A program made the translations under genes and the position numbers. Shown one piece after another: positions 1-64,000 of a stretch of 64,000 nt of DNA (position 1 is the stretch's first letter; each line of letters opens with the position of its first letter). Source of the stretch: an uncultured Bacilli bacterium (GTDB lineage Bacteria > Bacillota_I > Bacilli_A > RFN20 > CAG-449); NCBI GenBank assembly GCA_944332075.1, contig CALVJL010000001.1, positions 3,787 to 67,786 on the forward strand. The letters are read 5' to 3'. The notes under the pieces were generated by a model, which saw only the letters and a program-made list of their open reading frames with translations, searched no databases and was not told where the DNA came from.

Positions 1-22378: not shown

Positions 22379-23561
22379 TTCTTACAACCACATTAATACC
22401 TTTATCAAAAGAATTGCTCTCAAAAGAACACTTTTCTGATAGAGAGACTTCTTGTAAATTATTATTTTGGAAAGCATAAGCATAGATATATTCTAGCGAA
22501 TCAGGCAATATGAGATTGCCTGAAATTTTATTATTATAAAAAGCTTTACGAGAAATTAATCTTAAAGAAGATTCATCTGTAAAAGAAATAGCGGATACTT
22601 GGTTATTTTCAAAAGCTGATGAGCGAATTTCTTCTAGTGAAGAATCAAAACTCAAAGAAGAAATTTTATCGTTCATAAAAGCTTGTGAACCAATTATTTT
22701 TACGTTAGAAACTGAAAGAGAAGAAAGATTATCGCAGTCTTTGAAAGCCCCTAAGCCAATTTCCGAAATATTCGAAAGAGACAGTGTTTCTAATTTTTTA
22801 TTATTATTAAAAGCGTGACTAGATATTTCTTTACCAGACAATGACAATGAAGTAAAACCGCAGTTTTCAAAAGCATAAGAAGCAATATTTGTAATATAGT
22901 CAAAATTTAATTCACTTAAATTCTCACAGTTTTTAAATGCATAGGAATCAATCGCGGTGACACTTGATCCCAAAGTCACCTTTTTAAGCGAGGTACATTT
23001 TTCAAAAGCTGAACCGGAAATATTAGTAATTGAACCAGAAATATTCACTTCTTCTAAATGCTGATTATTCCAAAAACAATCAATGCCCATCGACTGTAAA
23101 TTAGTGAAATTAAATGATTTGATTGCAGTTCCTTCAAAAACACCAGTTAATAAAGTTTTGACCTCTTCCCCACCGGTATACAAGACTAAATTTTGACAGT
23201 TAGAAAAGCAGTGATCTGGAAGGACTTCAATACTATCAGACATAATGACTGATTCTAGTTTTTTGCAGTCTCGAAAAGCATCATAACCAATGATTGTCAC
23301 TGTATCAGGTATCGTAACTTCTTTTAAATAATTATTTCCTTTAAAAGCATTTTCCTGAATCGATACAACAGTGTAAACATTGTTATCAACAGTTATAGTT
23401 TCTGGAATATTTAAAACCGGGTAATTATACCCTGAAGAAACGACCATCGCTGTCATATCACCATTATTTAACACATAATTAATTGTGTTGTTATTTTGTC
23501 CGCATCCCATTAAAGACAAAGACAAAACGCAAACTGAAAATTTAGCAATTTTTGAATTCAT
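22362..23561 (-). CDS. BspA-type leucine-rich-repeat surface lipoprotein
   Basis: 399 aa. Lipobox LSLMGCGQ. About 14 tandem ~23-aa repeats of the LRR_5/BspA type (xxIxxxAFxxCxxLxxVxIPxSV). Confidence 0.75.
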   Translation of the reverse strand: MNSKIAKFSVCVLSLSLMGCGQNNNTINYVLNNGDMTAMVVSSGYNYPVLNIPETITVDNNVYTVVSIQENAFKGNNYLKEVTIPDTVTIIGYDAFRDCKKLESVIMSDSIEVLPDHCFSNCQNLVLYTGGEEVKTLLTGVFEGTAIKSFNFTNLQSMGIDCFWNNQHLEEVNISGSITNISGSAFEKCTSLKKVTLGSSVTAIDSYAFKNCENLSELNFDYITNIASYAFENCGFTSLSLSGKEISSHAFNNNKKLETLSLSNISEIGLGAFKDCDNLSSLSVSNVKIIGSQAFMNDKISSLSFDSSLEEIRSSAFENNQVSAISFTDESSLRLISRKAFYNNKISGNLILPDSLEYIYAYAFQNNNLQEVSLSEKCSFESNSFDKGINVVVRNENNQ

Positions 23562-24261
23562 AGAGCATAATACCTCCGGCTATCGCGACATTTAACGAGT
23601 CGATATTATTCATATCAATTTTTGTAACAATATCACATAATGATAGATTTTCTTGACTAATTCCTTGACCCTCATTTCCTAAGACTATGATAAACGGGGA
23701 GGAAATATTAACTTGATCAATATATTGTTCACTTTGTAAAGACGTTCCAAGTAAGGTAAATTTGTTTTTAAATTCTTTTAATTCTCTATCTTGATAAACT
23801 GGAATTGCGAAAATAGCACCTTTACTTGCAGAAATTACTTTATCGTTATAGAGTGACGCAGAATCAGAAGAAAGAATTACTCCGTCATATGAAAAAGCTA
23901 AAGCTGTCCTAATGATAGTTCCAACATTTCCAGGATCTTGAACTTTATCTAAATAAACGTATTTTTTCCCATAAAGAGGTTTTTCTTCCATATATGAACA
24001 GACACCGATTACATTAGAAGTTGAAACATTACAAGAAAGTTTTTCGATAATTTCATCAGTCACTAAAATTTTTTCGACATCGTAGTTAGAGAAATCTCCT
24101 CTAGAAAATAAAATCTCTTTTAGTAAATGATGATTATATGCTTCTTTGATAAAATCTTCACCATCAACTAAAAACATCTGCTTATCTTTTTTGACTTTAT
24201 TTTTTTTAAGAAGAGCTAAATCTTTAATATGTGGATTGCTAAGAGAAGTAATTTCTTTCAT
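23542..24261 (-). CDS. TrmH/SpoU-family RNA 2'-O-methyltransferase
   Basis: 239 aa. SPOUT motifs (LDKVQDPGNVGTIIRTALAF, IVLGNEGQGIS, ESLNVAIAGGIMLYE). Confidence 0.8.
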   Translation of the reverse strand: MKEITSLSNPHIKDLALLKKNKVKKDKQMFLVDGEDFIKEAYNHHLLKEILFSRGDFSNYDVEKILVTDEIIEKLSCNVSTSNVIGVCSYMEEKPLYGKKYVYLDKVQDPGNVGTIIRTALAFSYDGVILSSDSASLYNDKVISASKGAIFAIPVYQDRELKEFKNKFTLLGTSLQSEQYIDQVNISSPFIIVLGNEGQGISQENLSLCDIVTKIDMNNIDSLNVAIAGGIMLYEFKNC

Positions 24262-24921
24262 CTAATTGACCTTTCCATAAATTAACTTTTGTGTTTTTTC
24301 TTTATAGTTTTGGCAATATTGCTCGACTAAATTATAAAACTTTTGCGAATGGTTTGCGACTTTATCATGGCAAAGCTCATGAATGATTACCGAATCGATT
24401 AATTCTTTTGAAAAGTGAACTAATTTTATTCCAAAAGTAATCTCATGACTTTTTAAATGGTTAACGCCTAAGCAGGTTACCATATTTCTAATTTTAATTT
24501 GATGATGACTTAATCCCATAATTTTTTCTAATTCTTCTAACCTATTAACGATATAGGAATATAGTATTTCTTTAATAGAAAGAAAGCCATTTCCAAGGTT
24601 AACATAACAATGCTCGTAATCAAACGATGACTTTCCGCGGTTAATAAAATGATAGACGCTCCCAAAAATATAAACATAGCTATCAGTATAAAGAGGAGTC
24701 AGATTGATTTTAGCTAATTTTTCATATGGAAAAATTTTTTCTAATCTTTCGCGAAGTGAAGATAAAGAAGAATTTTCGCTAATAGTAGTAGAGATAATCC
24801 CGTAGCAAAGATAAAAAGTTCTACGATTTCGCGTCCCATACGTCACTTCAACTGGAATATTTAAGTTATGGAGATTAAGATGCAAAGTTTTCTTCATATA
24901 AAACATTATAACAACTATCAT
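24262..24921 (-). CDS. YgjP/SprT-like (DUF45) zinc metallohydrolase
   Basis: 219 aa. C-terminal HELCHDKVANHSQKF (HExxH...NHS), as in the YgjP/M48-like family. Start ambiguous (ATG 24921 or ATG 24897); neither has a strong RBS. Confidence 0.6.
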   Translation of the reverse strand: MIVVIMFYMKKTLHLNLHNLNIPVEVTYGTRNRRTFYLCYGIISTTISENSSLSSLRERLEKIFPYEKLAKINLTPLYTDSYVYIFGSVYHFINRGKSSFDYEHCYVNLGNGFLSIKEILYSYIVNRLEELEKIMGLSHHQIKIRNMVTCLGVNHLKSHEITFGIKLVHFSKELIDSVIIHELCHDKVANHSQKFYNLVEQYCQNYKEKTQKLIYGKVN

Positions 24922-24994
24922 TTTTTAGAAGAAGATTTTGTTAAAAGATGTAATAACTTGTATCTTTCGAAAAAAAATGAAAAAATAACTGAGT

Positions 24995-25447
24995 ATGGAA
25001 AAGATATTAGTAAGTGCCTGTCTCGTCGGCGATAACTGTAAATATGACGGAAAAAATAACCTTAATAAAGATGTTTTATCATTAACTGAATATTTTGATT
25101 TAATTTTAATTTGTCCCGAAACCTTTGGAGGATTAAAAACTCCTCGCCTACCTAGCGAGAGAAACGGAAAAAAAGTAATTAATCAAAAAGGAAAAGATGT
25201 CACTCAAAATTATATTGATGGAGCTTATCTCTCGTTAGCTATCGCAAAAGAAAATCACGTGCGTTACGCGATGATGAAAGAAAAATCTCCTTCTTGCGGC
25301 GTCCATCAAATCTATGATGGAAGTTTCTCGCATAAGGTAGTCGACGGAATGGGAATAACTAGCGAAATTCTTAAAGAAAATGGAATTGAAGTTTTCTCTG
25401 AAAACGAAATACCATTACTTCTTGAGAAAATAAAAAGGAACGGTTAA
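24995..25447 (+). CDS. DUF523 (YbbK/TudS-like 2-thiouracil desulfidase family) protein
   Basis: 150 aa. MEKILVSACLVG.NC.YDG ... SPSCGV cysteine pattern typical of DUF523. Confidence 0.65.
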   Translation: MEKILVSACLVGDNCKYDGKNNLNKDVLSLTEYFDLILICPETFGGLKTPRLPSERNGKKVINQKGKDVTQNYIDGAYLSLAIAKENHVRYAMMKEKSPSCGVHQIYDGSFSHKVVDGMGITSEILKENGIEVFSENEIPLLLEKIKRNG

Positions 25448-25468
25448 TTACATAAGCGTTCCTTTTTT
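25432..25468. terminator. bidirectional terminator between the DUF523 gene and glgP
   Basis: aaaaaggaacg-gttaattacataag-cgttccttttttc. A-run/T-run flanked hairpin overlapping the DUF523 stop. Confidence 0.65.
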
Positions 25469-25470
25469 CT

Positions 25471-27891
25471 TTACTTTTCTTCTTCGTATTTAATTTTTTC
25501 TAACTGCCAGATATCATCAACATATTGTTGAATTGTTCTATCTGAAGAGAAATAGCCAGCTTTTGCTACGTTGATCAAGCAAGAACGGGCCCAAGCTTCT
25601 TTATCTTTATAACGTCTTTCGATTTCTTCGCTTGCTTTGATATAGCTTTCTAAGTCGAGAAGATTGAAGTATTCATCGTTTCTCCACATAATCTCATCAA
25701 AGATTAAACGGAATTCTTCTTGATTTGGATGCCAAGATCTATCCATCAACGAATCCATAATAATCTTTGCCCAGCGATTTGAGTTATAAATATCCCAAGC
25801 CTTATAAGAACCAGATTTACGAATCTTATCAAGTTCTTCTGTCTTCAATCCGAAGATGACAGAATTAGCATCGCCGACAAGAGCATTAATTTCGACATTA
25901 GCTCCATCGAGAGTACCTAAAGTGATAGCTCCGTTGATCATAAACTTCATATTAGATGTACCGGAAGCTTCTTTACCAGCAGTAGAGATTTGTTCGGAAA
26001 CATCTGATCCAGGAATGATGACTTCAGCTGATGAAACACCATAGTTTTCAATAAAGACAACCTTCATGAATTTATTGACTTCCAGATCGTTATTAACAGT
26101 TCTTGCGATGCAGTTAATTAATTCAATAACCTTTTTCGCAAAAATATAGCTAGGTGCTGCTTTTGCTCCGAAGATGAAAGTATGCGGAGTCATCTTGAAT
26201 CCGGTATCGGTTTTTAACCTCTTGTAGTAATAAATAATTCTGAAAACATTCATCAATTGTCTCTTATAAGCATGGAGACGTTTGATTTGTGTATCGAAAA
26301 TTGAATTAACATCGACATCAATATCATTATGTTCTTTAATATAAGCTGCTAATCTTAATTTATTATTCTTTTTAATTTTAGCAACTTGTTTGAGAACTTT
26401 TTTATCATCGATAAAAACCATCAATTTTTGAAGTTCTTCCGGATGGACAATCCAGTCTTCTGAACCGAGTAATTCAGTAATTAATTTTGCTAAATCTGGG
26501 TTGCAGTTGACAAGCCATCTTCTATGGGTGACACCATTTGTCTTATTATTAAATTTTTCTGGATATAAAGTATATAAATCTTTAAATGTATCAGCTTTAC
26601 AAATTTCAGTATGAAGTTTAGCAACTCCGTTAACTGAGAAGACTGCATGGATACCGAGGTTGGTCATATGAATCATGCCATCTTTAATGATTCTAACGCG
26701 GTAAATGAAATCCTCTGAATATCCTTGAGCTCTTAAAGAATTGACGAATCTACGATCAATTTCTTCAATAATCATATAAATTCTTGGTAAGAGGTTGCTT
26801 ACGAAAGAAACAGGCCATTTTTCCAAAGCTTCTGCCATAATTGTATGGTTTGTATAAGCCATGCAGTGATTGACTTGATTCCAAGCTTCTTCCCAGCCAA
26901 ATCCTTCCTCATCCATTAAGATTCTCATAAGTTCTGGGATAGAAAGAATTGGGTGAGTATCATTAAGTTGGAAAACATGCTTATCAGCAAAATTCGTTAA
27001 AGTTCCATATAATTTCTTATGCTCTCTAATAGTTGATTGCATACCAGCTGAAACTAAGAAATATTGTTGACGTAATCTTAAGAGTTTGCCATGTTCATTA
27101 GAATCATCTGGATAGAGATTTTGGCAAATTTCTTCGCAGAAGAAACGATAATCATTAAAGTTTTGATTCCATGGTAAATGTTCTTCGCTTGGTTCAGCTC
27201 CCCAAAGTCTTAAAGTATTAACTACTCCGTTATGGTAGCCGATAACAGGAACATCATATGGAATTGCCTTAACATGGGTGGCATTAGATGTTCTCATATG
27301 GTAATGACCATTAGAGTCTGTGTAGTATTCAGCATTACCATAGAATTGGACGTCAATAGCTTCATCAGGTTTTCTAACTTCCCAAACATTATTTTTAGTC
27401 AACCATTGATCTGGCACTTCAACTTGTTGGTTATCCCAAATTTTTTGCTTGAAGAAACCATATTGATAACGAATGCATTGTCCGTGTCCTGGATATCCAA
27501 GTGATGCAATAGAATCGAGGAAGCAAGCAGCTAAACGACCAAGTCCACCATTACCTAAGCCAGCATCAGCTTCTTCTTCTTCAAGAGTATTGATATCGAC
27601 ACCTAAATCTTTTAATCCTTCCTTAGCAATGCGGTAAAAGCCAAGGTTCATTAAGTTATTAGTTAATAATCTTCCCATTAAGAATTCCATTGAGAAGTAA
27701 ACTAATTCTTTTGATTTATGCTCTGCGACATAATCTTTAGTATTTTTTAATTCTGTGAATGCATAGTCTCTGACCATCCCACCAAGGATTTCAAAGAGCT
27801 CACCATTGGTGCATTGGCTTATATCAGCACCATAACGTTCAAGTACTCTTTTGGTAAAATCTTTTTTAAATTCTGTTTTGTTCTTAAACAT
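25471..27891 (-). CDS. glgP: glycogen/maltodextrin phosphorylase
   Basis: 806 aa GT35. PLP-lysine region EASGTSNMKFMINGA. Confidence 0.95.
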   Translation of the reverse strand: MFKNKTEFKKDFTKRVLERYGADISQCTNGELFEILGGMVRDYAFTELKNTKDYVAEHKSKELVYFSMEFLMGRLLTNNLMNLGFYRIAKEGLKDLGVDINTLEEEEADAGLGNGGLGRLAACFLDSIASLGYPGHGQCIRYQYGFFKQKIWDNQQVEVPDQWLTKNNVWEVRKPDEAIDVQFYGNAEYYTDSNGHYHMRTSNATHVKAIPYDVPVIGYHNGVVNTLRLWGAEPSEEHLPWNQNFNDYRFFCEEICQNLYPDDSNEHGKLLRLRQQYFLVSAGMQSTIREHKKLYGTLTNFADKHVFQLNDTHPILSIPELMRILMDEEGFGWEEAWNQVNHCMAYTNHTIMAEALEKWPVSFVSNLLPRIYMIIEEIDRRFVNSLRAQGYSEDFIYRVRIIKDGMIHMTNLGIHAVFSVNGVAKLHTEICKADTFKDLYTLYPEKFNNKTNGVTHRRWLVNCNPDLAKLITELLGSEDWIVHPEELQKLMVFIDDKKVLKQVAKIKKNNKLRLAAYIKEHNDIDVDVNSIFDTQIKRLHAYKRQLMNVFRIIYYYKRLKTDTGFKMTPHTFIFGAKAAPSYIFAKKVIELINCIARTVNNDLEVNKFMKVVFIENYGVSSAEVIIPGSDVSEQISTAGKEASGTSNMKFMINGAITLGTLDGANVEINALVGDANSVIFGLKTEELDKIRKSGSYKAWDIYNSNRWAKIIMDSLMDRSWHPNQEEFRLIFDEIMWRNDEYFNLLDLESYIKASEEIERRYKDKEAWARSCLINVAKAGYFSSDRTIQQYVDDIWQLEKIKYEEEK

Positions 27892-27931
27892 TTTCTCCCC
27901 CTCTAAACAAAATTAATGGATTAACGCGCTG

Positions 27932-29776
27932 CTATTCGTCTTTTTCTTTGACATGCTTCAGAATCAGCGCACCGAAAGAAGCAAGCTTAACCGAGATGGT
28001 GTAAGGTTGATTGCACCAGCTCATGTCCATCGTAGTTAATGGTAAACCGTTATATTGGTTTAACCCGCCATAAACATCCTTATCGGAATTAAATATTTCT
28101 TTATAAGTTCCCTTAAATGAAACTCCGATATTAATGTATTCATAGTAATTAGGCGTCATATTAAAGATAAATACAAGTGTCTCATCACCATATGTTCTTC
28201 TAAAAGCATAGATTGATTGATCTGAATTATCCGCCATCAGCCATTGGAAATGAATCGGATTATATTCTTCAACATGCATTGCTTTTTCATAAGCATAAAT
28301 CCGGTTGAGATCTCTAACCATCCGCGAGATAGAATCATGCGAAGGGAACGACTTCAAATTCCAAGGTAAAGATTTTCTTTCATCCCATTCATCAAATGAA
28401 GCTAATTCATTACCCATGAAATTAAGTTTCTTACCTGGATGAGCCCACATATAAGTGTAAAGATTTCTTAATTGAGCAAATTTTTGGTCATAGTTACCAA
28501 AAATCTTATTAATAATGGTTCCTTTTCCATGAACAACCTCATCATGGGAAAGAGGTAACAAGAAATTCTCACTATAGAAATACGCCATTGAGAACGTTAG
28601 TAAATTGTGATGATATTTTCTATAAATAGGATCTTTTGAATAATATTTTAAAGTATCATTCATCCATCCTAAATCCCATTTGTAGTCAAATCCTAATCCG
28701 CCATATTCAAGAGGCTTAGTTACGCCTTGATAAGCTGTTGAATCTTCAGCGATAAGCATTACTGAATTATGAGCGATATGTAATTTTCCCGTTAATCTCT
28801 TAATAAATTCAATAGAACCGCTATTTTCTCCTCTGCGAGAATCGCCGTTCCAATAAATAATATTGCTAATTGCATCAAATCTAATTCCGTCAAAATGGAA
28901 ATAATCGACAAAATAATTAACCGCCGACATTAAGAATGAACGGACAGGATCTTTTCCAAGATCAAACATTTTGCTGCCCCATTGTGAAAATTCATTTTCA
29001 CCGGAATATTCATAAAGACAAGATCCGTCAAATCTCTCTAAGCCATAAGGATCAGTTGCAAAATGAACGACAACAAAATCAAGAATAACACCAATACCGG
29101 CTTGGTGAAGTCTATCGACAAATGACATTAATTGGAAAGGATTTCCATAACGCGAGTCGACAGAATAGAAACCAGTCGCTTGATAACCCCAGCTTCCATC
29201 ATAAGGATATTGAGTTACCGGCATTAATTCTACATGGGTATAACCATGTTCTTTGACATAATCAATTAATTTGTCGCAGACTTCCTCGTAAGAAAGATAT
29301 CTACCGCCTTCGCCGCGGCCCAGCCAACTTCCAACGTGAATTTCATAAATCGAAACTGGTTTATCAAAATTACGATCTCTTTTTTTCAAGTATTCATCAT
29401 CGTGCCAAGCAAAATTATCAACATTAAATAGTCTAGAACAAGAACCCGGGCGATATTCTGAATAAGTTGCGAAAGGATCTTGTTTATCGACATAGTCGCC
29501 ATTGCACGTTTTGATATGGAATTTATAAGACTGATAATTTTTTGCGCCTGGAACAAAAGTTTCATAGACGCCGGAGTCATCAATCTTTTTCATTTTATTT
29601 GCAAATAAATTCCAATCGTTAAATTCCCCGATGAGCGAGATCTCTTGAGCCATTGGGGCATACACTCTAAAAACAACTCCGTCTTTGCCATCTTGTTTAG
29701 TAAAATGGGCTCCGAAGTATTTGTACGCCTCGATGGTTTGACCCATCAAGAAATCATAGAGCAATCCATATGCCAT
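27932..29776 (-). CDS. glgB: 1,4-alpha-glucan branching enzyme
   Basis: 614 aa. N-terminal CBM48, GH13 catalytic core (DGIRFDAI, ...AEDST...), C-terminal all-beta domain. Confidence 0.93.
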   Translation of the reverse strand: MAYGLLYDFLMGQTIEAYKYFGAHFTKQDGKDGVVFRVYAPMAQEISLIGEFNDWNLFANKMKKIDDSGVYETFVPGAKNYQSYKFHIKTCNGDYVDKQDPFATYSEYRPGSCSRLFNVDNFAWHDDEYLKKRDRNFDKPVSIYEIHVGSWLGRGEGGRYLSYEEVCDKLIDYVKEHGYTHVELMPVTQYPYDGSWGYQATGFYSVDSRYGNPFQLMSFVDRLHQAGIGVILDFVVVHFATDPYGLERFDGSCLYEYSGENEFSQWGSKMFDLGKDPVRSFLMSAVNYFVDYFHFDGIRFDAISNIIYWNGDSRRGENSGSIEFIKRLTGKLHIAHNSVMLIAEDSTAYQGVTKPLEYGGLGFDYKWDLGWMNDTLKYYSKDPIYRKYHHNLLTFSMAYFYSENFLLPLSHDEVVHGKGTIINKIFGNYDQKFAQLRNLYTYMWAHPGKKLNFMGNELASFDEWDERKSLPWNLKSFPSHDSISRMVRDLNRIYAYEKAMHVEEYNPIHFQWLMADNSDQSIYAFRRTYGDETLVFIFNMTPNYYEYINIGVSFKGTYKEIFNSDKDVYGGLNQYNGLPLTTMDMSWCNQPYTISVKLASFGALILKHVKEKDE

Positions 29777-30019
29777 AGTTATCTCCTTGCTATATTGTTG
29801 TTTATACTATTAGTATATATCCAAAAAAGACAAATAGCAATTTTTTAAGAAATATTGTGATCCCATAACTTCTAGACAAAAGTTTTTTTCGATATAGAAT
29901 ATTAGATTTTAATATAGCAAAGTTATATTTTTGATAATTTTAAAAACGTAAAATGCCTTTATTTAGAATTGAATTTTGCTATATCGGAAGATAAAATAAA
30001 ATAGATAGGAGAAACAAAA

Positions 30020-31204
30020 ATGTCTAAAGTTATATCGGTTAATGCCGGATCATCATCATTAAAATTCAAGCTTTATGAAATGCCTGAAGAAAAAGTTATC
30101 TGCTCAGGTTTAGCTGAAAGAATCGGCTTGCCTATGGGAAATTTCGTTTTTAAAATGAACGGCGAAAAATTTGAGCATGAAACACCAATTAAAGATCATG
30201 AAGTAGCTGTTAAATTGCTCGTTGATTCACTTCTTGAACATCACTGTGTTGAATCACTTGATGAAATCAAAGGTATTGGGCACCGTATCGTTCAAGGCGG
30301 ACCATATTTTAAAGATAGTGTTGTCGTCGATGACGAAGTCGAAAAATTAATTGAATCATTAGTACCTCTTGCCCCCCTTCACAACGCTGCTCACTTAGTC
30401 GGTATTAGAGCTTTTAAGAGAATCTTACCTAACGTCAAATCAGTTGTTGTTTTCGATACTGCTTTCCACCAAACAATGGAACCAGAAGATTATATGTACG
30501 CATGTAAATATGAATATTATGAGAAATATATGGTCAGAAAATATGGCGCGCATGGTACATCGCATAAATATCTCTCTGAAAGAGCAAAGAAATTCACCGA
30601 TGGTAATAAAATCATTACTTGCCACATCGGATCTGGTGCATCTCTCTGCGCAGTAAAAGATGGAAAATGCGTTTCTACCTCAATGGGTTTAACACCTCTT
30701 GCCGGTATCATGATGGGTACAAGAACTGGGGATATTGATGCTTCAGTTATGGACTATCTCGTTACTTGCACCGGAAAATCCTGCAACGAAATTTACCAAG
30801 AATTCAATAAGCAATCTGGATTACTCGGTATCTCTGGAATCTCTCCAGATACCCGCGATGTCGAAGCTGGAATTAAACGCGGCGACGAAAGATGCATTCT
30901 CGCTTATAAGATGTATGCAAGAAGAATTGCTGATTACATCGGTCAATACTATGTTAGATTAGGCGGCTGCGATTTAATCGTCTTCTCAGCTGGTGTTGGA
31001 GAAAATTCACCATTAGTTCGTCACAATGTCTGCGCTTTATTAACAGAAGCTTTAGGTGTCAAGCTCGACGAAGAATTAAATAATTCTTGCTTTGGTGAGG
31101 AAATGGTCATTTCTGCTAAAGATTCAAAAATTAAAGTCTGCGTAATTCCAACTGATGAAGAAGCAATGATTGCTCGCGATATCGTTAGATTATTACATTG
31201 CTAA
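30020..31204 (+). CDS. ackA: acetate kinase
   Basis: 394 aa. MSKVISVNAGSSSLKFKLY N-terminus and HLGNG-type motifs (HIGSGAS). RBS GGAG 7 nt upstream. Confidence 0.95.
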   Translation: MSKVISVNAGSSSLKFKLYEMPEEKVICSGLAERIGLPMGNFVFKMNGEKFEHETPIKDHEVAVKLLVDSLLEHHCVESLDEIKGIGHRIVQGGPYFKDSVVVDDEVEKLIESLVPLAPLHNAAHLVGIRAFKRILPNVKSVVVFDTAFHQTMEPEDYMYACKYEYYEKYMVRKYGAHGTSHKYLSERAKKFTDGNKIITCHIGSGASLCAVKDGKCVSTSMGLTPLAGIMMGTRTGDIDASVMDYLVTCTGKSCNEIYQEFNKQSGLLGISGISPDTRDVEAGIKRGDERCILAYKMYARRIADYIGQYYVRLGGCDLIVFSAGVGENSPLVRHNVCALLTEALGVKLDEELNNSCFGEEMVISAKDSKIKVCVIPTDEEAMIARDIVRLLHC

Positions 31205-31210
31205 TTTATC

Positions 31211-31243
31211 AAACTGCTACTATAGAAGGTAGCAGTTTTTTTT
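31211..31243 (+). terminator. Rho-independent terminator of ackA
   Basis: ctgctac-tatagaag-gtagcag followed by 8 T. Confidence 0.8.
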
Positions 31244-31254
31244 ATATCTTTTCT

Positions 31255-31282
31255 AAAAAAAGATATCGCAACAGCGATATCC
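31255..31282 (-). terminator. Rho-independent terminator of the U32 peptidase gene
   Basis: 8-bp stem gatatcgc/gcgatatc with a 4-nt loop. A U run follows in minus sense (A run 31255-31261). Confidence 0.75.
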
Positions 31283-31308
31283 ATAATATGTTTTAATTTT
31301 GAAAATAA

Positions 31309-33552
31309 TTATTCCGGTCTTATAAAGAAATGTCCGCGACTAAGTGAAGAATTCATCAACGAATTAGTTTCACTTAAATTCTTTTCAGCATTAACAATCA
31401 TCTTTAAATCATTATCGCTTAGCACATTAATATAAATTGAAGATAAGTGTAATTCAGATAATTTACTAAGTTGATCAAGTAAATAAAGTGGTTTGCTCGA
31501 AAAAATATGCGTATAGCAATCTTTATCACCTTTAATTAAGTAACGCTCATTCATTTTATCGACCAAATAAAAATTTTGTTGATGACAAAGTAAGCAGTGA
31601 AGTTTTTCTTTCTTAAAATATGTTCCGATTGGACAAGATTTCATGACCATCATTTCTAAATACCCATACCCGATTAAGGAAATATTTGGATAGCATTGAT
31701 GACGATCATAATAATCATTAACTAAGTTTTTAAGCGAATCATAATTGACTTCACTAGAGATAATTACTTCCTTAAATCCTAAGAAATAAAGGGCATCCAA
31801 GGCATAAGAATTGACCGCATTAACATACTGTGAGGCAATAGCTCCATTATTTATTAACACTTGGTGATAGATATGATTACTAACGATATTAATATTATCC
31901 TCTTCACGGAGATGATATTCCCTTCCGAGATTATATACCTCATTCTCAATATTTAATTTTTCATTTGAATAATTGATTACCTTAATCTTTATTCGGTTAT
32001 CACTAGGGACGCTTTTAGCAGAATAAGGATATTCTTTTACATCATCAAATTGATATAGGAGATTGTTAATTTTATCTAAAGCTTGGTTCCTTAAAGTATT
32101 TAGGGATGACATATTAACAAAAACGTCACCTTCAATTTTAATCTCCGTTTTCAAATAAAAAGGATAGGTTGCTGATTTAGCCATTTGAGAAGTAATCTTC
32201 TCTTTACTTGTTGAAGAATTAATCGCTTTATCAACTATGTCACCTTTGATGCTCAAAGAAAATTCTGGCACTAGTAAAACCATTTCTTCTCCAGCCTTAA
32301 GATATAAAATAGCTTCAATTTCACCTTTCAATTTCTCTTTTAGCTCATTTTCAACTTTTTTAACGAGAGAAATTTTATTCGTTAGATATAAATCAGCATT
32401 TTTAAATGAATTTACATTTTGTAAATTCTTTATTGTGACTGTTTCACCTTTTTTAGCCGACTTAACTAACTTATTATCAACATATAAAGATGTCACTAAA
32501 AAGCCTTTTTCTTTTCCGTTTAAAATCAGTCTTACACCATCGTGCATTTCTATTGCTGAAGTGAGTTTTACAGTTATACTTGTCGACGTCGCTTTTAAAA
32601 CATTACCAATTTTTTCACCTTGATGCGAAGAATAATTTTGATTTAAGAGATGAAAAGGCGATTCATTATTAATATATCCCTTGGTAAAAGTTCTTGAAAA
32701 AATACTTTTTATATTCTCTTGATCTTCTTGAGCAAAAGAATTTTTCTTACCTAAGCAAATTTCATCAATAGCATGTCTATAGCCTAAAGTAACTAAATAG
32801 ACATATTCTTGACTCTTTAATCTGCCTTCAATTTTTAAAGAATCCGCGCCTATTTCTATCAAATCTTTCAAATATTTTAAGGTATTTAAGTCTTTAGTCG
32901 ATAAAAAGAAAGCTTCACCATAATCTTGTGAATCGCTGACTAAATGATATTTTTCACGGCATGGCTGCGCGCAGCGGCCTCGATTACCAGATCTACCTCC
33001 AATAAATGAAGAAAGATAGCAAGATCCAGAATAGGAAACGCATAAAGCACCATGAACAAAAACTTCGACTTCTAGGCCTAAATCCTTTATTTCGCGAATT
33101 AGAGTTAGAGGAGCTTCTCTAGCTAAAACAATTCTAACAAAGCCTAATTTTTTTAACGCTAATGCTTCTTCCTTATTGTGGCAAGAAAGCTGCGTAGAAG
33201 CGTGCAGAGGTAAAAACGGTAATCTCTGGTGAAGATAATAAGCTAATCCTAAATCTTGAATAATTAATCCGTCGACTTTAATCTTATTCAAAAATTTTGC
33301 GTATTCATATGCGCTTAAAAACTCATCTTGAAAAAGAAGAGTATTCATTGTAACATATACTTTCTTTTTTAAAAGATGAGCTAAAACAACAATTTTTATT
33401 AATTCATCATCGGTAAAATTTTGACTAGCCATCCTAGCAGAAAAATTTTTTCCGCCGAGATAAATTGCATCTGCACCAGCTAATAAAGCACTATAGGCTG
33501 AGAGATAATTTCCAGCTGGAGCCAATAATTCACTATCTAGCATGTAAAACAA
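31309..33552 (-). CDS. peptidase U32 family protein with long C-terminal extension
   Basis: 747 aa. N-terminal U32 core (LLAPAGNYLSAYSALLAGADAIYLGG...). The C-terminal part has Cys-rich motifs (CPIGTYF...CLLCHQQ). Confidence 0.8.
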   Translation of the reverse strand: MFYMLDSELLAPAGNYLSAYSALLAGADAIYLGGKNFSARMASQNFTDDELIKIVVLAHLLKKKVYVTMNTLLFQDEFLSAYEYAKFLNKIKVDGLIIQDLGLAYYLHQRLPFLPLHASTQLSCHNKEEALALKKLGFVRIVLAREAPLTLIREIKDLGLEVEVFVHGALCVSYSGSCYLSSFIGGRSGNRGRCAQPCREKYHLVSDSQDYGEAFFLSTKDLNTLKYLKDLIEIGADSLKIEGRLKSQEYVYLVTLGYRHAIDEICLGKKNSFAQEDQENIKSIFSRTFTKGYINNESPFHLLNQNYSSHQGEKIGNVLKATSTSITVKLTSAIEMHDGVRLILNGKEKGFLVTSLYVDNKLVKSAKKGETVTIKNLQNVNSFKNADLYLTNKISLVKKVENELKEKLKGEIEAILYLKAGEEMVLLVPEFSLSIKGDIVDKAINSSTSKEKITSQMAKSATYPFYLKTEIKIEGDVFVNMSSLNTLRNQALDKINNLLYQFDDVKEYPYSAKSVPSDNRIKIKVINYSNEKLNIENEVYNLGREYHLREEDNINIVSNHIYHQVLINNGAIASQYVNAVNSYALDALYFLGFKEVIISSEVNYDSLKNLVNDYYDRHQCYPNISLIGYGYLEMMVMKSCPIGTYFKKEKLHCLLCHQQNFYLVDKMNERYLIKGDKDCYTHIFSSKPLYLLDQLSKLSELHLSSIYINVLSDNDLKMIVNAEKNLSETNSLMNSSLSRGHFFIRPE

Positions 33553-34627
33553 CTTTTTCTAGGCGTGAAGAAGGAATATCTTTTCTTCCTTCCTTAGCTT
33601 GATCTTTGCCATTTAATTTTACTAAATCACCGGTAAAACCAACATTAACTTTTACCAGTGATGTACCTACACCATAAATGTCAACTGGTGTATGATGGTC
33701 TTCAAAATCTTTAATTTTTTTAGCATCAAATCCTGAAGAAACAATAATTTTAACGTAATTGAATCCCTCTTTATCTAAAGCCTCGCGCAATGCAAAAACC
33801 AATTCTTTGCAAACGCCATGCGGATCAAAGGATGAAGTATCTTTGTCATCAAAATAGTGGTCAATTAAAGACTTAGAAGTATCAATGCGGACTGCATTTA
33901 ACTTAGTTTTCAAATGTCTAGCAATCTTTAAGGAATCCTCGACAACATTATTATGATAATCGATTAAAGCTGTAACTTTTTCATTTGGGAAGGTTTTTAA
34001 ATAGATATCTGACGCCTTTAAAATATCGCCATCACAAATTTGAATTAAAGCATGCGGCATAGTTCCTAAACCATGTCCTCCCCACCAAAGTCCCATAGCA
34101 TCAGTAGAATCAGCAGTTATTCCGGCAACATAAGCAGCATAACCATCACCGATTTGCGTATTATATTCATCTTGACGGTCAGCCATATTTATTATTCCCT
34201 TGCCGTTTGTAACTTTCTTAACGCGGTAGCAATTCGTGGCAACTGATGATCTTCTAGCTAAAATTCCATCAATCATCGATTCAAGAAAACCAAAGTGTTC
34301 GTATTCGCCGGTAATTTTTAAAACAGGCTCACCATAATTAATGATATCACCATCATTCAATGCTTCTATTTGAAGTTTTTCTGGGCACTCAGCAAACTCC
34401 TGAATTAAAGCGATGGCTTCATCAATTCCGCAAAGCATAACATCATCTTCTCTTTGGAAAAACTGCATTGTCACAGTTTGATGAGGCACATTTTCTAAAA
34501 CAATTTTACGAGTTTTTAAAAAATAATTAGCAGTAAAAAAACCTTCTCCTAATCTTTGATCAAATTTGAAAGTTTTATTTGTTAAACGTTTAATTTTTCC
34601 AGCCTTTTTTTCTTCAATCTCTAACAT
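33533..34627 (-). CDS. nicotinate phosphoribosyltransferase-family protein (short type II PRTase)
   Basis: 364 aa. Overall similarity to the short NAPRTase/PncB-like family (…GTMPHALIQ… and …IRIDTSKS…VSSGFD…). Confidence 0.5.
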   Translation of the reverse strand: MLEIEEKKAGKIKRLTNKTFKFDQRLGEGFFTANYFLKTRKIVLENVPHQTVTMQFFQREDDVMLCGIDEAIALIQEFAECPEKLQIEALNDGDIINYGEPVLKITGEYEHFGFLESMIDGILARRSSVATNCYRVKKVTNGKGIINMADRQDEYNTQIGDGYAAYVAGITADSTDAMGLWWGGHGLGTMPHALIQICDGDILKASDIYLKTFPNEKVTALIDYHNNVVEDSLKIARHLKTKLNAVRIDTSKSLIDHYFDDKDTSSFDPHGVCKELVFALREALDKEGFNYVKIIVSSGFDAKKIKDFEDHHTPVDIYGVGTSLVKVNVGFTGDLVKLNGKDQAKEGRKDIPSSRLEKVVLHAR

Positions 34628-34629
34628 TA

Positions 34630-35259
34630 TTATTTTTCCTTCCTAAGATAAAAATCTTGACCAATCTTAACTTCATTTTCATTTAAATATAGTAAATGGT
34701 GTTTTGGCAAAGTCTCTTCTAATCCGAGATCTTTTTCCGAGCAACACATCCCAAAACTATCTTCGCCGAGTAAAGATGACTTTTTTACTTCTTCACCATT
34801 AGTTAAATGCGCGCCGATTTTAGCAACAATACAAAGTTTATCTTTTTCGCAGTTTAGCGCTCCGCAAACAATTGGCAAAACTTCATCGCCGACATCAACC
34901 TTTAAAAGATGTAAATGATGAGATTCTGGATGCTCCTCCACTGACAAAATCTTGCCAATAACATAATTAGACTTAGTTATGTAGGATAATCTTACGTCGC
35001 TAACCAAAGATAAGAGATTATTTAATGCATCAATAAAAATATCTGGTGGCAGCTGAATTATGCCATGGCTTTTTATTTTTAAAGACTTGGAGATATTAAA
35101 GAAATTAATACCGATTAATTCATCTTTGTGATAGATAAAGCAAATATCACCTTTTCTTTCAAAACGCGTAAGAAAAGCATCATTATTAATAATGACAAAT
35201 AATATATCACCAAGCTCATGATAATTATAAAAATACGTTGCTTGATATTCCATAATCAA
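34630..35259 (-). CDS. ytpR: YtpR-like tRNA-binding protein (DUF4479 + EMAP/Myf tRNA-binding domain)
   Basis: 209 aa. C-terminal OB-fold tRNA-binding domain (GKILSVEEHPESHHLHLLKVDVGDE...IVCGA). Confidence 0.7.
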   Translation of the reverse strand: MIMEYQATYFYNYHELGDILFVIINNDAFLTRFERKGDICFIYHKDELIGINFFNISKSLKIKSHGIIQLPPDIFIDALNNLLSLVSDVRLSYITKSNYVIGKILSVEEHPESHHLHLLKVDVGDEVLPIVCGALNCEKDKLCIVAKIGAHLTNGEEVKKSSLLGEDSFGMCCSEKDLGLEETLPKHHLLYLNENEVKIGQDFYLRKEK

Positions 35260-35885
35260 TCCTTTCTAGCGACTAAGCGTTTAATTTTAACGCCTAAAGC
35301 ACGAAACTTATGTTCATATTCGGTTTCTTCATCATCCATAGCTAATTGATAATCTTCATCAATAGAGATGACTGAGAATTTTGAAGAAGCAAAATATTCT
35401 TTTGAATCAGCAAAAAGAACATCATTATCAGTTTTAAAGATAACCTCTCCACCACTTTTTAATAAGCGAAAATAAGCTTCTAAATATGAAGGATATGTAA
35501 GTCTTCTTTTATGCTGACGCTTCTTCGGCCAAGGATCTGAGAAGTTTAAATAAATGCGATTAAAAATAGCATCTGGCAATCTTTCAAATAAATATGAGAC
35601 ATCAATATTTACTAAGAGCAAATTTTCTAAATGTTCTTCTCCGATTTTTTTGCCGGTTATAGCTAAAGCCATCATAGATTTTTCAATGCCTAAATAATTG
35701 ACTTCAGGATGTTTCTTAGCTTTATTTATTATGAAATCCCCACGTCCAACACCGATTTCTAATTCAAGATTATCTCTCTTAAGAAAATCCAAAAAATCAC
35801 TATCTTCAAGAGTATATCGATTTTTAATTAATTCTGGATGGGCTTTAACAAATTCATCGCCCCAAGGTCTATGCTTTAGTCTCAT
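35256..35885 (-). CDS. trmB: tRNA (guanine46-N7)-methyltransferase
   Basis: 209 aa. SAM-binding LELEIGVGRGDFI and ...IYLNFSDPWPKKRHHKRR. Confidence 0.9.
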   Translation of the reverse strand: MRLKHRPWGDEFVKAHPELIKNRYTLEDSDFLDFLKRDNLELEIGVGRGDFIINKAKKHPEVNYLGIEKSMMALAITGKKIGEEHLENLLLVNIDVSYLFERLPDAIFNRIYLNFSDPWPKKRQHKRRLTYPSYLEAYFRLLKSGGEVIFKTDNDVLFADSKEYFASSKFSVISIDEDYQLAMDDEETEYEHKFRALGVKIKRLVARKD

Positions 35886-37245
35886 CTTTACCTCCAGTCG
35901 CTAGCAAACCTAAACGGTAAATAGCTTTAGCATAGATAGAGATCGAACTTGTTAAATCTTCAAGATGAATTTTTTCATTACAGTCATGGATATGATCTTC
36001 ACGTCCCGGGAAATGAGAACCGAAAGCAACTGTATTTTTGCTTTCTTTGGCATAAGTTCCACCGCCGATAGCCATCGGTAAGTTCTTTTTATCACCAGTT
36101 TCCTCTTGATAGCAAGAAAGAAGAGTTTTGATAAATTTAGATTTTGGATCAACTAAGAGATATTGTTGACGAGAAAACACACTTACAGTACCTAAGTTCA
36201 TCGCATTAAGTTTTGCAATAACTTCATCTAAATCAACATCTTCCCCATAGCGATAGTTAACTTGATATTTTAAAACTCCATCGCGATAGGAAATTAATCC
36301 AACATTATAAGTTGATTCAAGTAATAATGGGGCCTCATGGTCCATTTTCATTCCTTTTCCTAAGCCATCGAGATAATTATTTGCCGTCTTAACTAATTCA
36401 TCATAACCGAAGCGTTCACCAATGAAGCGAATCAGATGTAGCCCTGCATTAATTCCTTCTTGAGGAATTGAACCATGGCTTGACTTTCCAAAGAAGGTTA
36501 ACGTCTGTTTGTCAATTTGATAACGCAGATGATTCTTTTGGCAATAAGAAGAAATTACTTCATTTGAAGGTAAAACTTTTAAATTTGCAACCGCCTTATC
36601 AATTACGCTATTTAAAACGACACCGCCTTCTAGCGATAGTAAATTATCAAAATTTTTCTCTAATACGACTTCGTATCCAGCGATTGCTTTTTCGCCATAG
36701 ATTAAAGGGAAATCACCATCAGGAGTAAAACCGTATTCAGGATAAGGCTTATTTAAGTGGTGGAAATAATAGTCTAAGCATTTACTGCCACGTTCTTCGT
36801 TTCCACCAACGACCAATGTTACTTTAAAATTCTTAATTAAATTAAGATCGCGTAGCATTTTAAACGCATAATAAGAAGCAATTAATGGTCCTTTATCATC
36901 ACTTGTTCCGCGGCCATACATAATGTCATTTTCAATTGTTGCTGAGAAAGGAGGGAATTTCCAATCTCCGGAAACAGGAACAACATCGGCATGTGCATAA
37001 ATAGCGATTAATGGTCCCTGACCAAAAGAAATTTCGGTGCAATAACCATCGCAGCGGTCGACATTAAATCCGTCTTGTTCAGCTAAATCTGCTATAAAAG
37101 CAAGAGCTTTGCTAACGCCTTCACCAAATGGTTTGCTTTCTGAAATAGTTGTTTCATCATAAACTGAATTAATTTTGATGAACTTTTGTAAATTTGTAAT
37201 AGCTAATTGATAATATTTTTCGCTTTCTTTTCTTAAAGAAATCAT
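35869..37245 (-). CDS. pepV: dipeptidase PepV (M20 family Xaa-His dipeptidase)
   Basis: 458 aa. M20 metal-ligand motifs HADVVP, GTSDDKGP and GGNEERG. Confidence 0.88.
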   Translation of the reverse strand: MISLRKESEKYYQLAITNLQKFIKINSVYDETTISESKPFGEGVSKALAFIADLAEQDGFNVDRCDGYCTEISFGQGPLIAIYAHADVVPVSGDWKFPPFSATIENDIMYGRGTSDDKGPLIASYYAFKMLRDLNLIKNFKVTLVVGGNEERGSKCLDYYFHHLNKPYPEYGFTPDGDFPLIYGEKAIAGYEVVLEKNFDNLLSLEGGVVLNSVIDKAVANLKVLPSNEVISSYCQKNHLRYQIDKQTLTFFGKSSHGSIPQEGINAGLHLIRFIGERFGYDELVKTANNYLDGLGKGMKMDHEAPLLLESTYNVGLISYRDGVLKYQVNYRYGEDVDLDEVIAKLNAMNLGTVSVFSRQQYLLVDPKSKFIKTLLSCYQEETGDKKNLPMAIGGGTYAKESKNTVAFGSHFPGREDHIHDCNEKIHLEDLTSSISIYAKAIYRLGLLATGGKDETKA

Positions 37246-37323
37246 GATAATACCTCACTGACTGCTTTATTATACTAAAATGAATATTCATTTTAAAGTT
37301 TTATAATTCTCTGACAGTAATTG

Positions 37324-38259
37324 CTAAGATAGTTGGATATGCAAAAAATTCTTTTCACCATTAAGAAAATCCTTATAAGTCATGATTTTTTTTCCTTGTC
37401 TTTGAACTTGTTTTAGAGCAATTATTCCATCTTTTAATTGCAGATATAATCCTTGTTTATCAGCTTTCACAATAGTACCAACTTTATCTACAAGTTCATC
37501 GCTAATCACTTCGCATTCAAGAATTTTAAAAATTTCTTCACCAAAATAAAGATATCCACCAGGAGTTAAAGATAACGCGCGGACATAATTAACAAAATCT
37601 TTTTTCAAAAGATCTAAAGAAAGATGTTCATCTTCTTTTTTGATTTTTCCGCAAAATGTTACTTCATCTTTATTCTGCGAAATCTTTTTTAAACTCTTAT
37701 CGATAATTCCCGGCAATGCTTTTAATAATGCTTCGCTGCCGCATAATGAGAATTTATCTAGAAGTGAAGTATAATTATCTGAAGGATCAATAACTATTTT
37801 TTGTTGATAAAAAATATCACCGGCATCCATTTCATCAACCATTTCCATAATCGTAACACCAGTAATGGTATCACCTTGTTTTAAGCATTCTTGGATAGGA
37901 GAAGCTCCGCGATATTTCGGCAAAAGAGAGCCATGAACGTTAATTGCTCCTATCGTCGGTAAAGTCAATAAATCATGCGGTAAAATTTGACCATATGCGC
38001 ATGTGACAATTAAATCGACGTTTAAATCTTTTACAAACTCAAAATCATTCCTAATACGATGTGGTTGGTAAACTGGAATATTATGTTCTAAAGCCAGTTT
38101 TTTCACTGGAGTAGGTGTAATAACATGTTTTCTTCCAACCGGTTTATCTTCTTGGGTAATACAAGCGACAACGTTATAACCATTCTCAAGAAGTGCTTTT
38201 AAAATATTTTTAGCCAAATCTGGTGTTCCCATAAATAAAATACGTGTATTATTCATCAT
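37324..38259 (-). CDS. fmt: methionyl-tRNA formyltransferase
   Basis: 311 aa. N-terminal ILFMGTPDLA and ...INVHGSLLPKYRGASPIQ... (formyltransferase SLLP motif). Confidence 0.93.
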   Translation of the reverse strand: MMNNTRILFMGTPDLAKNILKALLENGYNVVACITQEDKPVGRKHVITPTPVKKLALEHNIPVYQPHRIRNDFEFVKDLNVDLIVTCAYGQILPHDLLTLPTIGAINVHGSLLPKYRGASPIQECLKQGDTITGVTIMEMVDEMDAGDIFYQQKIVIDPSDNYTSLLDKFSLCGSEALLKALPGIIDKSLKKISQNKDEVTFCGKIKKEDEHLSLDLLKKDFVNYVRALSLTPGGYLYFGEEIFKILECEVISDELVDKVGTIVKADKQGLYLQLKDGIIALKQVQRQGKKIMTYKDFLNGEKNFLHIQLS

Positions 38260-38308
38260 TTTTACCTCAATAGTATCTTATAACAAAAAATAGGTGATAG
38301 CAAATCAC

Positions 38309-39979
38309 CTATTTATCATTATTGAATATTATCTCAAATGTTGATCCCTGGCCAAGTTTTGACGTTACTTTTATTTCAAATCCATAGTTTTTACAGACAT
38401 GCTTTACTATCGATAATCCTAATCCTGTTCCTCCAAGTTCTTTAGACTTATTCTTGTCAACTCGATAAAAGCGTTTAAAAATCTTTTCTAAATCATCTTG
38501 AGGAATACCGATTCCCGTATCGCTTATTTTGAAATGCTCGTTTGTGATATTTAGCACTATTTTTCCATTTTCGTTATTATATTTTATAGCGTTAGTTATT
38601 AAATTAGAGAGCAGTTTTTCGACATCGCCTTCATTTATTAATAAAGTGCATGGTGAGTATTCGCGAACAATATTCAATTTTTTTTCATCAATTAGCAAGG
38701 AATTTTCTTTTAAGATATCCTCAACTTTACTTACAATATCAATATTTTTTAATTCTTTTTTCTCTTTTAACTCTAGGCGGGATAAATCTAGCATTTCAAC
38801 AATTAAAGAATTCATCCGTCTAGCCTCTCTTATCGTATTTTTAACCGCATCGAGAATCTCATCTTTTTCAGTAATGATTCCTTCGCTTATTAGTTGTTGA
38901 TAACCAATTATAGATGTAAGAGGACTCTTTAATTCGTGAGAAGCATTTGCAAAAAATTCACTTTTAAGGGTTTCTATTTCTCTTTTTGATGTGACATCGA
39001 CTATCAGCATAACTAAAGCGTACTTATTAAGATTGGAAATCCATTTTTCATTTATCGGATCAATTGTCAATAAATATGTTTTTCCTTCTTTGCTTAAATC
39101 AAAAGCCTCACCTTTTTTATTTTTGAGAACGTTTTCTATGCTATTGGAAATTGCTTTATCAGTAGATAGATAGAGATAATTTTTTCCAAGAATTTGAGAA
39201 ATATCAAAAGAGAAAATTTTTGCTGCAAAATCATTTATCATCTCAATATCGCCATCGCTATCTATTACAACTAAACCATGCTGGATATGATTAAGGATAA
39301 AATCTACTTTTTCATTTTCTAGTTCAATCGTAGCGATTTTTTCTCTCAAAGAAGAATTAATCAGCATAATATCATCGCTAATTTGTTCGATATCATTGCC
39401 TTTAATTTCTTCCTGTTCACCAATCAAAGCCCTTGTTTTATTTAATTCTCTGACAATCGGGCTATAAATATTTTTGCTTAATAAATAAATTATTGATGAT
39501 GCGATGAATAAAATCACTATTAAAGAAATACTACCGAGCGATATTATTGTCGAAATAAAGCTAGATAAATCATCCCGCGGAATAGCAACCCTAACATAAT
39601 AGCCGTCATCTTCTCTAGCGACATAAGCCATATCTAATTTTAAAGTATCGCTGTAACGATAATAAACTTCACCTAGATGTTGGATTTCTGGACGCGATAA
39701 ATGATTTTCATTTTGAGCAGTGAAATTATCAATTACGATATTTCCTTCTTTATCAATGATAGTGATTCTTAATTGATTATTGTTCATTGTTAATGTTTTT
39801 TCTGTTTCTGAGAAATTTTCTCCATCAAAAACATTACAAGCGATATTAAGATAATTAAATATTTCATTTCTATTCTGCTTGTCATTAAGATTATTAGTAA
39901 CAAAACAAACAGTAACTAATAATGCCATCAAGGAAATGAAAACTACGATGACATTAGATATTATTAAACGTTTTTTCAT
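38309..39979 (-). CDS. phoR: sensor histidine kinase (PhoR-like)
   Basis: 556 aa. Two TM helices around an extracytoplasmic domain, a PAS-like region, the HisKA H-box FANASHELKSPLT, and HATPase_c (G-boxes GTGLGLSIV). Confidence 0.8.
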   Translation of the reverse strand: MKKRLIISNVIVVFISLMALLVTVCFVTNNLNDKQNRNEIFNYLNIACNVFDGENFSETEKTLTMNNNQLRITIIDKEGNIVIDNFTAQNENHLSRPEIQHLGEVYYRYSDTLKLDMAYVAREDDGYYVRVAIPRDDLSSFISTIISLGSISLIVILFIASSIIYLLSKNIYSPIVRELNKTRALIGEQEEIKGNDIEQISDDIMLINSSLREKIATIELENEKVDFILNHIQHGLVVIDSDGDIEMINDFAAKIFSFDISQILGKNYLYLSTDKAISNSIENVLKNKKGEAFDLSKEGKTYLLTIDPINEKWISNLNKYALVMLIVDVTSKREIETLKSEFFANASHELKSPLTSIIGYQQLISEGIITEKDEILDAVKNTIREARRMNSLIVEMLDLSRLELKEKKELKNIDIVSKVEDILKENSLLIDEKKLNIVREYSPCTLLINEGDVEKLLSNLITNAIKYNNENGKIVLNITNEHFKISDTGIGIPQDDLEKIFKRFYRVDKNKSKELGGTGLGLSIVKHVCKNYGFEIKVTSKLGQGSTFEIIFNNDK

Positions 39980-40644
39980 ATATTCAGCTTATATCCAATT
40001 CCGTATATTGTTTGAATAAAATCACCTTTTTCATCTTTTAATTTTTTTCTTAATGATTTGATATGCATATCAATAGTTCTTGATTCGAAAGCAGCTTGTC
40101 CCCAAATTTTCATAAAAATTTCATCTCGCGATAAAACTTTATCTTTGTTCAAAAAAAGCAAAGAAAGTATCTCAAATTCTTTTGAGGTTAAAGGAATAAT
40201 GTCTTCATTTTTCATGACGACTAAACGATCTAAATCAAGCGAATAATCTTTAATTTTAATTATTCTATTTTTTTGAAATCTTCTAACCTTTGCATTTATT
40301 CTCGACATCAGTTCTAAAATATTAAATGGTTTTTCAATATAATCATCAGCACCTAAATCCAATCCATCAACTTTGTCCATAACCATTCTATTGGCTGAAA
40401 CAATGATAATTTCAACATCGTCATAATAATTATTTGCGCGGATACGTTTAATTATCTCTGAACCAGAAATATCAGGAAGCATCATGTCTAATAAAATCAT
40501 ATTCGGTTTTTTTGATGCTAATGCCGTCAGAAAAGACATCCCGTCATAAAACGTTTGTATTTGATATCCTTGTTTAGTTAATGTGACATTGATGATATGT
40601 GCAATATCATGATCATCTTCAACTGAATAGATTAAATAGTCCAT
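39976..40644 (-). CDS. phoP: OmpR-family response regulator (PhoP/PhoB-like)
   Basis: 222 aa. Receiver domain (…ILLDMMLPDISG…) plus winged-helix trans_reg_C. Translationally coupled to the kinase (4-nt overlap). Confidence 0.8.
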   Translation of the reverse strand: MDYLIYSVEDDHDIAHIINVTLTKQGYQIQTFYDGMSFLTALASKKPNMILLDMMLPDISGSEIIKRIRANNYYDDVEIIIVSANRMVMDKVDGLDLGADDYIEKPFNILELMSRINAKVRRFQKNRIIKIKDYSLDLDRLVVMKNEDIIPLTSKEFEILSLLFLNKDKVLSRDEIFMKIWGQAAFESRTIDMHIKSLRKKLKDEKGDFIQTIYGIGYKLNI

Positions 40645-40653
40645 GTTTACCTC

Positions 40654-41295
40654 CTAAAAGATGCGTTTATCTTTATGATAGCCGCTGAGGATATAGATGA
40701 CCCATTCAGCAATATTGACTGCATGGTCAGCTATTCTTTCGATATATTTTACCATTAAAACGCTATAACACGCAAATGCCGCTGAAACTTTGTTATTTTC
40801 TGTTAACGATATTAATGTTTCCACAAGATCGTAATAACCTTTATCGACAATTTTATCATTCTCTATCGTTTCAGCAGCAAGTTTTTGATCGTTTTTTACA
40901 AACGATAGCAATGCGTTATTGACCATTGTTAAAGCAATTTCTGAAAGATTATCAATTTTTTCGATGTGATGTTTATCTTCAGCTTTGAGCTTATTGGCAA
41001 ATTCAAGTATGTCTTCGGCATGATCACCCAGCCTTTCAATATCTGAAATTAATTTTAATATTCCCGTGACTATTCTTAAATCACTAGCGTATGGTCTTTC
41101 TTTGACTAAAATATCAAGGCATTCCTCTTCAATTAATCTCTCTTGCTGATCAACTAAATCATCATTGACAATATATTTTTTATCTGGGTCGAAATGCAAA
41201 TAGGCATCAAAGGCCACTTTTAAATTTGATATAACTGTATTTGCCATTCTAAGCATCATGCTTTTAAGATAATTAATTTCTGTTTCTAAAGCCAT
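40654..41295 (-). CDS. phoU: phosphate signalling complex protein PhoU
   Basis: 213 aa. Two PhoU repeats (…ERLGDHAEDI… and …ERIADHAVNIAEWV…). Confidence 0.9.
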   Translation of the reverse strand: MALETEINYLKSMMLRMANTVISNLKVAFDAYLHFDPDKKYIVNDDLVDQQERLIEEECLDILVKERPYASDLRIVTGILKLISDIERLGDHAEDILEFANKLKAEDKHHIEKIDNLSEIALTMVNNALLSFVKNDQKLAAETIENDKIVDKGYYDLVETLISLTENNKVSAAFACYSVLMVKYIERIADHAVNIAEWVIYILSGYHKDKRIF

Positions 41296-41300
41296 AAATA

Positions 41301-42050
41301 TTAACCAAACCTTCCTGTGATATAGTCCTCTGTCTTTTTGTTATGAGGATTTTTAAACAATTCATTAGTCGTGTTATATTCAATTATTTCACCTAGCATA
41401 AAGAATGCTGTATAATCAGATACTCTAGTTGCCTGCTGCATATTGTGAGTCACTATTACAATCGTGAAATCTTTTTTTAATTCATTAATCAATTCTTCTA
41501 TTTTCAGCGTAGCAATCGGATCAAGAGCAGAAGTCGGTTCATCCATTAATATCACATCCGGTTTCATGGCTATGCAGCGAGCGATGCATAATCTCTGCTG
41601 TTGACCTCCAGAAAGAGCCAAAGCCGAACCCTTAAGATTATCTTTTACCTCATCATAAAGAGCTGCTTTTTTTAAAGAACTGATGACTATTTCTTCTAGT
41701 GCCTTTCGATTTTTTATGCCGTGGCAACGCGGTCCATAAGCGATATTATCAAATATTGACATCGGAAAAGGATTAGGTGATTGAAATACCATGCCGACAT
41801 TTGAACGAAGAGTCAATGTATCATATTGATTTAATTCTTTATCGTTATATTTAATACTGCCTTCAACTTTACAATTATCAATAAGATCATTCATTCTATC
41901 TAGGCAGCGCAATAATGTCGATTTTCCGCATCCTGATGGTCCAATAAATGCTGTCACTTTCTTTTTATAGATATCTAAATTTATGTCTTTTAAAGCATGT
42001 TTTTCACCATAATAAAGATTAACATTCTTTATTTCAAAAATTTTTTCCAT
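41301..42050 (-). CDS. pstB: phosphate ABC transporter ATP-binding protein
   Basis: 249 aa. Walker [10 protein letters not shown], signature LSGGQQQR, Walker [12 protein letters not shown]. Confidence 0.95.
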
Positions 42051-43259
42051 TTAATGCTTCCTCCCAAATTTATTCAACCGATATCCGATTAATTTCACCA
42101 AGATATTTAATATAAGAACTGACATCAAAATTACAATTGCAATCGCGGAAGCTAGCTTGTAATTAGGATTTTCTAAACCCATCAAATTATATATATGCGT
42201 TGCTAAGGTTGTCCCTCCGCGATTAGGTAAAACATGATCTTGTACTTGCGTTCCCATAACGAAGATAATCGCGGCAGATTCTCCAATAATTCTGCCAATT
42301 GCTAAAAGCGTTGATGTAAGAATTCCCGGAATTGCATTTGGTAAAATAATTTTAAAAGTTGTTTGGGTTTGAGATGCTCCGAGTGCTAATGAACCGCTTA
42401 TGATTTTCTTAGGAATAACATCAATTGCTTCTTTTGTTGTCGATATGACAATCGGCAAAAGCATTATCGTCATTGTTAAGGCACCAGCCAAAATTGAATA
42501 CCCTTCTGAGACAACTAAAGCATTAAACATCGGAACAAATAATAATAGCCCAACCAAACCAAAAATAATTGATGGAACACCGCTCGACATATCAATTAAA
42601 GATTTTAATAGATGTGTTAGCCAATTATCTTTTGCATAAATAGAAAGATATATTGCAGCCGCAATACCAAGAGGTAAAACTAATATTAATGTAAATAAAA
42701 TTAAATATAGTGTAGCAATCAATGATCCGCGTATACCTCCGCCACCATCGACAAGATTTAGAGTCGTAATCGAGACTCCGCGGTTAAATCCAGCAGCCAT
42801 ACTTTCAGCACCTTTTCGTGCAGGGCAAGAAATAATATTTCCCTCTTCACCTACTAATAATGCCGTTGTCACATACTGATTTACTTGTAGATGGTGATAA
42901 TTATCATTACCGACGTCTAATAAACCATTTAGTAAAGGAGAGTGATCGTCAATATAGCTAATAATTACTGAATCCACACCTTCAGTATTAACGGTGTCCG
43001 TGAATGCTATCCCCCAATATGAAGAAAAATACTCATCATCTTTACACTTATATTCAAAATTGCCACCATCATATTTATCTTTGTAACTAAGAACATACGT
43101 GGTCTGATTGTAGTCAGAAGTTATTAAATTCCATGAAAGTGTCGAAGCGCCATTAGAGAAAACAAAAATAAAAATTAAGAGTAAAACAATAATACCAACT
43201 GAAGAGAAAAGATAAGTTAAAACATTCCAAAAAGAGTCAATGATTTTTCTTTTAATCAT
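42051..43259 (-). CDS. pstA: phosphate ABC transporter permease PstA with enlarged first extracytoplasmic loop
   Basis: 402 aa. TM1, then a ~150-aa hydrophilic loop, then a canonical PstA core with the EAA-like motif (…LAIGRIIGESAAIIF…). Confidence 0.85.
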   Translation of the reverse strand: MIKRKIIDSFWNVLTYLFSSVGIIVLLLIFIFVFSNGASTLSWNLITSDYNQTTYVLSYKDKYDGGNFEYKCKDDEYFSSYWGIAFTDTVNTEGVDSVIISYIDDHSPLLNGLLDVGNDNYHHLQVNQYVTTALLVGEEGNIISCPARKGAESMAAGFNRGVSITTLNLVDGGGGIRGSLIATLYLILFTLILVLPLGIAAAIYLSIYAKDNWLTHLLKSLIDMSSGVPSIIFGLVGLLLFVPMFNALVVSEGYSILAGALTMTIMLLPIVISTTKEAIDVIPKKIISGSLALGASQTQTTFKIILPNAIPGILTSTLLAIGRIIGESAAIIFVMGTQVQDHVLPNRGGTTLATHIYNLMGLENPNYKLASAIAIVILMSVLILNILVKLIGYRLNKFGRKH

Positions 43260-44206
43260 ACCTTAGCACCTACCCTTCTCTTGACAGCATTTAAAATAAT
43301 ATTAATCGCGACAATAAGAACAATAAGAACTACACCAACTGAGAAACGTATATCGTAATCTAGGCCTGTTGTATCTTGAAATCCTTTTAAAATAGTTGTA
43401 GTTAAAGTATTTGTCGTATCAAATAAAGAGAATGTTGGTCCGCTTCCTCTATTTCCTGATACTAATGAAATCGCAGTTGCTTCGCCTAAAGCTCTCCCAA
43501 CACCTAAAATTATTCCGGCGAAAATTCCGTTTTTAGCCGCTCCCAAAACAACCTTAAAGTTTGTTTGTGTTTTACTAGCGCCTAACGCTAAAGAGCCGTT
43601 AATAATATCTTTACCAACTGCATTAATAGCAGTAATTGAAAGCATGGTAATGGTTGGATAAATCATAAAAGCTAAAACCAAAACCACAGATAATGTCGAT
43701 AATCCACCTGCGGTTTGCACACCAAACCAAGAAGCAACGTATTTTACCCCTTGAGTGATATATCCCATGCCAACTAATCCAAAAATAATTGAAGGAATAG
43801 ATGAAAGTAGTTCAATAATTAGCTGTAAAACTTTCGAAATAGGTTTAGGAGCTATTCTAGTTATAAATAAAGCTGAAAATATTGCCATTGGCACAGCTAA
43901 AACCAAACAGAGTAAGACGCAATAGATTGTATTGACAATAATATATCCTATGCCATAGTGATTAGGATGCCTAAACCAAGTTGTCCCTATTAAAAATTCA
44001 CCTAAGTTAACTCGGTATTCATCCCCATCAATGGTATAAGTTTTAAAAAAGGGGGATAGCCCCTTTATTAGGATAAAAGCAATAATCACAATGATGACTG
44101 ATGCGCATAGGAATGTGATTATTTGAAATGTCCGATACCAGATCATATCACTAATCTTTTTTCCGTTTAGCCTTTTAGCTGACGTTTGAAGATTAGTTTG
44201 TTTCAT
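43256..44206 (-). CDS. pstC: phosphate ABC transporter permease PstC
   Basis: 316 aa. 6 TM helices. EAA-like motif (…LGVGRALGEATAISLV…). Confidence 0.9.
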   Translation of the reverse strand: MKQTNLQTSAKRLNGKKISDMIWYRTFQIITFLCASVIIVIIAFILIKGLSPFFKTYTIDGDEYRVNLGEFLIGTTWFRHPNHYGIGYIIVNTIYCVLLCLVLAVPMAIFSALFITRIAPKPISKVLQLIIELLSSIPSIIFGLVGMGYITQGVKYVASWFGVQTAGGLSTLSVVLVLAFMIYPTITMLSITAINAVGKDIINGSLALGASKTQTNFKVVLGAAKNGIFAGIILGVGRALGEATAISLVSGNRGSGPTFSLFDTTNTLTTTILKGFQDTTGLDYDIRFSVGVVLIVLIVAINIILNAVKRRVGAKV

Positions 44207-44211
44207 AATAA

Positions 44212-45189
44212 TTAATCAAGAACTTCTGACCAAGAAGTAATTACACCGGTATAAATGTCGTGCAAAGTTTTAGCAGTTGTTTCTGCATATGGATTTTTTG
44301 CATTTACAATTGCAACGATAGCATCGATAGCTAAGGTGCCAGTTGTATTTGCTGCAGCAGGTTCAGAATCAGCTTTGAAATCTCTTGAAGCAAAAGCGAT
44401 ATCCATTGCTGATGTTGAATCTTTTTCAGTTCCTTGAGTAAACTTGTATGCATCGCCAGAGCCTTGGAAATTTTCGCTGAAGCTAACTGTACCAGCACAT
44501 AATTTTTGGAATGCCTTAGCTAAAGCAATAGCAGTATTTTTAACAGATGTTGAACCTCCGTAAGAAATTGTAACGTTTACTGTACTATCGGAAACAACTG
44601 GATATTCGCTAGAAATTGATTCCCAAGTTGGGTCATCACTCTTATATTCAACGATTCCGCCTTCTTGTTCAATAATAGCTTTACCTTCTGTAGTGCCCAT
44701 AAAAGCGATATAGGCATCTACTAATTCCCCTCTAATTTCATCACGAGGTGTAGCTCTCTTAATGTAATTAAAATTTCTTGTTAATTCATAATCACCGCTT
44801 AAAACGTTTTCTTCATTAGGAACAACACCATCATATTTTAAGCCCTTGATTTGATCATTTTCAGAAAGTGTTGACAAAGAAATATAGCCAATACCATATT
44901 CATCGTTAGCAACTTTTGTCATCATATCGCCATTTGAAGATACTTCGACAACGCCATCAACTAATGGGGTATTATCGGTTTTTGCATCTTCTAAGCCAAT
45001 TCCGGTAAAAAAGCCATCTCTTGTTCCCGAAGTTCTATCACGAGTATAAGTTTTAATTGTTTTGCTTGTATCAAACTCGGATGCTGAAGAACCTGTGCTT
45101 GTTTCTGATGAAGCAGTTCCTCCGCAAGCAACCAAAGCACCGCCTAACGCAATCAATAGTCCTGCCTTGATTAAATTTGTTTTTTTCAT
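44212..45189 (-). CDS. pstS: phosphate-binding lipoprotein PstS
   Basis: 325 aa. Lipobox LVACGG plus Ser-rich linker. PBP fold with the TGSGT-like phosphate-binding motif (...TRDRTSGTRDGF...). RBS AAAGGAG. Confidence 0.85.
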   Translation of the reverse strand: MKKTNLIKAGLLIALGGALVACGGTASSETSTGSSASEFDTSKTIKTYTRDRTSGTRDGFFTGIGLEDAKTDNTPLVDGVVEVSSNGDMMTKVANDEYGIGYISLSTLSENDQIKGLKYDGVVPNEENVLSGDYELTRNFNYIKRATPRDEIRGELVDAYIAFMGTTEGKAIIEQEGGIVEYKSDDPTWESISSEYPVVSDSTVNVTISYGGSTSVKNTAIALAKAFQKLCAGTVSFSENFQGSGDAYKFTQGTEKDSTSAMDIAFASRDFKADSEPAAANTTGTLAIDAIVAIVNAKNPYAETTAKTLHDIYTGVITSWSEVLD

Positions 45190-45254
45190 AAATAATAATC
45201 TCCTTTATTTACACTCACTATCTTAAGAAGGTCATCACTATAGAAAAACCATAG

Positions 45255-45292
45255 AATTGTAAAAGATTGTAAAGTTTTTGTAAGTAAAGTTT
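45255..45292 (-). promoter_or_regulatory. putative Pho-box direct repeats in the pstS promoter
   Basis: In minus sense there are three TTACA/TTTACA hexamers spaced 10-11 bp apart (…ctTTACttACAaaaacTTTACAatctTTTACAatt…), about 75 nt upstream of the pstS ATG. This resembles Bacillus PhoP TT(A/T)ACA repeats. Confidence 0.4.
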
Positions 45293-45444
45293 GCTTTCTT
45301 TATTAAATAAAGATGTAAAAAGACCATATCTTGATTATATTTATTATTGAATTAACCAACATTAGTAAAAAAACAAAAGATTATTTATTGAAAAGGATTG
45401 TTTGCTATGGTAATATTCTTTAGGAATGAAAGAGGTGAAACCTG

Positions 45445-45705
45445 ATGGCAAATATTAAATCGCAAGTAAAAAGAATCAAAACCAATGAAAAAGCAAGAAT
45501 TGCAAATGCTAGTTTCAAATCAAGCATGAGAACTTCCATGAAGGCTGTTGAAGCTGCTTGCAAAGCTGGCGATAAAGAAAAAGCTACAGATTTATTAAAA
45601 GTTGCATACTCAAAAATTGATAAATCAGTTTCTAGAGGTATCCAACACAAGAACACTGCAGCAAGACAAAAAGCAAGACTTGCAAATCTCATCGCATCTT
45701 TATAA
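45445..45705 (+). CDS. rpsT: 30S ribosomal protein S20
   Basis: 86 aa. MANIKSQVKRIKTNEKARIANASFKSSMRT. RBS AGAGGTGA upstream. Confidence 0.95.
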   Translation: MANIKSQVKRIKTNEKARIANASFKSSMRTSMKAVEAACKAGDKEKATDLLKVAYSKIDKSVSRGIQHKNTAARQKARLANLIASL

Positions 45706-45735
45706 TAAAAAATACTACCGGATGGTAGTTTTTTT
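45706..45735. terminator. bidirectional terminator between rpsT and holA
   Basis: aaaaaatactaccggatggtagttttttt. Overlaps the holA stop. Confidence 0.7.
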
Positions 45736-46737
45736 ATGGCCTAATTTTATCTCTTCAAAATTTATAAGAAATAATTCTAAACCTAAGGCTGGATCAATCT
45801 TTCCGCTTTTAATGCTTAAATCTAAATCGTAAAGGGCATCCAAAACAAAAGTTATTTGTTTTCTTGAAAATCCTAAACTCGTTTTAATATTTCTTTTAAC
45901 GCGGTACGGATTAGCTTTTAATTCTGAAGCTATTTCATTGTATGACATATTTTGCGAATGCAAATAAGTAACTTGATTTAAAAATCTTATTTGAGATGCT
46001 ATTAAGGAAATGAGTCTAACTGGCTCCTCTTTCTGCACCATTAAATCTTTAAATATTCTTAAGGCGAGAGATGGCTGGTTTTCAATTAAGGCATTAAGAA
46101 GTAAAAAAGCATTATCTTCTAGTGGCAAAGAGACGAGTTTAATCACATCATCTCTAGTAATTTTTTTCGTATAAAGACATAATTTTTTACCCTCATTAAC
46201 AAAGCGTGAAACATCATTTCCGCAACGCGATACAAGCTCATCAAGAGCATCTTGGGTAATTGAACAATGATTTTTTTGGAATAGTTCATTTCCCATTCCT
46301 TTCAAAGAACTTTCATCTAACGTTTCAAGGTGAATAATTTTTCCCTTTTTCTTTATAGTTGAATATATTTGATTTTTTGTATCGAGATTTTCACCTTCAA
46401 ACGCGAAAATTAAATCGCTATTTTTAATCTCATTACCTAAAAATTTTAAAAATTTATCATAATCTTGATCTTTATCTATTGAACATTTTTCTTTTGGAGA
46501 AGCAAAAAAATAACAGTCGCGTAAAATAATTACTTTTCGCGTTCCCGAAAAAGGATATGAAATCGCCTCTAATATCACGTCTTGTAATAAAGTTTCTCTG
46601 CAAGAAATGGTTACAACATTGAATTCATCTTGCAAGTCAGAAGGCAATATCTCATTAGTTAAAGTTTTTATCTTCTTCTTTAAAATAAGGGTTTGTTCAC
46701 CATAAACTAAATACAGCATAAACTTATTATAACGCAA
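45715..46737 (-). CDS. holA: DNA polymerase III delta subunit
   Basis: 340 aa. N-terminal ...YLVYGEQTLILKKKIKTL typical of HolA. Located after comEC as in Bacillus (comE operon-holA, rpsT divergent). The ORF-track start is TTG at 46735-46737; an ATG alternative is at 46717-46719. Neither has a strong RBS. Confidence 0.8.
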   Translation of the reverse strand: MRYNKFMLYLVYGEQTLILKKKIKTLTNEILPSDLQDEFNVVTISCRETLLQDVILEAISYPFSGTRKVIILRDCYFFASPKEKCSIDKDQDYDKFLKFLGNEIKNSDLIFAFEGENLDTKNQIYSTIKKKGKIIHLETLDESSLKGMGNELFQKNHCSITQDALDELVSRCGNDVSRFVNEGKKLCLYTKKITRDDVIKLVSLPLEDNAFLLLNALIENQPSLALRIFKDLMVQKEEPVRLISLIASQIRFLNQVTYLHSQNMSYNEIASELKANPYRVKRNIKTSLGFSRKQITFVLDALYDLDLSIKSGKIDPALGLELFLINFEEIKLGHKKTTIR

Positions 46738-46755
46738 AAATTATTAAATAGCAGT

Positions 46756-48711
46756 CTAATAATATATTGTTCCTTCTTTATCTGTTCGACGAATCGTAAT
46801 ATTGTAATTATTTAGTCGATAAATCACTTCATCACTTGGATGTCCATAGAAATTATACCCTACAGAAATTACCGCTTCTTCAATTCTGTAACTTGATAAT
46901 AAAAGCTCACTTGTAGACGTATTAGATCCATGATGACCAACTTTCAATATATCCACATTTAAATCAGGATTATCTTTAACAATTTTTTCTTCAATACTTT
47001 TTTCAGCATCACCCATCATTAAAAAATAACGATTTTTAAAATAAAAATAAATTACCGATGATTCTGAATTTTCTTCACTTCCAATATCGTAGCGATTCAA
47101 ATTATAAAAAATCAAATTTCCAATATTTTCTTGATAAAAATTGCTTCCCGTAATGATTTTATCAATTTCGATATGGTTAGATAGAGACTCTAAAGCTCCA
47201 TTATGGTCATAATCGTTATGGCTAATAAAAACTAAATCTAATTTATCTATATGTTTTTTCTTGAAAAACGGCATTAAAACATCGTTAGCAATATCTTTAT
47301 ATATTGAACCACCAGTATCAATCAAAATATTTTTATCATGGTCATGAATTAAACAGCTATCACCTTGTCCAACGTTAATAAATGCAATATATGATGACAA
47401 ATAACTATCTAGAGGCGATGCACCTATAAAAACTGTAATATAGATAAAAAACAATGTAACTCCAGTTCCTTTAAAAAAACCAATTTCTAAAAAGTATAAC
47501 GATATGATTATTAATGTTATGATAATAATTATGATAATACTTTGAGAGATATACAAAGAAAAAGAGTAATCGCCGAGAAAAGTAATCATGCCAAAATAAA
47601 TATTACTTATAAAATTTATGATGATTGACAATGGTTTGAAAAAAATCATCAAAATTGATAATAAAAGAAGTATTTCGCTAATAAAGGTGCTTATAAGAGA
47701 TACAACAGGATTTAATAAATTATATTGTCCTTCATAAATCATAGTTAATGGCATAAATACAAAATTTAAAACTATAGGAACTAAATATTTTTTATTACGT
47801 TTTTTTATTAAATTTAATGAAGAAAAAACAAACGGCATCAAAAACGACATTATAAAAACATAGTAGAAAGTCGTTGTAAACATAATTCTTAAGTTAAAAA
47901 TCATGGTTGACGAAAGCAATAAAGCCAACACTTGATTACGAGAATATTTTTTATTTAATAAATTATTATTAATACAAAAAGCGAAAACTTTAATTGATGA
48001 AACTTTGAATTGTTGAAGATAAATGAATGGAAACAAAGCAATTATACTAATTAATTCGGCCTTTTTACACCGAAAGAATTTTAGTATTATTACAATTATT
48101 TTATTTAATAAGTAAAGATGTATTGAAGAGATAGAAAAAATAAAGCCTACATTAAATATTTGTAATAAATCTCGGCATTGCGAATCTATATTTATCGAAA
48201 AAAATAATGAGGAAATTAAATACTTGCCATAACTATTCAAATTTTGTGTTAGCCAACTCATTAAGGATTTTATTCTTATTGGATTACGAAATACATATTC
48301 AAAATCATTAAATATTATTTCTTGTTCAACCATATTATTATAAAGATATCTTTGAAAATTGAATTCGCCTTCTAATGTTTGAAAGGAAATATCTTTGAAT
48401 TCTCCATTAATTTTAATTAAGTCAAGAAAATCTATATCTTTACCTTCTATATCTATATAAAAGCGTTTCAGCCCTGACATTACGATAGCATAATTATTTT
48501 TACAACTAATAACTAAGGCATAACTCGATGGAGGTATGTTAAGCAAGATTATAACTATTAAAAAAATTGAAATAGCAATAACGAATATTATCCATAATTT
48601 GGTATTTTTCTTTTTAAAAAGATATACAGCAACAAAAAAGAGAGGAATTAAAAACAAAACATTTTTAATTCCTAATGCTAGAAAGAAGATAGTAAGTGCA
48701 AATAGAATCAT
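46756..48711 (-). CDS. comEC: DNA internalization competence protein ComEC/Rec2
   Basis: 651 aa. Polytopic N-terminal competence domain. C-terminal metallo-beta-lactamase domain (…DTGGS…HNDYDHNGA…). Confidence 0.85.
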   Translation of the reverse strand: MILFALTIFFLALGIKNVLFLIPLFFVAVYLFKKKNTKLWIIFVIAISIFLIVIILLNIPPSSYALVISCKNNYAIVMSGLKRFYIDIEGKDIDFLDLIKINGEFKDISFQTLEGEFNFQRYLYNNMVEQEIIFNDFEYVFRNPIRIKSLMSWLTQNLNSYGKYLISSLFFSINIDSQCRDLLQIFNVGFIFSISSIHLYLLNKIIVIILKFFRCKKAELISIIALFPFIYLQQFKVSSIKVFAFCINNNLLNKKYSRNQVLALLLSSTMIFNLRIMFTTTFYYVFIMSFLMPFVFSSLNLIKKRNKKYLVPIVLNFVFMPLTMIYEGQYNLLNPVVSLISTFISEILLLLSILMIFFKPLSIIINFISNIYFGMITFLGDYSFSLYISQSIIIIIIITLIIISLYFLEIGFFKGTGVTLFFIYITVFIGASPLDSYLSSYIAFINVGQGDSCLIHDHDKNILIDTGGSIYKDIANDVLMPFFKKKHIDKLDLVFISHNDYDHNGALESLSNHIEIDKIITGSNFYQENIGNLIFYNLNRYDIGSEENSESSVIYFYFKNRYFLMMGDAEKSIEEKIVKDNPDLNVDILKVGHHGSNTSTSELLLSSYRIEEAVISVGYNFYGHPSDEVIYRLNNYNITIRRTDKEGTIYY

Positions 48712-49244
48712 TTAAGGGTTACATAGTCGCGAATACGTTCATATGTTGCTTGACCAATGCCTTTTACATTCATCAAATCTTCAATGCACATATAAGGTCC
48801 ATTTTCTTCACGATACTCAACGATTCTAGTAGCTAGAGTATCTGAAACATAAGAGAGTGTCGCTAATTGATCGGCATTAGCTGAATTAATATTAACTTTT
48901 TCAACTTCAGCAGTAATTTCACAATTATTAGCATATGCGGTTTTACTTGGAATATAAAAATAATCGCGTCCTTCTAACGACAAAGACAGATTAATTGCGT
49001 CTTGATCAGCCGATTCAAGCAATCCCCCAGCAGCAACAATTAAATCATTAAGAATATCATCGTTAGCTAACTTATAAATACCTGGCATTACCACCTCTCC
49101 TTCAATGGTTATTGATAGTGAATTTTGATCATCAACAACTTCTTGAATGTTATCATTATTAGCTGGAATATTAGGATCAAGTTGCTGAAAAGCAAAAAGG
49201 CAAACAAACATTCCAATAATGACAATGGCTATAGCTTTTATCAT
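48708..49244 (-). CDS. comEA: competence protein ComEA (membrane-anchored DNA receptor, HhH)
   Basis: 178 aa. N-terminal TM helix, SLBB-like domain, C-terminal tandem helix-hairpin-helix (INSANADQLATL...NVKGIGQATYERI). Confidence 0.85.
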   Translation of the reverse strand: MIKAIAIVIIGMFVCLFAFQQLDPNIPANNDNIQEVVDDQNSLSITIEGEVVMPGIYKLANDDILNDLIVAAGGLLESADQDAINLSLSLEGRDYFYIPSKTAYANNCEITAEVEKVNINSANADQLATLSYVSDTLATRIVEYREENGPYMCIEDLMNVKGIGQATYERIRDYVTLK

Positions 49245-49303
49245 ATTTTTTCCTCCTTCACTAATGGATATAGGGGAAGGAGAACAATTTTAATTAATAT
49301 TTC

Positions 49304-49334
49304 ATAAAAAAACCGGGAATTACAAATCCCGGTT
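49304..49334 (-). terminator. Rho-independent terminator of the Ntn-hydrolase gene
   Basis: Minus sense: aaccggga-tttgtaat-tcccggtt followed by 7 U. Confidence 0.75.
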
Positions 49335-49350
49335 ATAGATATAAATTGAA

Positions 49351-50661
49351 TTATAATGAGAAATGGAATACAGCGTTTTCGTTATCAAATTGTTCGTTGC
49401 TGACCCAAGTAACTGTTTTATCAGTCAAATTATACAATGCTGACCAAACAGTGCATCCATTGCCATCTGTTTTTCCGTTAACAATGTCCCAATGTCTTCT
49501 TCCAACTTCTCTTAAAATAGATAATGCTTCTGCTTCATCTTTAACAACACCTTGAGTATTTGTGCCATCTGGATTAATCATTTCTTGAATTCGGTCATAA
49601 CGATCTTTTCCTTGTGCTAATAATCTATCTGTTTCTTCTGAATAATAGTCTGGTGTTACTAAGAAATTAGTAACGTATTGGAAATTATCATTAGCTTCTT
49701 TTTCACCGACTTCACTATCAGAATCATTATAATAAACTCTTAATTCTCTAGCAGAACCATCATTATCATTATTTGATTTTGGATTATCAGGAGTGACCCA
49801 TTCCAAAATAGCTGATTTACCGGTTGCATCGGCAATCATATAATGGAATGAAGTATTAGCTGAGTCGTGGAAGTCATATTGTTTTACCATTTCAATTGCT
49901 TCATCGACATTACTTGCGTAATCAAGAACCATTCTCATCATCGTTGTTGAAGTGATATCAGGCTTTTCTGTGTCTTGATTAGTTGATACGACATCGTAGC
50001 CAGCACCATTTTCTTTCTTATTGCCTTGATAAGACATATAAATTCCGCATGCGACACCTTTTTCATTCATGCCATCAATTGGAGCATAAGGTGCTGCAAC
50101 AGTCAATAATTTATCCATTAAGTCAGTGAGTTCAACTCCATCGCTGATTCCTAAGAATTGTAAATCAACGCTAGAAATAGAAGAGTAACGACCATTTCCT
50201 GGATTAGCACGTAAAATTAAGCCAGTGGTTTGAGCAAAATCATAATTTCTTCCAAAAAGATGGTCTCCATCTTCTGTAACACAAGTAAATGATGAGCAAC
50301 CAATATTACTTGTTGGTAAATTAATTTTAAATAATCCTTTTGTGATATTGCCAACTATAAAATCGATTAATTCGCTATCACTTGAAGCACCGCCTTCTTC
50401 TAAATATTTATCAAAATAGAATCCACCTTTAAAATTCATCTCATACACAGGACCAGCTTTAATATCATAATTAGGTTCAGAAATTTTCTTAAGTGACATA
50501 ATAGATGAAATTTCATTACCCCATAAAGCACCAACTGTGATACCTGCAGCAGCAACAATCGCTACAACTGAGCATCCAGCAATAATTAATCCCTTAGCCC
50601 AAGGTTTCATTTTCTTTTTTTCTTTAACTTCAGTTTGATTCATATTTTCGTTTTCTTTCAT
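49351..50661 (-). CDS. membrane-anchored linear amide C-N hydrolase (choloylglycine hydrolase / acid-ceramidase-like Ntn hydrolase) with N-terminal pro-domain
   Basis: 436 aa. Signal-anchor helix (aa 18-45), a ~75-aa region, then SNIGCSSFTCVTEDGDHLFGRNYDF with the nucleophile Cys typical of the CBAH/NAAA family. C-terminal extension beyond the usual ~320-aa core. Confidence 0.65.
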   Translation of the reverse strand: MKENENMNQTEVKEKKKMKPWAKGLIIAGCSVVAIVAAAGITVGALWGNEISSIMSLKKISEPNYDIKAGPVYEMNFKGGFYFDKYLEEGGASSDSELIDFIVGNITKGLFKINLPTSNIGCSSFTCVTEDGDHLFGRNYDFAQTTGLILRANPGNGRYSSISSVDLQFLGISDGVELTDLMDKLLTVAAPYAPIDGMNEKGVACGIYMSYQGNKKENGAGYDVVSTNQDTEKPDITSTTMMRMVLDYASNVDEAIEMVKQYDFHDSANTSFHYMIADATGKSAILEWVTPDNPKSNNDNDGSARELRVYYNDSDSEVGEKEANDNFQYVTNFLVTPDYYSEETDRLLAQGKDRYDRIQEMINPDGTNTQGVVKDEAEALSILREVGRRHWDIVNGKTDGNGCTVWSALYNLTDKTVTWVSNEQFDNENAVFHFSL

Positions 50662-50854
50662 AAAAATCCCCCTAAAACATTGCTAATTGTAGGTATATCA
50701 AATTCAAAAGGCAAGCAAAATAAAGTTTTAATCAAAATTTATGAGCATTTTTATGTTTTTTAACTATTATTTTATATACTAATGCACATAATTCAAAACA
50801 AGTAATATTTACAGAAAATATGTTTACAAACATTTTTTTCTTGTCAAGATGCAT

Positions 50855-50952
50855 TCATTAATTTATATTATATATGCGACTCATTCTTAAATCTGCAAAT
50901 CTCCGATGCTTATTTCAGAGTGAGTTAAGAAAAAAATTGGAGGAATTAAAAA
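50855..50952 (+). promoter_or_regulatory. rpsO promoter and structured 5' leader
   Basis: TTGTCA-17-TATATT near 50846-50875. The leader can fold ACTCATTC...GAGTGAGT around a ~30-nt loop just before the RBS GGAGG. Reminiscent of S15 autoregulatory leaders. Confidence 0.3.
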
Positions 50953-51221
50953 TGGCATTAAGCAAAGAAGTAAAAGCCGAACTCGTCAAACAATTTGGCG
51001 CAAACGAAACCGATACTGGTTCAACAAAGGTTCAAATCGCAATTCTTACAAAGAGAATCGCAGCATTAACTGAACACCTTAAAAATCATGGTCAAGATGC
51101 ACAAACCAGACGTGGATTATCAATTCTTATCGGTAAGAGAAGAGGTTTACTTGACTACTTATCAAGAACCGATTACGAAGGCTACAAAGCTTTAATTAAA
51201 GAACTCGGCATCAGAAAGTAA
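50953..51221 (+). CDS. rpsO: 30S ribosomal protein S15
   Basis: 89 aa from the ATG at 50953 (MALSKEVKAELVKQFG...). GGAGG RBS 9 nt upstream. The ORF-track N-terminal extension is rejected. Confidence 0.95.
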
Positions 51222-51229
51222 AAAATTAT

Positions 51230-51256
51230 AACTACTGAGAAATCAGTAGTTTTTTG
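51230..51256 (+). terminator. Rho-independent terminator of rpsO
   Basis: ctactga-gaaa-tcagtag followed by TTTTT. Confidence 0.8.
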
Positions 51257-51290
51257 TTAAATAAGCAAATTACCATGCTATAATTTTAAT

Positions 51291-51938
51291 ATGACAAGTG
51301 CGCGTTTAAGTAATCAAAAAGGTGATATTAAAACAAAGTATTGCGGATATTCTTTTTGGTATTTGATTTTTGGACCATTATACTTAATAGTTAAACTCCG
51401 TTTTATTTTAGCAATTTTTATTTTGATTATTTATTATTATTTTTTGCCGATACCCGGAATGGATTTTATCTCATCTCACATCGCGAATCTTTTTTCTGGT
51501 CAAGCCAAAGAAGCAGTAATTGATTTTTTGATGTTTTTCCGGCAAGACTATATCCGCTGGGGAGGAGTTGCAATAACAATTTTTCTTCAAACATATTTTG
51601 CTTTTTCAATTGAAGGATATTTAGTTAAAAAATTTATAAAAAAGAAAAAATATCTTCCTATCACTGAAAGAGATGCCAGAATATTGATTAAAGCGCATGC
51701 TGCCAACGAATCAATTCTTCTCTGTGATGAGGCTTTTTCGCAAAATATTCCAGCGCAAAACACAAGTCATAAAAAGATTCCTTATTTATTAGATGAGACC
51801 AAAAAAACACGAATGGAAATGATAAAGGAAAGTGAGCTAGCTTTAAGAATTCAAAATTTGGAACGCCTCTATCAACTAGGTCAATTAAATAAGGAAGAAT
51901 TTGAAATTCAAAGAGCAAAGTTATTAAATAAACGATAA
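51291..51938 (+). CDS. DUF2628-like membrane protein with C-terminal SHOCT domain
   Basis: 215 aa. Two or three TM helices with YCGYSFWYLIFGPLYLIVK (DUF2628-like). C-terminal LERLYQLGQLNKEEFEIQRAKLL matches the SHOCT (short C-terminal) oligomerisation motif. Confidence 0.5.
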   Translation: MTSARLSNQKGDIKTKYCGYSFWYLIFGPLYLIVKLRFILAIFILIIYYYFLPIPGMDFISSHIANLFSGQAKEAVIDFLMFFRQDYIRWGGVAITIFLQTYFAFSIEGYLVKKFIKKKKYLPITERDARILIKAHAANESILLCDEAFSQNIPAQNTSHKKIPYLLDETKKTRMEMIKESELALRIQNLERLYQLGQLNKEEFEIQRAKLLNKR

Positions 51939-51948
51939 GGAATTAAAA

Positions 51949-52257
51949 ATGATTGATACAATTGCAAAAATTATAACTGGGGTAGTTTTATTAATTATCA
52001 TATTAGCGTCTTTTATTTTATATAAAAAAATGCGCAAAATTAATGCTTCTGCTTACCTTTATGTAACCGCGACAGTCTCTATTCTCTGCGCATTTGCTTA
52101 TATATCATTTGATAAGACTATATTTTCAGTAAGTCACGATTATGTATTTTATTTTACAGAATTAGGTATATATTTAGGCATTATTGCACTAGGTAACATT
52201 ATAGTTTTGATAGTTAAAAGAATTTTACAAAAGAAAAAAGATAGCTCTAATCAATAG
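51949..52257 (+). CDS. small membrane protein (3 TM helices), hypothetical
   Basis: 102 aa. Hydrophobic segments and a Lys-rich C-terminus. The ATG has an AAGGAA RBS. Confidence 0.4.
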   Translation: MIDTIAKIITGVVLLIIILASFILYKKMRKINASAYLYVTATVSILCAFAYISFDKTIFSVSHDYVFYFTELGIYLGIIALGNIIVLIVKRILQKKKDSSNQ

Positions 52258-52271
52258 CTATCTCTTCTTAT

Positions 52272-53249
52272 TTAATTATTTAATAATTCTTTTATATATG
52301 TACGCATTCCATTAGCTACGCAAGCAATTGGATCTGGTGCGATTCTTACAGGAAGATTAATTTGTTTTTCAATATATTCGCGCATTCCTGTAAGTAATGC
52401 TGTCCCGCCTGAAATAACCACACCATTTTCTTGAATATCGCTAGCGATTTCTGGAGGTGTAACAATTAAAACATCATTTATATGATTCATTAACTGCTCA
52501 GCTAGAGGTAAAATAACACTTCTAACTTCATTAGTAGAGATGGTCACATTATGTGGAAGTGAAGTCAAAATATCGCGTCCTGGAACCTCAAGCAGGCGAT
52601 TTTCTGGGGTAAATTCTAATGAACCAATTTTCATTTTAATAAATTCAGCAGATTTTTCGCCAATCATTAAATGTCTTTCTTTACGTAAATAACGCATAAT
52701 TGCTTCATCAATAAGATTACCGCAGAAATACGAAGAACGCGAAACTAAGATATCTTTGCCAGAGCTAACAACAATTGAAGTTGAACCTCCACCGAGATTA
52801 ATATGAAGTGATCCTTTAATTTCTTTTGATGAAGTTCCACTACCTAAAGCGCCTAAACGCGCTTCATTAGCAAAAACTACATCTTCAACTTCAAACGCTT
52901 TACCGACATCAAGATAAGCATTTCTCTCAACAGGTGTAATATCTGATGGAACAGAAAATAATAATGTCGTATTTTTGACGCTTTTAATATTTGCTCGCTT
53001 AAATGCTTCCCTCAAAAATTTTATCGTTGGATTAATTCTAGCGATGACACCACGTCTCATCGGTCTGATAATTTCTATATCATCAGAAACACGTCCAATC
53101 ATTTTAGAAGCTAAATACCCAACCTCTACAGTCTGTTTAGTTTTACTATTTAATGCGACAATCGTCGGTTCTGAGAAGACAACCCCACGTCCATCGACAT
53201 AAATAAATGTATTACTAGTACCCAAATCAATTCCAATAATCTTTTTCAT
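52272..53249 (-). CDS. mreB: MreB-like actin-family cytoskeletal protein
   Basis: 325 aa. Actin-fold phosphate-1/2 and adenosine motifs (GIDLGTSNTFIYV, NLGGGSTSIVV, ISGGTALLTGM). Confidence 0.85.
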   Translation of the reverse strand: MKKIIGIDLGTSNTFIYVDGRGVVFSEPTIVALNSKTKQTVEVGYLASKMIGRVSDDIEIIRPMRRGVIARINPTIKFLREAFKRANIKSVKNTTLLFSVPSDITPVERNAYLDVGKAFEVEDVVFANEARLGALGSGTSSKEIKGSLHINLGGGSTSIVVSSGKDILVSRSSYFCGNLIDEAIMRYLRKERHLMIGEKSAEFIKMKIGSLEFTPENRLLEVPGRDILTSLPHNVTISTNEVRSVILPLAEQLMNHINDVLIVTPPEIASDIQENGVVISGGTALLTGMREYIEKQINLPVRIAPDPIACVANGMRTYIKELLNN

Positions 53250-53423
53250 AACCGCTCTCTTTAAATTCTGTTTTTATCTTAGCATTTTTTGTTCTTTTTT
53301 ACCACATTTTATATATAACAAACAAAAGGTAAAGCGATTTTGGTTTATCTGATAAAATTATGGTATTTTACATTCTATCAGTGATAAAATAAATTTTGTG
53401 AAATACAAGGAGAAAGTTTTAAA

Positions 53424-55610
53424 ATGTCAAAGAAAGTATTTTCGTTAGACTTTGAAGGTAAGAAACTGATCGTTGAAACAGGCGAGATTGCTAAGCAAGC
53501 CGATGGTGCTTGTTTAATCCGTTTGGATGATACCGTAGTTTTATCTACCGCATGCTGTTCAGATGAAGCAAAAGATAGCGACTTCTTCCCATTAACAGTT
53601 GGTTATGAAGAAAAGCTCTATTCTGTCGGCAAAATTCCGGGTTCTTTCTTAAGAAGAGAAGGACGTCCAGGTGAACATGCCACCTTAACTGCACGTTTAA
53701 TCGATCGACCAATTAGACCGATGTTCCCAGAAGGATTCCGTAACGAAGTCCAAATCGTTAACACCGTTATGTCTGTTGATCCAGATGCTACACCAGAAAT
53801 GGCTGCAATGTTTGGTTCATCACTCGCATTAGGTATTTCCGATATTCCTTTTGACGGACCTATCGCTGGAGTATATGTCGGAAGAGTTGATGGAAAATAT
53901 GTCATTAACCCGACAGTTGAACAAAAAGCTAAATCAGATTTGAATTTAGCGGTTGCTGGAACTAAGAAAGCTATTAACATGGTTGAAGCCGGAGCTAATG
54001 AACTCAGTGAAGAAGAAATGCTCGCCGGAATTATGTTCGGCCATGAAGCTATTAAAAAGCTCTGCGCATTCCAAGAAGAAATTATTAAGGAAATCGGCAA
54101 AACTAAACGCGAAATCGTTTTATATTCAATTCCTCAAGATTTAATTGATGCAGTAACTGCTGTTTCAAAAGATAGAATTACTAAATCAGTATCAATCGTC
54201 GATAAGCTTGAAAGACAAGATGCGATTGACGCTATTGAAAAAGAAGTTCTTGAACAATATGAAAATCTCAATTATCCAGATGAAAAGACCAAGAATCTCA
54301 CTTTAAAGCAAGTTAGAGATATCATGGAAGGCTTTGTCAGAGATGAAGTTAGAAGATTAATTACTTATGATAAAGTTAGACCAGATGGAAGAAAAATTGA
54401 TGAAATCCGTCCATTAAACGCTCAAGTTGACTTATTACCTCGTACCCATGGTTCAGCTATGTTTACTAGAGGTCAAACCCAAGTTATTTCTGTTTGTACA
54501 TTAGGCGCTCAATCAGATGAACAAATTATTGATAATTTAAGTGATGAGGAAACAAAACGCTTCATGCATCACTACAACTTCCCACCTTATTCCGTTGGTG
54601 AAATTGGCAGAATGGGCACACCTGGAAGAAGAGAAATCGGTCATGGTGCATTAGGTGAAAGAGCTCTTTCATACGTCATTCCACCATTTGATGAATTCCC
54701 ATATACTATTAGAGTTGTTGCCGAAGTTGTTGAATCAAATGGTTCATCATCGCAAGCATCCATCTGCGCTTCCTGTATGGCTTTAATGGCTGCTGGTGTA
54801 CCTATTAAGAAACCAGTTGTCGGTATTGCAATGGGCTTAATTACTTCTGGTCCAGTTGAAGAAGGTTATCCTTATACTATTTTAACTGATATCCAAGGCC
54901 TTGAAGATCACTTAGGAGATATGGACTTCAAAGTTGCTGGAACTAGAGACGGCATCACCGCTTTACAAATGGATATCAAGATTAAAGGCATCACCGAAGA
55001 AATCTTAAGACAAGCTTTAAATCAAGCACATGGAGCAAGAGAACAAATCATGAAAGTTGTCACTGACTGCATTCCTGCTCCGCGTAAAGAAGTTAGTAAA
55101 TATGCTCCTAAGATGGTTACATTCAATATCGACCCAGATAAGATTAGAGATGTCATCGGTTCTCAAGGAAAAGTTATTAACGAAATTATCGAAAGCTGCG
55201 ACAATGTTAAGATTGATATCAATGATGATGGTAAAGTAATTATCTATCACACCGACAAAGAAGCAATTGAAAAAGCTAAAAAGATGATTCTCGACATTGC
55301 TAGAGTTGCTCACGTCGGAGAGATATTTGATGGAACAGTTGTCAGAATTGAATCATATGGTTGCTTTGTCAATCTCTTCAATAATGTTGATGGTCTCTGC
55401 CATGTTTCAAAATTATCGCATTCAAGAGTCAACCATCCTAAAGATGTCGTCAAAGTCGGTCAAAAATTAAAAGTCATCGTTACCGATATTGATGAAAAAG
55501 GAAGAATTAATCTTTCTCATAAAGAATTTGAACCAAAAATTGTTAAGGAAGAAAAAGAAGAAACCGCTGAAAAAGCTGAAGAAAAAAGCGAAACAAAAGT
55601 TTCTGAATAA
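53424..55610 (+). CDS. pnp: polyribonucleotide nucleotidyltransferase (PNPase)
   Basis: 728 aa. Two RNase PH domains, KH and S1 domains (…[20 protein letters not shown]…). Confidence 0.96.
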
Positions 55611-55631
55611 TCTTTCATATCAATTAATCTA

Positions 55632-55659
55632 AAGCTCTGCTGTGGCAGGGCTTTTTTTA
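55632..55659 (+). terminator. Rho-independent terminator of pnp
   Basis: aagctctgc-tgtg-gcagggcttt followed by 7 T. Confidence 0.75.
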
Positions 55660-55736
55660 TATTAAAAGCTAATATTGACAATAAATAAAATATTATGTAG
55701 TATAGAAAACAATTCACCAAGAAAGGGGATATTAAT

Positions 55737-57380
55737 ATGAAAAAATCAATAATGGCATTATCTTTACTATCGCTAATTTCATTATCAGCCTGCGGAGGTC
55801 TTACTTCATCTTCGCAAAACTCAAGTCCAGCACCTTCAACTTCTTCTAGTGCTACATTTACTCTAACTCAGGATACTTTAGATCAATTAAGTCTAGGTTA
55901 TTCATTAGAGACTCTTGTAACAGAAGATGTAAACGGAAAAATTTCTTATTTCTACACAGATTCTTTTCACGATGCTGAATCATATACAGTTAAGGTATAC
56001 GAAGCAAGTCAAAGTACACCTACTAAAGACGTGAATGAAATTTTTGAAACGTATTCTGCTGATGAACAAGGTTATCTCGTCTCAGAAAGAAGAAATCTAA
56101 ATAACGAAAAGAACTTTATTAAGGTATATAATCCATATACATCTGAATATTCTTTGTTTGATGATAACTATTCAAACTTCTTTACTTTTTTAAGCATCGA
56201 TGATTTTGAAAAATCCGGCGATACGTATGTTCTTTCCGATAATGCAAAAGCTGCTGTTTCGCCATACATTATCACTCAACTTTATGGTAATCCTGGTTTT
56301 GAACTTGATTCATTAACAATTGAAGAGAGAAATGGCTCAATCTATTTAGTAACTACACCTAAGCCATTTGTGACTTCATCGACAACCTATAACTATATTT
56401 TTGAAAGTAAAATCGTCGAATTTGGAAATGATATTACTATACCAAAAAGAGCTGAACCATATGCAGAAGTAACTGATGCAAAATTTACCGAAATGATTAC
56501 TTCATTAAAAGGCAAAAATTATAAAATGGTTCAAAAAGATTATCAAGGCAGTCAGTTAGCAGCAACATCAACTTTTATTGTGAATGGTGATTTAACATAC
56601 CGCGAAAACGAATTTGACGGAGTTAGTTATAAGGTTGCCGCTTATAAAGATGGTGATAATTATTACGAAGCAAACAAAGAAGGAACAGAATTCATCAAAG
56701 CGCGTCAAATCACTGCTGAGGAATTCTCAGCTTTATATTCTTCATTTAACATTAGCCGCGCTTGCTTTGATGAAAGCGATGGAATATATACCGTCAAAGA
56801 CGATGTCAACGGTGATACATTTGCTTATTCTATTTTCGCATCACTGGTCAGTGAAATTAACGACTTTACTATTGAAATAAAAGATGGTTCATATATTTTT
56901 ACAAATAAAAATGGAACAAATAAAACCATTGTTGAATTTACTGATATCGGATCAGCAGATGTCGGATACCAAGTTTCTGATGTTAAAGAACCATTAGCAG
57001 AAGTATCTTGGAAAGATATTCTCGACGAATATTCTTTAGCTAATCTCACATCGGTTTTAGGTGAAGAAAAACTCGCTTCTTTCCCAGTTCCAGAAGAATT
57101 TAATCTTGAAGGATGGATGGATTTCAGTGAAGAAGAAGGAATGTCAATGCTCCTTTATATATCACCTGATCCAGTTGCAGATGAAAGCACATTAGCTGCT
57201 TATGAACAAAAATTAATAGCTGCTGGTTATCAAGACATGGGTGAAACTGATCCAAGCGCATATGATGCAAAAGTCTACGCGGATGATTCGACTATTGTTG
57301 AAGTAGCATTAGTTCCAGCTGGAGGATTAGGAAGCGAATTTGATTTCCCAATTCTCATGATTGTCGTACTAGCAATGTAA
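55737..57380 (+). CDS. hypothetical surface lipoprotein (547 aa), no recognisable domain
   Basis: Lipobox LISLSACGG + Ser-rich linker (SSQNSSPAPSTSSSA). The rest is a Tyr/Asp/Thr-rich soluble region. C-terminal hydrophobic stretch FPILMIVVLAM. RBS GAAAGGGGA upstream. Confidence 0.6.
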   Translation: MKKSIMALSLLSLISLSACGGLTSSSQNSSPAPSTSSSATFTLTQDTLDQLSLGYSLETLVTEDVNGKISYFYTDSFHDAESYTVKVYEASQSTPTKDVNEIFETYSADEQGYLVSERRNLNNEKNFIKVYNPYTSEYSLFDDNYSNFFTFLSIDDFEKSGDTYVLSDNAKAAVSPYIITQLYGNPGFELDSLTIEERNGSIYLVTTPKPFVTSSTTYNYIFESKIVEFGNDITIPKRAEPYAEVTDAKFTEMITSLKGKNYKMVQKDYQGSQLAATSTFIVNGDLTYRENEFDGVSYKVAAYKDGDNYYEANKEGTEFIKARQITAEEFSALYSSFNISRACFDESDGIYTVKDDVNGDTFAYSIFASLVSEINDFTIEIKDGSYIFTNKNGTNKTIVEFTDIGSADVGYQVSDVKEPLAEVSWKDILDEYSLANLTSVLGEEKLASFPVPEEFNLEGWMDFSEEEGMSMLLYISPDPVADESTLAAYEQKLIAAGYQDMGETDPSAYDAKVYADDSTIVEVALVPAGGLGSEFDFPILMIVVLAM

Positions 57381-57414
57381 AAAATAAAAGCTTAGCGATT
57401 TTGCTAAGCTTTTT
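57381..57414. terminator. bidirectional terminator between the lipoprotein gene and the Cof-hydrolase gene
   Basis: aaaataaaagcttagc-gatttt-gctaagcttttt. Overlaps the stop of the minus-strand gene. Confidence 0.7.
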
Positions 57415-58171
57415 ATATGATTAAATTAAAATATTTTACTAAGAATCTAGCTACACCATCTTCATCATTACTATGCTCAGAAATGGTTAAATTATTTTCA
57501 AAATATTTTGGATTGGCGTTTTTCATAATAACTCCGATATTTGATATTTTTAGCATTTCAATATCGCCAGCATCATCTCCAAAAGAAATAACATCTTTAA
57601 CATCGCGTTTTAGCATTTTCAATAAATTGAGCATCCCCTTATCTTTGCCTGTATCAAAATGCCGGAAAACTTTGTAAGTTGAATCGTAATATGAAACGTA
57701 GTCTAAATGATGCTTTTTAGCAATCTTAAACGCATCGATATCTTGATTAATGTCACAAAGGATTTTATATGCATCATAGGGAAATTCATTTTTAAAATCG
57801 AAACGGATAGGATGCCGCTTTAAAAATTTATCTGAATCAGTATAAAGATTATCTAGTGTTTGAACAGCAGCAAACTTACTAACGCTTTCAATATCCGCAA
57901 CGATTGCTGACACATACTGATGTTCAATTGGTTTAAGAAAAATATTTTTACCATTTTTATCAACGATTTGCGCTCCGCCATTAACAATAGAATAATCAGG
58001 TTTAATAAAATCGATGATATTCATCGCAAAAGGATAGCTGCGCGCGGTATTCACGACCAAAATATGTCCTTGATTTTTTAGTTTTGTAAGCACCTTTGAA
58101 GTATATTGACTTACTTCACCATAATCATTAAGCAATGTTGAATCTAAATCGAAAACAATAATTTTATTCAT
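57413..58171 (-). CDS. Cof-type HAD-IIB family hydrolase (sugar-phosphatase-like)
   Basis: Start re-set to the ATG at 58169-58171 (MNKIIVFDLDSTLL, DxD motif) with AAAGGTGA 5 nt upstream. HAD motifs II-IV are present (…VNTARS…, …GDDAGDIEM…). Confidence 0.8.
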   Translation of the reverse strand: MNKIIVFDLDSTLLNDYGEVSQYTSKVLTKLKNQGHILVVNTARSYPFAMNIIDFIKPDYSIVNGGAQIVDKNGKNIFLKPIEHQYVSAIVADIESVSKFAAVQTLDNLYTDSDKFLKRHPIRFDFKNEFPYDAYKILCDINQDIDAFKIAKKHHLDYVSYYDSTYKVFRHFDTGKDKGMLNLLKMLKRDVKDVISFGDDAGDIEMLKISNIGVIMKNANPKYFENNLTISEHSNDEDGVARFLVKYFNLII

Positions 58172-58274
58172 AATTTCACCTTTAAAATTATATCGGTTAT
58201 TCATCCTTAAACAAAGAAAAAGAAAATATTAAACCAATTAAATAAAAATAAAATGGACGCAAAGCACATTTAAT

Positions 58275-58531
58275 TTGAAAATAGATTATCTATAATCTAT
58301 AATATGTCAGTAATCCAAGACGAAGCTAAGGAATTTTATCTTTCTATCAGAGACTGCTAGTTGATGTGAATGCAGAGAAAGCTATTTCCAAGCCACTTCC
58401 GAGATTCTAGTTAATCCTAGCGGTGAGGATCCGTTATCCCTCAAAATCAAGAGCATCAAAAGATGAATCAGGATGGTACCGCGGTAATTCGTTCCTGAAG
58501 GTGCTTTTTTTATTGTTTAAAAGGAGAAAAC
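58275..58531 (+). promoter_or_regulatory. sigma-A promoter and T-box riboswitch leader of alaS
   Basis: Consensus promoter TTGAAA(58275-58280)-17 nt-TATAAT(58298-58303). The leader contains AATCAGGATGGTACCGCGG (58466-58484), matching the T-box consensus, followed by GGTGCTTTTTTT (58500-58511). Candidate GCUA specifier in CGAAGCTAAGG. RBS AAAGGAG before the ATG at 58532. Confidence 0.8.
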
Positions 58532-61153
58532 ATGCGTAATTTAAAAAGTTATGAAATCCGTAATATGTGGCTAAACTTTTTCAAAAGCAAAGGTCACTAC
58601 ATCGAGCCAAGTGCTAATTTGATTCCGCAAAATGATCCGACCCTTCTTTGGATCAATTCCGGCGTTGCCGCTTTAAAAAAATATTTTGATGGATCTGAAG
58701 TACCTCCATATACAAGAATTACCAACGCTCAAAAGTCAATTAGAACCAACGATATTGAAAACGTTGGTAAAACTGCTCGTCACCACACATTTTTTGAAAT
58801 GCTCGGCAATTTTTCTATCGGAGATTATTTCCGTAATGAAGTTATACCTTGGGCTTTTGAGCTTTTAACTAGTGAAAAATATTTTGGTATTCCACTAGAA
58901 AAACTCTATATTACCTATCACCCAAGCGATAAAGATACTTACAATCTTTGGATTAAGATGGGCGTAATACCTTCTCACTTAGTTCCAAGTGAACATAATT
59001 TCTGGGAAATCGGTGAAGGACCATGTGGACCAAATACTGAAATGTATTATGACCGTGGAGAGAAATATGATCCAGAGCATTTAGGTGAAAAGTTAATTTT
59101 CGAAGATTTGGAAAATGATCGTTACATTGAATTATGGAATATCGTCTTTTCACAATATAATGCTGAAATTGGCAAAAAGAGAGAAGAATACAAAGAACTC
59201 CCTCATAAAAACATTGATACTGGTGCAGGTCTAGAAAGATTATGCTGCATTTTCCAAGATACTGAGACCAATTTTGAAACCGACTTATTCTATCCATATA
59301 TTGAAGAAGTTGCTAAATATGCTTCTCATCCATATGAAGGCGAATATAAAATGGCTTACCGCGTTATCGCTGACCATATTAGAGCATGTACATTTGCTTT
59401 ATCAGATGGAGCTACCTTCTCTAATGAAGGACGTGGATATGTCTTAAGAAGATTACTTAGAAGAGCTTCTAGATATTTAAGAAAACTCGGAATCACAAAA
59501 CCATTCTTATACACATTAGTCCACTTAGTTACTTTAGTTATGGAAGACTACTATCCTGAATTAAAAGATAGCGAAGAAAAAGTTGCTAAGATGATTAAAT
59601 TTGAAGAAGAGAAATTCCAAAAGACCCTTTCTTCAGGCGAAGCAATTTTAAATGAATTCATCTCTGATGCTAAAAAGAATAACTCAACGATGCTAAGCGG
59701 TAAAGAAGTTTTCAAACTTTATGATACCTATGGTTTCCCATTTGAATTAACCAAAGAAATCGCTTCAGAAAATAATCTCGAAGTTGATGAAAAAGGCTTT
59801 GAAGAAGAAATGGAAAAGCAAAAAGAAAGAGCCCGTGCATCTAGAGGAAATCTTCAATCAATGTCTAGCCAGATGATTGATTTAATGAACTTTAAAGAAC
59901 CATCAGAATTTACTTATGATGAAGCTCCATTAAAAGCAAAAGTAATCGGTTTATTCAAAGACGGAGTTAAAGTTTCATCTCTTGATGAAGACGGAGAAGT
60001 TATCTTTGATAAAACCAACTTCTACGCGACAAGTGGCGGACAAGAACACGATGAAGGCGTTATTGAAAACTCAACAACTCGCGCATTAGTTAATAACGTT
60101 ATCAAGTCAGTAAATAAACAACACCTTCATTTCGTCCATGTCGAATATGGTGAAATTAAAGTCGGTGATGAATTCACCTTATCAATTGACACAAAGAGAC
60201 GTGACATGACTAAGAGAAATCACTCTTGCACACACTTATTACAAAAGGCTCTCCAAGTTGTTCTCGGCGATGATGTTCACCAAGAAGGTTCTTATAACTG
60301 CGCTGATTATCTCCGCTTCGACTTCAACTATCAAGGTAAGATATCCGAGCAAATGCTTAATCAAATCGAATTATTAGTTAATCAATATATCGAAGAAGAT
60401 TTACCTTGCAATATTGCTTATTATAGCAAAGAAGAAGCATCCAAACTCAATGCGATGCACTTATTTAACGAAAAATATGGTTCAACGATTAGAGTTGTTT
60501 CCTTCGGTGATGTTTCAAGTGAATTCTGTGCTGGCGCCCATGTTACTTCAAGTAAAGATATCGGTGTCTTCACCATCACAAGCGAACAAGCTATCGCAGC
60601 CGGCATTAGAAGAATTGAAGGAAAAACATCTTTCAAGGCTTATGAAGAATTAAAGAAAAAAGCAATCGCTCTTTCTGAAGCAAGCGATAAATTAAAAGCT
60701 GGATCATTAAGTGACGTCAATAAAAAGATTGATGAATTGTTAAATAAAGAAAGTTCTTTAAGAAAAGAAATCACTGCTTTACAAGAGAAAATTGCTGTCT
60801 ATAAGAGTAAAGAATTAAAAGAAAACTTTATCGATTGCGGTGACCATCATTTATTAGTCTATCGTTTCGATAATATTGATAACAAAGCTTTCATGGCTAC
60901 CTTTGATACCTTAAAGAATGTCCACGATGATTACGTCATTCTCTTAGCTAATGCTAATAATGATAAAATATCCTTTGTCGCTGGTGTTGCTAGCAAATTA
61001 ACTGATAAATACCAAGCAGGAAATATCGTTAAGAAAGCTGCTTCATTAACTAATGGCTCTGGTGGAGGACGTAAAGAAATGGCTCAAGGTGGAGGTAAAG
61101 ATATCTCCAAGCTCGATGAGTGCTTAAAAGTTATCACCGAGGAATTAAAATAA
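58532..61153 (+). CDS. alaS: alanine--tRNA ligase
   Basis: 873 aa. Class II motifs, editing domain with the HxxxH…CxxxH Zn site (HSCTHLL…CAGAH), C-terminal DHHA1 domain. Confidence 0.96.
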   Translation: MRNLKSYEIRNMWLNFFKSKGHYIEPSANLIPQNDPTLLWINSGVAALKKYFDGSEVPPYTRITNAQKSIRTNDIENVGKTARHHTFFEMLGNFSIGDYFRNEVIPWAFELLTSEKYFGIPLEKLYITYHPSDKDTYNLWIKMGVIPSHLVPSEHNFWEIGEGPCGPNTEMYYDRGEKYDPEHLGEKLIFEDLENDRYIELWNIVFSQYNAEIGKKREEYKELPHKNIDTGAGLERLCCIFQDTETNFETDLFYPYIEEVAKYASHPYEGEYKMAYRVIADHIRACTFALSDGATFSNEGRGYVLRRLLRRASRYLRKLGITKPFLYTLVHLVTLVMEDYYPELKDSEEKVAKMIKFEEEKFQKTLSSGEAILNEFISDAKKNNSTMLSGKEVFKLYDTYGFPFELTKEIASENNLEVDEKGFEEEMEKQKERARASRGNLQSMSSQMIDLMNFKEPSEFTYDEAPLKAKVIGLFKDGVKVSSLDEDGEVIFDKTNFYATSGGQEHDEGVIENSTTRALVNNVIKSVNKQHLHFVHVEYGEIKVGDEFTLSIDTKRRDMTKRNHSCTHLLQKALQVVLGDDVHQEGSYNCADYLRFDFNYQGKISEQMLNQIELLVNQYIEEDLPCNIAYYSKEEASKLNAMHLFNEKYGSTIRVVSFGDVSSEFCAGAHVTSSKDIGVFTITSEQAIAAGIRRIEGKTSFKAYEELKKKAIALSEASDKLKAGSLSDVNKKIDELLNKESSLRKEITALQEKIAVYKSKELKENFIDCGDHHLLVYRFDNIDNKAFMATFDTLKNVHDDYVILLANANNDKISFVAGVASKLTDKYQAGNIVKKAASLTNGSGGGRKEMAQGGGKDISKLDECLKVITEELK

Positions 61154-61569
61154 TGAAGTGCCTCGGTTTAGACTTAGGTGAAAAAACCTTAGGAATTGCT
61201 GAATCTGACGAACTCGGAATCATCGCCTCCGGATTAGAAAATTTCCGTTTTGAAGAAAAAGATTATCAAAAAGCTCTTGAAAGAACTTTATATTATATTG
61301 ACCGCGATCACATTAAAGAAGTCGCATTAGGATTGCCTCTTCATATGTCAGGCGAAGAATCTGAGCATTCATTATTGGCCCGCGAATTTAAAAAGATGAT
61401 TGAAAACGAAAGAAAAGATGTTAAAGTAGTCTTAGTTGATGAACGCTGGACTACTAAACAAGCGACACGTTTTCTTCTCGAAGCTGATTTATCTCGCAAA
61501 AAAAGAAAAAAAGTCATTGATAAGATGGCCGCGGTTGTTATACTAGAGACATACTTAAAGATGAGGTAA
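61153..61569 (+). CDS. ruvX: Holliday-junction-resolvase-like pre-16S rRNA nuclease YqgF/RuvX
   Basis: 138 aa from the ATG at 61153, overlapping the alaS stop (TAATG). MKCLGLDLGEKTLGIAESD (catalytic D) and ...VVLVDERWTTKQA. The ORF-track upstream extension is rejected. Confidence 0.85.
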   Translation: MKCLGLDLGEKTLGIAESDELGIIASGLENFRFEEKDYQKALERTLYYIDRDHIKEVALGLPLHMSGEESEHSLLAREFKKMIENERKDVKVVLVDERWTTKQATRFLLEADLSRKKRKKVIDKMAAVVILETYLKMR

Positions 61570-61572
61570 ACT

Positions 61573-61833
61573 ATGGAAAAAGAAGGAAATAAAGTTTATT
61601 TTACCGATGAAAAAGGACAAACAACAGTCCTTAATATCCTCTTTACTTATGACAACAAAGAAAGAAATAAAGAATACGTTTTCTTTTATAGCGAAGAGGA
61701 ACCAGATAATATCATCGTTGGCTATCTCGGAGATAACGGGGAAATTCTTGATATCTACGATGATGAAGAATATGATGAATTAGAAGACGTTCTCGCCCAT
61801 TACGAGAAAGATCAAGAGAAAAAGGAAGGATAA
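61573..61833 (+). CDS. DUF1292 (YrzB-like) protein
   Basis: 86 aa, acidic. Conserved position after yqgF, as in Bacillus alaS-yrzL-yqgF-yrzB. Confidence 0.7.
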   Translation: MEKEGNKVYFTDEKGQTTVLNILFTYDNKERNKEYVFFYSEEEPDNIIVGYLGDNGEILDIYDDEEYDELEDVLAHYEKDQEKKEG

Positions 61834-61835
61834 AT

Positions 61836-62306
61836 ATGTCTAATCAAGAAGAAATCAAATTAACTAAAGAAGGTATTGAAAAGTTCCAACAAGAATTACG
61901 TCACCTTATCGATGTCGAAAGACCAAAGGTTACAAGAGAAATCAAAGAAGCTAAAGAACAAGGCGACTTATCAGAAAACTCTGATTACGATGCCGCGAGA
62001 ACACGTCAAAGCGAAATTGAAGCAAGAATTGCTTATCTTCAAAACGCATTAATTCACGCTACCGAGATTAAAGCTACTGATAGCAGCGTTGTTGGACTTG
62101 GTTCAACTGTCGTCGTCAGAATGCTTGATATTGATGTTGAAGAAACTTATAAAATTGTCGGACCTGCTGAAGCCGATCCAGAAAACGGAAAAATTTCTAA
62201 TGCTTGCGTTTTAGCAACAGCTATCATGGGACATAAGGTTGGCGAACGCGTTCACGTTAAAGCTAGTGAACCTTACGATGTCGAAATCGTAAAAATCGGT
62301 AAGTAA
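61836..62306 (+). CDS. greA: transcription elongation factor GreA
   Basis: 156 aa. N-terminal coiled coil with the acidic tip (...GDLSENSDYDAAR...) and C-terminal FKBP-like domain. Confidence 0.93.
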   Translation: MSNQEEIKLTKEGIEKFQQELRHLIDVERPKVTREIKEAKEQGDLSENSDYDAARTRQSEIEARIAYLQNALIHATEIKATDSSVVGLGSTVVVRMLDIDVEETYKIVGPAEADPENGKISNACVLATAIMGHKVGERVHVKASEPYDVEIVKIGK

Positions 62307-62311
62307 TTAAG

Positions 62312-62343
62312 TAAATAAAAAACGGGCAATACCCGTTTTTTTA
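62312..62343. terminator. bidirectional terminator between greA and ribF
   Basis: aaataaaaaacgggcaatacccgttttttt. Confidence 0.8.
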
Positions 62344-63963
62344 ATGCACAGATTTTAACTTCTTTTGAAAGTATTCTAATGTTTCGCTAATAAGAGATAC
62401 TTCATCCGTGACATAGTCTTCATATTTTTTGACACCGATAAGATAATAATTGTTGATGACATCAGAGAGTTTAGCTAACGACGCATATGGTAATGTATGA
62501 ATAAATTCATGTGTTAATGAGACATCGTTAAGGAAAGCGTTAATTAGATCTTCTTTACCAAGATTACCTTTTTCATATTCTTTATGCACACTTTCGATTA
62601 ATCTTAAACGAGTTAAATCAATCTTTTCTCTTTCTTCATCAAAGAAAATCATCTTATCAAAGAAATCATGGTCATAAAGCGAAATAGCAAAGATTTTGCT
62701 CTCGTTAACCATCAATGAGTAGCCGTGCAGAGAAAGATAGACACCTTCAAGTGAGGTCTTAATTAATGTACGATCAATTTTTTTTGCATCATCAAGACTC
62801 ATTCCGTTACGAATTCCGTTAAATAAAGCAAAATCAGAGGAAAAATAATCGATTTCCATTAATTCATCAACTTCCGAAAATAACAGATAAGCATCGTCTA
62901 ATTTTAAAAGCTTAGTCACTTCATCGCATTCATAGGTTGGACCTTGTTTTAACAAATCTTTTTCTGTTTTACTAAATTTAACTAAAATTTCAGATGCTTT
63001 CTGTCTAAAATGATACTCTTTAACTCCAAGATATGGAATTAAATATTCATTGCAGTCATAAAAGCGTTTTAAATCATTTTTGATGTGTTCTTCATCTAAA
63101 TCTAATTGCTTTTTTAAATCATCAACTGAAGCAAATTTCTTCTCATCGCGAATAAAACTGATAAATGAAACTTCAATTTCTTTGTTATAAATATTTCCAT
63201 TAAAATCAAAGAGATTAACTTCTAAAATTGGAGTTTGAAGTTCATTGATAGTTGGATGCACGCCAATATTTGCCATTCCCATATAATAACGATCATCAAC
63301 TCTAACTAAGACGCTATAAACGCCGAAACGCGGAATGACATAATTACCCATCTCGACATTTGCGGTTGGATAAAGAGAAACAGATCCGACGTGGAATCCC
63401 TTTTCAACTTCGCCACGTATCACATAAAACCGCGATAATAAACTATTCGCATGGTCAATCTCGCCGTTTTCAATATATTTTATTATTTCTCGTGTTGAAA
63501 TTTTTTTCTCACCATCAAGAATCTCTTTAACTTCAACAACTTGATAACGACCTCTGGATAATTTTGCAAGAAGTTCATTGTTACCTTGAGCTTGATAGCC
63601 AAATGAGTAATCCTTTCCGACTATTAATTCTTTAGGATTAAGTTTCATTAAAAGTTCTTCAACAAAATCATCAGAGGAAAGATGTTTTATCTCTTCAGTA
63701 AATTTTAAGACAATTAAATATTCTACGCCTAAGCGTTCAAGAATATTTTTCTTATCTTCGAGGGTTAAAATATTTTTTTTGTTTTTTAATCCGATATCAC
63801 TAGAGAATTCTAAAGTTAAAACAGCTGAATGATATTTAGATTTTAATGCGCGTTTAATTAGTTCTAGGTGTCCTAAATGCAAACCATCAAAATACCCTAA
63901 ACATAGAGATAATTCGTCTTTTATTTTTTTTATATTATCAAGTGAAATATCAATTACTTCCAT
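62341..63963 (-). CDS. ribF: bifunctional riboflavin kinase/FMN adenylyltransferase (RibF) fused to a ~240-aa C-terminal extension of unknown function
   Basis: 540 aa. Residues 1-~300 carry the FAD synthetase (…LGYFDGLHLGHLELI…) and riboflavin kinase (…RGEVEKGFHVG…PTANV…GVHPT…) domains. Residues ~300-540 have no recognisable motif. Confidence 0.85.
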   Translation of the reverse strand: MEVIDISLDNIKKIKDELSLCLGYFDGLHLGHLELIKRALKSKYHSAVLTLEFSSDIGLKNKKNILTLEDKKNILERLGVEYLIVLKFTEEIKHLSSDDFVEELLMKLNPKELIVGKDYSFGYQAQGNNELLAKLSRGRYQVVEVKEILDGEKKISTREIIKYIENGEIDHANSLLSRFYVIRGEVEKGFHVGSVSLYPTANVEMGNYVIPRFGVYSVLVRVDDRYYMGMANIGVHPTINELQTPILEVNLFDFNGNIYNKEIEVSFISFIRDEKKFASVDDLKKQLDLDEEHIKNDLKRFYDCNEYLIPYLGVKEYHFRQKASEILVKFSKTEKDLLKQGPTYECDEVTKLLKLDDAYLLFSEVDELMEIDYFSSDFALFNGIRNGMSLDDAKKIDRTLIKTSLEGVYLSLHGYSLMVNESKIFAISLYDHDFFDKMIFFDEEREKIDLTRLRLIESVHKEYEKGNLGKEDLINAFLNDVSLTHEFIHTLPYASLAKLSDVINNYYLIGVKKYEDYVTDEVSLISETLEYFQKKLKSVH

Positions 63964-64000
63964 TAAAATAAACCTCTTTTCATCTTGTAGATATTGTCAA

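Follow-up and report, generated by a model that had tools for sequence, protein, structure and literature searches.

Canonical bacterial RibF/RibC proteins, such as those of Thermotoga maritima (1mrz) and Corynebacterium ammoniagenes (2x0k), consist of an FMN adenylyltransferase (FMNAT) and a riboflavin kinase (RFK) module and end at approximately 290 to 340 amino acids. Fusions of a flavokinase or a FAD synthase (FADS) to an accessory domain are known in principle. Human FADS carries a molybdopterin-binding-like domain, and in plants FADS forms a fusion with a FAD pyrophosphatase that is inactivated (PMC9678776). These eukaryotic fusions share a general design with the protein described here (RibF-long), namely a FAD-forming enzyme with an accessory domain that is regulatory or chaperone-like, whereas their catalytic part belongs to the PAPS-reductase-like family and their accessory fold is a different one. 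No relationship to RibF-long was seen in sequence or structure.

The best-known riboflavin kinases with a regulatory extension are RibR of B. subtilis, in which a flavokinase is joined to an FMN-riboswitch-binding part (PMC12542839), and the archaeal RbkR, in which the kinase is combined with a DNA-binding domain (PMC5397151). The underlying concept, a flavokinase bearing an additional non-catalytic domain through which flavin metabolism is linked with regulation, is the same (PMC12542839, PMC5397151). However, the extensions of RibR and RbkR bind RNA or DNA, whereas that of RibF-long is acidic, differs in fold and is carried by a complete bifunctional RibF, with no evident homology. The module described below is lacking in RibR, RbkR and plant FADS, and a literature search on C-terminal extensions of RibF revealed nothing comparable.

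The RibF enzyme and its in-frame extension

The gene was analyzed within the window, which is the whole 64-kb stretch of DNA. According to the ORF listing, the ATG-initiated frame of RibF-long is uninterrupted over its entire length. The following features were identified in this region:

62341..63963, minus strand: complete ribF-long ORF of 540 aa, with the stop codon at 62341-62343; 99% identical to P0001, which also has 540 aa
63493..63924, minus strand: FMN adenylyltransferase module (FAD_syn), residues 14-157 (Pfam PF06574, E 1.4e-31)
63076..63435, minus strand: riboflavin kinase module (Flavokinase), residues 177-296 (Pfam PF01687, E 2.3e-35)
62317..62341, minus strand: terminator-like hairpin AAAAAACGGG-TAT-TGCCCGTTTTTT, which starts at the stop codon (-12.8 kcal/mol, z -3.1)

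The same FMNAT and RFK modules with all signature motifs are found as in the canonical proteins, and the usual truB-ribF operon position is also common to both. The FAD_syn module contains the signatures GYFDGLHLGH (residues 23-32) and STR (156-158), followed in the Flavokinase module by PTAN (199-202), GVY (214-216), LEV (247-249) and RDEKKF (272-277); the peptide SFISFIRDEKKFASVDDLKKQLD corresponds to residues 266-288. As in TIGR00083 and PRK05627, there is an N-terminal FAD_syn domain with a nucleotidyltransferase motif of the (H/T)xGH type and, on its C-terminal side, a riboflavin kinase domain that contains both PTAN and the catalytic Glu. In the NCBIfam search, the whole protein scored above the cut-offs of the equivalogs NF004162 (248.3 bits, cut-off 241) and TIGR00083 (234.7 bits, cut-off 184.35). 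By all RibF criteria that can be tested on a sequence, residues 1 to approximately 300 are a complete bifunctional riboflavin kinase/FMN adenylyltransferase, and judging from its signatures this part looks fully functional.

The RibF equivalog matches of NCBIfam stop at approximately residue 298, and the T. maritima structure 1mrz could be aligned as far as residue 297 in the PDB sequence search. A previous interpretation from the DNA letters (the sequence-only reading) had described a single 540-aa ORF with about 240 in-frame residues past the riboflavin kinase domain, at positions 62341-63060. This is in agreement with the boundaries of the ORF and of the Pfam, NCBIfam and 1mrz matches. The proposed span, which was given with no strand, is essentially that of residues ~297-540 (window 62344-63075) together with the stop codon of this minus-strand gene. 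The additional ~240 residues, which canonical RibF/RibC proteins do not have, correspond to two extra predicted folded domains.

With a sequence from a MAG, it is an a priori concern that two genes were joined by a frameshift, an overlooked stop or a chimeric assembly. In the full-length search, P0001 (540 aa) was 99% identical, and P0002 (528 aa) was 47% identical and aligned through residue ~490. The 90% cluster of P0001 comprises 57 distinct sequences, with a length of 540 aa in 14 of the 15 listed members, which come from NCBI, ENA and Logan assemblies; in the P0002 cluster (28 distinct sequences) 14 of 15 listed members have 528 aa. Three more divergent lineages carry the in-frame fusion, namely P0122 (544 aa), P0124 (534 aa) and P0125 (537 aa). 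In all four further lineages the frame is preserved at an overall identity of 36-47%, and no fission was found. Since the fusion is replicated in both clusters and in three more lineages, a frameshift or missed stop is excluded, and the ORF continuity assumed by the sequence-only reading was confirmed in independent assemblies with no sign of a sequencing error. No observation in favor of an artefact of any of these kinds was found, and its probability is regarded as negligible.

The same conclusion is reached from the substitution pattern. For five strain-level DNA copies (window, L009, L013-L015), dN/dS was calculated according to Nei-Gojobori and ranged from 0.05 to 0.15 in the extension vs. 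0.03 to 0.14 in the RibF part, with low values across the junction and the tail. The conserved motifs of the extension occur solely in the RibF reading frame, which likewise speaks against an artefact. The hairpin at 62317..62341 is flanked on both sides by A and T runs and may be a bidirectional terminator common to ribF and the convergent greA. No promoter-like site was detected on the minus strand within the RibF ORF. The low dN/dS of the extension, the terminator at the stop codon and the lack of an internal promoter-like site indicate that the extension is translated within RibF and is under purifying selection.

Distribution of the extension and gene neighborhood

For the census, the extension alone was used as single query in an exhaustive phmmer search (HMMER) of 1.84 billion 50%-cluster representatives. 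Five matches were obtained. One is a fragment of this protein, and the other four are proteins of 450-544 aa. The match begins at approximately residue 300 in these proteins, except for one that is truncated at the N-terminus, where it begins at 207. Among the representatives searched, the extension is confined to five 50%-identity clusters, all of them RibF fusions. A free-standing extension was not found among the 1.84 billion representatives, in a single-sequence HMMER search that could miss remote homologues. With a word-indexed homology search, neither the extension alone nor the six-sequence profile gave matches. This result reflects a blind spot for C-terminal sub-sequences, since the database of this tool holds both P0001 and P0002. 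The single-sequence locus search of genome contigs resulted in CALVKD010000070.1, from a MAG of an 'uncultured Bacilli bacterium', as the sole match.

In an NJ tree calculated from the RibF module only, the five long forms are monophyletic, and their sister group consists of RibFs of ~297-310 aa (P0003-P0011) that are ~52% identical. Together with the census, this bears out the view that the fusion is genuine and the domain lineage-specific. At the loci of the short-form sisters, an unrelated convergent gene is located 12-42 bp downstream of ribF or overlaps with it. The extension profile had no match in the six-frame translations of these loci or elsewhere in the window. The possibility of a split gene was rejected, as short-form RibFs end at ~297 aa next to the unrelated convergent gene and the profile matched no frame of their loci; the separate gene in relatives considered by the sequence-only reading was not found there or in the census, in which the extension is always fused to RibF. 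Searches of phages and plasmids revealed no relatives of the extension, and a mobile-element origin is without support. The simplest history is a single gain of the extension in the ancestor of one small Bacilli clade that is uncultured and has a low GC content.

Other long RibFs were also identified. P0086 (665 aa) is a RibF with a GT2 (family-2) glycosyltransferase domain, and P0102 (662 aa) has a Pro/Glu-rich tail of ~360 aa with no credible Pfam match. Both C-terminal additions are unrelated to the extension analyzed here, and neither protein was matched by the extension query. Since such proteins exist, additions to the C-terminus of RibF occur sporadically and are not without precedent.

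In four long-form lineages, truB-ribF is followed by a convergent greA, a gene of 84-86 aa, ruvX and alaS. The genes of interest are located in the window as follows:

50874-51221, plus strand: rpsO
53424-55610, plus strand: pnp
58532-62306, plus strand: alaS, ruvX, the 86-aa gene and greA

The 86-aa ORF between ruvX and greA (61573-61833, plus strand) is acidic and has no Pfam match; a counterpart of 84-85 aa occupies the same position at L001, L010 and L011. Three further plus-strand ORFs were without a Pfam match at E<=1e-3, namely 55737-57380 (547 aa), 51291-51938 (215 aa) and 51949-52257 (102 aa).

In B. subtilis, rpsO and pnp follow immediately after truB-ribC on the same strand. Here, they are located 7-11 kb from ribF and in the opposite orientation. 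The displacement and reversal point to an inversion with a breakpoint adjoining the 3' end of ribF, which is the site of the extension. At L001, pnp likewise lies beyond alaS.

At L014 (2145-2623) and L015 (2145-2623), both of the same 90% cluster, greA is not located downstream of the long ribF, which is followed there by an ORF of 69-76 aa and then by a giant protein (1586-1949 aa) of the GH3 family. This replacement of greA characterizes the region just 3' of ribF as a strain-variable junction.

The window as a whole is ordinary low-GC housekeeping DNA with genes for the F-ATPase, a T-box-controlled IleRS, UvrC, MutS2, the pst operon, PNPase and AlaRS. The T-box leader (21063-21268, minus strand, 107 bits) precedes the ORF of a class-I tRNA synthetase (18285-21032, minus strand) that is likely IleRS, and a single tRNA gene was found at 3705-3777 (minus strand). 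A BspA-type leucine-rich-repeat protein, a GH43-like protein and a choloylglycine-hydrolase/AAT-family protein are encoded at 22362-23561, 21314-22378 and 49351-50661, all on the minus strand. These proteins suggest that this Bacilli lineage may have a host- or gut-associated lifestyle.

Sequence properties and predicted structure of the extension

No match in Pfam, NCBIfam or the PDB sequences was obtained with residues ~297-540, either as single sequence or as a profile, and six extension sequences gave no Pfam family even at E<=10. Matches to Pox_polyA_pol_N, Ferritin and a designed protein in these searches were rated as noise. By these searches, the extension belongs to no described sequence family. 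The earlier impression that it contains no recognisable motif was therefore correct, and the common RibF-associated domain that might have explained it was not found in Pfam or NCBIfam.

The pI of the extension is 4.98 (5.15 in the helical part), with 18.4% D+E and 13.1% F+W+Y, vs. 5.50, 16.2% and 9.1% in the RibF part. Its description as acidic and aromatic holds in direction, the differences being modest.

Structure prediction for the extension with AlphaFold2, based on a six-sequence alignment, resulted in two domains with a mean pLDDT of 91.0 and a pTM of 0.82:

62671..63048, minus strand: predicted extension domain 1, residues ~306-431, alpha/beta with a yfeY-like/BLIP-like fold
62347..62640, minus strand: predicted extension domain 2, residues ~442-539, six-helix bundle

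In the numbering of the extension, the alpha/beta domain covers residues ~10-135, with the order beta-beta-alpha and then three strands occurring twice, and the six helices cover residues ~146-241. A sequence repeat inside domain 1 was not significant (hhalign 6%), although the pattern of secondary structure repeats. Conserved motifs of domain 1 are IPF.GV..Y.F, GP[ST][FY]E.D, L.EID and NGI..GMS..DA.K.DP.L.KTD..VY.S..GY.L, and several of its polar residues are invariant, namely D51, E74, D101, T107, S115 and Y119 (extension numbering). Domain 2 is poorly conserved, with 15-29% identity between clusters, and is evolving fast. In the model of full-length RibF (pTM 0.77), the last RFK helix (residues 280-302) continues into domain 1, which suggests that the extension is held on RibF in a defined and not a floppy arrangement.

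The best fold matches of domain 1 were YfeY/DUF1131 (2qzb), CAP_assoc_N (4ifa, 4h0a), DUF4309 (YjgB, 4ygt) and the immunity protein TsiN (9j9w). The top Foldseek match of the extension was YfeY (E 1e-3, probability 1.00), and the match in a viral fold library was 'CAP-associated protein'. The fold matches all fall into the yfeY-like group of ECOD. This X-group comprises DUF1131, DUF4309 and CAP_assoc_N; it was linked to the BLIP-like group and to the PepSY clan of Pfam, and was incorporated in the homologous group of cystatin/monellin (PMC11836899). The yfeY-like/BLIP-like fold group corresponds to the ECOD X-groups 6043 and 809 and the PepSY clan CL0320.

In its predicted structure, domain 1 shares the three-dimensional fold of the yfeY-like group. 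In contrast to this likeness in fold, no sequence homology was detectable: the HMMs of the yfeY-like families (DUF1131 PF06572, DUF4309 PF14172, CAP_assoc_N PF14505) had no match in the six extensions at E<=10, and the extension profile aligned with E. coli YfeY at a probability of 7% in hhalign. In addition, most members of the yfeY-like/BLIP-like group are secreted proteins, lipoproteins or free-standing immunity proteins, whereas the extension is located in the cytoplasm as part of an enzyme.

Within the BLIP-like group, BLIP and the PepSY-like families are enzyme inhibitors (PMC11836899), and TsiN neutralises its DNase partner, the active site of which is sterically covered (PMC12574953). 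As modelled, domain 1 has a non-catalytic type of fold that is often protein-binding or enzyme-inhibiting, and domain 2 is predicted to be a generic helical bundle.

Possible function of the module

We tentatively consider the extension to be a non-catalytic protein-interaction or regulatory appendage on RibF, at a probability that comes close to one half without reaching it. This reading is favored because the enzyme is intact, the module is non-catalytic by the available tests and the characterised members of the fold class bind proteins. The intact catalytic motifs, the five in-frame lineages, the selection on the extension, its invariable attachment to RibF in the census, the monophyly and shared synteny of the long forms, the confident AlphaFold2 model and the defined arrangement predicted for the full-length protein all count for it. 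The functional argument is drawn from fold analogy, since the extension shows no sequence homology to any yfeY-like/BLIP-like family. Against the reading, many members of the fold class (YfeY, YjgB, CAP_assoc_N) are uncharacterised themselves and extracytoplasmic, the helical domain evolves fast, and no partner gene is evident in the neighborhood, where a search for a flavin transporter, a riboswitch, a flavoprotein or a toxin partner revealed housekeeping genes only.

For such an appendage, the two-domain module would have been gained once at the C-terminus of RibF, in the ancestor of the clade, and would have been kept by purifying selection. BLIP, the PepSY-like inhibitors and TsiN act by binding proteins, often by blocking the active site of an enzyme, and the module may do likewise. 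It could act in cis or between subunits, on the RFK and FMNAT sites of RibF itself or on its oligomerisation. Alternatively, it could dock RibF onto a partner, e.g., an apo-flavoprotein client. That the module is a built-in regulator which gates the active sites of RibF by an autoinhibition relieved by a signal, or which passes freshly made FAD straight on to specific apo-flavoproteins, is a more specific proposal and a rather improbable one. If true, RibF-long would be the first RibF from bacteria to have its own 'FAD chaperone' or inhibitor domain, and also the first case in which the yfeY-like fold is used in the cytoplasm as part of an enzyme.

The sequence-only reading had proposed a flavin-related partner activity for the fused part, such as an FMN hydrolase or a flavin-trafficking protein. 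This is not supported by the results, since the extension has no sequence match to families of the HAD, Nudix, ApbE/Ftp or MoCF type and its predicted fold is non-catalytic. Another of its suggestions, a regulatory module, is compatible with the favored appendage and is put forward here by analogy of fold.

The extension could also be an unrelated two-domain protein, e.g., of an immunity- or inhibitor-like kind, which became attached to ribF at its 3' end when a rearrangement parted this gene from rpsO-pnp, and which has kept its own non-flavin function. The fold class is typical for immunity or inhibitor proteins, a breakpoint of the rearrangement is located at the 3' terminus of ribF with rpsO and pnp inverted 7-11 kb away, and the downstream neighbors vary between strains, as at L014 and L015. 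Moreover, purifying selection shows that there is some function, but not that this function is flavin-related. However, neither the census nor phages or plasmids contain a stand-alone homologue, the fusion is unbroken down to ~36% identity, and a continuous helix and a compact arrangement are predicted in the full-length model. An independent passenger of this kind is considered unlikely, with a chance of being correct that should still be kept in mind.

Binding of a small molecule was also taken into account, in which case the extension would bind a flavin or a nucleotide, either as an allosteric sensor or as a 'chaperone' site holding FAD. Flavin enzymes with regulatory or accessory domains provide precedents (plant FADS-pyrophosphatase, PMC9678776), and the invariant polar residues of domain 1 listed above count for this reading. 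The fold matches, however, are protein-binding scaffolds and not known binders of flavins or nucleotides, and Pfam searches detected no Rossmann, flavodoxin, Nudix or HAD signature, which makes such a function doubtful. Regulation through nucleic acids would place the protein beside B. subtilis RibR and archaeal RbkR as the best-known riboflavin kinases with a regulatory extension (PMC12542839, PMC5397151). Neither a basic RNA-binding part nor a wHTH extension of the RibR/RbkR type was found, the searches gave neither an HTH nor an RNA-binding family or fold, and the 64-kb window contains no FMN riboswitch. The acidic pI of 4.98 (5.15 in the helical part) also argues against nucleic-acid binding, and a nucleic-acid-binding regulator is very improbable.

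The C-terminal module of RibF-long is real, selected, structurally interpretable and narrowly distributed, and is of moderate interest. Its practical reach is limited to a handful of uncultured Bacilli lineages that are probably gut- or host-associated. RibF, an essential enzyme of nearly all bacteria, has been proposed as an antibacterial target, and in bacteria both the regulation of FAD synthesis and the delivery of FAD to client proteins are poorly understood. A RibF with a strongly selected module of a predicted protein-binding type could be a natural handle on the regulation or delivery of FAD. For the largely uncharacterised yfeY-like/DUF4309 fold group, RibF-long would give the first functional context inside the cytoplasm.
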